Assembly (NCBI GenBank): GCA_965198265.1
Contig: CBDAPB010000036.1
Location: 481,431 to 545,430, forward strand
Length of the DNA: 64,000 nt
DNA from: Terriglobia bacterium
GTDB taxonomy: Bacteria; Acidobacteriota; Terriglobia; 20CM-2-55-15
Direction of reading: 5' to 3'
The position numbers and the translations under genes were made by a program. Below the pieces are notes generated by a model. That model was given only the letters and a program-made list of their open reading frames with translations, ran no database searches and was not told the origin of the DNA. Below, piece by piece: positions 1 to 64,000 of this stretch. Position 1 is the stretch's first letter. Each line of letters begins with the position of its first letter.

Positions 1-206
1 ACAACCATCCAGACCAACGTCGAAATGGATCCAGAACCGAGCTTGAGGTAGTCGTCGGGGAGCAATCCTTGTGGGATGAATGATCGAGCTTGCCTGGATT
101 CAGAAAGCGGTGCAGCAGCCTATCCGGGAAACGGTTCAGCAGGACGGCCGAATTCGACGATGGGCGTCAATTCCAGAAATGGGCGGAAAGTACTTACGGT
201 TATACT

Positions 207-288
207 ACTAACGAGGCTTCGCCTCAGACCCACGAGCATGTATGCGGATGGAGGTGGGGTCTCGGGTCTGAGGCGAAGCCGCGTTAGT
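207..288. repeat. Intergenic inverted repeat (25-bp arms, 1 mismatch, 32-nt loop); REP/MITE-like palindrome
   Basis: ACTAACGAGGCTTCGCCTCAGACCC (207-231) versus GGGTCTGAGGCGAAGCCGCGTTAGT (264-288). Confidence 0.8.
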
Positions 289-410
289 GAAACGGGTAAA
301 TGAAAAAGGAGCCCTTGGGAGCAAGCAGGGATTGCACCCTGCGTCTAAGTATTGGACCCTGTTGGGGTCGTTGGCCCTTGTGAGGCCGCGCTCTCCAGGA
401 GCTCATCATC

Positions 411-1997
411 ATGATACGCAAAAACGTCGCTGAGATCCTCGATCGACATGTCACCTTCGAACTGGAGGCCATAGACCGCATGTACCTGAATGGCTACGTA
501 CCGTCCCTGCAGACCGGCGCGGGGTTCGCCCACTTCGAGAAAACCCAGTTGGGCGTGCGTGTGCCCTCGACAGCCATGATCGCGCCGATGAGCCGCCGGT
601 TCGTGGAAGCCATGGAAGACTTCGTCCAGGCCGAACAGGTCGACCTGGTGAGGTTCCGGAAGGGGCAGCGAAAAGACGACGTGGCCCAGCAGTATCTGGC
701 CCGGTTCGAGGGGGACGAAGGCGTCCTGTTCGTCGGCAAGGCCCAGGAGAAGGCGAATGTCTTTCGTACCGAGAAACGGCAAGGAAGCGACGGCGCCCGC
801 TACCCCTGGATCATCCGGTCCACGGCGATGGTGAACCATTATTACGTCTACCTGGTCGATCGCGACTTCGGTCCCTTGTTCATCAAGTTCTGCTCCTACT
901 TTCCCTATGCGGTGAAGGTCTGTCTGAATGGCCACGAGTGGCTCAAACGCCAACTCACTCACCGGCGCATCGCCTACACTCCGCTCGATAACGGTATTCA
1001 CTCCAGCGCCGATCCCAAACGCGTGCAACGGATCGCCGACCAACTCGACAGTTCGAAGATCGAGGCCCTTTTCCGCAAGTGGCTCCGCCGCCTGCCCCAT
1101 CCGTTCACCGCGGCTCATCGGGACGCCGGGTATCGCTATCGGGTCTCCATCCTCCAGGCCGAATTCGCCTTAACCCAGGTGCTGGACCGGCCCCACACCG
1201 GCCGGTGTTTCTTTGAAGAAATCATTCGGGAGAATCTCGACATCGGACGCCCCGATCGGATGCAACTGATCTTCAACCGCCGCGTCACCCGCCGGACGCC
1301 CGGCTCGTTTCGCACCCGGGTCCTCACCCAGGGCGTGGTCCCCTCGCTCCATGTCCAGTACAAGAAATCCAAGATCAAGCAGTACCACAAAGAAGGGCAG
1401 GCCCTGCGGACCGAAACCACCATCAACGATACCTACGACTTCGCCATCGGCCGGGCTCTCATCAATCTGCCCGCACTGCGGGAGATCGGCTTCGCCGCCA
1501 ACCGGCGCCTGCTGCGCGTCGAACACCTGAGCCACGACTGTTTCATCGGCCAACGCCACATTGATGCCGTCAGCCAGCCGATCCGCGTCGACCGCCAGCG
1601 CGCCTCCGGCCTCCGCTTCGGCGACCGCCGGGTCCTGGCCCTGATGCAGACGCTGTGTCTGTTCGCTCTCCACCCGACCGGCTTTCGCCATCGCGACGTG
1701 CGCGACCGCATCGCACAACTGCTGGGCCACGACCGCCACTACGCTGCCGGCCAGACCACCTATGACCTGCGGCGTTTGCGCCTCCACGGACTCATCCAAC
1801 GCGTTCCGCGCAGCCACCGCTATCGCATTACCTCCCTCGGCGCCCACATGGCCATGCTCTACGTCCGTCTCTGGGCCCGTGGCCTCCGCCCGGCGGCCTC
1901 GGTCCCAACCTCAGGGTCCGCCCGCGGTCCCAAGACCCTCGAACGTCTCGACGCCGCGCTCACCCACTTCCTTCAGGAGGCTTTACTTGTTGCCTAA
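411..1997 (+). CDS. Putative transposase of an unclassified element; Rep_trans-like motifs plus C-terminal winged helix
   Basis: 528-aa ORF with RBS AGGAG upstream. KQYHK...ALRTETTIN resembles the Y-x-K / R-x-E motifs of Rep_trans initiators; C-terminal YDLRRLRLHGLI...YRIT looks like a wHTH. No DDE or HUH motif seen. The ORF is solid; the function is inferred. Confidence 0.65.
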   Translation: MIRKNVAEILDRHVTFELEAIDRMYLNGYVPSLQTGAGFAHFEKTQLGVRVPSTAMIAPMSRRFVEAMEDFVQAEQVDLVRFRKGQRKDDVAQQYLARFEGDEGVLFVGKAQEKANVFRTEKRQGSDGARYPWIIRSTAMVNHYYVYLVDRDFGPLFIKFCSYFPYAVKVCLNGHEWLKRQLTHRRIAYTPLDNGIHSSADPKRVQRIADQLDSSKIEALFRKWLRRLPHPFTAAHRDAGYRYRVSILQAEFALTQVLDRPHTGRCFFEEIIRENLDIGRPDRMQLIFNRRVTRRTPGSFRTRVLTQGVVPSLHVQYKKSKIKQYHKEGQALRTETTINDTYDFAIGRALINLPALREIGFAANRRLLRVEHLSHDCFIGQRHIDAVSQPIRVDRQRASGLRFGDRRVLALMQTLCLFALHPTGFRHRDVRDRIAQLLGHDRHYAAGQTTYDLRRLRLHGLIQRVPRSHRYRITSLGAHMAMLYVRLWARGLRPAASVPTSGSARGPKTLERLDAALTHFLQEALLVA

Positions 1998-2084
1998 AAC
2001 TTGACTCAAATACTCAGACTTTCGTTCTTCAAGACTTCTAAAACTTGACTCAAATACTCAGACTTTCGTTCTTCAAGACTTCTA
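1994..2084 (+). repeat. Exact tandem duplication of a 44-bp unit at the 3' end of the 528-aa gene
   Basis: AAACTTGACTCAAATACTCAGACTTTCGTTCTTCAAGACTTCTA at 1997-2040 and 2041-2084, each preceded by CTA. Confidence 0.95.
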
Positions 2085-2356
2085 GTGACCTGTAACAGTG
2101 CTATCGGTACCAGCGTTCGGCGGAACGGCGTCGGATTCTAGGAGTGACGCCCGAGCCAATGCTGTTTCATTGCGAGGGCGTTACGACACCGAAGACGGTG
2201 CCGTTCCGCCGAACCCTTTGGGCCGATGGGGGTTGCGGGCGATCTCTTTGTCGGAAGCCGTCACCGATGAAAGAGCATCGCTTTCCGCCTCCCTCCTCGA
2301 CCTCGCCCGCAAGACCCATCGGCGATGGTACCGATAGCATTGTTACAGGCCACTAG
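2082..2356 (+). mobile_element. 275-bp MITE, family A copy 1 (CTAG-bounded, ~31-bp imperfect TIRs)
   Basis: CTAGTGACCTGTAACAGTGCTATCGGTACCA ... TGGTACCGATAGCATTGTTACAGGCCACTAG; near-identical copies at 25231-25505 and 35985-36259. Confidence 0.92.
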
Positions 2357-2409
2357 AGGACGGCGAAACAGTTCACAACGCCTTCTTTGATCGGTCGTTT
2401 GAACCATGA
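2353..2409 (+). pseudogene. 3' remnant of the small toxin-like gene normally paired with DUF2283
   Basis: Reads LEDGETVHNAFFDRSFEP* from the MITE CTAG; stop overlaps the next ATG (ATGA); 5' part absent. Confidence 0.6.
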
Positions 2410-2604
2410 AAATCAAATATTTCCAAGACACAGACACTCTCTATATTGAGTTTCGCCCAGTTGAGGCTGCGGAAACGCGAGATCTCGATGAGAATACCCT
2501 CCTGGGAGGTCGACAGCGACGGCAAGATCTGTGGCATCACCATCGAGCACGCGAGCGACCGCACCGACATTCCCGCATTTTCGTTCGAGCAAGTACCCGC
2601 CTAA
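2406..2604 (+). pseudogene. DUF2283-family small antitoxin-like protein, +1 frameshift
   Basis: MKIKYFQDTDTLYIEF...DENTLL; removing one G at 2504-2506 continues EVDSDGKICGITIEHAS...EQVPA*. Confidence 0.75.
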
Positions 2605-2904
2605 CACTTCTATGGACTTCCCTCCGTAGAAGTCCTTCTGCCAGATTTCCTGGCGCCACTCGGGTTGAGTCAATGTCAGTTGGCAAGAGCATTAGCCGTC
2701 CCTCCTCGCGCCGGCAATAAAACTGTGCACGGCCAGCGTTCAATCAGTGCGGGCGCCGCACTCCGATTGAGTCGTTTTCCAGACGCCTAACCGTACCCAG
2801 ATGGTTCGGGAACCGAGAGGATCCACACCGAACTGTCATTTCTGACAGTTCACCTCGTGACTGATTTCTTGCTAATTTTCCAAGTCCACAAGGAGAAGTG
2901 TCCA

Positions 2905-3497
2905 ATGATAAGCAAACTGAAAACATCACGTTCGATCATGGTCATCATCATCCCAATGATCGTGGCCGCTTTTGCGACCGACGTTTCGGCCCAAGAGAAT
3001 GCGGAACCGGAAATGTTTGAGGCTTTCGCGGTCGTTGCGGGCAATATCGCAGCAGGAGCGAGCACGACCCTCCAGATGCGGATTACAGACTGGACGAGCG
3101 AGGAAGATCGGGTGCGCCTTTTGCACGCTCTGGGCGAAAAGGGAGCGAAAGAGGCCGTCAAGGACCTCCAGGATATGGAGGACGTCGGTCGAATCCGAGC
3201 GGCATCGGGTGGGGTCGGCAACCGCTTGAAATTCGCCCGGCAAATCCCCATCGAAGGGGGGCGGCGGATCACGCTGGTGACCGATCGCCACATCCGGTTC
3301 CTGGAGGCCCGTCAGAACCCGCGCACTACTGACTATGACATCACGCTCATTCAGTTCGAGGTCAACGAGGAAGGGCAGGGTCAAGGCATCATGCTACTCG
3401 GGGGGAGTTGAAGTTGGACATGGAAACCATGATCCTCGAGATCGAAGGGTACTCTTCGCAACCGATTCGCCTGAACAACATCCGTAAACGCCAGTGA
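2905..3497 (+). pseudogene. Secreted hypothetical protein, frameshifted in a G6 run (or sequencing error)
   Basis: RBS AGGAG and signal peptide (...DVSA-Q). ORF stops at 3411, but the shifted frame after G6 (3400-3405) continues ELKLDMETMILEIEGYSSQPIRLNNIRKRQ* to 3497. Confidence 0.65.
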
Positions 3498-3600
3498 CAC
3501 CCTACATCGGGTAAAGGGGTCGACAAGCGCACGAATCTTCGCTCGGCAGGGGATGCCGCGCTCACTCCTGCGGGGAGACAGCGAAATTCGAGAGTCGGGC

Positions 3601-3665
3601 GTAGGTGTGCTCCACGAGCGCACTTGTTTCGGTCCGAAGAGTGTGCGGTCACAGACCGCACCTAC
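3601..3665. repeat. GTAG...CTAC REP doublet (REPIN-like), copy 1
   Basis: GTAGGTGTGCTCCACGAGCGCAC...GTGCGGTCACAGACCGCACCTAC between convergent genes; similar copy at 23371-23436. Confidence 0.75.
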
Positions 3666-3707
3666 ACCTCGTTCGGCCATACGCCCTTAAATGATTCCAC
3701 CGCCGTG

Positions 3708-3974
3708 CTAGCTGGTCCGACGCCGACCCTTCCGCAATTCTTCTCTGACAACTCTTCGAAGCGTCTTTTCGAGCGGCTCTTCCTGCGAGCGGATGTACTC
3801 GCGCAGCGCTTCATTGATTGACGTCTGGTAGCTGCCCCCTCCCGCCGCATGAACTTGGCTGCGAAACCAGTCGAGCAAGTCATCATCGATGCGAATAGTG
3901 ATCCGGGTCTTTCCCGTCGACGCCTTCAAGACGGCCCCTCGCCTCCCCCGGTTGAAATCGTATTCCTCTTTCAT
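3708..3974 (-). CDS. brnA: BrnA-family antitoxin
   Basis: MKEEYDF...KTRITIRIDDDLLDWFR...YQTSINEALREY; 4-bp overlap with the toxin gene. Confidence 0.88.
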   Translation of the reverse strand: MKEEYDFNRGRRGAVLKASTGKTRITIRIDDDLLDWFRSQVHAAGGGSYQTSINEALREYIRSQEEPLEKTLRRVVREELRKGRRRTS

Positions 3975-4237
3975 ATCCTGTTCGCGTATTGTCGCCGTTC
4001 CCGAGGCGTTGCATTTCGTGCCGATATCAGTCGGACGGCCCGTCCGCGCCAGGTGTGGACGACCACGAGGATTCGGCCTTGCGCGTCCATACCCACTGTC
4101 ACAAACCTTTCCGGGTATGCGTCGTCCCTAATGGTCAAAGCCTCATCGTGATAGAGCACCAAAGCGGCATCCGCAAAATCGACGCCGTGCTTCCCCCGGT
4201 TCGAATCCGCTTTGAGCAGATCCCACTCGAACTCCAT
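3971..4237 (-). CDS. brnT: BrnT-family toxin
   Basis: MEFEWDLLKADSNRGKHGVDF...ERFVTVG...RLISARNATPRERRQY. Confidence 0.92.
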   Translation of the reverse strand: MEFEWDLLKADSNRGKHGVDFADAALVLYHDEALTIRDDAYPERFVTVGMDAQGRILVVVHTWRGRAVRLISARNATPRERRQYANRI

Positions 4238-4478
4238 CTATTGTATGTACATCTGTGCATATTACGCAATAGGGCGTTCGTTCCTTTCGGTGCGAGTCCA
4301 GGTCCACAGGGCAACCGTAGCCAAGTCGTTCGTCAAAAAGGGCCAGCTACGCGGGGCGAGCCGGAAAAGTCGACACAAAAGCGAATACAAACTCGCAGGT
4401 TCGCCCACTATCTCTGACCCTCAACATGGGACGATTTGCAGACATGGTATATCTAATATGGTATAGTCTAAATACAGT

Positions 4479-4769
4479 ATGTGGGAGATCTTCGAGCACC
4501 GAAGACTCGAGAGGCGTTTGGCACGGATGCCCAAAGAGATCCTGAAGCGATACGAGAAGTGGAAGGATATCGTTCGTTTCTCCGGTCCCGAGGGGCTTCG
4601 ACTGATCAAGGGCTTCCACGACGAAGCGCTCGGAGGGACATGGAAGGGACAGCGATCGTCGAGACTCAACGAGCAATACCGTGTCATCTATACGGTCGTG
4701 AAACGGAAGGTGCTGGTAGAAGTCATCGATGTAACGGCCCACGATTATCGGAGAAAGTCGGGAGATTGA
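4479..4769 (+). CDS. RelE/HigB/YoeB-superfamily mRNA interferase toxin
   Basis: GFHDEALGGTWKGQRSSRLNEQYRVIY...VTAHDY; lies upstream of an HTH gene. Confidence 0.85.
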   Translation: MWEIFEHRRLERRLARMPKEILKRYEKWKDIVRFSGPEGLRLIKGFHDEALGGTWKGQRSSRLNEQYRVIYTVVKRKVLVEVIDVTAHDYRRKSGD

Positions 4770-4770
4770 C

Positions 4771-5097
4771 GTGAAAGACTTCCGGCCGGCGAAGACAAGA
4801 ATCGAAGTCTCAGTGGGTGAATCCGTCCGGATCATCCGGGAACTGCAGGAGTGGAGCCAGAACCAGCTTGCGGAGCTCACCGGGATTCCTCAGTCCACGA
4901 TCTCTGCCATCGAGAACGACCGGATCCGGCTGGGGGTCGAACGCGCGAAAGTGCTGGCCCGAGCTTTGAAGTGCCATCCGGCGGTTCTGGTTTTCCCCGG
5001 ATGGGATGTGAGGGATGGGTCGGCCCGTGTGACTCGCCGAGCTGTCCGAAAGGGAGGGTCCATGCAGAGCAGAAATGCAGCGGGAGAACCTCAGTGA
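4771..5097 (+). CDS. XRE-family HTH antitoxin (HigA-like)
   Basis: SQNQLAELTGIPQSTISAIEND HTH; 1 nt after the toxin stop. Confidence 0.85.
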   Translation: MKDFRPAKTRIEVSVGESVRIIRELQEWSQNQLAELTGIPQSTISAIENDRIRLGVERAKVLARALKCHPAVLVFPGWDVRDGSARVTRRAVRKGGSMQSRNAAGEPQ

Positions 5098-5152
5098 AGA
5101 GTGACGACTCGGAGGCCGGTCGCAGGCGGCAAACTCCTCAGGGTTGTCACTT

Positions 5153-7174
5153 CTAGCCCGACTTCCGCGGTTCGGCAGGTTTGGTAGACCTAAGTTGTTG
5201 AGTTAATTAGATCGAGATCCCGAAGGTCGGCACTACAAGGCTGTCGGCGATCGGGGCCGTGGCATGGCGCTCAGATGGCGATGCGCGGTGTCGGCTGTTG
5301 CGGCAACGTCATGGCGAGATGATGCAGCAGCAAGAGATGGTCCCTGTTGGGTTGGGTGTAGCGCGGCAGGACGAGGTGGCGTCCGTCGGTGGTCGGCACA
5401 TGAACATCGACCATCTGTATGGTCGAGAATGTGTCGAGGATTGCGCGGGGTGTCAGCCCCGGGGCGTGGGGGCGGATGAGGGATTTCAGGGTGACCTGCA
5501 GGCACCAGGCGATGAAGGCAAGGAAGATATGGGCTTCGATGCGGTGGTCGTGCTGATGGAAGATCGGCCGGATCGCGAGGTCGTGCTTGAGTTCCTTGAA
5601 CGCCTGCTCGATTTCGGTCAATCGCATGTAGTGGCTCCACAACTGTGCCGGGTCACCGCTGGTCATGTTGGAGCGCAGCAGGTAGCGGCCTTCGCGCCGG
5701 TAGGCGGCCCGGAGCTTGTCGCGCCGGAGCGTGAAGGCAAAGCCGTTGTGGGCCAGTGCCCCATTGCTTTCTGGGACCTCGATACGGACCAGATACCAGG
5801 CGCGTCCGGCCTCCTTCTTTGCGGCGCCCAGCTTGATCAGCAACGCATCCCGGCTGAGGGATTGTCGCTGCAGGTCATGCAGGCGTTTCCACAGCTTCTT
5901 CAGCCGCCGCCGCCGCATGCTGCGTTCCTTCGAGACCCGTTTTTCGCTACGGACCAGCACATAGAGTTCGCCGTCTCGTGACAGCAGCTTGACGTCAACG
6001 GACTGGCGAACCTGCTGCCAGGGCAGATCGAGGAAGGACGACTCCAGACGGGTCAGCCGACCTTTGGGTGTGCCAACCAGATAGCGCAGGCCCGAGGCAC
6101 TGGCGCGCATCTCGGCCAGGGTCTCCTCGGTGGGAATGCCGCGATCCATGATCCAGATGCGGTCGGAACGACCGTATTGCGCCTCGATGCGGGCGATGAA
6201 GGCGGCCAGCGTGGTGTTGTCGGCCGTGTTGCCCGGCATCACCTCATAGGCCAGCGGGAAACCGTCGGGCGTGATGATCAGCGCGATCACCACCTGGACG
6301 CAGTCGGGACGCTTGTCGCGGCTGTAGCCGAACTGGCGTTTGCCCGCCAAGGGCGGGTCCGACTCGAAATAAGTGCTGGTCAGATCGTAGAGCAGAACAT
6401 CGAACCGGGCCTCAAACAGGGTGCTCCAGCGCGCCTTGAGGAACGAGAAGAATTCGCGCTTGTGGTCGAGCAACCGGTCGAGACAGCGGTAGAGCTTGTC
6501 GTCGGAGATCACGCGGTCACTGCCCAGCAGGTCACGTAGCGCGCTGTGTTCATACCAGTGCCGGTGCAGCCGCCAGTCGCTGCCGGGATCGATCAGGTGA
6601 TAACAGACCTGCACCTTGAGGATATCGAGCCATCGGGTGCCCTTGCGGCTGGGCGGCAGCCGCGGGCCCCAGAAACGGTCCAGCCCGAGACGGTCCCACA
6701 ACGCCAGCGCCAGCCAGCAGGCGCCCCACTGGCGCGGATCGCGCAGTTCCAGTTTGTCGAGCTGGAGCTGCACGACATCGCAATCCAGCACCGGCGCGGG
6801 CCGGTCCTCGGGAAACAGCGCCATCTGCTGCAGCGCCGCGCCGCCGCTGAGAACCTCGATCGAGCGGCACCACTCGGCGCGCTGGCTGTCGTTGATCTCG
6901 CCGAGATAGAGAAGCTGGCGCTGGACCACACGGCCGCCACCGACCCGGGTGCTCTCGACGACACTCCAGTAGCGGTGCTCCTTGCCGTCCTTGAATCGCT
7001 TCTTGCAGCGCACGAACATGCACGCATCGTCGGCATATCCGAAAAACTAATCAAGGGGGTAGGTCGGCACTACACGCCCACCCGGGAGGTCAAGGTATAG
7101 AAAACAAACGCGATTCGTGCTCCAAATGGGCTAAATTAGATGAAAATCGTGCCGAACCGCGGAAGTCGGGCTAG
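5153..7174 (-). mobile_element. IS1634-family insertion sequence with 21-bp TIRs and CTAG duplication
   Basis: CTAG|CCCGACTTCCGCGGTTCGGCA (5157-5177) ... TGCCGAACCGCGGAAGTCGGG|CTAG (7150-7174); subterminal direct repeat AGGTCGGCACTACA near 5225 and 7061. Confidence 0.92.
5271..7019 (-). CDS. IS1634-family DDE transposase
   Basis: LYDLTSTYFE, GYSRDKRPD, MDRG, IEQAFKELKHDLAIRPIFHQ motifs. Confidence 0.93.
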   Translation of the reverse strand: MFVRCKKRFKDGKEHRYWSVVESTRVGGGRVVQRQLLYLGEINDSQRAEWCRSIEVLSGGAALQQMALFPEDRPAPVLDCDVVQLQLDKLELRDPRQWGACWLALALWDRLGLDRFWGPRLPPSRKGTRWLDILKVQVCYHLIDPGSDWRLHRHWYEHSALRDLLGSDRVISDDKLYRCLDRLLDHKREFFSFLKARWSTLFEARFDVLLYDLTSTYFESDPPLAGKRQFGYSRDKRPDCVQVVIALIITPDGFPLAYEVMPGNTADNTTLAAFIARIEAQYGRSDRIWIMDRGIPTEETLAEMRASASGLRYLVGTPKGRLTRLESSFLDLPWQQVRQSVDVKLLSRDGELYVLVRSEKRVSKERSMRRRRLKKLWKRLHDLQRQSLSRDALLIKLGAAKKEAGRAWYLVRIEVPESNGALAHNGFAFTLRRDKLRAAYRREGRYLLRSNMTSGDPAQLWSHYMRLTEIEQAFKELKHDLAIRPIFHQHDHRIEAHIFLAFIAWCLQVTLKSLIRPHAPGLTPRAILDTFSTIQMVDVHVPTTDGRHLVLPRYTQPNRDHLLLLHHLAMTLPQQPTPRIAI

Positions 7175-7520
7175 CAGTCCGACTCCGCCGCTAGTCGCCT
7201 CGGAGTGGAGGGGAGGGCGGTGGAACTCGGCTCAGAAGTTGTTGCCGTCCGGCCTCAGGAAGACAGCTTCTGGCATCAACTGGAGGGAGCCCCGGAGGCG
7301 CTTCCAATGGTCCTCGGGGTCGGTGGCCCGGACGCCATCCGTTTCTGAGTAACGAAGCCTGCCCTTACTGCAGATGCCTCGGCGGCGGCAGATCAGCATG
7401 TTGATGACCCTACAGGGCCGGCCGCATGGATAATGGTCGAAGGACCGGCCTGAAAAGCGGCCAAAAGAACGGCACGGCGAAGCTCCATATAACGACTATT
7501 AGTATGATAATATTTGGTTT

Positions 7521-8753
7521 ATGGATGATTATGATGCGGACATAGAAGCGGACATTCGAGAGGTCCCAGACAGAGAAGAATCGCCGTCTGACCTGGAACC
7601 AATGAGGATTTCGGAGACGTCCCGTCATCGCGGGTTCCTCGCCGACCTGGCAGTCGAACTGGCCGCACACTCGACAGGTTTTCGGCGAAGTCTTCCGGAG
7701 GGGGTTCTGATTGCCCTGACAGATCTGGTACGGGCGATGAACTGCTACTACAGCAATCTGATCGAGGGCCACGATACGCACCCCGTCGATATTGAGCGCG
7801 CACTGAAAAACGACTACAGCTCGAACGCCGAGCAGCGGAACCTCCAGCTCGAGGCCAAAGCGCACATTGCGGTTCAACGATGGGTGGACGAAGGAGGGCT
7901 TCGCGGCCGGCCGGCAAGTCTGGATGGCATCTGCGAGATCCACCGGCGTTTCGGCGAACTGCTACCCGACGAACTCCTCTGGGTCGAGGACCCTGAAACG
8001 GGAGAGCGGATGCAGGTCGTCCCCGGCGCACTTCGGCGGCGCGACGTCACGGTCGGTCTGCACATACCGGTCAGTCCCGCCGCGCTCCCGCGTTTTCTCA
8101 AACAGTTCGAGCAAACATACAGCGGCTTCGGAAAAGCTGAAACCATCGTCGCGGCCGCGGCGGCTCATCACAGGCTGCTGTGGATACACCCGTTCCTGGA
8201 CGGCAACGGCCGAGTAGCGCGACTGATGTCCCACGCCATGCTTCTCGAGGCACTGGACACCGGTGGCGTTTGGTCCATCGCACGTGGCCTCGCGAGAAAC
8301 GAACGCCGATACACGAGCCACCTGGCTGAATGTGACTTGCCGCGCCGAAACGAGCTTGACGGACGGGGCAATCTCACCGAGGAGGGTCTGGCGTCTTTTA
8401 CACGCTTTTTTCTTGAAACCTGCCTGGACCAGGTGAAGTTCATGGAGGATCTGGTGCAGCCGAATCGGTTGTGGGATCGCATTCTGCTTTGGATAGAGGA
8501 AGAAGTTCGCGCGGACGCATTGCCGGAGAAAGCCGGACGTATTCTCGAAACAATTCTGTACCGGGGCGAACTGCGACGAGGAGACGTCCCTCAATTGCTT
8601 GGCGCGAGCGCCCGCCATGCCCGCCGCGTTGTGGCCGCCCTGACCGAACGCGGTGTGATCGTTTCTGAGAGCACCCGCGCGCCCCTTCGCCTTACCTTTC
8701 CGGCCAAGCTGGCACCACGCTGGTTGCCAGGACTGTTTCCAGAACAACGTTAA
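7521..8753 (+). CDS. Fic-family protein with C-terminal HTH
   Basis: Canonical HPFLDGNGRVAR motif; YYSNLIEG. Confidence 0.92.
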   Translation: MDDYDADIEADIREVPDREESPSDLEPMRISETSRHRGFLADLAVELAAHSTGFRRSLPEGVLIALTDLVRAMNCYYSNLIEGHDTHPVDIERALKNDYSSNAEQRNLQLEAKAHIAVQRWVDEGGLRGRPASLDGICEIHRRFGELLPDELLWVEDPETGERMQVVPGALRRRDVTVGLHIPVSPAALPRFLKQFEQTYSGFGKAETIVAAAAAHHRLLWIHPFLDGNGRVARLMSHAMLLEALDTGGVWSIARGLARNERRYTSHLAECDLPRRNELDGRGNLTEEGLASFTRFFLETCLDQVKFMEDLVQPNRLWDRILLWIEEEVRADALPEKAGRILETILYRGELRRGDVPQLLGASARHARRVVAALTERGVIVSESTRAPLRLTFPAKLAPRWLPGLFPEQR

Positions 8754-8831
8754 GAGGCTATCTCTCGTTCGAATGTCGTGAAGGAACGCGCGTTCTCCTC
8801 GGAAGGACCGTCGAAGACGACTTGCACGGGG

Positions 8832-11800
8832 TCAATTCGGCTCTCCTGGAGAATACGTGCTGGCAATCGGATGTCCCGGAGACAGCGTAAGGACCTTCCG
8901 GTACCATTCCTCGGCCTCGTCTGGATTTCCGGATTGCCGCAACGCCTCGGCGACTCCGAGAAAGCCCTGGACATTCTCCGGATCGATGTCGATTGCACGT
9001 TCGAACTGGTCCAGCGCCTCGGTGTGGCGGCCACGCTCGACTAGGAAGAGGCCGTAGTTGTTGAGCGAAATCGCGTCGGATGGATCCGCATCGATGACGT
9101 CGCGAAACTCGGCCCCAGCCCGGTCATGCTGGAAGGTTAACGAATAGAGGACGGCGAGCAGGTTGCGGGCGCGCATGTTACCCGGATCGATTTCGATAGA
9201 CCGGCCTATGATTTCGATCGCCTCATCGTAGAGGCCCTGGTATTGCCGCATGGTCGCAAGATGGAACAGTCCCCGAGCATCGTCAGGCTCGAGGGCCAGC
9301 AGGCGGTCGAGTACTCCGGCGAGCTCAAGGCTGCCCTCCGAGGCAAGCACGTCCGAGAGTTGCACCAGTACCTCGACGTTTCCCGGGTCATTCTCGAGGA
9401 CTCTCTCCAGCAATTCCACCGCGCGGCGGTGTTCCTGCCCGAGCACGTAGTGTTCGGCCGCCGCCGACAGGACCTCAGGCTCCGGGTAATCGTCGACCAT
9501 GTCTTCGACGAAGGTCGTCACTCGATCACGGGTTCGGCCCCGCCCGGTCTGAATGAGCCCACTCCAGGCTTCCTCGTCCTTGGGGTCCAACTCCAAGGCA
9601 AGCTGGAACTGATCGGTGGCCAGTTCGTAGCTTCCGGCGAAGAGCAGCATCTCGCCCTTGCGGCGGTGGTTCGCCGCCGTGGGTGCTGCCTTGACGCGTT
9701 CGACAAAGGACGGCGTCGGCATCCGAGGCTCCACGGCATGGACCGCCTGCAGATTCTCGTCGGTCGTGTTCGCATACATGAACTGAGGGGACCGAAATTC
9801 CAGGACGGGAAAATCATCCGTGTTCATCACCGCGTCGCCCGCGAACCGGTCGAGATCGTCATCGGCGATCATGAACATCGAAAGGATGCTGTACAAGTCC
9901 TGCACGTCAACACCTTCAAGATCGGACCGTACCCGTTCGTAGTTGGCGCGGACGACGGCTTCGGAGACCTCGATCGGCGAAGGAGAACCGAGCAGCAGGA
10001 AGTCGCTGTCGTTGAGTGCCCACAGTGAGGCGTGGGGAAAGGCCGATCGGAAGGACCGAACGATCGTTCGCAGGTCCTCTGTCGACATATTGTAGCTATG
10101 CACCCACTGGCAATGGATCCCATGCTGCGACAGTCGCTCGCGCACTTCTTCGAAGAACTCGCGGGTGAAAAGCGAAGCCATTCCCGACATCCAGGGGTTG
10201 GAAGGCTCAGAGATACTGACGTCGTACACCGTGGTCGTGTAGCGTAGATGATTTCGACCATCCCCGATGATCAACTCGACGCGAGGGTCCTCCAGGGCAC
10301 GATGGTTCACATGCTCGAAGAAGCGTGAGGCCTCGATCACCTCGGGCGAGATCTCGATGACGTCCAGCTTCTCGATCGGATGCTGGAGCGCCGCTCCCGC
10401 GGTAACTCCACTCCCAAAGCCGATGTTGGCGACACTACCCGCTTGGTCGCTGAGAAGCAGCGGTAGATGGCCCAGCATTTTCTGCGTCAGCATGTCTCCG
10501 GAATCGGTCGCATCTACCTTCCCATCCACGGCGAGCGTCGTGCTACCGCCATTGCGCTTGACCGACACTGTCGTCGTTGTGCCCTCCCTGAAATACAGAA
10601 GGTCGCCGCTCTTCAGGACGGATTCCAGGTCGAGGTTCGAAGCGTAGTAGGGTGCGTATTTGTAGGCGCCCGACGCCATCAACTCGGGATCCCAGCGCGG
10701 CATCAACCAGATAGCCGGAATCAGGGCCAGAACGGTAACCGTACCCGCCAAAGCTGTCCGCGGAATCACTGGTTTCTCTGCCGACAACGTCAGAGCCACC
10801 CCGACCAGCACGCTCAACGCCGCCGCCAGAACGAGCGTGTACTGGGTTCCGATCGCGGGCACGAGCAGAAAACCGGCCGCGAGGGACCCAAGGATGCCGC
10901 CCGCAGTGTTGAATGCGTAGACGGCGGACACTTCCGTGCCGAGCAGAGAATCTGACCGGGCATAAAGCTTCGACGCAATCGGAAACGTCATCCCGAGTAG
11001 CGTCGTCGGGACCAGCATGATCGCGAAGAAGAGCAGAAACTCCGCAGCCTGGATGGCCCTGAAGGATTCCACGTACCGGGTGACGAGCCCGCCTATCCAG
11101 ACCGGCAGCTCACCGAACAGGGGTACCAGGGCGAGAGAAGAGAAGCCAACCCCGATCTCGATCCAACCAAACCCACCGACTGTCGTCTCCCCGCGCGCGG
11201 TCCATTTGGAACCGAGCCAGGCCCCCAGTCCCAGGCCGGCGATCATGGCCGCCAGCATCAGCGTAAATGCGTATGTGGTCGGCCCGACGATCAGACTGAG
11301 GACGCGAGTCCATGCGACTTCGTTGGCGAGCGCCGCGAGACCGGAAAGGAGCATCGCAAACAGAACGATCCTCGGTCCCGCAAGAGCCGGGCCGGGATCT
11401 TCTCCCGTCGTCGATGGCGCATCGGCCGACCGTGCCAGGCGCCACGACACTCCTGCGATCAGCAAGTTAAGTACGGCCGCAAACGCCAGAGCAGCCCAGA
11501 CCCCAAAGGTCGGTATGAGCAGGAATCCAGCCGCAACCGTGCCCAATGCCGCCCCCCACGTGTTCGCCGTGTAGACCCGGCCGGCATGCAGTCCGATGGT
11601 CTCGATGTTCTCGGTGTAGTAGCGGATCAGGATGGGCAGGGTCCCGCCCATCAGGGTCGCCGGAACGATCAGGAGGGTGAACGAAACCAGCAGCCGGCCA
11701 AGGCTCAGCAGCGCGAACGAATCGTAGGCCGATCCGTAGAGAGCACCAAACACAGGATCGGCGAGGCCGAGCATCAGGGGCAGTAGAAGGTTGTAGATAC

Positions 11801-12044
11801 CGATGCCGGCTTCGAGAGCCGCATACGTTTTCACCAGCGGAACGGGCCGTGTGTCGATCAACCGGCCGAACAGGCGGCTCCCCAGGGCGAGGCCCGCCAT
11901 GAAGACGGCCAGCACGACGCTGACGGAAAAGACGGTGTTACCGATGATGGGTGTGAATAGACGAACCCAGACGATCTGGTAGATCAGGCCGCAGGCGCCG
12001 GAAACGAAGAATAGGAGCAAGAAAATGGAGGACCGCCGGTTCAC
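8832..12044 (-). CDS. Fused MFS-like membrane domain / spermidine-synthase-like SAM-binding domain with C-terminal TPRs
   Basis: SGACGLIYQIVW and many TM helices; IGFGSGVT, VIEIS, GDGRNHL, ISEPSNPW; TPR-like repeats in the last ~270 aa. Confidence 0.88.
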   Translation of the reverse strand: MNRRSSIFLLLFFVSGACGLIYQIVWVRLFTPIIGNTVFSVSVVLAVFMAGLALGSRLFGRLIDTRPVPLVKTYAALEAGIGIYNLLLPLMLGLADPVFGALYGSAYDSFALLSLGRLLVSFTLLIVPATLMGGTLPILIRYYTENIETIGLHAGRVYTANTWGAALGTVAAGFLLIPTFGVWAALAFAAVLNLLIAGVSWRLARSADAPSTTGEDPGPALAGPRIVLFAMLLSGLAALANEVAWTRVLSLIVGPTTYAFTLMLAAMIAGLGLGAWLGSKWTARGETTVGGFGWIEIGVGFSSLALVPLFGELPVWIGGLVTRYVESFRAIQAAEFLLFFAIMLVPTTLLGMTFPIASKLYARSDSLLGTEVSAVYAFNTAGGILGSLAAGFLLVPAIGTQYTLVLAAALSVLVGVALTLSAEKPVIPRTALAGTVTVLALIPAIWLMPRWDPELMASGAYKYAPYYASNLDLESVLKSGDLLYFREGTTTTVSVKRNGGSTTLAVDGKVDATDSGDMLTQKMLGHLPLLLSDQAGSVANIGFGSGVTAGAALQHPIEKLDVIEISPEVIEASRFFEHVNHRALEDPRVELIIGDGRNHLRYTTTVYDVSISEPSNPWMSGMASLFTREFFEEVRERLSQHGIHCQWVHSYNMSTEDLRTIVRSFRSAFPHASLWALNDSDFLLLGSPSPIEVSEAVVRANYERVRSDLEGVDVQDLYSILSMFMIADDDLDRFAGDAVMNTDDFPVLEFRSPQFMYANTTDENLQAVHAVEPRMPTPSFVERVKAAPTAANHRRKGEMLLFAGSYELATDQFQLALELDPKDEEAWSGLIQTGRGRTRDRVTTFVEDMVDDYPEPEVLSAAAEHYVLGQEHRRAVELLERVLENDPGNVEVLVQLSDVLASEGSLELAGVLDRLLALEPDDARGLFHLATMRQYQGLYDEAIEIIGRSIEIDPGNMRARNLLAVLYSLTFQHDRAGAEFRDVIDADPSDAISLNNYGLFLVERGRHTEALDQFERAIDIDPENVQGFLGVAEALRQSGNPDEAEEWYRKVLTLSPGHPIASTYSPGEPN

Positions 12045-12472
12045 GGTACAAGTCTAAGGGACATGGCTCCAAGGATTGATCCTTTTGTTTTTCGGAAATC
12101 ATCTGAACAGAGGAATCCGCGGACGTATTCGCCAAACGCGATCATTCCGACTGCAGGCTTCCCTTTCTTGCTCGCTACCCCTTTGCTGATCGCCTCCGCC
12201 CAGCGCGATGGCTCGACGAACACTCTTTGTGCACTTACCGAATCCGGCCTGTCAGTCCTTCCTTGAATGGTGGGTGAAAATTGGTTGCTGTCAAGGTTGG
12301 TTCCACGTAACATCCACGTAACATAAAGACAGGTACCTGGCACGTACAAGTACCGAGTTAGGTGGTTAACAGCCACGTCCACAGGATTTCGGAATGTGGT
12401 TCCCGTGGAGTGGACGGTGGATGCATCCGGCTTGCTCATGTGTGGATGGGTACATTTAAAATGGAGGCAAAT

Positions 12473-15355
12473 GTGAACAAGAGCAGACTGAGCATGACGC
12501 TGGGGGTCCTGTTGCTCGTTTTCTTGGTGTCCGCTCCCGCTTTCTCGCAGGTCACGACGGGAGTAGTCACCGGTCGAGCCCAGGATACTTCCGGCGCCCT
12601 GATACCGGGCGTTGAGGTTACGGTCTCGAGCCCGGCGATGATCATCGGCGGCGGTTCGCGGCTGGTCATCACCAACGAACAGGGCAGCTATCGCGTGACA
12701 CAGCTTCCCGCGCCCGCTGTATACACGGTTACATTTTCACTTCCCGGCTTCCGCACCCTCAACATCGAGGGTGTGAACGTGGCCGGCGGAGCGACGATGA
12801 CGATCAACGGCACACTGGAAGTCGCGACGGTCGCCGAAACGATAACGGTCGTCAGCGAGGCACCGACGATCGACCTGGAAGAAGCAACGACCGTGGTCAA
12901 CTGGGGCCAGAAGCTGATGGACGAGCTGCCGTACGGCCGCAGCATCCGTGCCTTGAGCCGGCTGATTCCCGGCTTTAACCTCACCCACTTCGACGTGGGC
13001 GGGAACACGGCCGGCGGGTCGGCCAGCTTCGGTGCGGAGCTGTACGGTCGCCGGGGCGGCGACGAGATCAACTACGAAGGCATGAACTGGGGATCGACCT
13101 TCGGCGACTACGGAACGTACAGCGAGATCCAGTTCGAGACCTCGGCCAAGGGCGCGGAAGCCCGAACGCCGGGAGTCAACGCCAACCACATCATCAAGTC
13201 GGGCAGCAACGAGCTGCACGGCAACATCATGGCGGCCATTCAGGACGACAGCTTTCAGAGCGACAACATCAACCAGTCGCTGCTGGACCGCGGCCTGAGG
13301 CCATCGGACAACTCTTTCATCCGTTACCACGACCTCAACGGCGATGTCGGCGGTCCGATCATCGAGGACAAGTTCTGGTTCTACTACGCGCACGGCAACA
13401 TGTTCACGTCGACGAACGTTCCGGGCTTCGACTACCCGGACACGGGAGAGCTGCAGCCCTACACGACGCGGCTGGACTTCACAACGTCGAAGTGGACTTT
13501 CCAGTTGACGAACAACCAGAAACTGGAAGCGTCCCACCAGTTCAGCCGGAAGGACACGCCCTGGCGCGGCGCGGCCACCCAGTTGCACCCGTTGGCCAGC
13601 CAGCATCAGCTGTCGTGGTCCGGAATCGGTCCGACCCTGAAGTGGACCTACATCATCAGCCCGACGATGACGCTCGATGCGGCGATTCAGCGTGGCGGGT
13701 ACTGGTGGCCGTCGACCTCGCACACGAACGACATCCGGCGGGTCGACCGGAACAGCGGCTTCACCGACGGCCATTGGGGCACGGTCTACCGGCGGCCGAT
13801 CCGGTGGCAGTGGCCGGTCAACTTCAGCTGGTTCACGAACGCGGGCCAGGTCAGCAACGAGATCAAGGTCGGCTACATGTCCTGGTGGCAGACTCGGACC
13901 ACCCACACCGAGGGGTGGCCGAACCAGCAGATCTACCAGTATGAGTCCACGGACGCGGAAGCGGACGCTGGGATCTTCTTCAACAATCCGGACCGGGTGG
14001 AAATCTACGACTACCCGAACACGGAGCGGTACCAGAACTTCTACGACACCGTGTTCTTCAACGACAAGATCACGGTGAACCGCAATCTGACGATGAACTT
14101 GGGCCTGCGTTACGAGCGGTACGGTTCGTCACTGCCCCGGCAGGGTAGAATTACCGTCGGACCCTTCTCGTCAGGTGTCACGTATGAGGCCCGGGATCGG
14201 GGCGAGTTTCCGTCCTACACCTCCATCGTGCCTCGCGTGTCCGTGATCTACGACATCACGGGTGAGGGAACACTGGCCCTGAAGTTCAGCTACGGCAAAT
14301 ACGCCAGCGAGAATCGCGACGCGCGGAGGGTCAACCCGAACTCACGGACTCGGTGGCGGTACGAGTGGGACGGCACGATTCCCTTCGTGCCGGACAACGG
14401 TCCGGACGGGATCTTCGGGAACTCCGATGACCCCCAGCTGCAGTCGATCTCGGGCGGTGGTGGTCTTGCTTCGGTGCGGGACCTGGACCCGAACCTGGAC
14501 AACCTGACCATGGACGAGTTCACGGCCGGCATCGAGATGGCGCTCGGCACGAACTACGTCCTACGGGCCACCGCGATCCGCAAGCAGGACAAGGGCGGGT
14601 ACAAGACCGTCAACCGGGCGCTGCCTTACGAAGCGTTCACCGACGTCCGATATGGAGTCGACATCGGCCGGGATAACCTCGCCGGCACTGCCGACGATCG
14701 GCAGATCGAGATCTGGTCCGTGCCGCGGTCCCACCCGGGGTTCGGTAAGGTCGACGAGATCTTCCAGAACTTCGACGAGAATGAGGGCCGAGACATGTAC
14801 ACGGCCTTCGACTTTGCGTTCAGCAGGAGGTACGCGGAGGGCTACACCTTCACCGTGAACCACACGAGCAGCTTTGCGAAGCGGCGGGATGCGGACCCAC
14901 AAAACCCGAACCAGCTGCTTTACACCTTCGCGAACCAGTTCCCGGAGTGGGATCACGTCTTCAAGGTCAACGGCGTGTATGACCTGCCGTTCGGGATGCA
15001 TTATTCGACGACGCTGAATATGCAGTCTGGCGCGTACTACAACCGGACGACGCGGCTCCGGGACGCCCAGCGCCGGAATCAGACCGTCGAGGTCGAAGGC
15101 CAGGTCGGCCGCTACGACACGGTTCGGCTCTGGGATAACCGGATCTCAAAGACGTTCCAGCTCAACGACCGGCATTCGATCGAAGCGATGTTCGACCTGT
15201 ACAACACACTGAACTCCGCAGCGGTGATCCGGCACGAGAACCGCAACGGCAGGAACTACCTGAAGCCGTTGGCGACGAGAGGGATCGATGCGGCTGCGGC
15301 ATCGCCGATCCTGTCTCCGCGCATCTTCCGTCTCGGAATGCGCTGGAGGTTCTAA
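12473..15355 (+). CDS. TonB-dependent receptor (Oar-like, N-terminal carboxypeptidase-regulatory-like domain), paralog 1
   Basis: GTG after GGAGG; signal peptide; DTSGALIPGVEVTV; IKSGSNELHG; GGPIIEDKFWF; C-terminal RLGMRWRF. Confidence 0.9.
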   Translation: MNKSRLSMTLGVLLLVFLVSAPAFSQVTTGVVTGRAQDTSGALIPGVEVTVSSPAMIIGGGSRLVITNEQGSYRVTQLPAPAVYTVTFSLPGFRTLNIEGVNVAGGATMTINGTLEVATVAETITVVSEAPTIDLEEATTVVNWGQKLMDELPYGRSIRALSRLIPGFNLTHFDVGGNTAGGSASFGAELYGRRGGDEINYEGMNWGSTFGDYGTYSEIQFETSAKGAEARTPGVNANHIIKSGSNELHGNIMAAIQDDSFQSDNINQSLLDRGLRPSDNSFIRYHDLNGDVGGPIIEDKFWFYYAHGNMFTSTNVPGFDYPDTGELQPYTTRLDFTTSKWTFQLTNNQKLEASHQFSRKDTPWRGAATQLHPLASQHQLSWSGIGPTLKWTYIISPTMTLDAAIQRGGYWWPSTSHTNDIRRVDRNSGFTDGHWGTVYRRPIRWQWPVNFSWFTNAGQVSNEIKVGYMSWWQTRTTHTEGWPNQQIYQYESTDAEADAGIFFNNPDRVEIYDYPNTERYQNFYDTVFFNDKITVNRNLTMNLGLRYERYGSSLPRQGRITVGPFSSGVTYEARDRGEFPSYTSIVPRVSVIYDITGEGTLALKFSYGKYASENRDARRVNPNSRTRWRYEWDGTIPFVPDNGPDGIFGNSDDPQLQSISGGGGLASVRDLDPNLDNLTMDEFTAGIEMALGTNYVLRATAIRKQDKGGYKTVNRALPYEAFTDVRYGVDIGRDNLAGTADDRQIEIWSVPRSHPGFGKVDEIFQNFDENEGRDMYTAFDFAFSRRYAEGYTFTVNHTSSFAKRRDADPQNPNQLLYTFANQFPEWDHVFKVNGVYDLPFGMHYSTTLNMQSGAYYNRTTRLRDAQRRNQTVEVEGQVGRYDTVRLWDNRISKTFQLNDRHSIEAMFDLYNTLNSAAVIRHENRNGRNYLKPLATRGIDAAAASPILSPRIFRLGMRWRF

Positions 15356-15422
15356 GACAGCACTGAGCGGGTGGGAAACCCGCTTCCGGTAAAGGGCGGT
15401 CCCTTTGTGGGCCGCCCTTCTT
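15356..15422 (+). terminator. Double hairpin 3' of receptor 1 (GCGGGT/ACCCGC stem plus terminator-like stem)
   Basis: GCGGGTGGGAAACCCGC then AAGGGCGGTCCC-TTTGT-GGGCCGCCCTT. Confidence 0.7.
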
Positions 15423-15485
15423 ACATCTCGCGAGTAAGTCTGTGTTGACGAGACACATCCGGCGGTAGACGACTCTCAACTCCCT

Positions 15486-15762
15486 TTAGCAGCCCGTGGC
15501 AGAACTCTGCAGGGCCGCGTTACGGCCAAACGGGGCCGGATTCTAGGAGGCGAGGACGAAATAATGCTCATTCATTGAGAGGAGTCGCCGACAACGAAGA
15601 CGGCCCCGTTTCGCCGTAACCCGAAGGGCGCAGGGGGGTTCGGGCCGCAGGCTTTGTCGTTCGTCGGTCACGATGAATGATCATCGCTCCGCTCCTCTCT
15701 TCGCGCCTGCAACCCGAAGACCCCTGCGCGCGACCCTGCAGAGTTTTGCCACGGGCTGCTAG
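15486..15762 (+). mobile_element. ~277-bp MITE, family B (different TIRs, core related to family A)
   Basis: TTAGCAGCCCGTGGCAGAACTCTGCAGGGCCGCG ... CGCGACCCTGCAGAGTTTTGCCACGGGCTGCTAG; shares GGATTCTAGGAG, TTCATTG, GAAGACGG, GATGAA and CATCGCT with family A. Confidence 0.82.
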
Positions 15763-15858
15763 GGAAGGAGCCCACAATCGGGCTCCTTATTCTTTTGGCC
15801 TGATGAATACGGCAAGATCAACGCCGCTCGATCATGGCCGCGCATTGGAGGATCAGGA

Positions 15859-16791
15859 ATGGACTCTATGACTGAGAAAGTGTGTCGAGGGATGGAACAG
15901 TCCCGAATGATCGACCGGCGGCAGTTCGTGCAGGGCGGTCTGGGGCTCGCAGCTGCTGCAGCCGCAGTTTCGATGCCAACCGAGGCGGGGGCCGCTCAAC
16001 AGGGCCTCAAGACGACCTGGGTGAGCCACTACACTTATGTTGCTCCCGACATGAAAGAGACTCGAGATTGGTATCACGAGGTGTTCGGGATGCAGATGGG
16101 CTACGAGGATCGAAACGAGGCCCATCTCTGGTACGGCGATACCGGCGGGGACACGTTGATGATCGTCCGCCAGGCCCGCGCCGGCGAGAATGCGCCGGGC
16201 CTGGAACGCTTTGCCTTCATGGTGGACCCCTGGGACGGGAACACCGTCCAGGCCGCTTTCCGACGCATGGGGGTCGAGGCAAAGGCCGACACCGATCACA
16301 AGGGTTTCTGGTTCAACGATCCGGACGGAAACGAAGTCGGTGTCTTTGCCAAGGACTACGCCGAGAGACCGACGGCTTCCCCCGCCCGGCCCCAGGTGTG
16401 GCAGGCGCTGAGCGCCAACCACATCGTCGTGACCTCGAACGACTACCGCAAGCTGGGAGACTGGTATGGGGAACTGCTCGACCTGAGAGAGACCAGCGAC
16501 GCCGGCCGGGATGTCTACCAGTGGTTTGGCGATTCGGTCTGGATCCCCACCGCCGTTCGCGAGGGGCGACAGACGTCGGCAGTTCTCAAGTCACTCGACC
16601 ACGTTGCGTACACGATCGCGGACTACGTCTCGGCTGACGTGGAAGCCGAGTTGAAACGGCGCAGGATGATCGAGCCCGACGCGGACGTTACGGGAAGCCT
16701 CGGTATCAATTGCGTCGACGTCAACGGCTTCAAGACCCAGGTGTGTGATGCAATCCTGGTCCCGAATTCGGAGCGTCGGCGGAGCGCCTAG
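15859..16791 (+). CDS. Tat-exported VOC/glyoxalase-superfamily protein (tandem domains)
   Basis: DRRQFVQGG Tat motif; VSHYTYVAPD...WYHEVFG; FNDPDGNEV; ANHIVV; LDHVAYTI; CVDVNGFKTQ. Confidence 0.85.
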   Translation: MDSMTEKVCRGMEQSRMIDRRQFVQGGLGLAAAAAAVSMPTEAGAAQQGLKTTWVSHYTYVAPDMKETRDWYHEVFGMQMGYEDRNEAHLWYGDTGGDTLMIVRQARAGENAPGLERFAFMVDPWDGNTVQAAFRRMGVEAKADTDHKGFWFNDPDGNEVGVFAKDYAERPTASPARPQVWQALSANHIVVTSNDYRKLGDWYGELLDLRETSDAGRDVYQWFGDSVWIPTAVREGRQTSAVLKSLDHVAYTIADYVSADVEAELKRRRMIEPDADVTGSLGINCVDVNGFKTQVCDAILVPNSERRRSA

Positions 16792-16977
16792 AGATCTAGA
16801 GATCGGGGACGGAGACCGAATTCGCAAAACCGAGGAGATCTAGAGATCGGGGACGGAGACCGAATTACCCGGGCCATTAAGTCGTTCGTTTTAGGTTCCC
16901 TCGAATTCGGTCTCCGTCCCCGATCTCAATCCTCAGGCGAATTCGGTCTCCGTCCCCGAATTCCACGGAATTCCACG
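16788..16977. repeat. Cluster of four GGGGACGGAGACCGAATT repeats (two direct, two inverted)
   Basis: Direct copies 16791-16822 and 16835-16866; inverted copies 16903-16927 and 16937-16959; short tandems CTAGAGAT x2 and GAATTCCACG x2 at the ends. Confidence 0.9.
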
Positions 16978-16997
16978 TGTCAGGTGCAAGGGGGCCC

Positions 16998-17987
16998 ATG
17001 ATTCGATTCGGCAGAACTTTCGTGTTCCTTGTTCTCGTGGGGCTGGCCGCCAGGCCGGCCGCCGCGCGTCCCGAGTTCCTGATGCTCTTCCAGGAGGACC
17101 CGTTCCGGAACCCGAGCGTCGACGGTTGCGCGACCTGTCATGTGAACCCGGAGGGCGGAGGGCCGCGAAATGAATTCGGGCAAGCGTTTGCCGCGAACGA
17201 GTTTGTCATCACGCCGATGCTGCGGTCGAATTACCCGGACCGGTTTGATTTCACCACCGCGCAGATACCCAACGGCGGCACGTTGCACTTCTCCGAACCG
17301 ACTGCCCAATCCGTCGTCTATGAGAAGGATGAGCAGAAGTACCTCATCGACCTGGCAGCGATCGCCGAGGGGCGGCTGGTGGAAAGCGAGGAAGAGCCGG
17401 ACCCGGGGCCTAGACACCCGGTCGGCAACTTCAGCTTCTTCATCACCAGCGTGGGACCCGGCAACGGAGGCAACCTCGGTGCGCTCGCAGGGGCAGATCG
17501 GCACTGTCAGGAGCTGGCCTCCGCTGTGGATGCCGGACACAAGACCTGGCGCGCCTATCTCAGTACCAGCTTCGACGGAGAGCCTGTCCTGCATGCCGGT
17601 GACCGGATAGGAAGCGGTCCCTGGTATAACGCGAAAGGAATAATGGTCGCCCGAGGTGTGGCCGACCTACACGGGTCCCACAGCCGCTTGAGCAAGGAAA
17701 CCGCACTCAACGAGACAGGTGAGGTCGTCAACGGGCGGGGTGACGACCCGAACCGCCACGATATCCTGACCGGCACGATGCCGGACGGCACCTCTGCCGT
17801 CGGGATGAACTGCGACAACTGGACCAGCGGTAGCGAGGGTGCGGCCCTGCTCGGCCATTTCGACCGCGAAGGCGGCGGGGACAACCCGACTTCCTGGAAC
17901 TCGGCTCACGCTTCCCGAAGCTGCTCTCAGGAGGACTTGCGCGCCACGGGCGGGGACGGCCTTCTCTACTGTTTCGCGATCAACTGA
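16998..17987 (+). CDS. Secreted protein: N-terminal CxxCH domain fused to an endostatin/C-type-lectin-like domain
   Basis: Signal peptide; CATCH; GNLGALAGADRHCQ, TWRAYLS, DRIGSGPW, HDILTG, LLYCFA. Confidence 0.75.
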   Translation: MIRFGRTFVFLVLVGLAARPAAARPEFLMLFQEDPFRNPSVDGCATCHVNPEGGGPRNEFGQAFAANEFVITPMLRSNYPDRFDFTTAQIPNGGTLHFSEPTAQSVVYEKDEQKYLIDLAAIAEGRLVESEEEPDPGPRHPVGNFSFFITSVGPGNGGNLGALAGADRHCQELASAVDAGHKTWRAYLSTSFDGEPVLHAGDRIGSGPWYNAKGIMVARGVADLHGSHSRLSKETALNETGEVVNGRGDDPNRHDILTGTMPDGTSAVGMNCDNWTSGSEGAALLGHFDREGGGDNPTSWNSAHASRSCSQEDLRATGGDGLLYCFAIN

Positions 17988-18400
17988 ATTCTTGCCTGCT
18001 CACAACGCGTGAAAACGGGGGCTACGGAACAGGCTCCGTTTAGACACGCCAGTTCCAGAGGATCGCCCCGTCACGCAGCCGTTATATATCAATGGTTATA
18101 CTATTTAGCTACTCTTTAGAAGTAACTCAATATATGTCTGGGGAGTAGTTACCCTGCCTTGAGCGCTCTGCTAGCATACCCACGGTTTATTGTAGCCACG
18201 CAAGGAGCCGGCCCAGCTCCAGGCCGCTGGACCGAACCCAGTGGAAGCCCCCGTAGCGCACGCCTGAGTAGAGTCGCAGATCGCCAGCGCGAACAAACCG
18301 TTCCTGAGATGGAACCCGACCCGAAATACGACGTTCGGGCAAAGAATGTCGGTTCGTAATGATACGGAAGAGGCATCAGATCGAGCCATGTGGAGGGTCT

Positions 18401-21265
18401 ATGAAGTTTTTTAGAGGAAGAGTATCGCTGTTTGCCGCTTCTGTTCTGGTGCTTGCTCTGGCCGCGCCAGCCTTCCCACAAGCCCTGACCGGAGGTATCA
18501 ATGGAACATCCACGGACGCTTCCGGCGCATTGATCCCGGGCGTGGAAGTGACAGTCAGCAGTCCGGCCATGATCGAAGGCTCACGATCTGCGATCACCAA
18601 CGAAACGGGGAGCTATCGATTCCCGCTACTGCCCCCAGGTAGCTACACCGTCACTTTTGTGCTTCCGGGTTTCGCCACGCTGAATATTGAAGACGTGGTG
18701 GTGCCTGTCGGAACCACCATGACTATTAACGGGACGTTGGAAGTGGCGACGGTTGCGGAAACAATCACTGTTGTCAGCGAGACGCCGACGATCGACCTGC
18801 AGGATGCTGCAAAGTCCATCAACTGGGGCAAGCAGGGTCTGGAGGATCTTCCCTACGGTCGCGCCATACGCGGTCTGACGGCGATGATTCCGGGGATGGT
18901 CAATCGACAGTATGACGTCGGTGGAAACACAAAGGGAGGTCCGGCCGGCGTAGGCTCCCGCTCGTATGGGCGAAGAGACGGCGACGTGGTGATGTACGAC
19001 GGCATGGTGTGGGATCAGACCTTTGGCGACTACGCCGCGTTCGAGGAAGTCCAGATCACGTCCGCCGCAAAAGGCGCCGAATCGATGAATCCGGGTTCAA
19101 CACTGAGCTTCGTGATCAAGTCGGGCAGCAACGATTTCCACGGGACAACCTACATGGACTGGGAGGACGACAGCTTCCAGAGCGACAACATCGGCGAGGA
19201 CCTGTTGGCCCAGGGATTCAAGCCGTCGAGCAACAAGTTCACTCGCTTCAACGAGTTCAACTTCGACATCGGCGGTCCAATCATCAGGGACAAGTTCTGG
19301 TTCTACGTCTCGTGGGGCGACATGTACTCGGGACTGCTTATTCCCGGTTTCATTTCCCTCGAGACAGGCCAGCCGCAGACCTTCTTCACCAGCCTGAAGA
19401 CTTTAACTACCAAGTTCACTTACCAACTGACCAACAGCATGAAGCTGGAAAGCCATGGATCATTTGGTCGGAAGTGGCAGCCCTACCGCAATGCCGGGTC
19501 GGCCGTTCCGGCCGAAGCCACGCACGATCAGCTCTCCTACACGGGTACCGGTCCGACGCTGAAATTGACCAACATCATCAGCCCAACGATGACGATGGAC
19601 GTGGCGCTGAGCCGGGGCGGCTACTACTGGCCGAGCCGATCGCACACGACCGACATCCGGCAGTTCGACCGCTCGACTGGGGAGACACGTGGCTCCTGGA
19701 ACGTGCGTTACCTGCGTCCGATTCGGTGGCAGTATGACGCCAACTTCAGCTGGTTCGGCGAAATCGGCGGCCGAAACAACGAGATCAAAACCGGCACTCT
19801 GAATTGGTGGAGCAAGGCCTATCGCCTGAATTTCGGATTCCCGAACCAACAGGAGTACCACTACCGTAGCCGGCCGGGCGACGCGACTTTCTTCGAGCGG
19901 CCGAATCGGGTCCGGGTGTACGACTATCCGAACAACGAGATAAGTGTCCAGAATTACAAATCGTGGTACATCAATGACAAGCTCACGGTGAACAACCACT
20001 TGACGCTGAACTTCGGCGTCCGGTGGGACCATTATTCGTCCTACCTGCCCGAGCAGGGCAACCCGGGAGACGGACCGTTCGCCACCAAGAACCTCTTTCC
20101 CGAAAACCGGGATTTCCCGGTGTACAACTCCGTCGTGCCGCGATTTTCGATGGTCTACGACGTGACCGGTGAAGGCAAGGTGGCGCTGAAGGCCAGCTAC
20201 GGCCGGTACGCCGGAGGCGGTTCCGGAAGCCGAACAACTCCCGCTCCCAATGCCACTCACGTGAACCCGGCCGGGAGGACGAGATGGCAGTACGCTTGGG
20301 ACGGCAGTATTCCCTACGCTCCGAACCCGGCGGATCTGCAGTCGGTCTCAGGAGGCGGCGGCGGAATCCAGCGGATCGATTCGAACGTGGAACTTCCCTA
20401 CATGGATGAGTACACGGCGGGAATCGAGCTGGGTTTCACCCGCGACATGACGATGCGGTTCAACGTCGTCCGAAAACAGGATTTCGGTGGGTTCTACGTC
20501 AAGGACCTGGCCCGGCCCTACGAAGCCTACACAGACGTTCGTTACGCGGTGGACCCGGGCCGGGATAACATCGTGGGAACCGCTGACGACGGTCAGTTGC
20601 AGGCGTGGTCGGTCCCCAGAAGCTGGCCGACGTTCGCCGATGTCAACGACCTCTATACAAATGTCGCCACTGATGAGGCCAAAGACGTCTACACGTCTTA
20701 TGAGATGACGTTCAACAAGCGGCTCGCGGACGACTGGTCGATCCTGGCCAGCTACCAGTCAGACTTTGCCAAGATCCGCTGTTCGGAGCGCCGTAGTCGC
20801 GGATGTGATCGCATCCCGCGGAACCCGAACGACTTGCTCTACACCTTCAACCTTCCGAGGTGGTATCACTCGCTGAAGCTCCACGGGCAGTACAACCTGC
20901 CCTACGGTGTGATGTTCTCCAGTTCTTTCCGATCGCAGAGCGGCGATTACTATGGCCGCGAAGCCCTGATGCGGAATGCGCTGAACTCCACGGTCGTCAT
21001 CCCGGTCGAAGAGCAAGCCGGCCGACTCCCCAGAGTGAACCTGTGGGACAATCGCTTTTCGAAGACGTTCCAGATCAACGATCGTCACTCGATTGAAGCG
21101 ATGATCGACTTTTTCAACTCGCTGAATGTCAGTACCGTCCTCAGGGTCGAGACACGGAACGGTCCGAGATTCGGGCTGGTGCGCTCTGCCGGTACGGGTG
21201 CGACTTCGGCGAGTCCGATCATTCCCGGGCGAATCTTCCGTCTGGCTGCGCGTTGGAGGTTCTGA
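18401..21265 (+). CDS. TonB-dependent receptor, paralog 2 (closely related to 12473-15355)
   Basis: ATG after GGAGG; shares TMTINGTLEVATVAETITVVSE, LPYGR, RGGYYWPS, FQINDRHSIEAM; ends RWRF. Confidence 0.9.
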   Translation: MKFFRGRVSLFAASVLVLALAAPAFPQALTGGINGTSTDASGALIPGVEVTVSSPAMIEGSRSAITNETGSYRFPLLPPGSYTVTFVLPGFATLNIEDVVVPVGTTMTINGTLEVATVAETITVVSETPTIDLQDAAKSINWGKQGLEDLPYGRAIRGLTAMIPGMVNRQYDVGGNTKGGPAGVGSRSYGRRDGDVVMYDGMVWDQTFGDYAAFEEVQITSAAKGAESMNPGSTLSFVIKSGSNDFHGTTYMDWEDDSFQSDNIGEDLLAQGFKPSSNKFTRFNEFNFDIGGPIIRDKFWFYVSWGDMYSGLLIPGFISLETGQPQTFFTSLKTLTTKFTYQLTNSMKLESHGSFGRKWQPYRNAGSAVPAEATHDQLSYTGTGPTLKLTNIISPTMTMDVALSRGGYYWPSRSHTTDIRQFDRSTGETRGSWNVRYLRPIRWQYDANFSWFGEIGGRNNEIKTGTLNWWSKAYRLNFGFPNQQEYHYRSRPGDATFFERPNRVRVYDYPNNEISVQNYKSWYINDKLTVNNHLTLNFGVRWDHYSSYLPEQGNPGDGPFATKNLFPENRDFPVYNSVVPRFSMVYDVTGEGKVALKASYGRYAGGGSGSRTTPAPNATHVNPAGRTRWQYAWDGSIPYAPNPADLQSVSGGGGGIQRIDSNVELPYMDEYTAGIELGFTRDMTMRFNVVRKQDFGGFYVKDLARPYEAYTDVRYAVDPGRDNIVGTADDGQLQAWSVPRSWPTFADVNDLYTNVATDEAKDVYTSYEMTFNKRLADDWSILASYQSDFAKIRCSERRSRGCDRIPRNPNDLLYTFNLPRWYHSLKLHGQYNLPYGVMFSSSFRSQSGDYYGREALMRNALNSTVVIPVEEQAGRLPRVNLWDNRFSKTFQINDRHSIEAMIDFFNSLNVSTVLRVETRNGPRFGLVRSAGTGATSASPIIPGRIFRLAARWRF

Positions 21266-21330
21266 GACAGTGACTGGCGGGTGAAAACCCGCGGTTGGGG
21301 AGGGGCGGCCGTTAAGGCCGCCCCTTTTTT
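21266..21330 (+). terminator. Double hairpin / Rho-independent terminator 3' of receptor 2
   Basis: GCGGGTGAAAACCCGC then AGGGGCGGCC-GTTAA-GGCCGCCCC-TTTTTT. Confidence 0.8.
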
Positions 21331-21349
21331 CGATACAGGAGGCAGCCCC

Positions 21350-23335
21350 GTGAAGCGAATTCTATTTTCTCTCGTTTTGATGGCCTGTTTGCCGGTGCCA
21401 GCGTTCTCTCAGGGATTGCAGCTCGACGACTGGTACCGGCTTGATCGTCTCTCCGACGCCCAGTTCGCTCCCGACAGCCAGTCGATCGCGTTCGTTGTGA
21501 CCCGGGCGGATCGCGAGCAGCAGCGCAACTTGTCTCAGATCTGGTTGGTGGCGGCCGACGGCAAGAGCGAACCGTATCCGTTCACGAGAGGTTCCGCGAG
21601 CGAGACGCACCCCCGCTGGTCACCGGACGGGAAGCGCCTGGCCTTTCTCACCAGAAGGGTGGAAGACGAGCGATCTCAGATCTACGTGCTGCCGGCGGGT
21701 GGGGGAGAGGCGGTTCGGGTCACGGATTTTGAGAGTGGTGTCGAGGACTTTGCCTGGTCGCCCGAAGGCAGCCGGTTCGCTGTGGTCGCCCGAACGGGCC
21801 CTCGAATGGATCCGAACGACCCCCTTGCCGGCGTGATCGTGATCCGCACTGCCCGCTATGACCAGGATCGACGTGGTTTCTTCGGAAACCTCCGTTCTCA
21901 TGTCTTTGTCGTCGACGCGGCCACAGGGGAAAGCATGCAGATCACCGACGGCGAAGACGACAACATGAACCCGGCCTGGTCTCCCGATGGGAAGTGGATC
22001 GCCTTCGTCTCCGATCGTACTGGCCGGGCCTTCGAAGGCAGCCGCAACACCGACGTATTCATTGTCCTTTCGACCGGTGGCGAGCCGCGACGCATTTCTT
22101 CGCACGAAGGAGCCGACGGCAATCCGGTCTTTTCACCGGACAGCCGGTCGATCGCCTTTAGCGGCGCCGTCGGGCGAACCGACCAATCCGATATCTGGAT
22201 GGTGCCCGTCGGTGGAGGTACGCCCGTCAACCTGACCGAATCGTTCGACGAGCGCCTCGGCGCGTTTGTCTGGGCCGAAAAGGGTATCTTCTTCACCGCC
22301 AGGAGGCAGGGAACCACACCGCTGTTCAAGCTCGACGTGACAGCCCGGGAGGCGGAGATCGTCGACGGCGAAGGAATGCGGGTCAATTCCTTCAGCATCT
22401 CCGACGCCGGAGACTGGGTCTACATCCAGGACGGCTTTCGGCATCCCGGCGACATCCACATCACCCGGGAAAACAACAGGCGTCGCTCGCGTCGTGTGAC
22501 CGACTTTCACAGGCAACTGGTCCGCGAGCGCACGATGGTCGCCGCCAAAGAGTTCTGGTACGAAGCCGACGATGGCTTCGACATCCAGGGCTGGTTCGTC
22601 AAGCCGCTCGGGTTCGAGGAGGGTAGGGAATACCCGCTCATTCTGCGCATCCATGGCGGGCCCGCCGGAATGTACGGCATCGCGTTCGATCACGAAGTCC
22701 AGGTCATGGCCGCTCGGGGGTACGCCATGGTCTACGTCAACCCACGGGGCAGCTCCGGTTACGGGCAGACCTTCGTCCGCGCCAACGATCAGGACTGGGG
22801 CGGGGGCGACTTTGGCGACATCATGAAAGGCGTCGACACCGTGCTGGCCGAACACGACTGGATCGATACCGACCGTATGGCCATCTACGGCTGCAGCTAC
22901 GGTGGTTTTATGACAAGCCTGGCGATCACCCGGACCGACCGTTTCGCGGCCGCCGCGCCGGAATGCATCATCTCGAACTGGATCAGTTTCTGGGGCACGT
23001 ATGACAACGCCTACAACCACGAAGTCGCCTGGGGCGGCTCACTGTGGGAAGTCTACGATCTCATGTGGGACCGCTCGCCGCTGAAGCATGCCCGCAACGT
23101 CAAGACGCCGGCGTTGTTCATCCAGGGGGAGGCGGACGAACGAACGCCCGCCGATCAGGTCGAGCAGATGTTCCGCGCGTTGAAGCGCAACGGCGTGGAG
23201 ACGGAGCTGGTGAGGTATCCGGGGGAGAATCACGGGCACTTCCAGAACGGCAAGCCCGCGCACTACGTGGATCGCATCAAGCGGATCCTGGCGTGGTTCG
23301 ACAAGTACACCAACACCAACCCGCCGTCGAACTGA
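21350..23335 (+). CDS. Secreted S9-family peptidase (acylaminoacyl-peptidase-like)
   Basis: PD40-like WSPDG repeats; IHGGP; NPRGSSGYG; GCSYGG nucleophile; DER...ENH triad. Confidence 0.93.
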   Translation: MKRILFSLVLMACLPVPAFSQGLQLDDWYRLDRLSDAQFAPDSQSIAFVVTRADREQQRNLSQIWLVAADGKSEPYPFTRGSASETHPRWSPDGKRLAFLTRRVEDERSQIYVLPAGGGEAVRVTDFESGVEDFAWSPEGSRFAVVARTGPRMDPNDPLAGVIVIRTARYDQDRRGFFGNLRSHVFVVDAATGESMQITDGEDDNMNPAWSPDGKWIAFVSDRTGRAFEGSRNTDVFIVLSTGGEPRRISSHEGADGNPVFSPDSRSIAFSGAVGRTDQSDIWMVPVGGGTPVNLTESFDERLGAFVWAEKGIFFTARRQGTTPLFKLDVTAREAEIVDGEGMRVNSFSISDAGDWVYIQDGFRHPGDIHITRENNRRRSRRVTDFHRQLVRERTMVAAKEFWYEADDGFDIQGWFVKPLGFEEGREYPLILRIHGGPAGMYGIAFDHEVQVMAARGYAMVYVNPRGSSGYGQTFVRANDQDWGGGDFGDIMKGVDTVLAEHDWIDTDRMAIYGCSYGGFMTSLAITRTDRFAAAAPECIISNWISFWGTYDNAYNHEVAWGGSLWEVYDLMWDRSPLKHARNVKTPALFIQGEADERTPADQVEQMFRALKRNGVETELVRYPGENHGHFQNGKPAHYVDRIKRILAWFDKYTNTNPPSN

Positions 23336-23370
23336 TCAGAGGGGACACGCCCGATCCCCTTCAGCTTGGT

Positions 23371-23436
23371 GTAGGGGCGCTCTATGAGCGCACATCGTCT
23401 CGGTTCGAACAATGTGCAGTCCCAGACCGCACCTAC
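23371..23436. repeat. GTAG...CTAC REP doublet, copy 2
   Basis: GTAGGGGCGCTCTATGAGCGCAC...CAGACCGCACCTAC between convergent genes. Confidence 0.75.
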
Positions 23437-23451
23437 ACCGAGAACGCGCGC

Positions 23452-23901
23452 CTATCCCGGCGGTTTGAAGTAGAGCACCATTCCCGCGCCGCCCGCGGCG
23501 AACAGGAAACCCAGGTACAGCAGGGGATTCGGCGAAGTCTCGGGAGGGTGTAGCCACATCGAGACGACGACGTTCACAAGCGGCGCCCCTCCGAAGACGA
23601 TCGGCATCACGTATGTCGGCACCCCTCCGGCTCTGAAAGCGTAGATGATGCAGACCGCTCCTACGGCGCCCAGTGCGCCGGCGACGGTCGCCATCGTGGC
23701 GCCCTGCCGTGTGAACCCACTCAACTCGCCCGACGTGGAGAGTGAAGCAACCGGCACAAGCACACCGATCAAGAAATAGGCCAGGCCGACGCACAGCAAC
23801 GCGCGAAGCGGGTTGCCCAGGGCCACCTGCCCCTGGTGGAGCGTCGGTCCATACATTCCCCAGGACACCACAGCTCCCAGGGCAAAGATTACCCAGAACA
23901 T
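23452..23901 (-). CDS. Small multi-TM membrane protein (EamA/DMT-like)
   Basis: About five hydrophobic segments; WGMYGPTLH, YVMPIVFGGAP. Confidence 0.75.
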   Translation of the reverse strand: MFWVIFALGAVVSWGMYGPTLHQGQVALGNPLRALLCVGLAYFLIGVLVPVASLSTSGELSGFTRQGATMATVAGALGAVGAVCIIYAFRAGGVPTYVMPIVFGGAPLVNVVVSMWLHPPETSPNPLLYLGFLFAAGGAGMVLYFKPPG

Positions 23902-24084
23902 CGATTTTCCTCGTGGTTTATGGCTATTGGTCATTAGCGATTAGCTGTTAACTCTTGGCTCTGAGCTATCTGCCGCTGGATTTCGATCGTTCCCGTGCGT
24001 TCTTCATTCATGTGGGGAATGGATCGCTCGACAACGGGGAGGGGCGGCTGCGGGACGTCCCCGCACGCTTTTTTTGGGGAATCG

Positions 24085-25137
24085 CTACCGGGGCGGCGGC
24101 CCCTGATTCAGCATCTGCTTCAGATCATCGACCCGCTTCCCATACGCCTCGCGGTTCGGGTCGTCCGGATGCTCCGCCAGATACGTCTCCAACTGCTCCA
24201 GAGCCAGGAATGGTCGTCTCGACCGCATGTAGACGTTGATCAGTTGGAGTCGGGCCGGCCCGGAGGTCTCGGGCGCGATCGACACCGAGCGCAACAGGCT
24301 TTCCTCGGCTTTCGCGTATGCCCCCATCTTGTAATAGGCCGAGCCGATGTAGAAACTGTCGTCGTCGGAGGCCGCCCCCAGTTCGATCCGGCCCGATAGC
24401 GCTCCCACCGCGGCGGGGAACTGCCCGGTTTCATAGTACAGCCGCCCGAGCCAGCTCAGGCCGTCCGCCGACGAGGGATTGATCTCGACGGCTTTCTTCA
24501 GGGACACGATCGCCTGTTCGGCGTTGCCGGCGCGCTGGTGCGCGAAGCCCAACTCCAGGTGTGCGTCGTAGTAGTCGGGGGCCATCCCCAGCGCTTCTGC
24601 CAGACGGTCGATTCCCTTGTCCTCTTTGCCCTTCTGAAATTCTTCCAGGGCGTCCTCGTACTTCTCGAGTGCTTTCTTCGGGATTTTGATGCGCAGAGCC
24701 TGTACGGCGGCGACCGGATCTCCACCTTCTGCAACTGTCCTTGGAAACAGTGAGACAGCGACCTGGATCATCGCGAACGTGCTGTTGTCCACGATGACGC
24801 GTTGCCGGACATAGTTGTAGCGCTCGCTTTCGATGACGATCCAGTAGGTGCCGTATCGGACGTTGTTGAACCGGAAGAGACCGTTGGTGGTTGCCTGCAT
24901 CCGGCCGATCACCGTCGACTCGTCGGACCCGCGTAACTCGACGTCCACCAATGCCGGTTCGGCTCCAGCTTCCCAGGTGATCTGGCCCTCCAACGGAAAG
25001 CCGCCTTCGACGCTTTGACGGACCGATGCGGGCAGAATCGCGTCGCGCGGGATCTCGAATGGGACTCGAGTCTGTTGAACAGACAAGAGAACCATGAAGA
25101 GATAAACAATCATTAACTTAACCGGATCATTCAACAA
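24085..25137 (-). CDS. Secreted TPR protein with N-terminal carboxypeptidase-regulatory-like domain
   Basis: Hydrophobic N-terminus; GLFRFNNVRYGTY; IPKKALEKY; TPR-like repeats. Confidence 0.8.
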   Translation of the reverse strand: MLNDPVKLMIVYLFMVLLSVQQTRVPFEIPRDAILPASVRQSVEGGFPLEGQITWEAGAEPALVDVELRGSDESTVIGRMQATTNGLFRFNNVRYGTYWIVIESERYNYVRQRVIVDNSTFAMIQVAVSLFPRTVAEGGDPVAAVQALRIKIPKKALEKYEDALEEFQKGKEDKGIDRLAEALGMAPDYYDAHLELGFAHQRAGNAEQAIVSLKKAVEINPSSADGLSWLGRLYYETGQFPAAVGALSGRIELGAASDDDSFYIGSAYYKMGAYAKAEESLLRSVSIAPETSGPARLQLINVYMRSRRPFLALEQLETYLAEHPDDPNREAYGKRVDDLKQMLNQGPPPR

Positions 25138-25230
25138 ATCTTTTGGTTCCGAACATGCTACACCCTCTCCTGGCGGGAGCCAACGGGTTTACTGCCGAAA
25201 GACGAGCACCGGCCAGAGCAGAGCACGGAT

Positions 25231-25505
25231 CTAGTGGTCTGTAACAGTGCTATCGGCACCATCGCCGATGGGTCTTGCGGGCGAGGTCGAGGAGGGAGAC
25301 GGAAAGCGATGCTCTTTCATCGGTGACGGCTTCCGACAAAGAGATCGCCCGCAACCCCCATCGGCCCGAAGGGTTCGGCGGAACGGCCCCGTCTTCGGTG
25401 TCGTAACGCCCTCGCAATGAAACAGCATTGGCTCGAGCGTCACTCCTAGAATCCGACGCCGTTCGGCCGAACGCTGGTACCGATAGCACTGTTACAGGTC
25501 ACTAG
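25231..25505 (-). mobile_element. 275-bp MITE, family A copy 2
   Basis: CTAG at both ends; reverse complement of 2082-2356 with few substitutions. Confidence 0.92.
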
Positions 25506-25522
25506 TACGCTAATCGCTTGTC

Positions 25523-26758
25523 TCAGTTCAGCGTCCACAGCGTCAACGTCGAAACGTCCTTGACGAAGATACGGTTCCCGGCAATGGTCGGCTGGGCCCA
25601 GGTCGCGCTGTCGGCGACGGTATACAGCCGAAGGGGGGTGAGCCCGTTGCGGCCCGCGCGTGCGACCCTCAGTTCCGCATCGTATTCCAGCATGAACAAC
25701 AGGTCGCTGGCCCCGAGGATCGCAGCGTTGGTGGCCTGCCGCCCCTCGCTCGTCCACAACGTCGTTCCGGTCTCCGCATCGAGAGCGAAGTACTGGCCGC
25801 TGTTTCGATGCGAGAGCCCGAAGAGCACGCCGCCGACCACAACGCCGTTCGTCATGTAGAGAGAAAACTCCCGGTTTTCCCAGATGTTCTCGGTGGCCCA
25901 TCCGTTATCTCGACGGAGCACGGTGAAAGCCGTGGTCGGGTTACCGAGACCCGACACGATGACCGAGCGGCCATGGAGAATCGGCGTGATCGTGTTTTGC
26001 GTCGATCGCGTGGTAAACGGTCGTCGCCAGAGAAGCTCGCCGGTCGATGCCGAAACGCCGACCAGGTTCTCCTGAGTGAACGTGATCACCTGTCTGACAC
26101 CGTCAAACTCCGCAATGACCGGTGACCCGTAGGCGGGGCCGTCTCCATCCCAACTCCATTCCACCGCCCCGGTATCCCGGTTGAAAGCCGTCAGCGCGCC
26201 TCGATCGTGTCCACCGACGTGCACGATCACCAGCTCGCCGTCGACAAGCGGCGACATCGACGTCCCATAGAGCGGTCCGACGCGATCGGCTTCCGTTCGC
26301 CAGAGTTGTTCGCCGGAGCTCGCGTCGAACGCGCTTACGATGCCGCTCATGCCCAGCGTGTAGAGTCGATCCTCGGCGAAGGCAGGCGTTGCCTTGGGGC
26401 CCGGTCCGTGACGGCGGGCCGCCGGATTCATCCTGAATGGCGCCGGATAGCCCGTTTGCCAGATCACATCGCCGGTCGCGGCGTCGAGCGCGATCATGAC
26501 TTCATCTTCGTCCTGGCGGGCGTGCATGTAGATGCGGTCGCCAACGAGAATCGGTGTGGCGTATCCGGATCCGACCTCGACCTTCCATTCCTGATTCAGG
26601 CTCTCGGGCCACGAAGCCGGTTCGCGAAACGAAGTCACGACGCCATCCCGGTTTGGTCCGCGCCACTGCGGCCAGTCCTGGGCCAGGGCGTCGGTGGCGA
26701 TTGTCAATGCGCCGACCATGTTGATCAGCGTCAGGACGGATCGTCTGCGTAACATCAT
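25523..26758 (-). CDS. Secreted PQQ-binding-like beta-propeller protein
   Basis: QDWPQWRGPNRDG; repeated ALDAATG..W motifs. Confidence 0.88.
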   Translation of the reverse strand: MMLRRRSVLTLINMVGALTIATDALAQDWPQWRGPNRDGVVTSFREPASWPESLNQEWKVEVGSGYATPILVGDRIYMHARQDEDEVMIALDAATGDVIWQTGYPAPFRMNPAARRHGPGPKATPAFAEDRLYTLGMSGIVSAFDASSGEQLWRTEADRVGPLYGTSMSPLVDGELVIVHVGGHDRGALTAFNRDTGAVEWSWDGDGPAYGSPVIAEFDGVRQVITFTQENLVGVSASTGELLWRRPFTTRSTQNTITPILHGRSVIVSGLGNPTTAFTVLRRDNGWATENIWENREFSLYMTNGVVVGGVLFGLSHRNSGQYFALDAETGTTLWTSEGRQATNAAILGASDLLFMLEYDAELRVARAGRNGLTPLRLYTVADSATWAQPTIAGNRIFVKDVSTLTLWTLN

Positions 26759-26770
26759 TCAGCCTCTCCC

Positions 26771-28102
26771 TCAGTCGGGTAGGTCCTTGGCCGGTTCCGG
26801 CAACATGGTGCTTGCGATGAGCCCGACGGCGAACACAACCAGTGCTACGGTGGCCGCGGCGTATGCAAGGCGCGTGAATGGTGTCGGAGCCGGCATGTAG
26901 GTTGCGAGCTGCGTCGTCACGACGGCCGCGAATGTGCCGAACATTCGGCCGCCGACATTCGCAGCGAAGCTCTCACCGGTACCGCGCAGGTGCGTGGGGT
27001 AGACGCGGGGCAGGTAGTTGCCCCAGAAACTCATCTGGCCGACGGTGAGCACTCCCGCAACCAGGGCTCCCCATTTCAGCAGGTCCAGGTTGTTAACGGC
27101 CGGGAAGAAGAAGACCAGGGGAATGATCGCCACACCGGGCAGCAGGAATACCCGGACGAGTCGCACCCGGCTCAGGATGCGGATCGCGAGGAACGCCAGC
27201 AGCAGGCGTCCTGCCAGACCACCGCTTTCCTGGAAGAATTGGACGGTACTGACGACTTGCTGCTGCTGCTGAACCGGGAGGTCGACCACGCCCGGAAGCC
27301 CGGGCACGATTCGTGGCAGATGCTGCAGCGCGCCGAAAGCCGCGCCGTAGGTGCACGCCACCATCACCGCCGTCACGATCGTTGTCCTGCGGTACGCCGG
27401 CGCGAACAACTCGAAGATACTCGCCCGTTTCAAGGTGCCGGCCGCGTGCTTCTCCCTCCAGATCGGCGACTCCGGGAGGAAGGGCCGGATGATGATCAGG
27501 GGGATCGCGGGTATGAGTCCCGATATCAGGGTATACCGCCAGGCGTCGTGGCCTCCGTAGATTGCGGGGAACGCATCCCCGTACGTTACCGCCATGTAAT
27601 AGGCGCCGGTGACCATCAGCCCGCCGAAGGAGGAAAACGCCTGTGTGTAACCCAGGACCGATTCCCGCTGTTTACGGTGGGTGAACAGCTCCGCAAGCCA
27701 AGTGATGCCCGCGACGAACTCGACGCTGACTCCGATGAACGTCGTGCACCGCAGTACCAGCAGCATCGCAGCGGAGGTGGCGAAGCCCGCTGCAAAAGCC
27801 GAAAACGCGTAGAGCAGGATGCTCCAGAGGAGGACCCGAAGGCGTCCGAACCGATCGGTCAGGTAGCCACCGAGCAGGCCGAAGATACCGCCGCACACGG
27901 CGGGGACATAGAAGAGCAGGCCGACCCACGTGTTGAACTCCGGCGTGCCCGGCGCGATGCTCTCCAGCGCCATCAACGCCGGCCGCACGATAAGCGGCAG
28001 CATCAGGAGTTCGTAGATGTCGAAGGCGAATCCCATCGCGGCGATGCCGCAGATGAGCCACTGCTGCCCGGTGAGTTTGGGAGCGATCGCGTCGTCAGCC
28101 AT
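26771..28102 (-). CDS. MFS transporter
   Basis: GYLTDRFGR motif A; about 12 TM; YPTHLRGTG. Confidence 0.92.
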   Translation of the reverse strand: MADDAIAPKLTGQQWLICGIAAMGFAFDIYELLMLPLIVRPALMALESIAPGTPEFNTWVGLLFYVPAVCGGIFGLLGGYLTDRFGRLRVLLWSILLYAFSAFAAGFATSAAMLLVLRCTTFIGVSVEFVAGITWLAELFTHRKQRESVLGYTQAFSSFGGLMVTGAYYMAVTYGDAFPAIYGGHDAWRYTLISGLIPAIPLIIIRPFLPESPIWREKHAAGTLKRASIFELFAPAYRRTTIVTAVMVACTYGAAFGALQHLPRIVPGLPGVVDLPVQQQQQVVSTVQFFQESGGLAGRLLLAFLAIRILSRVRLVRVFLLPGVAIIPLVFFFPAVNNLDLLKWGALVAGVLTVGQMSFWGNYLPRVYPTHLRGTGESFAANVGGRMFGTFAAVVTTQLATYMPAPTPFTRLAYAAATVALVVFAVGLIASTMLPEPAKDLPD

Positions 28103-28237
28103 TCCTGTACCCCTCGAAGAGTATCGCCGGACTCTAACACAGCCAACCGTAGACCAACCACCCTCGGCGACTTTTTTGCAAAGCGCCGCCGGAGCGTTTG
28201 CTACACTTTTACGATTCTTTAGAGGATCGTCGAGTCA

Positions 28238-28477
28238 ATGGTAAAGAGACGGCTTCTGTATGCGGCCCTGCTGCTCGCGGCTTTGTTGCACCAGGACTTC
28301 TGGTTCTGGAGCGACCGAACGCTGGTCTTCGGGGTTCTTCCGATCGGGTTGTTGTATCACGTGGTCTACACGCTGGCTGTCGTCGGCCTCATGTGGCTCC
28401 TGGCCGAGTATGCCTGGCCCGTTCATCTCGATGAGGACACGGCCTCGACCACCTCCGCTCCGGAAGAAGGCCGATGA
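28238..28477 (+). CDS. DUF3311-like small membrane partner of the symporter
   Basis: LHQDFWFW...[11 protein letters not shown]; ATGA overlap with the SSS gene. Confidence 0.8.
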
Positions 28478-30090
28478 TTCCAACCATCTTTATCTTCCTC
28501 TATCTCACCGGCGCCCTCTACATCGGCCTGTTTGCGTCCCGCCGCGCACGGAAAGCGAACGCGGAAGACTTCTTCCTCGCAGGCCGTTCGATAGGGTCGT
28601 TCGTGTTCGTCCTGTCGCTGTTCGGCACCCACATGACGGCCTTCTCGATCCTCGGTGCTTCCGGGTTCTCGTTCACGAACGGGATCATGACCTTCGGTCT
28701 GATGGCCTCGTCCTCTGCGCTCGTCGTGCCGGTGCTGCTCTTTTTCATCGGCACGCGCTTGTGGGCCTTGGGCAAGCGCCACGGTTTCATCACGCCAGTG
28801 CAGATGTTCCGGGACCGTTGGGAGTGTTCCCATACCGGGACACTGATCTTCGCAGTGCAGGCGGCGCTGCTGGTGCCCTACATCATCATCGGCGTGATGG
28901 GTGGCGGCACGACGCTCGAAGTGATCAGCGGCGGCCGAGTTCCTTACTGGGCGGGGGGCTTACTCGTTGCCCTGGTGGTCATGAGCTACGTGCTTTTCGG
29001 AGGCATGCGCGGTACCGCCTGGGTGAACACGTTCCAGACTCTGCTGTTCCTGGTCTTCGGAGCCCTGGCCGTCGCCGTCATCGGGCGAGGGATGGGAGGG
29101 TTCGGAACCGTCATGGAGCGGTTGCTCGATTCACCGTCAACCGCAAGCCTGCTGAGCCACGAAACTGTCGCTCCGCTTTTCTTCTTGAGCTACATGTTCA
29201 TCCCGCTGTCGGCGATCGCGTTTCCGCACATCGGAATCTTCTGCCTCACGGCCCGCCGGATGAAGCAGTTCAAACACACGATGATCTTCTACCCGCTGTG
29301 CATCCTCGCCGTATGGGTGCCGAGCGTCTACCTGGGCGTTGCAGCCAACGGGGCGGTGGACATCCCGGCGATTCAGGAGAAGCTCCAGGCGCGCGCCCAG
29401 CTTGCCGAGCAGGGTGCCCTCATCTCGCCCGCCGAACGCCAGGCCTTTCGAGGGGCGGCGCGAGGGGACGATGTTCTCATCCTGCTGCTCGATCGTTATG
29501 CTTCGGTCTGGCTCGCAGGTTTGCTCGGTGCGGGAATCATGGCGGCCGTGATGGCCAGCGACTCGCAGATCCTGGCGCTGTCGACGATGTTCGCGGAAGA
29601 TATATTCGCTTACTACGGTGCCAGGGAACGATTTGGTGAACGGGTGCAGATCCTAACGGCGCGGGCTTTCGTCATCGCCCTAACCTCCATCGCCTACCTC
29701 ATTGCCCTTCGTGCGCCCGCGTCGATCTTCAACCTGGCCGTGCAGTACGCCTTCACCGGGTATGCCGCCCTTGCGCCTTTACTGGTAGCGGCCATTTACT
29801 GGCGAGGAAGTACGAAGTGGGGCGCACTGGCGAGCACCGCCTGGGTCGCCTCGTCCGTCGTCGCTGTCGCACTTTTCCAGCAGGTGGTGCCCGCCCCTGC
29901 AGGCCCCCCGACCTTCGGCTTCTCGGTGGCCGGGATGGAGGTCCTGGTTCGCACCGCCGGGGGCACCGCCGTCCTGGGATTGATGCCGGTCGTACCGATC
30001 ACCGTAATTTCGGCCCTGGTCCTGATCGGCGTGTCTGCGATTACGCCAAAGCCGTCGGAAACTACGCTCGCACGGTATTTTGGCAAGTGA
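28474..30090 (+). CDS. Sodium:solute symporter family protein
   Basis: [10 protein letters not shown]; [13 protein letters not shown]; many TM helices. Confidence 0.93.
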
Positions 30091-30091
30091 C

Positions 30092-30150
30092 GAACCGCCC
30101 CGTCTGCGCCTGCGGCGCATCCTCCCCTCCTTGGACAAGGAGGGGAGTCG
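30092..30150. repeat. REP-like palindrome
   Basis: TGCGCCTGCGGCGCA followed by CTCCCCTCCTTGGACAAGGAGGGGAG. Confidence 0.65.
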
Positions 30151-30169
30151 GTTCTCCTCATCACAAGCA

Positions 30170-30285
30170 ACTGACTACTGGCTACTGACTACTGACTGAC
30201 TACTGACTACTGAAAAAGAGGCACATTCTCAAATGGTGTGACACTCAAGACTACTGACTACTGACTACTGACTACTGATTTCTGG
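30170..30285. repeat. Two short arrays of the heptamer (CTGACTA)n upstream of receptor 3
   Basis: ACTGACTACTGGCTACTGACTACTGACTGACTACTGACTACTG and GACTACTGACTACTGACTACTGACTACTG. Confidence 0.85.
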
Positions 30286-30358
30286 TATCTTTTCCGCTAC
30301 AGTCGTCCGTGATTAATGATAGGAGTGGGACGGGAACCTTCCCGTTCAGAGGAGATCG

Positions 30359-33300
30359 ATGAAACTACAACGGGTTGCGACGGGTGTTTGCCTCGTCGCC
30401 CTGATACTGGCCATCACGAGTGTCGCCGTGGCGCAGACCGTGCGGGGCTCGGTTTCGGGAGTTGTTCGGGATCCGTCCGGCGCCGTCGTTCCTGGAGCTG
30501 AAGTTGTCTTAAGACAGCCGGACACAAACCGTACACGGACTCTCTCATCCGACCCGGAAGGCGAATTCGCTTTCACGCTACTGCCACCGGGAGGCTATGA
30601 ATTGGAGATTCGCCGCGACGGGTTTCAGGTCGGCAACCACTCGCTCGTCCTGCAGCTCAACCAGAATGTTCGGATCGAACACGAACTGGCCGTTGCCGGC
30701 GCTGCCGAAGTCGTCGAAATTGTCGAAGGCGAGTTTCTCCGAGTCGACACCGCGTCGCGTAGTACAGTCATCGACAATCGACAGGTGACCCAGCTTCCAC
30801 TGGACGGGCGGAACTTCTTCGAGCTGAGCCTGCTGGTTCCGGGAAGCGCCCCTGCCGCACAAGGTTCTGCGGGCTCGGTGCGCGGCGACTTCTCGATCCA
30901 TGTCAGCGGCAGCAGGGAGGATTCCAACCTGTTTCTTCTCGACGGCGTTTACAACGGCGATCCGAAGCTCAATGGTGTGGGTGTAAATCCACCCGTGGAC
31001 GCGATTCATGAGTTCGAAGTGCTCGGCGTCAACCACCCCGCTTCCTTCGGCCGCAATTCCGGTGGTCAGGTGAACGTCGCGCTCAAATCCGGAAGCAATG
31101 ACGTTCACGGTACGGTGTTTCAGTTCTTCCGCAACGCGGCTCTGGACGCGCGCAACCGTTTTGCGCCGGCCGGTGAGCCGGATCCCAAGTTCCAGCGGAA
31201 CCAGTTTGGTTTCACGCTCGGGGGCCCGATCCGCCGGGATCGAACTTTCTTCTTCGGCGACTACGAGGGACGCATTCTCCGTGAAGGCATCACGCGCCTC
31301 GCCTCGGTCCCGACTGCTGCTGAGCGCGCGGGCGATTTCACGGCCAGCAGGCTGCCGGTTCCGAACGTTCCGGGCGTGGGACCGTTGCCGCAGATACCGG
31401 GCTTTTTCCAACACCCGGTGGGCCAGGCGATCGCCGCTCTCTACCCGTTGCCGAACCGATCCTCACCCGGAGCGAATTTCGTCAGCTCGCCGACGCTCGG
31501 TGACGACGAGCACCACTTTGATGTGCGTATCGACCACGCCTTTACCCCGAGCTCCGAGTTCTCTGCGCGCTACAGTTTCGCCGACCGCGACCTTTTCGAG
31601 CCCTTTTCGGGACCGACGTTCTCATTCGTACCCAACTACGGCAATCAGGTGCTGCGCCGGGTCCAGAACCTGATGATCGGAGAGACGCATGTTTTCTCGC
31701 CGGCATGGATCAACGAAGCTCGCTTTGCGTTCCATCGAGTGGCTATCGCCGTCAACCAGGAAGGGCAGGGCACGAGTCTCAACAGCCAGGTCGGACTGCC
31801 GGACATCTCGACCAAGCCGCGTGACTCCGGCCTGAGCTTCATCCGTATCAGCGGACTTTCGCCGCTGGGTCACGAGTTCAACAACCCCCAGGCCAGCGAG
31901 TCGAACACGTTCCAGTTGATCGACCAGGTCGGTTACGTGAGCGGACGCCACAATATCAAGTTCGGCGGTGAGTTCCGCTCCATGCGGCAGGACGCTTTCC
32001 GTGACGTTCAATCGCGAGGCATCCTCCAGTTTCTGGGTGTGTTCACCGGTAATCCGCTGGCCGATCTGCTGATGGGTCTGCCCACGGTCACGGGCGTTGC
32101 CAGGCTGGACAACCCACAGCGACTTCGGTCCGAGAGCGTCGCCGCTTTCTTCCAGGACACGTACCGGATCCGGCCCGACCTGACGCTGACGGCCGGGCTG
32201 CGCTATGAGTACACCTCGCCGCCGGTCGACGCGGATGATCGCGCCAACCTGTACGATCCGTCGACGGGCGGACTGGTTCCGGTAGGGACGGGAGGTGTTC
32301 CGCGGAGCGGCTATTTCGACGACCGCAACAACGTTGCTCCCAGCATCGGGCTGGCATGGGCGCCGGGCAGCGGCGATACGGTCCTCCGAGGGGGTTACGG
32401 GATCTACTACGATCACTCGGCCCTCGCTCCCGGCGAAGGGCTGTATTTCAACTCGCCGTACTTCGACTTCGGGCTGTTCTTTTCGCTTCCCCCGCAGGGG
32501 CCGTTCCCTGGATTCACATTGACGTTGACCGATCCGTTTCCGCTCGACACGTTCCCCTTTCCGACGCCGGCTTCGGCGCTGACGTTCGATCGCAATCTGC
32601 GGACGCCGTATGCCCAGCATTGGAATTTCGGGATACAACAGAGCCTGGGAGACACACGCAGCCTCGAGCTGGCTTACGTCGGGACGAAAGGCACTCGACT
32701 GATCAGTGCGCGCGACAGCAACCAGCCCGCGCCGTCGACCGCGCCGCGCAACCTTCGCCCGAATCCGCTGTTCGACGACATCGTTCAGGTCGAATCGCGA
32801 TCGAGCTCCATCTACCACGCGCTCCAATCCCGCTTCCAGGAGCGCCTCTGGTGCGGCATGACGATGCTGGCCTCCTACACCTGGTCGAAATCACTCGATG
32901 ACGCATCGGGGTTCTTCGCCACTGCGGCCGACCCGAACTTTCCTCAGGACTCGAACAACCTGGCGGCCGAGCGAGCGCGGTCGAACTTCGATGCGCGGCA
33001 CCGCTTCTCGCTGGGCTACAACTATGACATCCCGCTCGGTTCGCTCGCCGAAAGCTCATTGGTGCGGCACATTTTCGGGGGTTGGCAGACGAACGGCATC
33101 CTGGCCCTTCAGAGCGGACGACCGTTCACGGTGGCGCTGCTGCCGGAGCTGGACAACAGCAACACAGGCCGTTCAGTTCTGGGGTTTGGAGCCAACGACC
33201 GGCCGAATCTCATCAGCAACCCGGGGATCTCCAGCCCCTCCTCCGACGCCTGGTTCGACACGAGGGCTTTTGCGATGCCTCCGTTCGGCAGCTTCGGCAG

Positions 33301-33535
33301 CGCGGGGCGCAACCTGCTCGAGGGACCCGGGCTGGCCACCTGGAGCGTGTCTCTGGTCCGGACGATGCAGCCGACCGAACAGATGAGCCTCCAGTTTCGC
33401 GTGGAAGCGTTCAACCTCTTCAACCGGGGGAACCTGGATTTGCCCGACAGTTTCTTCGGTTCGCCGACCTTCGGTCAGGTGCTCTCAGCCGACAGCCCCC
33501 GCCGGTTGCAGTTCGGCCTCAAGTTGCTCTTCTAA
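30359..33535 (+). CDS. TonB-dependent receptor (Oar-like) 3
   Basis: DPSGAVVPGA; LPLDGRNF; KSGSNDVHG; RNQFGFTLGGPI; ends QFGLKLLF. Confidence 0.93.
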   Translation: MKLQRVATGVCLVALILAITSVAVAQTVRGSVSGVVRDPSGAVVPGAEVVLRQPDTNRTRTLSSDPEGEFAFTLLPPGGYELEIRRDGFQVGNHSLVLQLNQNVRIEHELAVAGAAEVVEIVEGEFLRVDTASRSTVIDNRQVTQLPLDGRNFFELSLLVPGSAPAAQGSAGSVRGDFSIHVSGSREDSNLFLLDGVYNGDPKLNGVGVNPPVDAIHEFEVLGVNHPASFGRNSGGQVNVALKSGSNDVHGTVFQFFRNAALDARNRFAPAGEPDPKFQRNQFGFTLGGPIRRDRTFFFGDYEGRILREGITRLASVPTAAERAGDFTASRLPVPNVPGVGPLPQIPGFFQHPVGQAIAALYPLPNRSSPGANFVSSPTLGDDEHHFDVRIDHAFTPSSEFSARYSFADRDLFEPFSGPTFSFVPNYGNQVLRRVQNLMIGETHVFSPAWINEARFAFHRVAIAVNQEGQGTSLNSQVGLPDISTKPRDSGLSFIRISGLSPLGHEFNNPQASESNTFQLIDQVGYVSGRHNIKFGGEFRSMRQDAFRDVQSRGILQFLGVFTGNPLADLLMGLPTVTGVARLDNPQRLRSESVAAFFQDTYRIRPDLTLTAGLRYEYTSPPVDADDRANLYDPSTGGLVPVGTGGVPRSGYFDDRNNVAPSIGLAWAPGSGDTVLRGGYGIYYDHSALAPGEGLYFNSPYFDFGLFFSLPPQGPFPGFTLTLTDPFPLDTFPFPTPASALTFDRNLRTPYAQHWNFGIQQSLGDTRSLELAYVGTKGTRLISARDSNQPAPSTAPRNLRPNPLFDDIVQVESRSSSIYHALQSRFQERLWCGMTMLASYTWSKSLDDASGFFATAADPNFPQDSNNLAAERARSNFDARHRFSLGYNYDIPLGSLAESSLVRHIFGGWQTNGILALQSGRPFTVALLPELDNSNTGRSVLGFGANDRPNLISNPGISSPSSDAWFDTRAFAMPPFGSFGSAGRNLLEGPGLATWSVSLVRTMQPTEQMSLQFRVEAFNLFNRGNLDLPDSFFGSPTFGQVLSADSPRRLQFGLKLLF

Positions 33536-33537
33536 GG

Positions 33538-34188
33538 ATGATCCGAAGCGTCTCGTCGAGGCGACCTGCCCGCTCGGAATTTTCGCCAGAGGAACGGCTG
33601 ATCATTCGCGAGCACCGGACCCCCCTCCAGGTACAACGCTACCTTCGCGGCCTACCCTACAACTGGGAGAACACCCTGAGAACGTTCCGAAAAGTGGTCG
33701 AGTACCACCGCGCCAACTGCATCGAGGCGGCGCTGGCCGGAGCCACGATCATGGAACAGCACGGCTATCCGCCATTGCTGCTCGACATTGAGTCCGTGGA
33801 TGGGCTGGATCATGTCCTGTTCCTGTTCAAGGTTCGTGGCCGGTGGGGAACCATCGCCAAATCCCGGGATGTCGGCCTGCATGGTAGGAAGCCCATTTTT
33901 CGAAGCCTGCGAGACCTGGTCTTTAGTTATTTCGATCCGTACATCGATGGGACGGGAAGAATCAATGGCTACGGCGTCGTCAATCTGGACGACTTGACGA
34001 CGGCCAATTGGCGTCTTTCCAAACAGAATGTTTGGGTTGTTGAAAGACGCCTGATCGATATGCCCCACAAGTCGCTCGAGACGTCTGATCGACGCTACGA
34101 ACAAACTCTGAACCGATTCCAGCGATTCAAGAAGATTTACCCGGACAAGCCTTTCACTGCGTACCACAATCGCCACCAGTGGATGTAG
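33538..34188 (+). CDS. Vasohibin-like / transglutaminase-fold cysteine protease
   Basis: ATG 2 nt after the receptor stop; ANCIEAAL, DHVLFLF, RWGTIAKSR...FRSLRDLVFSY match the vasohibin Cys/His/Ser motif layout. Confidence 0.7.
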   Translation: MIRSVSSRRPARSEFSPEERLIIREHRTPLQVQRYLRGLPYNWENTLRTFRKVVEYHRANCIEAALAGATIMEQHGYPPLLLDIESVDGLDHVLFLFKVRGRWGTIAKSRDVGLHGRKPIFRSLRDLVFSYFDPYIDGTGRINGYGVVNLDDLTTANWRLSKQNVWVVERRLIDMPHKSLETSDRRYEQTLNRFQRFKKIYPDKPFTAYHNRHQWM

Positions 34189-34302
34189 CTCGAACCTGTC
34201 GAGAGGCGACGCTGGTCCGAACTCATGTAGCGACTGAAGAGTGTGAAATTCCAGTGCCAGTCGGAGTACAATCCGCGGATACGACAACCCCGAGGAGGAC
34301 CC

Positions 34303-35172
34303 ATGAGAAGAATGCCGGCAACCGCCCTGACCCTCGCATTTGTCCTGATAGTCGCAACCCTGCCCGCGCTGGCGCAGCGCGGAGGGGGAGGGCGATCCGA
34401 AAGGATCGACGTGATGCAGATGCCGCGGCCGATCGAGGCGCTCGATACCGTTTGGATCGAGGAAATGACCTCACTGGAGGTCCGGGATGCCCTCCGGGCG
34501 GGCAAGACGACGGCTCTGGTCCTCGCCGGAGGCATCGAAGAGAACGGGCCTTACCTGACGACCGGCAAGCACAACCACGTCCTGAGAGTCGTCGGAGAGG
34601 CAATCGCCCGAAAACTCGGCAACGCCTTGATCGTTCCCATCGTGACGATCGAACCCGGCGATCCGGCGACCAGGACCACGCCGGGAACGGTGATCGTCTC
34701 CCGGCCGACCTACAAGGCCTGGCTCAGCGACATCGCCACGAGCCTGAGGTCCCAGGGCTTTGCGAACATCGTGATGATCGCCGACAGCGGCGGCAACGTG
34801 ACGCCGATGCGGGAAGTCACCGAGGCCCTGAACTCAAGTTGGAATGGCGACAAGGCGACCGTGCACTACATCGACGAGGCCTACAACTACGACGAGATCC
34901 TGGCGTACCAGAACGAGGTCATGAAAGTCGAAGAGGTGCGTTATTCCGAGGGCTATCACGACAATTACTACATCACGTCGATGATCATGAACGACAACCT
35001 GGATTACGTCCGCTTGAACCAGCGCATCAAGGCGAATAAGGCTTCGATCAACGGCATCAGCCTCCTGCCGGTCGAAAAGAGCCTGGCCCACGGTCGGGCG
35101 CTGATCGAGATGAGAGCCGACGTCAGCGTCGCCGCAATCAAGAAAGCGGTGGCGGAGGCTTCTTCGAACTAG
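34303..35172 (+). CDS. Secreted creatininase-family protein with non-canonical active-site motifs
   Basis: RBS GGAGG; signal peptide; WIEEMT, GGIEENGPYL, DSGGN; stop TAG is part of the IS5 CTAG. Confidence 0.85.
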   Translation: MRRMPATALTLAFVLIVATLPALAQRGGGGRSERIDVMQMPRPIEALDTVWIEEMTSLEVRDALRAGKTTALVLAGGIEENGPYLTTGKHNHVLRVVGEAIARKLGNALIVPIVTIEPGDPATRTTPGTVIVSRPTYKAWLSDIATSLRSQGFANIVMIADSGGNVTPMREVTEALNSSWNGDKATVHYIDEAYNYDEILAYQNEVMKVEEVRYSEGYHDNYYITSMIMNDNLDYVRLNQRIKANKASINGISLLPVEKSLAHGRALIEMRADVSVAAIKKAVAEASSN

Positions 35173-35988
35173 GGCGTGTTAACACTAACGTAGCGCCTCG
35201 ACGATGAGAGCGAAGTGAAGGAAGGCGAGGAACATGACGTCGAGTTTATCGAAACGGGAGAAGATACGCCGGAAACCTTTGAGTCGGCGGAAGAGCCTCT
35301 CGACTTCGTTCCTGCGGCGGTAGAGAAGGCGGTCGTATTCCCACGGCTCCAAGCGGTTGCGCTTGGGCGGCACGACGGGAATCCACCTAAAATCCAGAGC
35401 CAATTGGCGGGTCTGGTCGTCTTGGTAGGCACGGTCCATCAGCAGCGGCAGCGGCGCGGGCAACGGCCCCAGGCCGGCGAGCAGATCGCGGCCCTGCGGG
35501 GCATCGTGCGCTTGGCCGGGCGAGAGCGCAAACGTTATTGCCGTTCGAGCATTCGCGGCAACCAGATGAATCTTGGTGGTCCATCCGCCGCGGGATTTGC
35601 CGATCGCTTGCGGACCGTTTTTTTTAACGCACCCGTGCCGTCGGGATGAACCTTCACAATGGTTGAGTCCATCGAAACGGCTTCGATCCGGATGCGGACC
35701 AGTTGCTCGCGCTGGAGTTTTTCGAAGACGGCGTCGAGCACGCCGTTCTTGGACCAGCGGTTCATCCGGGTGTAGATGGTGTGCCAGTTGCCAAAGCGCT
35801 TGGGCAGACCGCGCCACTTGCAGCCCTGCTCAGCAACATACAAAATGGCGTTCAAGACCGCCAGGTTCGAAAGACTGACGTTGCCCCGCTGACGCGGCAG
35901 TTCCGGCTCGATGCGACAATACTGCTCCTGTGTGATCTCCATGCCTGATTATAAAACATTTATGCTCATTAGTGTTAACACGCCCTAG
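35169..35988 (-). mobile_element. IS5-family (IS427-like) insertion sequence, 16-bp TIRs, CTAG flanks
   Basis: CTAG|GGCGTGTTAACACTAA ... TTAGTGTTAACACGCC|CTAG. Confidence 0.92.
35185..35942 (-). CDS. IS5-family transposase in two frames joined by a -1 frameshift
   Basis: OrfA GCKWRGLPKRFGNWHTIYTR...MDSTIVKVH; OrfB IGKSRGGWTTKIH, MDRAY, YRRRNEVERLFRRLK; slippery A8 (T8 on plus strand) at 35618-35625. Confidence 0.9.
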
Positions 35989-36259
35989 TGGCCTGTAACA
36001 GTGCTATCGGCACCATCGCCGATGGGTCTTGCGGGCGAGGTCGAGGAGGGAGACGGAAAGCGATGCTCATTCATCGGTGACGGCTTCCGACAAAGAGATC
36101 GCCCGCAACCCCCATCGGCCCGAAGGGTTCGGCCCAACGGCGCCGTCTTCGGTGTCGTAACGCCCTCGCAATGAAACAGCATTGGCTCGGGCGTCACTCC
36201 TAGAATCCGACGCCGTTCCGCCGAACGCTGGTACCGATAGCACTGTTACAGGTCACTAG
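35985..36259 (-). mobile_element. 275-bp MITE, family A copy 3, sharing its CTAG with the IS5
   Basis: Same sequence family as copies 1 and 2; CTAG 35985-35988 is common to both elements. Confidence 0.92.
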
Positions 36260-36285
36260 CGCATCTCGTTCTTTGTCCTGCCCAC

Positions 36286-36326
36286 AAAAAATAGCGGCGG
36301 TCAGTAAACAGCAATGACCGCCGCTA
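36286..36326 (-). terminator. Rho-independent terminator of receptor 4
   Basis: TAGCGGCGGTCA...TGACCGCCGCTA stem with A6 on the left (U-tract on the minus strand). Confidence 0.8.
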
Positions 36327-36355
36327 CAGCTCAAGTCTTCAGGCAGTTCAAGTCT

Positions 36356-39283
36356 TCAGAAGGTGTATCTAATACCAAATTGTCCCTGGAACGGGTCGCG
36401 GGCCACGCTCGGTTGTCCGAACCGTGAGGACCGCTGGTTCCCGTTGTACTGGACGAAATTTTCGGCGTTGAAGATGTTGAACATTTCCCACATCACTTCG
36501 ACGCTCTGACTCTCGCCGAAAAGGAAGATCTTCGACGTCCTCAGGTCGACCACCGACAGGTTGTCGCCCCTACCGGAATTGTACTCGACGCCTGCCGGGC
36601 GATCCCGTCGCTGTCCATCGCCGTTGTCGTCCCTACCCGTCGTGATGTTGTAGGGTGGGGCCGAGGTAAACTGGGCCACCACCGCCAGTCGAATGCCGTA
36701 CGGCAGTTCGTGGGAGTAGTTTCCGATAAAGCGGTGGCGGATGTCGTTGCGCGTCGGACCCCAGTCCTGCCGGAGATTGTGATGGTTGCTCGGGCTGCTG
36801 GCGAACTCCTTGATGTCGCCAAGAGTGTAGTTCATCGAAAGGGCCCGTCCTGACGTGAATCGCTTCTCCAGGCGGACCTGGAACTGATTGGCCTTCGTGA
36901 TGTTGCTCTGATCCAGAGCCAACTCCATCCGTATCCCCGATTGGTCCAGAGGATAGATCTTGGGGAAGTCGGCTCGAGACTGGCCCGACTGGAGGACGCA
37001 GTTGGTGATGCACGCGTTGACGTTCCGGTTGAATCCCAGGTCCTGGCCGTACATGTGGATGAAGTTGAACCCGACCATCGTACCCTGTGCGACCTCGAGG
37101 TCCACTCCCCCCGAGAACTGGTGCATGAAGGGATTCGAAGTGGTCCGGCTTGGCAGCCGGACCCGGCTCGCAGCCCGTTCGGTCAGGATCGATCGATCGG
37201 GCGGGTCACCAAACGATCGCCCCCCCGGATACCCGGGGAAGAAATCGTTGGGGATGCCCGACGACCGAACATCGTTCCCGAGATTGGTTTGACGGTACCC
37301 CGCATAGTTCTGGACGACACCGCGAACCGAAGAGGTCCACAGCGAATCGTAGAATACGCCGTAACCGGCTCGGATGACGGTCCTCCCGTTGTTCTGGGGA
37401 TCCCAGGAAAGGCCCACGCGGGGGGAGAAGTTGTTCTTGTCATCCGGCACGGGCGCGAAGGGGTGACCCCGCAGGTCGCCGTTCAAGTGACGCTGCCAGA
37501 GCTCGAACTCCGGGATGTCCTCCGGGAACGGCGTCCCGTCGATGTCCCCACGCCACAGCTGCAGATCGTACCGAAGGCCGGCGTTCACGGTGAGGTTCGG
37601 AAGCACACGCCACGAGTCGTTGAGGAATACCGCGAACAAGTTCGAGTTGCGCGTGTAGGCCGCAGTGTCGAAGCCCCGGACGTCGATGCTGCCCTTGCGC
37701 AGCTCGAGGCCCTGAGTGAAGCGGAACGGGAGCGTGGAGGGATCGTTCGGATCGACTGGTAGATCCCTTCTGAAATCGAATTGCCCTTCCCTGTTCGCGC
37801 TGCTGACGTAGGTTCCGAGAACGCGGTTGGCTTCTCCTCCAAACTTGATCGAGTGATTCCCGACGTTGTAGGTCGTCGTGTTGGAGAGAATCCAGTTCTG
37901 CTGCCGGCGTCCCTGGGTGTTGTCCCGACCGAACGTGATGCTCGGGAAACGCAATTCGGGCCGAGTCTTTTGGGAGTCTCTGAAAAGCTCCTGGTCGGAC
38001 CGGTTGATCCGAAGCTCGTTCACGATGTTCGAACCGAAGAGCGACGAGAGGCTGACCGTGATGAAGTGCGAGTTGCGGTCGTCCACGTAGCCACTGTCAA
38101 ATGAGAGGTTGCCTCCGGCTGTAGTGTTTTCAATGATGCGGTTGTCGTAGACCCCCACGACCGACAGCGTGTGTTCCGGACTGATCGTGACGCTGCCCTT
38201 GCTGAAAAGGTTGTGAAACCGCCAGGGGTTGGGGACGTCGGCCGTGGTGTTGTACCCGAGGGAGTTGACGAAGCTCACCAATTGCGGCGGGATCACGACG
38301 AAAGCGACCTGGTCGGCCGAGCGCCTCTCGTAGGACACGAAAAAGTGGGCCTTGTCTTCAACGATAGGTCCCCCGATGGTCCCGCCCCACTGTTGGGACT
38401 TGAAGGGCGGCGCCACACCTGTAAAGGCGTTCGGCTTGTCGAACGCGTCGTCCCGGCGGAAATAGAAGGCGTTGCCGTGAAACTCGTTCGTGCCCGATTT
38501 CGTGACGATGTTGATCACCCCGGTGGCCGATCGGCCGAACTCGGCGGAGTAGGAGTTGGCCATCACCTGGAACTCCTGAACCGCCTCCTGAGCCAGCTGT
38601 GTGCGCGTCGCGGACGAAATCCCCGATCCTCCGCCCGTGACCTCGTCGTTGATGTCCACGCCCTCCAGCCACATCGACTTGAAGCGTTCGCCCATGCCGC
38701 CGAACGACACCGAATCGGTCAGGGTGCCGCGCGCGTCGGAAGCCTGATCGGTGACGACGCCCGGCGACAGGAGCGCCAGGTCCATGAAGTCGCGCGACTT
38801 CAAGGGCAGTTCCCTGATCTTGGTGGTGTCGATCAGGGTCTTGATCGTGTTCTCGGTGGTCTCGACCAGTGGGGCCTGCTCGGTCACCGTGATCGTCTCG
38901 ACCGTCGCCGAGACATCCAGGGCGAAGTCGATCTTCGTGTCGGATGCCGCATTGACCTTGATGCCGGGCCGGGTCACGGTCGTAAAACCGGGGAACTCGA
39001 CGGTGACGTTGTATACGACCGGCTGCAGTCCATTGAACCGGTAGGAACCCACCTCGCTAGTCAGCGCTTCGCGCGTCGCACCGGTGCCCTCGTTCAGCAA
39101 CCGGACGGTTGCTCCCGGAAGGCGGGCGCCGGTGGCGTCGGTCACGTCACCCAGGATCGAACCCACGGTCCCTTGTGAGTACGCCGGTGACCCCAGCATT
39201 GTTATTAGGATCACGGAAAAGAGCAGGAATCGGGCTGCTCGCATAGTCGGGCCCAAAGTGGCCAATAGCTGCTGATACTTCAT
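36356..39283 (-). CDS. TonB-dependent receptor (Oar-like) 4
   Basis: ATG after GGAGG; DATGARLPGA; LPLKSRDF; TKSGTNEFHG; ends QFGIRYTF. Confidence 0.92.
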   Translation of the reverse strand: MKYQQLLATLGPTMRAARFLLFSVILITMLGSPAYSQGTVGSILGDVTDATGARLPGATVRLLNEGTGATREALTSEVGSYRFNGLQPVVYNVTVEFPGFTTVTRPGIKVNAASDTKIDFALDVSATVETITVTEQAPLVETTENTIKTLIDTTKIRELPLKSRDFMDLALLSPGVVTDQASDARGTLTDSVSFGGMGERFKSMWLEGVDINDEVTGGGSGISSATRTQLAQEAVQEFQVMANSYSAEFGRSATGVINIVTKSGTNEFHGNAFYFRRDDAFDKPNAFTGVAPPFKSQQWGGTIGGPIVEDKAHFFVSYERRSADQVAFVVIPPQLVSFVNSLGYNTTADVPNPWRFHNLFSKGSVTISPEHTLSVVGVYDNRIIENTTAGGNLSFDSGYVDDRNSHFITVSLSSLFGSNIVNELRINRSDQELFRDSQKTRPELRFPSITFGRDNTQGRRQQNWILSNTTTYNVGNHSIKFGGEANRVLGTYVSSANREGQFDFRRDLPVDPNDPSTLPFRFTQGLELRKGSIDVRGFDTAAYTRNSNLFAVFLNDSWRVLPNLTVNAGLRYDLQLWRGDIDGTPFPEDIPEFELWQRHLNGDLRGHPFAPVPDDKNNFSPRVGLSWDPQNNGRTVIRAGYGVFYDSLWTSSVRGVVQNYAGYRQTNLGNDVRSSGIPNDFFPGYPGGRSFGDPPDRSILTERAASRVRLPSRTTSNPFMHQFSGGVDLEVAQGTMVGFNFIHMYGQDLGFNRNVNACITNCVLQSGQSRADFPKIYPLDQSGIRMELALDQSNITKANQFQVRLEKRFTSGRALSMNYTLGDIKEFASSPSNHHNLRQDWGPTRNDIRHRFIGNYSHELPYGIRLAVVAQFTSAPPYNITTGRDDNGDGQRRDRPAGVEYNSGRGDNLSVVDLRTSKIFLFGESQSVEVMWEMFNIFNAENFVQYNGNQRSSRFGQPSVARDPFQGQFGIRYTF

Positions 39284-39898
39284 TAGGTTTCCTCCTCGCA
39301 GGACCCTCCTGCAGACGTACAACCCTGAACAACCTTCGGGGAGATGCGTCATGCATGGAGGGGAACGGAAAATTACTAGAAATCTGCGCGGCTATCCTAC
39401 CAGCTAGGAGTCTGCAAGAATGTTTTATAATAGGGCGGCAGAAGAAACTCGGTACTCCATGTCGATGCTAAGTGCTGCGCACACACACTATGCTGTGGTC
39501 ACAATGACCCAAAATCGTTCTGCCGCGCAGACTCCTAGCGTCAAACCGGCGTAACTCGGCCTAAGGTATAAATTCAAATCGGCTTTTAGATATATTCTTA
39601 ACTACTAATAAAGTTATATGCAATGACACGGGAAGCTGTTTATCTCGCGAGATTCGCGTGCCGATTCCCGGGCGGAACCAGTATCTCGCACAAGGGGATT
39701 CCAAATCCTCTACCGGCCGCTGTGCCCGAGTCGTTCGCGTGGATCCAGCAGTCCTCCCACCGGTCTCACGCCAGCGGGGCCACAAAGATCGAGACCGGAA
39801 CCGGGCGCCTTTTCCTTTGACGCCCGGAAGCAAGTCGAGATAGGATGCCGCCTCCTTTTACACCCACACGAGCAAAGCGAAAGCCAAGAGGGGGAGTA

Positions 39899-42121
39899 AT
39901 GAACAGACGCTTCAGACGACTCACCGGGCTCGTTGTTCCAGTTAGCCTGTGTCTCGTCCTGGTGGGCTGCCAGGGACCCGAGTCGAGAACGACGGCTCCG
40001 GACCTCGCATCTCAGGCCGAGATCCGGCGCGACACTTACGGTGTTCCGCACATCCTTGCCGAAAACGAGGAGGCCGCCGCGTTTGCCGTCGGCTACGCGC
40101 AGGCCGAAGACCATATTCTCGAGATCGTCCGCCGCTATTTTGCCGCGCGCGGAGAGGAAGCCCGGTACTACGGCGGAGACGTCGAGAACGACTTCATGAT
40201 GAAGCGCTACGGGAACTACGACGTATCCCGGGAGAACTTCTCCCGTCTCACGCCCACGTTTCAGAAGGTCCTGAATGGTTTCGCCGCAGGCCTGAACTAC
40301 TACGTGGAGCGCCATCGCGCAGAGCTGCCGGACTGGGTTCCGGTCTTCGACGGCGTCGACGTCCTGACGCGCAGCCGTGCCGAAATACTCCGGTTTGCGC
40401 TTCGCGAGAGCTTCATCGCGGAGCTCCAGAACAAGTATTCGACCGATTCATCGAACCTCAAACCCCAGCCTCCACCGAACAGCGCCACGGCCACACCGGA
40501 CTGGGACGTGATGGGCTCCAACGCGTGGGTGATTGCACCCTCGCGTAGTACGTCCGGCAATCCGATCCTGATGTCGAACCCACATCAACCATGGGCGTCG
40601 CTTTACTGGGAAGCTCACATTACTGTCCCGGGCGTGATCAATATGTTCGGAAACACCTTCCTCGGATCACCGGCGCTTCGTCACGGTTTCAACGAACATC
40701 TCGGCTGGACCCATACGACCAACAGTCCCGATCTCGAGGATATTTACGCCCTGACACGCGATCCGCAAAACCCAGACAACTACATCTTCGAAGGCGAGTC
40801 GATGCCTTTGACGAAAAAGGAAATCACCGTTCAGGCCAAGACTGACGACGGCAGCCTGCGGTCCGAGACCAGAACGTACTGGTACTCACATCTCGGCCCC
40901 GTCGTGCATCAGACCGAGGACAAGACATTCGCGGTCAAGTCTGTGGTCATGGACGAGTTTCGTTTCTTCGAACAGTGGTACGAAATGGGAAAGGCCAAGA
41001 ACCTGGACGAGTTCAAAGCCACCCTCGGCAGAACCGTGATCCCTCGGTTCAATACCTTATACGGTGACGTGGAGGGCAACATCATGTACGTGTGGGCCGC
41101 CTCCCTCCCGAAGCGGATCGAGGATGGGACCGACTATCGGCTCGATGTACCGGGAGATACCGGGAAGTACGTCTGGACGGAGGTGCATGGGATCGAGGAA
41201 TTGCCGCAACTGCTCAACCCCGCGGGCGGCTATGTGCAAAGCACCAACAACCAGCCGTCGTACACCTCGTTGCGCGACCGGCTGGATCTGAACGAGTATC
41301 CCTCGACGATACGGGCATCAGAAGGAGAAGAGCTCAGCCTGCGTACGCAGATTTCGCTCCAGATGCTGGAGAGCCAGGAGAAGTTTTCGCTCGAGGACGT
41401 GGGGCGGTTTACCTTCAACACCAGGATGCCGGTGGCGGATCGTGTAAAACCCGCGCTCATCGAGGCCATCAAGCGGACGGCGCAGCCGTCGGAAGCGCTC
41501 ACGCTCGGTCTTCGAGCGCTCGAGGGCTGGGACAACCACGTGTCAGCAGAAAGCCGCGGTGGGGTGCTGTTCCAGCGCTTCTGGGATACGTACCAGGCCG
41601 CCGTTGATCAGCCCTACGCGGTGGAGTGGGACCCAAACAGGCCGATCGAGACGCCGTTGGGGTTGTCCGACCCGGCACTGGCCGTGAAGCACCTCGAGGA
41701 TGCGGTGGCCTGGACACGCGAGACCTACGGCGCCGAAGACGTTCAGTGGGGCGCAGTTCACCGCATCCGCCTCGGCGACATCGATCTCCCGGCGGATGGG
41801 GCCAGTGGCAGATACGGCCTGTTCCATAACGTCCAGTTCGGCGAAGCTGAAGACGGTACCCGCGTAGTTGGCAGGATCGAGCCGGACGGACCATTCGTCG
41901 GCGGGGCCACCGGCTGGCTGATTCTCGTCGAGTTCTCGGAGCCGATCCTCGGCTACACCCTGCTCGCCCATGGTCAGACTACGGACCTGGGGTCACCTCA
42001 CAGTACGGATCAGGTGTCGTTGTATGCCAACCACCAGCTGAAGCGGGCATGGTTTACCGAAGAGGAGATTCAAGCCAACCTGGAAAGCACCTATCGGCCC
42101 GGGGAGGAGGGTCCGAGATAG
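39899..42121 (+). CDS. Penicillin-acylase-family Ntn hydrolase, probable lipoprotein
   Basis: LVGC lipobox; IRRDTYGVPHI; GYAQAED; G|SNAW nucleophile; NPHQPW. Confidence 0.93.
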   Translation: MNRRFRRLTGLVVPVSLCLVLVGCQGPESRTTAPDLASQAEIRRDTYGVPHILAENEEAAAFAVGYAQAEDHILEIVRRYFAARGEEARYYGGDVENDFMMKRYGNYDVSRENFSRLTPTFQKVLNGFAAGLNYYVERHRAELPDWVPVFDGVDVLTRSRAEILRFALRESFIAELQNKYSTDSSNLKPQPPPNSATATPDWDVMGSNAWVIAPSRSTSGNPILMSNPHQPWASLYWEAHITVPGVINMFGNTFLGSPALRHGFNEHLGWTHTTNSPDLEDIYALTRDPQNPDNYIFEGESMPLTKKEITVQAKTDDGSLRSETRTYWYSHLGPVVHQTEDKTFAVKSVVMDEFRFFEQWYEMGKAKNLDEFKATLGRTVIPRFNTLYGDVEGNIMYVWAASLPKRIEDGTDYRLDVPGDTGKYVWTEVHGIEELPQLLNPAGGYVQSTNNQPSYTSLRDRLDLNEYPSTIRASEGEELSLRTQISLQMLESQEKFSLEDVGRFTFNTRMPVADRVKPALIEAIKRTAQPSEALTLGLRALEGWDNHVSAESRGGVLFQRFWDTYQAAVDQPYAVEWDPNRPIETPLGLSDPALAVKHLEDAVAWTRETYGAEDVQWGAVHRIRLGDIDLPADGASGRYGLFHNVQFGEAEDGTRVVGRIEPDGPFVGGATGWLILVEFSEPILGYTLLAHGQTTDLGSPHSTDQVSLYANHQLKRAWFTEEEIQANLESTYRPGEEGPR

Positions 42122-42128
42122 CGTTAGG

Positions 42129-43715
42129 TCAGTCCGCGAGTGAGAAGGCGATCAAGGCTCCTCTCGAAGCGACGGCGACATACTGCTTGCCGTCGAGGAG
42201 GTAAGTGATCGGAGCTGCGGTGATCGGTCCGCCGGTCTGGAAGTGCCACAGGTCTTCACCTGTGCCCGCGTCGAACGCAATGAGATTCCCGTCCCCGCCT
42301 GCGAAAACCAGCCCTCCTGCCGTGGAGAGGGTTCCCGCCGTCGACGGCGCCGCGTAGGGAAACTCCCATTCGATCTTCGCTGTTGCCGGATCGATGGCGC
42401 GCAGCATTCCTGAAACGGCCGTGCGGCTGCGAGTGGTGCCTCCACCGAAGTAAGGTTGGCCGGGCGCAAAACTCTCCTCCCAGTTGAAGTAGGTAGCGCA
42501 GCCCTCTCTCGCCGTCACGTAAAACAGGCCGGTATCCGGGTTGAAACTGGGAGACATCCAGTTGGTTGCGCCCTCGACATCCGGACAGATCAGCGTTCCC
42601 TGCTCGGTGGGACGAGCGTCGGGCAGCTCGACGGGACGGCCATCGTCACCTATTTCCTTCGCCCAGGTCGTGTTCACGAACGGTTTGGCAAGCAGCAACT
42701 CGCCGTTCGTTCGATCCAGCACATAAAAAAACCCGTTCCGGTTCGCCGTCAATAGAAGCTTTCGGTCGGTTCCGTCGAACGGCAGATCCGCGAGCACGGG
42801 GATCTGGGCCGAGTCCCAATCCCTGGTGTCGTGCGGTGTGAACTGGTAATACCATTCGAGCTCGCCCGTGTCCGCATCCAAAGCGACGATACTGTTACTG
42901 TAGAGGTTGTCCCCTTCGCGCTCGTCGCCGTAAAACATCGGTGCGGGATTGCCGGTCCCCCAGTAAATGAGATTCAGTTCCGGATCGTACGTCCCCGTCA
43001 GCCACGGCGAGGCTCCACCCTGTTTCCAGGACTCACCGCTCCATGTGTCACCGCCGGGCTCCCCCGGCTCGGGCACCGTCCAGAATCGCCAGGCGCGCCG
43101 ACCGGTGTTTGCGTCGTATGCGTCGATGAACCCGCGTGTCCCGTTGATCGATCCGGCAATCCCGACGACGACCTTGTCCTTGACGACCAAAGGCGCCGAA
43201 GTCGCCGAGTAGCCGAGCTCATGATCGTCGAGGACAATGCCGCCGATCGGCTCACCGGTCTTCATGTCCATTGCCAGTAGCGTGGCGTCGAGTCTTGCGA
43301 GGTACAGGCGCTCCTGGAACACGGCGAATCCACGATTGACCCACCCGCAGCAAAGGCTGAGCGTGGACGGGAGGTTCTCGACGCGGTGCCAGACTTCTCG
43401 TCCGGTCCTCGCGTCGAGAGCCCAACCGTGGTTATAGGGACCGGTGAAGTAGATGAACCCGTCGACCACCAGCGGCGTGGCCTCGAGGTTTGCGGTCAAA
43501 CCGGTCTGGAAGATCCACGCGGGTTTCAACCCGGCTACGTTTTCCCGGGTCAGTTGCTCCAGGGGGCTGTGCCGGCGGCCGGTGTAGTCACCGGAATAGG
43601 TCAGCCACCGGTCTGGATTCTTAAGCCCATCCAGCAGGTCCTGCGTCGAGATCTCCGTCGCGAAAGCAACCCCACCCAAGAGGAGAGCGACATAGACGAC
43701 ACGCCGGATCACCAT
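42129..43715 (-). CDS. PQQ-dependent dehydrogenase-like quinoprotein (methanol/ethanol family)
   Basis: EATPLVVDG; CCGWVNRG; YWGTGNP; GDNLYSNS; PHDTRDWD; GKQYVAV. Confidence 0.9.
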   Translation of the reverse strand: MVIRRVVYVALLLGGVAFATEISTQDLLDGLKNPDRWLTYSGDYTGRRHSPLEQLTRENVAGLKPAWIFQTGLTANLEATPLVVDGFIYFTGPYNHGWALDARTGREVWHRVENLPSTLSLCCGWVNRGFAVFQERLYLARLDATLLAMDMKTGEPIGGIVLDDHELGYSATSAPLVVKDKVVVGIAGSINGTRGFIDAYDANTGRRAWRFWTVPEPGEPGGDTWSGESWKQGGASPWLTGTYDPELNLIYWGTGNPAPMFYGDEREGDNLYSNSIVALDADTGELEWYYQFTPHDTRDWDSAQIPVLADLPFDGTDRKLLLTANRNGFFYVLDRTNGELLLAKPFVNTTWAKEIGDDGRPVELPDARPTEQGTLICPDVEGATNWMSPSFNPDTGLFYVTAREGCATYFNWEESFAPGQPYFGGGTTRSRTAVSGMLRAIDPATAKIEWEFPYAAPSTAGTLSTAGGLVFAGGDGNLIAFDAGTGEDLWHFQTGGPITAAPITYLLDGKQYVAVASRGALIAFSLAD

Positions 43716-44509
43716 CCCCCCTCTCCCAGGCCGGCGGCTACCGCGAGGAACCGCAGGATGTCCTCCAGTTCGGCCTCAGTCAGCCTGTCGGGTCCGTAGT
43801 CCGGCATCAACGACTTCGCTTCGGAAATGACCTCTCGAAGTTCGGTCTTCATGAACGCGCGAAGCTCCCTGTTGGCATCCAGCATCTGGATGGAGAAGGC
43901 GTCTTCATTCTTGCGCAGGCCGCCGATCCGTTCGCCTTCATTCGTCACGACCGCGACCTGCTCGTAGCCGAAGGGAACGACCTCGCTCGCATTTCGAATC
44001 GCGCGAACCAGGGCGGTTCTGGGGCGCGCACGAGCCGCAAACGTGAGGTCCGGTCCGAAGCGCCCGCCACGACCACCCACGCTGTGGCAGTTCGCGCAAC
44101 TCGCCTTTCCGAAGAACAGGCTTTCGCCGTTCGGCGCATTGCCGCCGAGGATGCGGGCCGGTCCGTTAAGGGTTCGAAGGTAAGCAATCACTCTCCGTAT
44201 CTCGGAGTCGGAAAGCGAAGACCCACCCATCTCGGTTTCGGGAATGCCGTCGCGAATGACGGCGAACAAGTCGGAATCGGTCCCACCGTGTTTCCATATA
44301 CCCCTCGTCAGGGCGGGGCTCCGATAGCCCTCGGCGTTAATACCGTGACAAGCCGCACATCGGGATCGATACAGGCGCAAGCCTTCCTCGGCGGAAACGG
44401 GGTCATCCGGCGCAGAGTCCTGAAACGCTGCTGCCGGGCCGGCGTACAAAAGGAAAATGACGCATAGAACCACGCGTAACAATCGCCGGCATGTCTCGGG
44501 CGGTCTCAT
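43709..44509 (-). CDS. Diheme c-type cytochrome with putative heme-binding C-terminal domain
   Basis: Signal peptide; CAACH and CANCH; GPDLT; SLMP; overlaps the quinoprotein start. Confidence 0.88.
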   Translation of the reverse strand: MRPPETCRRLLRVVLCVIFLLYAGPAAAFQDSAPDDPVSAEEGLRLYRSRCAACHGINAEGYRSPALTRGIWKHGGTDSDLFAVIRDGIPETEMGGSSLSDSEIRRVIAYLRTLNGPARILGGNAPNGESLFFGKASCANCHSVGGRGGRFGPDLTFAARARPRTALVRAIRNASEVVPFGYEQVAVVTNEGERIGGLRKNEDAFSIQMLDANRELRAFMKTELREVISEAKSLMPDYGPDRLTEAELEDILRFLAVAAGLGEGGW

Positions 44510-44797
44510 GGACGTCGTTCCCGCAGGCCTCCGGTATGGGGTGTTTGCACACTCCAAACCATAACGCTCGGCAATTTTCGGACGCAACAAACTTCTTCCC
44601 GGCACCGAAGACGCCGGATCGGTGAAAGCTCGACTGCGGAGCACTTTTTTGTGGATTGTTCGTGAGATAAAGCCCTACAAATAGCGGTATCAATTTTTCT
44701 TGGCCCAAATTGGCGATTCCGACAGCGCTTCGGACTGGGCCTTTCTCTTTGAAGTGCGAGCTCATTCTTTGCGTTCCGCAGTTCTGGAGGTCCCGAC

Positions 44798-45808
44798 ATG
44801 AACATCATGAGACTAAGACTCACACCTGTCCTGCTCTGCCTGCTTGCTGACTCCGGTCTCGCCCAGAACCGGACGCACGATCTTCGGCTGGAACCGCAGA
44901 ACGTCCATTGGGGCTACTACGACGCACGGGTGAGTCCGGTGCTGCGGATCGCGTCTGGCGACACGGTTCGTGTGGAGACATCGGTGGTTCGCGGCGTGGA
45001 GCGACTGAAAGCCGCTGGGGTCGCCGACGAAGAGATTCCCGAATCGCTGAAAGTGGTGGATCGCGAGGTCACGGAACGAGTGGGCGCACATGTACTGACA
45101 GGGCCGATCTACGTCGACGGTGCGGAGCCCGGCGACGCCATCGCGGTCGAGATCGTCGAGATCGAATTCCTTCACCCTTACGGCATCGCGTACTTTGTTC
45201 CGGGTTTCGGTACGCTGCCGGATGACTTTCCGTATACACGATTCAAGCTCATCCGATTCGACCCGACGAGCGGCGTTGCGGACTTCGGCTCGGGTGTCAC
45301 TTTGAGGCTCGCGCCCTTCTTCGGTTCGATCGGTGTGGCGCCGGCGTTGGGTCGTCTCCCCAGCGGACCCCCGGGGCCGCACACAGGCAACCTCGACAAC
45401 AAGGAGCTCGTCGCGGGTTCGACCCTATACCTGCCGGTCCACGCTCCCGGCGGGCTCCTCTCGTTTGGGGACGGACACGCCATACAGGGCGACGGCGAGG
45501 TCACGTTGACCGCGCTGGAAACATCCCTTCGAGGAACGGTTCGGATCTCTCTCGAAAAGGGAAAACGTCTGAACTGGCCTCGCGCCGAAACCCCGACTCA
45601 CTACATCACGATGGGGCTGAACCCGGACCTCGACGAAGCTGCGAAGCTGGCGACGCGCGAAATGGTCGATTTCCTGGTTTCCGAAAAGGGCCTGAGCCGT
45701 GACGATGCTTATTTCCTCTGCTCACTGGCGGTGGATCTGCGGGTCACTCAACTCGTCGACGGCACGAAGGGCATCCATGCGATGATCGCGAAGTCGATCT
45801 TCGAGTAG
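44798..45808 (+). CDS. Acetamidase/formamidase-family protein with signal peptide
   Basis: HVLTGPIYVDGAEPGD; GNLDNKEL; GDGHAIQGDGEV. Confidence 0.92.
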   Translation: MNIMRLRLTPVLLCLLADSGLAQNRTHDLRLEPQNVHWGYYDARVSPVLRIASGDTVRVETSVVRGVERLKAAGVADEEIPESLKVVDREVTERVGAHVLTGPIYVDGAEPGDAIAVEIVEIEFLHPYGIAYFVPGFGTLPDDFPYTRFKLIRFDPTSGVADFGSGVTLRLAPFFGSIGVAPALGRLPSGPPGPHTGNLDNKELVAGSTLYLPVHAPGGLLSFGDGHAIQGDGEVTLTALETSLRGTVRISLEKGKRLNWPRAETPTHYITMGLNPDLDEAAKLATREMVDFLVSEKGLSRDDAYFLCSLAVDLRVTQLVDGTKGIHAMIAKSIFE

Positions 45809-45810
45809 CA

Positions 45811-45935
45811 CTCCCCAAAAATGAAATTTTTGGGGAGGCGATCAGCCATCAGCTTTCAGCTGTCAGCTCAATCGGATGGGACTATCGTCCCGTTTCCGAA
45901 GTAGCTGAAGGCTGAACGCTGTCTGCTGAACGCAC
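45811..45935. repeat. Hairpin followed by inverted arrays of (GCnnTCA)/(GCTGAnn) heptamers
   Basis: CTCCCCAAAAATGAAATTTTTGGGGAG; GCGATCAGCCATCAGCTTTCAGCTGTCAGC ... GCTGAAGGCTGAACGCTGTCTGCTGAACGC. Confidence 0.7.
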
Positions 45936-46196
45936 GCTTGATCCCCAAATCTCAGAGCAAGATTCTCAAACCTGAGGATCAATCGTCTAATCGAACTCAA
46001 CGTGTCTTGTCCCGGGGACTCGAAATTCTTTGACAAGAACACGATGCGGTGCTTGAATGATCATGAAGAAAGTTCTTATTTGATAGACGATTGGACTGTT
46101 CCCTGCGCAGCAACGTTTGCTCCGTGCTCCGGCGGAGTGTCAGCGGTGGGAGTGTGTGTGATTTCTGAGCAAACAGTTCTCATGGTGCGGAAGCAA

Positions 46197-48623
46197 ATGA
46201 AGAAGGTACTGGTTTCCATCGGAGTCGTGATCGCGTCGGCGACCCTGGCCTACGGGCAGGATGTCGGCTCCACGTCACTAATTCCATCTCACCGTGCAAT
46301 GCTCAACGAGTATTGCGTCCTGTGCCACGACGACGTCGAACAGTCGGGCGGCCTGACACTGACGAAGCTGGATTGGTCGGATGTCGGCAAGAACGCGCCC
46401 GAGTGGGAAACCGTTGTGCGCAAGCTTCGTGCCGGTATGATGCCTCCGGCCGGCGCGCCCCGGCCTCCGGACGAAGCAGTGGACGAGTTCGTTTCGGCCT
46501 TGGAGGCGGGTCTGGATGAGGCCGCAGCTTCCGAGCCGAATCCAGGTTGGAAGCCGATTCACCGGCTCAACCGGGCCGAGTACGCCAACTCGATCCGGGA
46601 ACTGCTGGCGGTGGATATCGATCCCGCGGAACTCCTGCCGGCCGATGCCTCCACCCACGGTTTCGACAACATGGCAGAAGTCCTGGGTGTCTCCACGACA
46701 CTGATGGAAGGCTACGTCCGGTCGGCCTCAAAGATCAGTCGCGCGGCAGTCGGGGATCCCGAGATGAGTCCCATCGAGGAGACGTATCAACTCCCGCAGG
46801 GATTCTCCCAGATGGAGCACGTCGAAGGAACGCCGTTCGGAACCCGCGGCGGGATGGCCCTCACCCATCACTTCCCGCTCGACGGCGAGTACATCTTCAA
46901 AATCAAGCTCTACCACCTGAGCACAGGGCCGCTGTTCGGACAGACCTCACCGGGGGAGCAGATCGAGATCGCGATTAACGGGGCACGCGTGGCGTTGCTC
47001 GACATCAACCCGAACATGAAACCGGCCCACGATATCCGGACGGGTCCGATCAAGGTGAACGCGGGTCCGCAGAGGGTATCCGCTTCCTTCATTCAGAGAG
47101 CCGCCGGACCCGTGCAGGACTTTCATGCGCCGTTCGAGTACGCGATGTCGGATCTGACCGTTGGCTCGATTCTGGGATTCACCGGGCTGCCCCACCTGAA
47201 GACCCTGAACATCGGCGGACCGTACACGGTGGAGGGTCGGGGTGATACTCCGAGCCGCCGCAGGATTTTTGTCTGTAATCCCGCCAACCGCGGCGAAGAG
47301 CTTCCCTGTGCGACGAAGATCCTGTCTTCGCTCGCCCGACAGGCCTACCGGCGTCCGGTGACCGACGTCGACCTCGACCCCCTGCTCGAGCTCTACGAGG
47401 CAACCCGGAACAGGGTGGACTTCGATGCGGGGATCCGGATGGCGATCCAGGCAATCCTGGCCGACCCGGAATTCGTCTTTCGGATGGAACGCTCCCCCGA
47501 TGACGCACTGACGGCGGAGAGTCATCAGATATCCGATCTGGAGCTCGCTTCCCGGATGTCGTACTTCATCTGGGGCAGCGCTCCGGACGCGGAACTGTTG
47601 GATCTGGCTGCCGGCGGCAAACTCGGGGATCCATCCGTTCTGGAGCAGCAGTTGCGACGTATGGTGGCTGACCCTCGCTCGGAGAATCTCGCGAAGAACT
47701 TCGCCGGGCAGTGGCTGTTCCTGCGAAACCTGAGGGACGTCCAGCCGGACAACTACATCTTTCTGGATTTCGACGTAAACCTGCGTGAGTCGATGCTGCG
47801 GGAAACGGAACTGTTCTTTGACGCGATCGTCCGTGAAGATCGGAGCGTCCTCGATCTTCTGGACGCAGACTACACGTTCGTCAACGAGCGGCTCGCGAAA
47901 CACTATGAGATTCCGAATATCCAGGGCAACGCTTTCCGTCGTGTGCCGATCACCGACGACAACCGGAGGGGTCTGCTGGGTCACGGAAGCATCCTGACCC
48001 TCACATCGCTGTCGAACAGGACGTCGCCGGTCATGCGCGGCAAATGGGTGATGGAGAACCTCCTGGGCGTTCATCCTCCCCCACCTCCTCCGAACGTTCC
48101 CGAGTTCAATGAGGACGCGCACGGCGAAAAGCTTCTGTCGGTGCGGGAGCGACTGGAACGCCACTGGAGGGATCCGGGCTGCGCGGGCTGCCACAAGATG
48201 ATGGACCCTATCGGCTTTTCGCTGGAGAACTTCGACGCGGTCGGAGGCTGGCGTGTCCTCGACAACGGTTTCGAGATCGATGCGTCGGGCCAGTTGATCG
48301 ACGGGACGAGCGTCGACGGACCGGCGAGCCTTCGGGAGGCGCTGATGCGCCAGTCCGACGCCGTCGTCCACACGTTCGCGGAGAAGCTCCTGATCTATGC
48401 ACTGGGTCGCGGCCTGGAATACTACGATATGCCGGTCGTTCGCTCGATCGCGCGGCAGGCAATGGGCAACGACAACCGTTTTTCGTCCTTCGTTCTTGGA
48501 ATCGTAAACAGCACACCATTTCAGATGCGGAGGACCGAGGACAATGAGGCCAGCGGCGACGATGCAGCCGCCGCAGCTCGACCGGGCGCCGTCGACGGCC
48601 AAGCACGGACGCCCAGACAGTAG
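46197..48623 (+). CDS. DUF1592/DUF1588/DUF1587-domain (PSD / planctomycete cytochrome c) protein, copy A
   Basis: Signal peptide; CVLCH; HRLNRAEYANSIR; LELASRMSYFIW; RTSPVMRG; CAGCH...MDPIGFSLENFD. Confidence 0.92.
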   Translation: MKKVLVSIGVVIASATLAYGQDVGSTSLIPSHRAMLNEYCVLCHDDVEQSGGLTLTKLDWSDVGKNAPEWETVVRKLRAGMMPPAGAPRPPDEAVDEFVSALEAGLDEAAASEPNPGWKPIHRLNRAEYANSIRELLAVDIDPAELLPADASTHGFDNMAEVLGVSTTLMEGYVRSASKISRAAVGDPEMSPIEETYQLPQGFSQMEHVEGTPFGTRGGMALTHHFPLDGEYIFKIKLYHLSTGPLFGQTSPGEQIEIAINGARVALLDINPNMKPAHDIRTGPIKVNAGPQRVSASFIQRAAGPVQDFHAPFEYAMSDLTVGSILGFTGLPHLKTLNIGGPYTVEGRGDTPSRRRIFVCNPANRGEELPCATKILSSLARQAYRRPVTDVDLDPLLELYEATRNRVDFDAGIRMAIQAILADPEFVFRMERSPDDALTAESHQISDLELASRMSYFIWGSAPDAELLDLAAGGKLGDPSVLEQQLRRMVADPRSENLAKNFAGQWLFLRNLRDVQPDNYIFLDFDVNLRESMLRETELFFDAIVREDRSVLDLLDADYTFVNERLAKHYEIPNIQGNAFRRVPITDDNRRGLLGHGSILTLTSLSNRTSPVMRGKWVMENLLGVHPPPPPPNVPEFNEDAHGEKLLSVRERLERHWRDPGCAGCHKMMDPIGFSLENFDAVGGWRVLDNGFEIDASGQLIDGTSVDGPASLREALMRQSDAVVHTFAEKLLIYALGRGLEYYDMPVVRSIARQAMGNDNRFSSFVLGIVNSTPFQMRRTEDNEASGDDAAAAARPGAVDGQARTPRQ

Positions 48624-48679
48624 CCGGCACCGGTCAGCGTCATTCACCGTTGCACACTAGGAGGAGGCTTAGAGAGCAA

Positions 48680-50053
48680 ATGTTTATCACCAAGAGACAC
48701 ATATCACGGCGGACAGTTCTCAAAGGTATGGGCGTGGGTTTGTCGCTGCCGTTGCTGGAATCGATGTTGCCGGCGCAAACTCCCTTGCGCGATACCGCCG
48801 CGGCAGCGCCGCCACGGTTCTTTGCTATCCAAGTTCCGCACGGCGCCGGTGGCAGCTGCGTGCACGGCCGGGAGATGAACTACTGGTCCCCGGTGAAAGA
48901 GGGTTCCGACCTTGAGATGACCATGGCGCTGGAACCTCTGGAGCCGTTTCGGGACTACGTCACGCTGATCAGCGACACGGACTGCGCCAACGCCGCGCCG
49001 ACGACGCCCGAAGAGGTCGGCGGCGACCATAGCCGCTCGGCCGCGGTGTTCCTGTCCGGAGCTCATCCGAAGATGACCGAAGGCGCCGACTACTACTGCG
49101 GCACGACAGTCGATCAACTTTACGCGCAGAAGTACGGTCAGGACACCCCTCTGCCTTCCCTCGAGCTCGGGATCGAGGACACCGGTTCGCTGGTGGGATC
49201 CTGCGGTTTCGGTTACAGCTGTGTCTACAAGTATTCGATCAGCTGGGCCTCCCCGTCGAAGCCGCTCCCGATGCAGATCGATCCGCGAGTGGCTTTCGAG
49301 CGCCTCTTCGGTGACGGCGGCTCGCCCGAACAACGCATGATCCGCAGGGAGGAGGACCGGAGCGTTCTCGACACGATCGTCGAGAAAATCGCGCGCCTGC
49401 GGAAGGATCTCGATGCGGGCGATCGCGACCGGCTCAACGAATACGTGGACGGCGTGCGGGAACTCGAGCGGCGCATCCAGATGGTCGAGAAGCACAACTC
49501 CACCGGCGAGGCACGAGAGCTCCCGGCGGCGCCGATTGGCGTGCCGGACTCGTTCGATGAACACGTCAAACTGATGTGCGACCTGACGGTGTTGGGCTTC
49601 CAGGCGGAGGTCACCCGAGTCTCAGCGCTGATGCTGGCTAGAGACGTCAGCCCTCGAGTCTTCCCGGAAAGCGGTTCCAAGACGCCGTTCCATTCCGGAT
49701 CCCACCACGGAGAGCAGCCGGACCAGATCCTGGATTTCACGAGAGTCAACAGGTATCACGTCAGCCTGATGGCCTATCTCCTCAATCGGATGCAGTACAC
49801 GCCCGATGGAGACGGCAACCTGTTGGATCACTCGCTCGTGCTGTACGGAAGTCCGATGGGTAACGGACACATTCACGAGCACAAACGGTGCCCGTTGTTC
49901 CTGGCGGGTCACGCAAACGGTCAGCTCGGGGGCAACTACCATCTGAGAACTCCCGAGGGAACACCGATGGCCAACGCGCTGCTGGCGGTGTTGCACAAGC
50001 TCGGCATCGAACAGGACAGCATCGGCGACAGCACTGGAATGCTGACGATCTGA
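48680..50053 (+). CDS. DUF1552-domain protein, Tat-like signal, copy A
   Basis: SRRTVLKG...LPLLESM; CGFGYSCVY; FHSGSHH; GNLLDHS; HIHEH. Confidence 0.92.
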   Translation: MFITKRHISRRTVLKGMGVGLSLPLLESMLPAQTPLRDTAAAAPPRFFAIQVPHGAGGSCVHGREMNYWSPVKEGSDLEMTMALEPLEPFRDYVTLISDTDCANAAPTTPEEVGGDHSRSAAVFLSGAHPKMTEGADYYCGTTVDQLYAQKYGQDTPLPSLELGIEDTGSLVGSCGFGYSCVYKYSISWASPSKPLPMQIDPRVAFERLFGDGGSPEQRMIRREEDRSVLDTIVEKIARLRKDLDAGDRDRLNEYVDGVRELERRIQMVEKHNSTGEARELPAAPIGVPDSFDEHVKLMCDLTVLGFQAEVTRVSALMLARDVSPRVFPESGSKTPFHSGSHHGEQPDQILDFTRVNRYHVSLMAYLLNRMQYTPDGDGNLLDHSLVLYGSPMGNGHIHEHKRCPLFLAGHANGQLGGNYHLRTPEGTPMANALLAVLHKLGIEQDSIGDSTGMLTI

Positions 50054-50095
50054 CGTTTGAAATCACTGTCGTTGAACTCGAGGAGAAAGAAGACA

Positions 50096-51712
50096 ATGAT
50101 CGGTAAGAAGGTTACCTATGGATTGTGCGTGGCGGTAGTTCTTGCCGCCGTCGGGGGGGCCTCGGTGCTGATGGCGGCCCCCGCGGACGTCCAGCTTCCG
50201 GAAGCCGCCATGCGCGGTCAAATCGAAGTCGTGCGTTCGCTGCTGAAGCAGGACGTCGATGTGGATTCCGCCCAGGGCGACGGCATGACGGCCCTCCATT
50301 GGGCGGCGCTGAAGGACAACCTGGAGATGGCGAAGCTGCTGATGGAGTCCGGTGCGAACGTAACCGCGACGACCCGTCTGGGCGACCTGACGCCTCTGTT
50401 CCTGGCCTGTACTCACGGCAATGCCGCGATGATCGATCTGCTACTCGAGGCCGGTGGGGATCCGAACACCGCTAACACCGTGAATGGGCAGACGGCCCTC
50501 ATGCGAGCGGCTGCTTCCGGCGACGCGGAGGGTGTTGGGAGATTGCTTGACGCCGGCGCGAAGGTCAACGCCAGGGAGACAGCGTACGGGCAGACGGCAT
50601 TGATGTTCGCGGCCGCGGACAACCGTGCCGAAGTGATCCGCGTGCTTGCCCGAAACGGCGCCGACATCGAAACCGCCTCGAAAGTGGAGGATCTCACGAC
50701 CCGGCCGCGGTACGACGAAACCGGGCGGGCCCTCCCGCCGCCTCCTCCGGGCGCGGAGAAAGACAATCCGCCGGTGGATTTCTCTCAGAGGCCCAAGGCG
50801 AATGTGATGGGCGGAGTGACAGCCTTGATGTTTGCGGCAAGAGACGGGCAGATGGACGCCGTACGCGCGCTGATGGAAGCCGGAGCCGACGTCAACCGCG
50901 TCAGTCCTGGAGATTTCAGCAGCCCCATCGTGTATGCGACGGCTAACGCCAACTTCGATGTCGCGATGTACCTGCTCGAGCAGGGAGCCAACCCTAACGC
51001 TGCCAACAACGACGGTCTGACACCGCTCTTTGCGACCATCGACATCGAGTACGCGCCCCTGTCCTGGGCGCCCGTACACCTGACGACGGGTCAGAGAGTG
51101 GGCCACCTGGAACTGATGGAAGCTCTACTCCAGGCGGGCGCGAACCCGAACGCCCGGCTGACACGGAAGCTCTTCTACAGGCCCTCCTCCCACGATCGTT
51201 CGTGGGTGCGGACAGAAGGCGCGACGGCATTCTGGCGAGCGGCAGCGGCAGCCGACCTGAAAGCCATGAAGCTCCTGGTGGCCGGGGGGGCGAATCCCAA
51301 AGTAGCGACCGATGAAGGCGTGACACCGCTGGCGGCTGCCGCTGGAATCGGATGGGTGCCAGGGGAGTTTTCTCAGACCTCACGCGAGCCGCGTGCCCAT
51401 CTAGCGGCTGTCGAATACTGCCTCGAGCTTGGTCTCGACGTAAATGCGGGAGATGAAGAGGATCAGACGCCGTTGCACGGAGCGGCGTGGATCGGCGACC
51501 ATGAGCTGATTCAGTTCCTCGTGGACAAGGGCGCCAGCTTGGACGTCCAGACTGAGAAAGGGTGGTATGTGACCGACATGCCTAACGGCGTGGACGTCGC
51601 TGGCGGCTTGCCGACAGAGCGCCCTGAAACGGTTGAGTTTCTGATGAAGCTCGGGGCTCCGGCACCGGTGGCTCCCAAAGCCGGGGATGGAGTTCCCAGG
51701 AAGCGCCCCTAG
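50096..51712 (+). CDS. Secreted ankyrin-repeat protein, copy A
   Basis: Signal peptide; GMTALHWAA, TPLFLA, TALMFAA, TPLHGAA. Confidence 0.92.
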   Translation: MIGKKVTYGLCVAVVLAAVGGASVLMAAPADVQLPEAAMRGQIEVVRSLLKQDVDVDSAQGDGMTALHWAALKDNLEMAKLLMESGANVTATTRLGDLTPLFLACTHGNAAMIDLLLEAGGDPNTANTVNGQTALMRAAASGDAEGVGRLLDAGAKVNARETAYGQTALMFAAADNRAEVIRVLARNGADIETASKVEDLTTRPRYDETGRALPPPPPGAEKDNPPVDFSQRPKANVMGGVTALMFAARDGQMDAVRALMEAGADVNRVSPGDFSSPIVYATANANFDVAMYLLEQGANPNAANNDGLTPLFATIDIEYAPLSWAPVHLTTGQRVGHLELMEALLQAGANPNARLTRKLFYRPSSHDRSWVRTEGATAFWRAAAAADLKAMKLLVAGGANPKVATDEGVTPLAAAAGIGWVPGEFSQTSREPRAHLAAVEYCLELGLDVNAGDEEDQTPLHGAAWIGDHELIQFLVDKGASLDVQTEKGWYVTDMPNGVDVAGGLPTERPETVEFLMKLGAPAPVAPKAGDGVPRKRP

Positions 51713-51731
51713 CGATGCTTCAGTGAAGCCC

Positions 51732-51767
51732 GTCGGGTTGAGGTCCTGGATGGCGCCTCAACCCGAC
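51732..51767. terminator. Hairpin between convergent genes
   Basis: GTCGGGTTGAGG...CCTCAACCCGAC. Confidence 0.6.
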
Positions 51768-51804
51768 ACCTACCTGCCTGTTGAGTCTCCCAGGCCCGCG
51801 AGAA

Positions 51805-52626
51805 TCAAGGTTCGCAACTCGACGCAACCGACGCCAGCGAGCGCGTGTTAATGGTGTCGCCCGTGTCCTGCCTGTAGACGGTGCCTTTCACCTGCACCTT
51901 GTGTCCCTCGAGAGGACCCGGTCTCACACCCGGAATCGCGAACTCGAGGCTTGGGAGCCTGAAACTGAGAGTGCCCAGCGCTACCGCCTTGGAGTCGGCA
52001 AGCTCATCCGGCGTCGTTTCTCCGGGCCGCTGTGTCCTGAAGGGCTCCGGCGCCTGCATCAACATCCATGTGCCGCCGGCCTGTCGGGTCAGGCAACCGA
52101 CGGCCCGCACGGGCGTTGTGCTGGGCAGCGGTTTCGGTCCGTCCTTCCCGACGAGATGGATCCCGCCCAGAGCGTCCTCACTCAGGTCTTCTGTTCCAGC
52201 CGGAAAGCCATTTTCCCGGAGCACAAAGGTGAAGATTTCCATCTTGGTCGCATCGCTGACGGACGTGATGGCCTGTCGCGGCATCGAGCTCCGGAGCAGG
52301 GTAAACAGCTCCACGAGGTTGTCTTCCCGCCATCGATCCATGAAACCGTCGCCCACCAGCATCGGCGCGTTGCCTCCGCCGGAGCCTCCCGCACCGGGCA
52401 CCGCGCCCTTAAGGTCCACTCCATGGCATCGGCTACAGGCTTCCTGGAAAGCCGTTGCTCCCCGTTCGGCCTGCCCGGGGGCGTAGACGCCGTCCCAGAC
52501 GGTCCTGCCTTTCGAGTCTCCACCTTTTGACGCCGCGCCTTGCGGCATCCCTGCGGATACGCTGCCGGCTGCCATGGCGATGAAACCCACAGCCGAAACC
52601 AGACAGATCGCCAGTCCTCTACGCAT
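51805..52626 (-). CDS. Monoheme cytochrome c with C-terminal OB-fold-like domain
   Basis: Signal peptide; TVWDGVY...CSRCH...MP; NGFPAG; VGCL...GHKVQVKG...ASSC. Confidence 0.85.
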   Translation of the reverse strand: MRRGLAICLVSAVGFIAMAAGSVSAGMPQGAASKGGDSKGRTVWDGVYAPGQAERGATAFQEACSRCHGVDLKGAVPGAGGSGGGNAPMLVGDGFMDRWREDNLVELFTLLRSSMPRQAITSVSDATKMEIFTFVLRENGFPAGTEDLSEDALGGIHLVGKDGPKPLPSTTPVRAVGCLTRQAGGTWMLMQAPEPFRTQRPGETTPDELADSKAVALGTLSFRLPSLEFAIPGVRPGPLEGHKVQVKGTVYRQDTGDTINTRSLASVASSCEP

Positions 52627-53057
52627 GTCGCTACCCCCTTGCCTTGCCCTGAGCAACAGCCCTGATTGTCGTCCCGCGGCCCGACGAACAGCTCTCTCCC
52701 ATCGGAGGGTGGTCCTTCCAATGCGCTTTTCGCCTCTTCGACAATCCGGCGCTACGCCATCGGTTGCTGGTTCAGGTGAAGATCAAACTAGCCTCCGTCG
52801 CACTGAAAGTCAAGCTTTGGGTCGCCGGGATGCCAGAGCAGATTTACGCCAGGCGCAACGGTAGGGTCGAGGCGCCGAAAGCCAAGCTGGACAGTCGTTC
52901 CAGCTCGAAACCGGTGTCCTGAGAACCCACACGTGGTGAATTCTCAGTCCTCTCGAGCGGCGAGCCCACAAGAAAAGCCGGGGTCACAGAGGCATTGCTG
53001 GAATTCATCGCGCGGTGAGGTCCTCGCTTTGGGTCGATCGTCGTTCGACGCGATTTC

Positions 53058-53087
53058 AAAAAAAGAGCCCGATAACGGGCTCCTTTT
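53058..53087 (-). terminator. Rho-independent terminator (bidirectional form) after ankyrin copy B
   Basis: AAAAAAAGAGCCCG-ATAA-CGGGCTCCTTTT. Confidence 0.8.
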
Positions 53088-53122
53088 CGAGCGCTTTCCG
53101 CGCTTCCCATTTGGCAAGGACT

Positions 53123-54736
53123 CTACTGCTTATCTCTGCTCCCGGGTATATCCGGTCGGGTTGGGTTCACGCACGTGGATGCCCAGCAAGTATCCGAGAA
53201 TTCGGAGCCGAGATGCATCAGAAGAGCAACGGTCTCGGGATACTGCGTCTGATTCATCGACCAGCCATTCGCGATGTCCGCTACCGTATCTCCCGCGCCG
53301 ACCTCGCTGGCATCGCCGCCGCCTCGGCTACCGATCGTGTTGGCCCTGGCCGTCACGTCGGCGCCGTTTGCGACCAGATAAAGAATTAGATTGTTTCGCC
53401 CAACCAACGCCGCGCCGTGCAGCGGCGTATAACCTCTGTCGTCTTTCGAATTCACATCGGCGCCGAGCTCTTCCACCAAATACCTGACGGTTGTCATTCG
53501 CGCGTCCGGCACCTTATTCCCACCCTGGTTTGAGTGATGCATACCGACGGCCACCTGCAATGGCGTACTTCCATGCTGTGTTGGGATGCTTGGATTAGCG
53601 CCTGCGGCCAACAGAAGCCGCATCGCGGCGACATCATGCGCCCGCGCTGCCCGCCAGAACGCCGTCGCGCCGGCTGGGTCCGGCCCACCACTGTTGCCAA
53701 AGCTTCTGAACCATAACTTCTTTCCCAGTCTGAGGTTCGGGTCTGCTCCCCGAGCCAGGAGTTCCTTCATCAAGACCATATAGTTGATCTTCTCTTGTTC
53801 GACAACGCCCAGAGGCGGCGGGTACCACGTACGCTGCGCGTAACGCGCGTCAACCGTTGCGAAGAGAGGGGTCAGTCCTCCGTCGGTGGCAAGATTCGGA
53901 TCCGCGTCGTGATCGAGCAGGAATTTAGCGATATCGAAGTGTCCCGTGACTATAGCCTGCGTGATGGGGCTCATACTGTCGGACTCAGTGAGCAGGTTGA
54001 CATCGGCCCCCGCCGCGATCAACTCACGCACGGCGTCCATCTGGCCTTCCCGAGCCGCAAAGTGCAATGCGCCATTGCCACCCATCGCTGTCGTCCTCTT
54101 ATCACGGTCCCGGTCTCCGTTGTCTCTTCGTCTTAGCGGCTGGACCCGGGACACCTTCGTGACAAGGTTCAGGTCGGCGCCGCGCTCCGCCAGTATCTTG
54201 ACAGCCGGGCCACGGTTTAGCATCGCCGCGAACATCAACGCCGTCTGTCCGTTCGTGATGTCCTTCGCGTTCACGTCCACTCCGTGAGCGAGCACGACCT
54301 TCAACGCATCCGTCTTGCCAGCGCCCGCCGCCAACATGAGCGGGCTCGTTCCCGTCGTCGTATTGGTTGCGTTCGCGTCGGCCCCAGCCTCGAGCAGTAG
54401 CTCGATCATTGCCGCACTCCCGTTCTTGGAAGCCATGAACAGGGGCGTTATGTCACCCAGGCGGGTCTTCGCCTCCAGGTTCGCGCCGGCCTTGATCAGC
54501 GACTGGGCCAGCTCCAAATCGTCCCGATAAGCCGCCCAGTGCAGCGCCGTGGTGCCATCACCTTGCGCCGCGTTCACATCGACCTTCTCCTCCAGCAAGG
54601 AACGCACAGTATCCAGATCCCCCCGCATGGCCGCGTCGGCCAGGGGGGAATCCGCGGCGGACAGCATCACCTGTCCGCTCGCCACCGTCACCAGCACCGC
54701 CATGGACAACCAGGCAACCAAGCGTTTACCAAACAT
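53123..54736 (-). CDS. Secreted ankyrin-repeat protein, copy B
   Basis: Signal peptide; GTTALHWAA, TALMFAA, GATAFWRAA, TPLHGAA. Confidence 0.92.
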   Translation of the reverse strand: MFGKRLVAWLSMAVLVTVASGQVMLSAADSPLADAAMRGDLDTVRSLLEEKVDVNAAQGDGTTALHWAAYRDDLELAQSLIKAGANLEAKTRLGDITPLFMASKNGSAAMIELLLEAGADANATNTTTGTSPLMLAAGAGKTDALKVVLAHGVDVNAKDITNGQTALMFAAMLNRGPAVKILAERGADLNLVTKVSRVQPLRRRDNGDRDRDKRTTAMGGNGALHFAAREGQMDAVRELIAAGADVNLLTESDSMSPITQAIVTGHFDIAKFLLDHDADPNLATDGGLTPLFATVDARYAQRTWYPPPLGVVEQEKINYMVLMKELLARGADPNLRLGKKLWFRSFGNSGGPDPAGATAFWRAARAHDVAAMRLLLAAGANPSIPTQHGSTPLQVAVGMHHSNQGGNKVPDARMTTVRYLVEELGADVNSKDDRGYTPLHGAALVGRNNLILYLVANGADVTARANTIGSRGGGDASEVGAGDTVADIANGWSMNQTQYPETVALLMHLGSEFSDTCWASTCVNPTRPDIPGSRDKQ

Positions 54737-54839
54737 TCTGATTCACTCCCTTTCGCTGTCGATACTGCCCGTAAACTCTGCGAACAAGTCAGGGCAGTTT
54801 GGATGGTCTCCCTACGGCCGTCGCCGCCAGGCGCCGGCC

Positions 54840-56210
54840 TCAGATCGCAATCGGTCCGGTGCTGTCGCCTAATTCCTCGGTGTCTATCCCGAGCTTCTGC
54901 ACCACGGTCAGCAAGCCATTCGCCTGTGGCGTTTCCTCTGCGCATCTCACGTGCAGATTGCCTTTGACCGAGCCCGAAGCGTGGCCCGCCAGGAGGAAAG
55001 GCACCCGCTTGTGGGCATGAACGTTGGAGTTGCCCATGCCACAGCCATAGAGGATTAGCGAATGGTCCAACAGGTTGCCGTCGCCGTCGGGTGTACTCTT
55101 CAGCTTGTCGAGGAAATACGAAAGCAAGCCGACATGGTAGCGGTTGATCGTGGCATAGTCCGTGATTTGTGCCGGCCTGTCCTGGTGGTGGGACGCCGAG
55201 TGGAACGGAGTGGTGTTCCCGCTTTCGGGAAAGACCCGGTTGCTGGTGTCACGGCTCAGCTTGAGCGTGGAGACGCGCGTGACCTCCGCCGTCAGGGCCA
55301 ATGCCTGAAGATCGAGCATCAGCCTCACATGCTCGTCCCACGAGTCCGGCACGCCAACCGGAGCTGCCGGCAACTCTCTGTCGACACCGCTGGAATTGTA
55401 TTCCTCGATCTTCTCAATCCGTCGCTCGATCTCGCGAACGTTCTCGAGGTACGTGTTGAGCCTGTTACGGTCTCTCGGATTCAGATCCTGGCGAACCCGA
55501 GCCACGTCATGCACGATTCCGTCCAGAATGCTGCGGTTGACCTCCCGACGCATGGCTCGATCGGCCGGTGAGCCGCCGGTGCCGAACACTTCCTCGAAGG
55601 CCGCGCGGGGGTTCAGCGTCATCGGCAGCGGTGTCGTCGGTGACGACCAACTGATGGTATCCATGTAGACACAACTGTAGTTGAAGGCGCAGGAGCCTGA
55701 CGCGTCCATGTTCTCGGTGCACAGCTGAATCGACGGGAGAGGTGTGTCCTGGCCGAACTTGTGCGCGTAGAGCTGATCGATCGACGTCCCACAATAAACG
55801 TCGGAACCCATGGTCTGCTTCGGGTGAGCCCCGGTGAGGAACACGGCGCTCGAGCGGAAATGGTCGGCCCCCACCTCTTCTGGTGTGAAGGGATCCGCCT
55901 GATGGCAGTCCATCATGCTGATAATCGTGATGTACTCCCGAAGCGACTCCAACGGTTTCATAATCGGGCTGAACTCAAAATCAGCACCCTCTGTCGACGG
56001 CATCCAAAGGTTCTGTTCTGTGCCCCATTCGGTGCTGCCCGCTGAACCGTGGACGATTTCGATGCCTGTCAGACGAGGGCGGGGAGATGCCGCTGTCTGG
56101 CGCAAAGGCGTCGCCGCCGGCACCATCGATTCCAGGAATGGTAGCGCTACAGCGGCTCCCATGCCGCGAAGCACCGCGCGCCGGGAAATATGCTTTTTTG
56201 TGACGAACAT
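54840..56210 (-). CDS. DUF1552-domain protein, copy B
   Basis: SRRAVLRG; CAFNYSCVY; FHSASHH; GNLLDHS; NVHAH. Confidence 0.92.
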   Translation of the reverse strand: MFVTKKHISRRAVLRGMGAAVALPFLESMVPAATPLRQTAASPRPRLTGIEIVHGSAGSTEWGTEQNLWMPSTEGADFEFSPIMKPLESLREYITIISMMDCHQADPFTPEEVGADHFRSSAVFLTGAHPKQTMGSDVYCGTSIDQLYAHKFGQDTPLPSIQLCTENMDASGSCAFNYSCVYMDTISWSSPTTPLPMTLNPRAAFEEVFGTGGSPADRAMRREVNRSILDGIVHDVARVRQDLNPRDRNRLNTYLENVREIERRIEKIEEYNSSGVDRELPAAPVGVPDSWDEHVRLMLDLQALALTAEVTRVSTLKLSRDTSNRVFPESGNTTPFHSASHHQDRPAQITDYATINRYHVGLLSYFLDKLKSTPDGDGNLLDHSLILYGCGMGNSNVHAHKRVPFLLAGHASGSVKGNLHVRCAEETPQANGLLTVVQKLGIDTEELGDSTGPIAI

Positions 56211-56293
56211 GCTCTTGACTCCTCAGTAACCGTTTATGTCAATTAAATCGAGTTCAACTGCGTTCGATTCTGGATAGTTCCGATCAGATCCCT

Positions 56294-58660
56294 CTACTGT
56301 GAGGCCTCTTGGTTTCTCGTCATTTGGAACGCCGGGCTTTTCACGGTGGCCAGAATGAACGAGGAGAAACGGTTGTCGGTCGTTGCCGCCGCCCGCTGGA
56401 TGGAGCGAACTGTGGGCATATCGCGATAGTCCAGCACTCGACCCAGGCCATACGCCAGCAGGTTTTCGGTGAAGGCGCCGATAAAGGCTTCGGAACGGTT
56501 CAAGACCGCCTGACGCACGCTGATCGGCCCGTTCAGCTCGGTTCCGTCGAACATCGTGCCTGACGGGTCGATACGGGAGCCGCTGTCGTTGTTCCGCCAC
56601 ACCCCGGTCGCGTCAAAGTTTTCGAGCGCCAGCCCGATCGGATCCATGAGCTGGTGACAGGATGCGCAGGCGGGATTCGCGCGGTGCTGCTCCATGCGCT
56701 CGCGCACCGATAGCGCCTTTTGATTGTCGACAGCTTCCTCCAGAGGAGGCACAGATGGAAGCGGGGGCGGTGGGGGCGAGCCGATCAAGACCTCCAACAC
56801 GTACTTACCGCGCGCTACCGGCGAGGTCCTGTTCGCCAGCGATGTCATCGTCAGCACGCCCGCCTTCCCCATCAAACCAAACCGGTTCGGGTCCCTCAAC
56901 CCCACGCGCTGGAATCGGTTCCCTAAGACGTTCGGAATCCCATAGTGCTTGGCCAGAACCTCATCAACAAACGTATAGTCCGTGGTGAGCAGATCCAGCA
57001 CGTTCCGGTCCTCGCGCATGATGCTCTCGAACAAGAGCTCCACTTCACGCCGCATCGATTCTGCGAGATTCTGGGTGTAATTAGGAAACAAGCCAGACTC
57101 CGGGAGCGCCTCCGCAATACCACGCAAGCGCAGCCACTGCCCGCCGAAGTTCGTCGCCAGTGCTTCCGCGCGAGGGTCCGCCAACATGCGCTCCGTTTGT
57201 TGCTCCAGCACCAACGGATCCGTGAGTTTCCCCTGGCTGGCCACACCAATCAGCTCAGCGTCGGGGACGCTGCTCCACAGAAAGTACGACAAACGAGAAG
57301 CCAGCTCCAGGTCACTGATGTGAAAGCTTTGACCGAGCGCGATCTCGGCCGGAACACGCTCGAAACGGAACACGAATTCCGGCTTCGCAAGGATTGCCTG
57401 AACGGCCGTTCGGATCCCCGTGTCGAAGTCCCCATGCTCCCGGCCGACCTGGTACTGGACCATCAGCCCTTCGAGATCCTCGGCAGTCACCGGTCTGCGA
57501 AAAGCCTGTCTTGCCAGCCTCGATATGATATTCATCGCGCAGGGCTGCTCGTCGGTGGCGGCCGTCGGGTAGCAGGTGAATATTCTTCGACGGCTGGGCG
57601 TCTCCGTCACTCCTGTCGCGTTTATGGGGCCGGTAATGAAAACACTTTGCAGGTGAGGAAGCGCTGTTATGCCCGCGTGGTTGGCAATACTGATATCCAT
57701 CAAAGTATGCTCGATGAGCCAGTATTGGTCCTCGACTCCTCCGTCGAACTTCGAAACGAACGCAGCGGCAACCCTCCGTGGACCTGCTTTTATCTTGACG
57801 GGCGGCGTGAACAGGGCACCTGTGGGTTCCTCGAGCTCCGGATCGATCGTAAAGACGGCTACCCTCTCTCCGTCCACCGAAACCTCGAGTTCCTGACCCT
57901 GGAGCGAATCGGGCAGTCTTGACCCGATGAGCTGTCCGGTGTAGTAGAAATAAAGCTCCAGCTTGAAGGTGTAGTCGCCGTCGGCCGGAAAGTTATGGAC
58001 AACCGACATCCCGCCCCGCGTCCCGAACGGGGCACCCTCGACGTGACGCATTTGGTTGATGACCTTGGGGACATTGTAAGACACCATGGCAGGCTCTGCC
58101 TGGGGATCACCGACGGCGATGCGGCTGATCTTTTCGGCCGCCCGGATGTATCCTTGCATCAGCGCCGGAGTGACAGTCAGGGCGTCCGCCATGTTGTCAA
58201 AACCACCTGTACTCGAATCGGGCGGCAGAAGCGAAGTCACATCTACGGAGACACCAAGCAGATCTCGGACCGAGTTGCCGTATTCGGTCCGATTGATGCG
58301 ATGCAATTCCGGCGCATCGATATGAGGTTGGCTAGCGGAGGCCTGGTCGATCCGCGTTTCGAGCGCCGAGGCGAAAGCCTTCAGAGTGGCCCCATCGGGC
58401 CGGGGTGCGCCAGCCTGAGGCATCATGCCGGACCGCACCTTGCGTATCACCTTTTCCGCCTGTTCCGCGTTTTGATCGGGGTGGGCCAGGTCCAACTCCG
58501 TCCAGGAAAAGCCTCCCGAGTCCAGCGCGTCGTTGTGGCACCCAATACAATACTCGTCGACCAGCGCACGCTGCGATTCCACAGACGATGAGGGGCCAGT
58601 CTGTCCGAGCATTGTCACGGCCGATAGGACCAAGCCACCGAGAACTAACGTTCCTTTCAT
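56294..58660 (-). CDS. DUF1592-family diheme protein, copy B
   Basis: CIGCH; HRINRTEY; LELASRLSYFLW; RTSPVARG; CASCH. Confidence 0.92.
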   Translation of the reverse strand: MKGTLVLGGLVLSAVTMLGQTGPSSSVESQRALVDEYCIGCHNDALDSGGFSWTELDLAHPDQNAEQAEKVIRKVRSGMMPQAGAPRPDGATLKAFASALETRIDQASASQPHIDAPELHRINRTEYGNSVRDLLGVSVDVTSLLPPDSSTGGFDNMADALTVTPALMQGYIRAAEKISRIAVGDPQAEPAMVSYNVPKVINQMRHVEGAPFGTRGGMSVVHNFPADGDYTFKLELYFYYTGQLIGSRLPDSLQGQELEVSVDGERVAVFTIDPELEEPTGALFTPPVKIKAGPRRVAAAFVSKFDGGVEDQYWLIEHTLMDISIANHAGITALPHLQSVFITGPINATGVTETPSRRRIFTCYPTAATDEQPCAMNIISRLARQAFRRPVTAEDLEGLMVQYQVGREHGDFDTGIRTAVQAILAKPEFVFRFERVPAEIALGQSFHISDLELASRLSYFLWSSVPDAELIGVASQGKLTDPLVLEQQTERMLADPRAEALATNFGGQWLRLRGIAEALPESGLFPNYTQNLAESMRREVELLFESIMREDRNVLDLLTTDYTFVDEVLAKHYGIPNVLGNRFQRVGLRDPNRFGLMGKAGVLTMTSLANRTSPVARGKYVLEVLIGSPPPPPLPSVPPLEEAVDNQKALSVRERMEQHRANPACASCHQLMDPIGLALENFDATGVWRNNDSGSRIDPSGTMFDGTELNGPISVRQAVLNRSEAFIGAFTENLLAYGLGRVLDYRDMPTVRSIQRAAATTDNRFSSFILATVKSPAFQMTRNQEASQ

Positions 58661-58744
58661 CAAAATCACCCCTCCCCTTACCGGCGAGTCACGGGGATAC
58701 AATTCGGCCTCACAAACATGCCACCAACTCGGTCACTTGCAGAA

Positions 58745-58816
58745 CTGTCAGCGGAATCGTCGCTGTCAGCGCAGTCGTCGCTGTCAGCACAATCGTCGCT
58801 GTCAGCGGAATCGTCC
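58745..58816. repeat. Four tandem 18-bp repeats in a divergent promoter region
   Basis: CTGTCAGCGGAATCGTCG / CTGTCAGCGCAGTCGTCG / CTGTCAGCACAATCGTCG / CTGTCAGCGGAATCGTCC. Confidence 0.88.
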
Positions 58817-59017
58817 CAGCAAACTCCATGCGCGTCTGACTGGGAGTCTACCTACCACAAGGCGTTTTGGTGCAACTGCTTGTTGAAATAACTACTTGTC
58901 GCAATATAGGCGGACTGGAACCAGACGTCAACTTTTTAACGGGTACCCTAAGTTGACACTGCCCCCGCAGTCTGCGATAAGCTGCCCATATCTTCAGCCT
59001 GAAGTAAGGAGGCCAAA

Positions 59018-60196
59018 GTGGCTATCACCGGCACCCGCATCGGCTCGAGACCCGACGTAATCGAGACTTCCAAACCGACCAGACACGGCATTCAACACTA
59101 CATTCCCGTGATCGGGGATATCCATGACAAGAGCCCCCTGGCGTATCGCACGACCCGTGGGGCCGTCCACGTGACGAATCTGGTCCAAATGGCTTTTGCG
59201 GAAGCCTACGTCCATGGTCTGGAGCTTCCCGACCCCGTGATGCGAGGAATCTTCAAGACGGTCATGCCGATCATTTTTAAACATTTCCCCGCACTCCTGA
59301 CCCCCTACGAATGGGTATTGGAAGAAACGCCACACATGGCCGAAGGCCCGAAGGATTTGATGAAGACCCAGTACGACCTGCCACAGGGCATGTTGAATCG
59401 GATGCTGGGCGACTGGAAACTGATCTACCCCAAATACAGCATGGGATTGTGGGAGCGGGGAGCTGCCGATCTCGAGCAATCCCAGATGCACATGATCGAC
59501 GATATGATTGAAAAGCTCGGGATCGAGGATGGCGACAACATCCTGGATTTTGGCTGTGGTTGGGGTTGTGTGCCCAACTACATTCTGTCCAAGTTTCCCA
59601 ATTGCAGGTTTACGGGACTGAACCTGAGCCACGAGCAATGCGAGTACATGCGCCGGCAGATGCAGAATCCGGAAAGCTATCTCAGTTCGGGTCGGTTTAC
59701 TCTTGTGGAGCAGGATCTCAACGACACGCAGTTCGACGAAAAGTTCGACAAGATCCTATCGGTAGGCGTTTTTTGCCATGTCGGGAATCTCACCAGGTCT
59801 TTCGCCAAACTTGCTTCTATCTTGAAACCGGGCGGAAAGTTTTTCCTTCACATCATCACCATTCGCACTCCCAACAACATTTCCAGCGTTTTCACCCACA
59901 AATACATTTTCCCGCACGGCCGGTACTGGCGCTTTGATTCGATTCAGACCTACAACAAGGATCTCAGAACAGTGGAGCGCTGGTACATCAACGGCATGAA
60001 CTATTCCAAAACGATGACACGATGGCTGGAAAACTTTGACGATAGCTATCCCGATGTCAAAGATCTCGATTACGGCATTGAGTTCGCCAAATTCCGCCGC
60101 ATCTGGCGGTTTTACCTGATGTGGTTGGCGACCAACTTTGCAAGCTGTGATGGAGAGATAAACGGCAACGGGCAGTGGCTGATGGTTCACGCCTGA
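59018..60196 (+). CDS. Cyclopropane-fatty-acyl-phospholipid synthase-like SAM methyltransferase
   Basis: QYDL...KYSMGLW; ILDFGCGWG; FDKILSVGVFCHV; KYIFPHG; W..NF. Confidence 0.85.
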   Translation: MAITGTRIGSRPDVIETSKPTRHGIQHYIPVIGDIHDKSPLAYRTTRGAVHVTNLVQMAFAEAYVHGLELPDPVMRGIFKTVMPIIFKHFPALLTPYEWVLEETPHMAEGPKDLMKTQYDLPQGMLNRMLGDWKLIYPKYSMGLWERGAADLEQSQMHMIDDMIEKLGIEDGDNILDFGCGWGCVPNYILSKFPNCRFTGLNLSHEQCEYMRRQMQNPESYLSSGRFTLVEQDLNDTQFDEKFDKILSVGVFCHVGNLTRSFAKLASILKPGGKFFLHIITIRTPNNISSVFTHKYIFPHGRYWRFDSIQTYNKDLRTVERWYINGMNYSKTMTRWLENFDDSYPDVKDLDYGIEFAKFRRIWRFYLMWLATNFASCDGEINGNGQWLMVHA

Positions 60197-60233
60197 TCGC
60201 GCGCGTTTAAGCCGTTCCCAGTCGGGCCTTTGT

Positions 60234-61085
60234 ATGACTCCAGTTCGACGATTGAATTTCCGGACAATTGTTGCCTTCGGGCCGTTGCATGCCGGCTGCC
60301 TGCTCTTGTTGTGGACTCCGTTCCAGTGGTCTTACCTGGGTTGGCTCGTCGTCACCTACTACATTCGAATGTTCGGGGTCACGGCCGGCTATCATCGTTA
60401 CTTCAGCCATCGTTCCTTCAAGCTCGATCGCTTTTCACAGTTTCTTCTGGCCTTTCTCGCCCAGACCAGCGCGCAAATGGGCGTGTTGTGGTGGTCGGCA
60501 CATCATCGAACGCACCATCGCTACTCCGATACCGACAAAGATCCCCATTCGCCGGTACAGAAGAGCCTCTGGTGGTCGCACATGGGCTGGCTTCTGGACG
60601 GTGAGTCCCGTGAATATGACAGCCGCCTCATGCAGGATTTTGAAAAGTTCCCCGAACTCCGGCTGCTGGAGAAATATCACAGGGTTCCCGCTATTCTGTT
60701 TGGTGCTGCGGTGTATGCGATGGGAGGCTTTCCCGCTTTCGTCTGGGGATTCGTCGTATCGACTGTGGTGCTCTGGCACGGCACGTTTACGATCAACTCC
60801 CTCGCACATGTCTGGGGATCCCGACCCTTTGAGACGGGAGACCAGAGCCGGAACAATTTCCTACTCGCTCTGATCACACTCGGAGAAGGCTGGCACAACA
60901 ACCACCACCAGTTCATGTATAGCGTCCGGCAGGGTTTGCGATGGTGGGAGATTGACATCTCCTACTACGTCCTGAGGATCCTGAGTCTGATCGGGATTGT
61001 TCGGGAATTGCGCACGCCGAATCCTTCCGAAGTTTTCAAATTCCGGACGTCGGGCTTGGACCCCGAGACTCGAACAGCGCTGTAA
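60234..61085 (+). CDS. Membrane fatty-acid (acyl-CoA, delta-9-type) desaturase
   Basis: His boxes HRYFSH, HRTHH, GEGWHNNHH; DPHSP. Confidence 0.92.
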   Translation: MTPVRRLNFRTIVAFGPLHAGCLLLLWTPFQWSYLGWLVVTYYIRMFGVTAGYHRYFSHRSFKLDRFSQFLLAFLAQTSAQMGVLWWSAHHRTHHRYSDTDKDPHSPVQKSLWWSHMGWLLDGESREYDSRLMQDFEKFPELRLLEKYHRVPAILFGAAVYAMGGFPAFVWGFVVSTVVLWHGTFTINSLAHVWGSRPFETGDQSRNNFLLALITLGEGWHNNHHQFMYSVRQGLRWWEIDISYYVLRILSLIGIVRELRTPNPSEVFKFRTSGLDPETRTAL

Positions 61086-61090
61086 GCGTT

Positions 61091-61384
61091 CTATTGCGAC
61101 CTTGGGAGGAAGATCGGAGTGCATTCAAGAATCAGTTCATTCAGACGTGGCGGACATTCGCTGCGTGGCAAGATTTCGAAGACGAAGCCCTCCGGGGACT
61201 TTGCAGGAAAGTACCGGTCTTTTTCTTTCATGCACTCGATCAGGCTGGATTTGAGGTCGTTGGCTTCGGCAAGATAGATCCAACCCTCAGAGTTGAACAA
61301 CCCATACACGCCGGGTCGCATCGGCGCATTCTTGGAAATCGTCGATAAGTTGAATGGATAACCGGCTGGGTTTTGCCAGGGCAC
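61091..61384 (-). CDS. Small GIY-YIG-like protein (degenerate)
   Basis: GTG after GGAGG; APMRPGVYGL...WIYLAEANDL. Confidence 0.55.
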   Translation of the reverse strand: MPWQNPAGYPFNLSTISKNAPMRPGVYGLFNSEGWIYLAEANDLKSSLIECMKEKDRYFPAKSPEGFVFEILPRSECPPRLNELILECTPIFLPRSQ

Positions 61385-61770
61385 AGTACCTCCGGAGGAA
61401 TTCGTCGTATTTCGACCTGCCTGTCTCGAATGCGGACCACGCCGTCCGGAAACGTCGAGGTTGCCGAGTGGCGGGGCTATACCGACTTTTCGCGGCGCAT
61501 CGACCCAACTAGCTTTCCCCATCGTAGGGCCCGGCCGACGGAAGCCAAAGGTTTTGATGACCGCCGACCAGGCTGGGCTGCGCTAGCGCTGCGTCCGTAG
61601 AGAGTGTAATACTCAGATAGCAGGGAATTCCAGAAAAAGCAGCCGATAGAGGCCCATTTTAGGACGCGGCGTTAACGATCGTGACGGGCCCATCCATCTT
61701 ACCCACGCGGCTGTCATCGCCGTTCAAGTCGCTTCTCCTCACCGGACTTTGACCGGAGCCGAGAGCCGCG

Positions 61771-63900
61771 TCAGGCGGCGGACTCCCCGGATGTCCATCG
61801 GATCCCGCCCGTGATCAGGTCGGTTACTCGTGTCCGGTCCACCGGGCGCGAGAACAGGTACCCCTGCCCGAGATCGCAGCCCAGCTCGCACAACAGCCGA
61901 AGCTGTTCGTCCGTTTCGACCCCTTCCGCGGTGACGCTCAATCCGAGATTCTGCGCGAGCAGGATGATGGTGCGGACGATTTCCAACCTCTCCGGGTCCG
62001 ACTCTATCCGGCTGATGAAAGACCTGTCGATCTTGAGCTCGTCCAGTGGAAAGCCATGAAGAAACGTCAGCGACGAGTGTCCGGTCCCGAAATCGTCGAT
62101 CCCGATCCGGATGCCCATCGAGCGGAATTCTTCGAGTATTTTCTTGGTCTCTTTGGGGTTCGACATCACGAGACTTTCAGTGACCTCGAGCTTCAGGCAC
62201 GATGGATCGAACTGCCGATCGAAATCCGCGCAGTAGTTGTCCGCTCGCTCGATCGCCTTCTGAACGTCTTCGACGATACCCGGCTGCAGTTGCTGCCTGG
62301 AGAGATTGACCGAGACGGAAAGAGGCTTGTCCGTCGAAGGTAGCTGCTGCCAGACGGCCAGTTCGCTGCAGGCCTCTTCCAGCACCCGCAGTCCCATGGG
62401 AACGATGAGCCCGGTTTCTTCCGCCACCGGGATGAACTCATCGGGTGGAACCAGGCCGCGGGAGGGATGTTGCCATCGTATGAGGGACTCGAAGCCCTGG
62501 ATCCTGCCCGTGGCCAGGTCGACGATCGGTTGATACCAGTTTTCGAATTCGCGCCGCTCGACCGCGTGCCGCAGGTCCGTTTCGATTTGCAGCCGCTTGA
62601 CGACTGCGGTCCGCATTTCGGAATCGAAGACCTGGATGCGCTCGCCGCCGAGATCTTTCGCGTGGTTGCCGGCTGTGGCCGCATCGCGCAACAGGTCCTC
62701 GGGCGATTCGCTGCCGGTACCGAACGAAACGCCAACGTGCGCGTCGAGGAAGACCTCGTGACCGCAGACGTGGAACGCATCCTTCAGTGTTTCAAGCACA
62801 CGGTCCGCCACCCGGAATGCATCCCTGGGGTGCCCGAGCCCGTCCAGCAGCAGGGTGAACTCTTCTCCGCTGTGCCGCGCCAGGGAGTGGCGCTCGGTGA
62901 ACCGAGATACGGTGTCCGTGCTTCTCAGCTTCCCTTCCAGTCGGCGGACGAAGGCGATCAGCAACTGGTCGGCAACGGCCTGCCCCAGGCTGTCCACGAC
63001 GAGCTTGAAACGATCCAGCGCCAGGAACAGTAAACCGAAGAGGGTTCCATCGTTCCGCTTCGCGCGCTCGACTGCCTGGGTCAGACGATCCACGAACAAG
63101 GTCCTGTTGGGAATGCCCGTCAGGGCGTCCGTCACCTTTCCCGGAGTGATGTCGGACTGTGAGCCCGCCATCCGGTGCGGTTTGCCGTCGTCGTCGCGCA
63201 CGAGGAGACCCCGGGTGAGCACCCAGCGGTAGCTGCTGTCGCGGTGCAAGATGCGGTGCTCGTTTTCGAAGTACGCTTTGCCACCGTCGAAGTGCGCTTC
63301 GAGATCCGACTCGACGCGGGATCGATCGTCCGGATGGATTCGATCCAGCCATTCCGCCGGCGTTGACCCGATTTCGTCTTCCGCGTGCCCGAGCATGGTC
63401 TTCCAGCGGTCGGAAAAATACACCGTGTCGGTCTTCAGGTCCCAGTCCCATATCCCGTCCCGTGAACCAGCGGCCGCGAGGGCGTAGCGCTCCTCGCTCG
63501 CCTGCAGGGCCTGCTCCAGCTTCTTGACCGTGAGCTGGTGGCGAATACGGGCCAGGGCGACCGCCACGTCGACCGGCTTGGTGATGTAATCGTTGGCTCC
63601 CAGGTCGAGACCCTGAACCACGTCCTTACTGTCGGTCCGTCCCGTAACGAGGATGACGGGAAGCTCGACTGCGGAATACTGCTCCCGAATCCGGTTCAGG
63701 ACGGTCAGTCCGCTCATTACCGGCATTTCCACGTCGAGCAGCACGAGGTCGAACGGATTAGACGCGACGAGGTTGCACGCTTCGGCACCATCGCTCGCCA
63801 TCGTCGTCTGGTAACCTCGCCGGAGCAGACGACGGGACAGCATGTCCCGGTTCATCTCGTCGTCGTCGACGATCAGGAGTCTTTCGGGGTGGTCGCTCAT
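61771..63900 (-). CDS. REC-PAS-GGDEF-EAL protein; degenerate cyclase, probable c-di-GMP phosphodiesterase
   Basis: LIVDDD...LLDVEMP...YITKP; DGIWDWD PAS; SGEEF; ESLIRW, LEVTES, IDDFGTG, LKIDRSF, AEGVE, GQGYLFSRP. Confidence 0.92.
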   Translation of the reverse strand: MSDHPERLLIVDDDEMNRDMLSRRLLRRGYQTTMASDGAEACNLVASNPFDLVLLDVEMPVMSGLTVLNRIREQYSAVELPVILVTGRTDSKDVVQGLDLGANDYITKPVDVAVALARIRHQLTVKKLEQALQASEERYALAAAGSRDGIWDWDLKTDTVYFSDRWKTMLGHAEDEIGSTPAEWLDRIHPDDRSRVESDLEAHFDGGKAYFENEHRILHRDSSYRWVLTRGLLVRDDDGKPHRMAGSQSDITPGKVTDALTGIPNRTLFVDRLTQAVERAKRNDGTLFGLLFLALDRFKLVVDSLGQAVADQLLIAFVRRLEGKLRSTDTVSRFTERHSLARHSGEEFTLLLDGLGHPRDAFRVADRVLETLKDAFHVCGHEVFLDAHVGVSFGTGSESPEDLLRDAATAGNHAKDLGGERIQVFDSEMRTAVVKRLQIETDLRHAVERREFENWYQPIVDLATGRIQGFESLIRWQHPSRGLVPPDEFIPVAEETGLIVPMGLRVLEEACSELAVWQQLPSTDKPLSVSVNLSRQQLQPGIVEDVQKAIERADNYCADFDRQFDPSCLKLEVTESLVMSNPKETKKILEEFRSMGIRIGIDDFGTGHSSLTFLHGFPLDELKIDRSFISRIESDPERLEIVRTIILLAQNLGLSVTAEGVETDEQLRLLCELGCDLGQGYLFSRPVDRTRVTDLITGGIRWTSGESAA

Positions 63901-64000
63901 GACGCCTCTCCGGGGGCTTCTCCCAAGAGCCGATGGATCGTGTCGACCAGGCTGGCGAAATCGATCGGTTTCGTCGCGAACTCGTCGCATCCGCTGTCGA
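63897..64000 (-). CDS. Response regulator receiver protein, 3' end only
   Basis: DSGCDEFATKPIDFASLVDTIHRLLGEAPGEAS*; TGA overlaps the downstream ATG. Confidence 0.75.
   Translation of the reverse strand, partial: DSGCDEFATKPIDFASLVDTIHRLLGEAPGEAS

Follow-up and report, generated by a model that had tools for sequence, protein, structure and literature searches.

Several bacterial MITEs have a stable fold-back structure, including Correia/NEMIS in Neisseria, ERIC/IRU in enterobacteria, RUP and BOX in pneumococci, and Nezha in cyanobacteria. They are short, non-coding, high in copy number and mostly intergenic, with terminal inverted repeats (TIRs), a short target duplication and strong predicted hairpins. 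Correia elements have a TA duplication, and BOX elements are modular. MITEs are usually treated as passive deletion products with an irrelevant interior. A CTAG preference is known for IS630, and MITEs derived from IS630/Tc1-mariner have a TA duplication. Integron attC sites, IS200/IS605 ends and REP/REPIN with RAYT are folded single-stranded DNA recombination sites in which structure is conserved more than sequence; they are handled by tyrosine or HUH enzymes and do not combine TIRs with a TA duplication.

In this study, a MITE was investigated in the window, which is the whole stretch of 64 kb that was analysed, and in the genome to which it belongs (6.37 Mb, 60% G+C, 39 contigs, 92% complete). 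Judged against the general descriptions of Correia, ERIC, RUP, BOX and Nezha, it is set apart by a three-way Y with two mutually inverted arms of ~100 nt, and by the occurrence of these arms behind several TIR classes in at least 10 genera with measured two-sided changes. Like attC, IS200/IS605 and REPIN, its structure is conserved more than its sequence, and a folded DNA strand is proposed here as the functional form; unlike those systems, it resembles a DDE transposon in its ends and target. The family is a high-copy, non-coding, modular two-arm MITE superfamily, a new variant within the known MITE kind. No description of the element was found in Rfam or in a limited survey of the literature (sponge-symbiont MITEs, IS1182 with CTAG, compensatory change in MITEs), and one may be in print elsewhere.

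The earlier note had proposed a structured MITE family of ~275 bp in the window, with three copies of a family A and one of a family B. The copies and the parts of copy A1 are as follows.

2085..2353, + strand: MITE copy A1 of subfamily cl0, 269 bp counted from its first G to its last C (sequence, alignment, genome-wide copies, flank statistics)
2083-2084 and 2354-2355: TA flanking A1, both within CTAG
2085..2112, + strand: left TIR of A1, pairing with 2326-2353 as a 28-bp basal stem (folds as RNA and as DNA)
2115..2214, + strand: left hairpin arm of A1, basal helix 2115-2129 / 2200-2214 (fold)
2215..2221, + strand: junction mini-hairpin CC-TTT-GG of A1, two pairs, between the arms (fold)
2222..2323, + strand: right hairpin arm of A1, basal helix 2222-2242 / 2303-2323 (fold)
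2326..2353, + strand: right TIR of A1 (sequence, fold)
15489..15759, + strand: MITE copy B, subfamily cl6, 271 bp (sequence, fold, clusters)
25234..25502, − strand: MITE copy A2, subfamily cl0 (sequence match, alignment)
35988..36256, − strand: MITE copy A3, subfamily cl0 (sequence match, alignment)

The assignment as a MITE family held: the element is short and non-coding, has TIRs and a TA duplication, and is dispersed over 194 full-length loci. The proposed length of 275/277 bp includes the flanking CTAG, and the element proper has 269 bp (A) or 271 bp (B); the large subfamilies range from 264 to 271 bp. Three copies of family A is the right number for the window, and the genome has 71 of that subfamily. 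The four window elements were alignable end to end, and 25231-25505 was 97% identical to 35985-36259. Exact matches to GGATTCTAGGAG were found four times in the window, at 2133 (+), 15538 (+), 25443 (−) and 36197 (−). The TIR of copy B begins GCAGCCCGTGGCAGAA; the left flank of this copy reads TTA|G and its right flank C|TAG.

The two internal stems named for A1 in the earlier note were present at the coordinates of the basal helices above, those it named for copy B were likewise there as given, and all were part of the minimum-energy folds. The internal loops of the A1 left arm hold GGATTCTAGGAG and CGACACCGAAGAC, and its apical hairpin is CAATG...CATTG. The right arm, which is similar to the reverse complement of the left arm, has the apical hairpin CGATG...CATCG and a 2x2 internal loop in its basal helix. 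The junction mini-hairpin lies inside the most conserved stretch of the element; its pairs were CG in 53 of 54 sequences, and the AACCC of the junction was invariant in the element alignment. On the + strand of the element, the left arm contains AGGAG and the right arm a CCTCC run. The core was judged not to code for protein: copy A has an open frame of 70 aa, but the same ATG in copy B leads to a stop after 4 codons, and the substitution pattern is paired and does not look codon-like.

The genome was searched with an iterated nhmmer profile. A total of 493 hits were obtained, 385 of them near full length, with 190 overlapping opposite-strand pairs; orienting these left 194 full-length loci on most contigs, together with about 100 further partial matches. 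Loci were matched on both strands owing to the similarity of the element to its reverse complement (core score 136 against its reverse complement; 85 ± 13 in 100 shuffles). The family thus makes up about 1% of the genome (194 copies × ~269 bp / 6.37 Mb). The copies form about 15 subfamilies, with sizes at 90% identity of 71 (A), 49, 26, 19 (B), 13 and 4, followed by smaller ones.

The subfamily consensus sequences showed three TIR classes in the genome: T1, GTG(A/G)CCTGTAAC...; T2, GCAGCCCGTGGCAGAA...; and T3, GTGTCCTGA(G/C)TCAGAA.... The terminal stem was 28–29 bp in all five large subfamilies. Two left arm types and at least four right arm types were found, in several combinations. Subfamily cl4 joins a T1-type TIR to the distal right arm of cl2, which itself has a T2 TIR, and cl8, cl13 and cl16 retain the common left arm with differing right arms. 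From these mosaic consensus sequences it follows that TIR types, left arms and right arms have been exchanged between subfamilies.

The target site was investigated from the flanks. CTAG was present on both sides in 97 of the 178 scored copies with recognisable ends. Among the 172 listed flank pairs of these 178, the element-adjacent base departed from G on the left in 1 and from C on the right in 3; the outer flank base departed from C on the left in 30 and from G on the right in 29, independently on the two sides. Mixed flanks were also seen, TTAG being paired with CTAG in five cases and CTAG with CTAA in six. Since the inner G and C are fixed and the outer bases vary independently, the pattern fits a 2-bp TA duplication at insertion, preferably within CTAG, with G and C as the terminal bases of the element. 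A 4-bp target duplication does not agree with the same pattern.

When an element G...C inserts into C-TA-G, each junction becomes CTAG again. This tetramer is rare in the genome: base composition predicts about 22,900 sites, and 3,943 are present. Of 388 MITE flanks, 32 adjoin the terminus of another element of the same end type. The element restores its own rare target and seeds nested arrays. All TIR types have an initial G, a G-N3-CC-(C/T)-G-T-like terminus and the TA/CTAG target. The families had been described earlier as carrying unrelated TIRs, and this description did not stand, since target, first base and a terminal motif are common to the TIR types. These seem to be diverged representatives of one or two related classes of transposon ends, resembling IS1182- and IS4-family elements present in the same genomes.

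The fold of copy A was predicted at −163.9 kcal/mol (z −11.8), with 0 of 200 shuffles as good, and that of its opposite strand at −163.2 kcal/mol. As single-stranded DNA, copy A gave −91.4 kcal/mol (z −11.1). Copy B gave −173.9 kcal/mol (z −11.4). The predicted shape is a Y, composed of a 28-bp terminal stem and two hairpin arms of ~100 nt that are inverted relatives of each other.

Compensatory change was investigated in 54 sequences, comprising 13 subfamily representatives of this genome and 41 sequences from 11 other genomes; one near-duplicate and two sequences without recognisable TIRs were dropped from the alignment. In the basal arm helices, 96.8% of 1714 cells could pair, against 82.1 ± 0.6% in shuffled data (0 of 500 shuffles reached the observed value), in a test that is shuffle-based and not phylogeny-aware, so that kinship alone can beat the shuffles without structure. 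Two-sided change occurred in 19 of 32 pairs of these helices. Controls slid by 1–3 columns were 25–45% paired, and many distinct pair types occurred (CG 23, GC 13 and AU 12 at one pair); both speak against a kinship artefact. By helix, pairing was 96–99% in left-arm helices 1-2 (two-sided change in 11 of 17 pairs) and 96.7% in right-arm helix 4 (8 of 13). The claim that internal stems are kept by compensatory change was therefore borne out.

The whole arm structure derived from A was paired at 82.3%, against 73.5% shuffled and 35–46% in slid controls, with two-sided change in 47 of 74 pairs. Its distal helices 5 and 9 were only 67% and 42% paired, partly because some subfamilies have non-homologous arms. 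For the same reason, RNAalifold on the mixed alignment recovered the basal helices alone. A separate count over 71 sequences, non-redundant at 95%, gave pairing of 91% in the left arm, 85.5% in the right arm and 93% in the TIR stem, with 30–47% in a shifted-partner control.

Strong covariation of this kind is a point for a selected structured RNA, in which the arms would be a mobile non-coding RNA gene or a cis-regulatory RNA carried as cargo between differing transposon ends. The unpaired columns were more variable than the paired ones (0.97 vs 0.64 bits in the left arm, 0.97 vs 0.59 bits in the right arm), so that, a few motifs excepted, the loops do not by themselves point to sequence-specific recognition. 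These motifs belong to the left-arm set and are nearly fixed though unpaired (GGATTCTAGGAG, CGACAACGAAGAC and the AACCC...GGGC junction), which is a further point for the RNA reading.

The strand polarity of the arms tells against it. On the + strand, the G-U:A-C counts were 107:26 for the left arm and 16:37 for the right, both being inflated by shared ancestry. The wobble bias is opposite in the two arms, where one transcript predicts the same sign; mirror-image polarity is as expected of the two inverted halves of a dyad-symmetric transposon. The two strands of copy A also fold equally well.

Transcript and motif evidence was investigated as well. Assembled contigs with MITE sequence were found in four sponge metatranscriptome runs of one study, and such contigs, which are the only RNA evidence, are uninformative on transcription, strand and ends. 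Neighbouring bins without coverage carry no information. One contig of 306 nt covers 2076-2356 and then runs into an IS1182 end, and is therefore derived from another copy. Rfam 15 gave 0 matches at the gathering score in the 64-kb window, with noise only at E up to 10; the best sub-threshold match on the element, a plant MITE-derived miRNA hairpin, scored 22 bits where the gathering score is 168. Neither promoter-like nor terminator-like sites were found within the element, and its hairpins are not followed by a T-run.

The decay of resident copies was investigated in the five large subfamilies, a variant being counted as rare if no more than two copies had it. Per site, these variants amounted to 0.0096 where positions are unpaired, 0.0117 for the TIR stem and 0.0082 for the arm stems. 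The 208 rare arm-stem changes comprised 95 mismatches, 52 G-T, 40 A-C and 21 Watson-Crick pairs formed through a changed partner. Stem and loop rates are equal and there is no G-T excess over A-C (52:40), so the resident copies decay without visible pairing constraint or strand bias. RNA genes would not be expected to look like ~190 neutrally decaying copies. The selected structured RNA is thus quite improbable, despite its covariation, its few fixed motifs, the contigs, and a skew of orientation described below. The suggestion of a mobile structured RNA in the earlier note was not upheld; its wider proposal of a selected RNA or single-stranded DNA fold survives in the DNA half, which is the better fit.

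The rare variants also bear on a mutational origin without selection, by which one side of a stem is rewritten from the other during replication, through intra-strand template switching in the DNA quasi-palindromes of the arms or through gene conversion, so that two-sided changes arise in one step and are spread by amplification. A template-switching mechanism has been published for RNA hairpins (PMC8794818). In the present copies, 21 of the 208 rare arm-stem changes and 24 of 119 in the TIR stem had the partner changed and the pair kept, far above the expectation from independent 1% changes. Subfamily A is polymorphic for a pair changed from GC to CG in 8 of 71 copies, and a CC/GG two-base switch together with its partner is visible among the window copies. 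The single-arm derivatives L095, L096 and L097, in which the deletion lies exactly at the arm base, are also in line with such an origin; they suggest hairpin formation by the DNA in vivo.

Correction acting on every copy predicts fewer changes in stems than in loops, and the rates were equal. Most one-sided changes remain unpaired, as shown by the mismatches and A-C pairs among the 208, and the rare doubles may be members of rare sub-lineages. The 21 compensated arm changes, which sit ill with a purely symmetric DNA role, could equally reflect a templated mutational process, which they fit at least as well as rare sub-lineages. Correction alone would leave unexplained the persistence of the arms at 70–80% identity across genera behind several TIR types. 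An origin by mutation without selection is therefore judged unlikely.

The genomic context of the copies was investigated with crude gene calls covering 80% of the genome. By these calls, 186 of the 194 copies lay outside genes and 8 inside, and the median distance to the next gene was 78 bp. Among the 112 copies between same-strand genes, 70 had the same orientation as the genes and 42 the opposite (two-sided p ~0.01, crude gene calls). This skew is not predicted by a purely symmetric DNA role.

Host-level roles have been proposed for ERIC, REP, BOX and Correia elements. A comparable role here would make the hairpins mRNA stabilisers, processing sites, attenuators or supercoiling sinks for neighbouring genes. 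The intergenic position close to genes, the orientation skew, and the AGGAG and CCTCC motifs of the two arms are compatible with it. The intergenic bias is also expected of any transposon, through selection against gene disruption, and the lack of a T-run after the hairpins and the equal substitution rates of stems and loops in resident copies are contrary to it. Conservation tracks subfamily lineages and not genomic position. Such a role at host level is very unlikely, and a host or RNA function of each copy is probably not present.

The distribution of the element was investigated in other genomes. In the search of related genomes that the earlier note had suggested, the A element matched 17 of the 24 other genomes examined from its bacterial family, with 10 of the 26 sampled genera represented. 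Outside the family, a match was found in 1 of 16 genomes and was borderline. Copies of 97–99% identity occurred in one genome of the same genus (G004) and in one of another genus (G021). Other genera share the arms only (query ~18-250), kept at 70–80% identity behind other TIR types, among them GTGGCCTGTACCACCC, GTGTCCTGTCCCATAAATAG, GTGTTGCGTTTCATAAATAG and GTGGTCCCCGCCAGATATAG. The earlier claim that the same arms stand behind several TIR types was thus confirmed both in this genome and in other genera.

A junction-pattern scan of public genome contigs, among which the window's own relatives appear to be absent, gave 17 loci. True relatives were limited to L139, which is an Acidobacteriota MAG matched at E 2e-21, and in part L129; six Armatimonadota loci were rejected as another repeat. 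No match to the element was found in a plasmid collection. By weak leads, gene content among them, the host is probably a member of the Acidobacteriota associated with sponges.

The transposase partner was investigated in the same genome. The element resembles IS630/Tc1-mariner MITEs in its TA duplication and CTAG preference; unlike for those, the DDE_3 transposase (PF13358) had 0 matches among 7 candidates scored in this 92% complete genome, while control genomes were positive. A DDE_Tnp_4 transposase (PF13359) was likewise not found in this genome at 92% completeness. DDE_Tnp_1 had at least 150 matches, and the NCBIfam classes of these genes included IS1182 (442, 444 and 534 aa), IS4 (393, 403 and 407 aa), IS1380 and others.

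The ends of the resident IS have an initial G in CTAG context (CTAG|GAGTCTGCGCGGCAGAAGG, CTAG|CAGCCTGTCGGAC and CTAG|TGTCCGG...). The first 9 letters of the T2 ends (CTAG plus five) matched both termini of the 534-aa IS1182 element in a short-word BLAST at E ~1.6, and those of the T3 ends matched both termini of the 393-aa IS4 element, also with CTAG plus five at E ~1.6. The similarity between MITE and resident IS ends covers only 5–9 bases beyond CTAG, and its weight rests on position.

The IS1182 elements of these genomes (NCBIfam NF033551; 442, 444, 534 aa) are, like the MITE, abundant, with G...C ends in CTAG context, and their terminal 9–13 bases are similar to T2-type MITE ends. They differ in having inverted repeats of ~16 bp, where the complementarity of the MITE extends over ~28–34 bp and continues into the arms, and their interiors have nothing in common with the MITE core (no match at E 0.01). 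A published IS1182 member is listed in one source with a 4-bp duplication (PMC3281130), against 2 bp here. Relatives of IS1182 were present in 14 of 34 other genomes of the bacterial family, which were sampled for IS ends only around IS1182 genes. The IS1182 ends there were CTAG|CAGCCTGTCGGACT, CTAG|GAGCCTGTCGG(C/G)AATA, CTAG|GAGCCTGTAGGGG and CTAG|GAGCCTGCGCCGTAGG, and the MITE ends in this genome and its relatives were CTAG|CAGCC(C/T)GTGGCAGAA and CTAG|GAGCCTGTGGTAGAAG.

No autonomous element combining exact MITE ends with a transposase was detected in this genome (39 contigs, 92% complete). TIR-like end pairs 330–6000 bp apart gave six candidates, which enclosed unrelated genes or IS256/IS1634-type transposases, and the sequence shared beyond TIR-like ends consisted only of duplicates of a MITE plus a neighbouring IS. 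Matching of TIRs to IS ends, as raised in the earlier note, gave agreement in the outermost bases only, with IS1182 and IS4, and no exact autonomous partner in the genome.

The cores of 13 subfamily representatives were also compared with 9 resident IS types and an unclassified unit with a 528-aa ORF, using 300-bp flanks. The cores had no match to them at E 0.01, the sole match at that level being to a MITE located within one of the flanks. The core matched neither the interiors nor the ends of the tested resident IS, and an origin from them by simple internal deletion was rejected; this outcome, which the earlier note had named as refuting its reading, did not occur for these IS types.

A modular MITE superfamily, moved in trans by IS1182-/IS4-like transposases and with its fold selected in the transposing source copies, is the reading judged somewhat more probable than not. 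The MITEs would be mobilised in trans by DDE transposases of the IS1182-like elements in the same genomes, and IS4-like transposases perhaps mobilise some TIR types. These partners are proposed because the outermost bases and the CTAG context are common to both kinds of element. Selection on the fold would act at element level, through the small number of source copies still transposing. A fold-back single DNA strand or a cruciform may join both ends as a TIR duplex and so lead to more mobilisation, and template switching in palindromes may supply some of the paired changes. A fold-back strand form is an old proposal for MITE amplification. A folded strand may be the transposition substrate here, judging from the symmetry of the element together with that proposal.

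A stronger form of the trans-mobilisation reading is put forward tentatively, as a lesser possibility. The arms would then be a portable, selected single-strand module (folded DNA, possibly RNA), needed in cis for efficient mobilisation and recombined between IS1182-/IS4-like ends. If true, the module would be a "transposition-enhancer fold" that parasitises several transposases at once, and bacterial DDE transposition with fold-back single-stranded DNA as substrate or cofactor could be tested on it.

RNA-motif discovery would be misled by the family, which satisfies tests of covariation and yet is probably not an RNA gene. The interior of this MITE is the conserved part, kept across genera, behind several end types and with paired changes, while individual copies decay. 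By this pattern, selection acting on the transposing lineage can be told apart from selection acting on the host. With ~190 copies, several subfamilies and natural single-arm deletions, the system is suited to testing the folded strand in DDE transposition.

The tetranucleotide CTAG was about six-fold under-represented in the genome containing the window (G000), with 3,943 sites against approximately 22,900 expected from base composition. Despite its rarity, CTAG was the preferred context of the MITEs (non-coding, Y-shaped elements of about 270 bp) and of several IS families in this genome. The G...C ends of several IS families and of the MITEs regenerate CTAG on insertion. Genome-wide, 32 of the 388 MITE flanks adjoined another terminus of this CTAG-recreating type.

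An IS of about 800 bp was found in the window, with about 30 further locations in the G000 genome:
about 35221-35580, minus strand: IS of about 800 bp with a 214-aa DDE_Tnp_1 frame

Its ends were GG(A/G)CGTGTTAACAC, and its flanks were TA/CTAG. The insertion style was common to this IS and the MITEs, while their ends differed. One copy lay immediately next to a MITE.

A 1.84-kb unit at 199-2081 contained a 528-aa ORF (411-1997, plus strand), for which searches of Pfam and NCBIfam gave no match. Another copy, 99.9% identical, was present elsewhere on the same contig, and in both copies the end ...CTTCTA|G immediately adjoined a MITE end. Inverted repeats were not apparent in the unit; the final 44 bp of the window copy were duplicated in tandem (1994-2037 and 2038-2081). 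The unit may belong to an insertion-sequence family that has not yet been described.

MITE copy B was located between two paralogous genes, immediately after the first:
12362-15355: TonB-dependent-receptor-like gene, containing 12722-13834
18359-21265: TonB-dependent-receptor-like gene, containing 18644-19756

The two contained stretches showed 74-81% identity at a constant offset of 5922 bp.

Insertions of about 25-35 bp were found within an arm of some MITE copies in other genomes. The insertion followed GGATTCCAGGAG in four copies of G022 (L079-L082) and was in the right arm in two copies of G016 (L044 and L058). The arms thus tolerate and transmit added hairpin material. The junction-pattern scan also caught, by chance, a repeat family in an Armatimonadota MAG (loci L134-L136, L140, L141, and L143), centred on the palindrome GAACCCCCCTG(G/C)GC(G/C)CAGGGGGGTTC. 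This family did not match the MITE profile and was rejected as an unrelated repeat.

The 534-aa transposase of the IS1182 family was present in at least 15 copies, 100% identical, in a different genus (G047). MITE subfamily A had 97-99% identity in G004, of the same genus as G000, and in G021, also of another genus. Together, these sequence identities point to mobile elements having recently been exchanged across genera.
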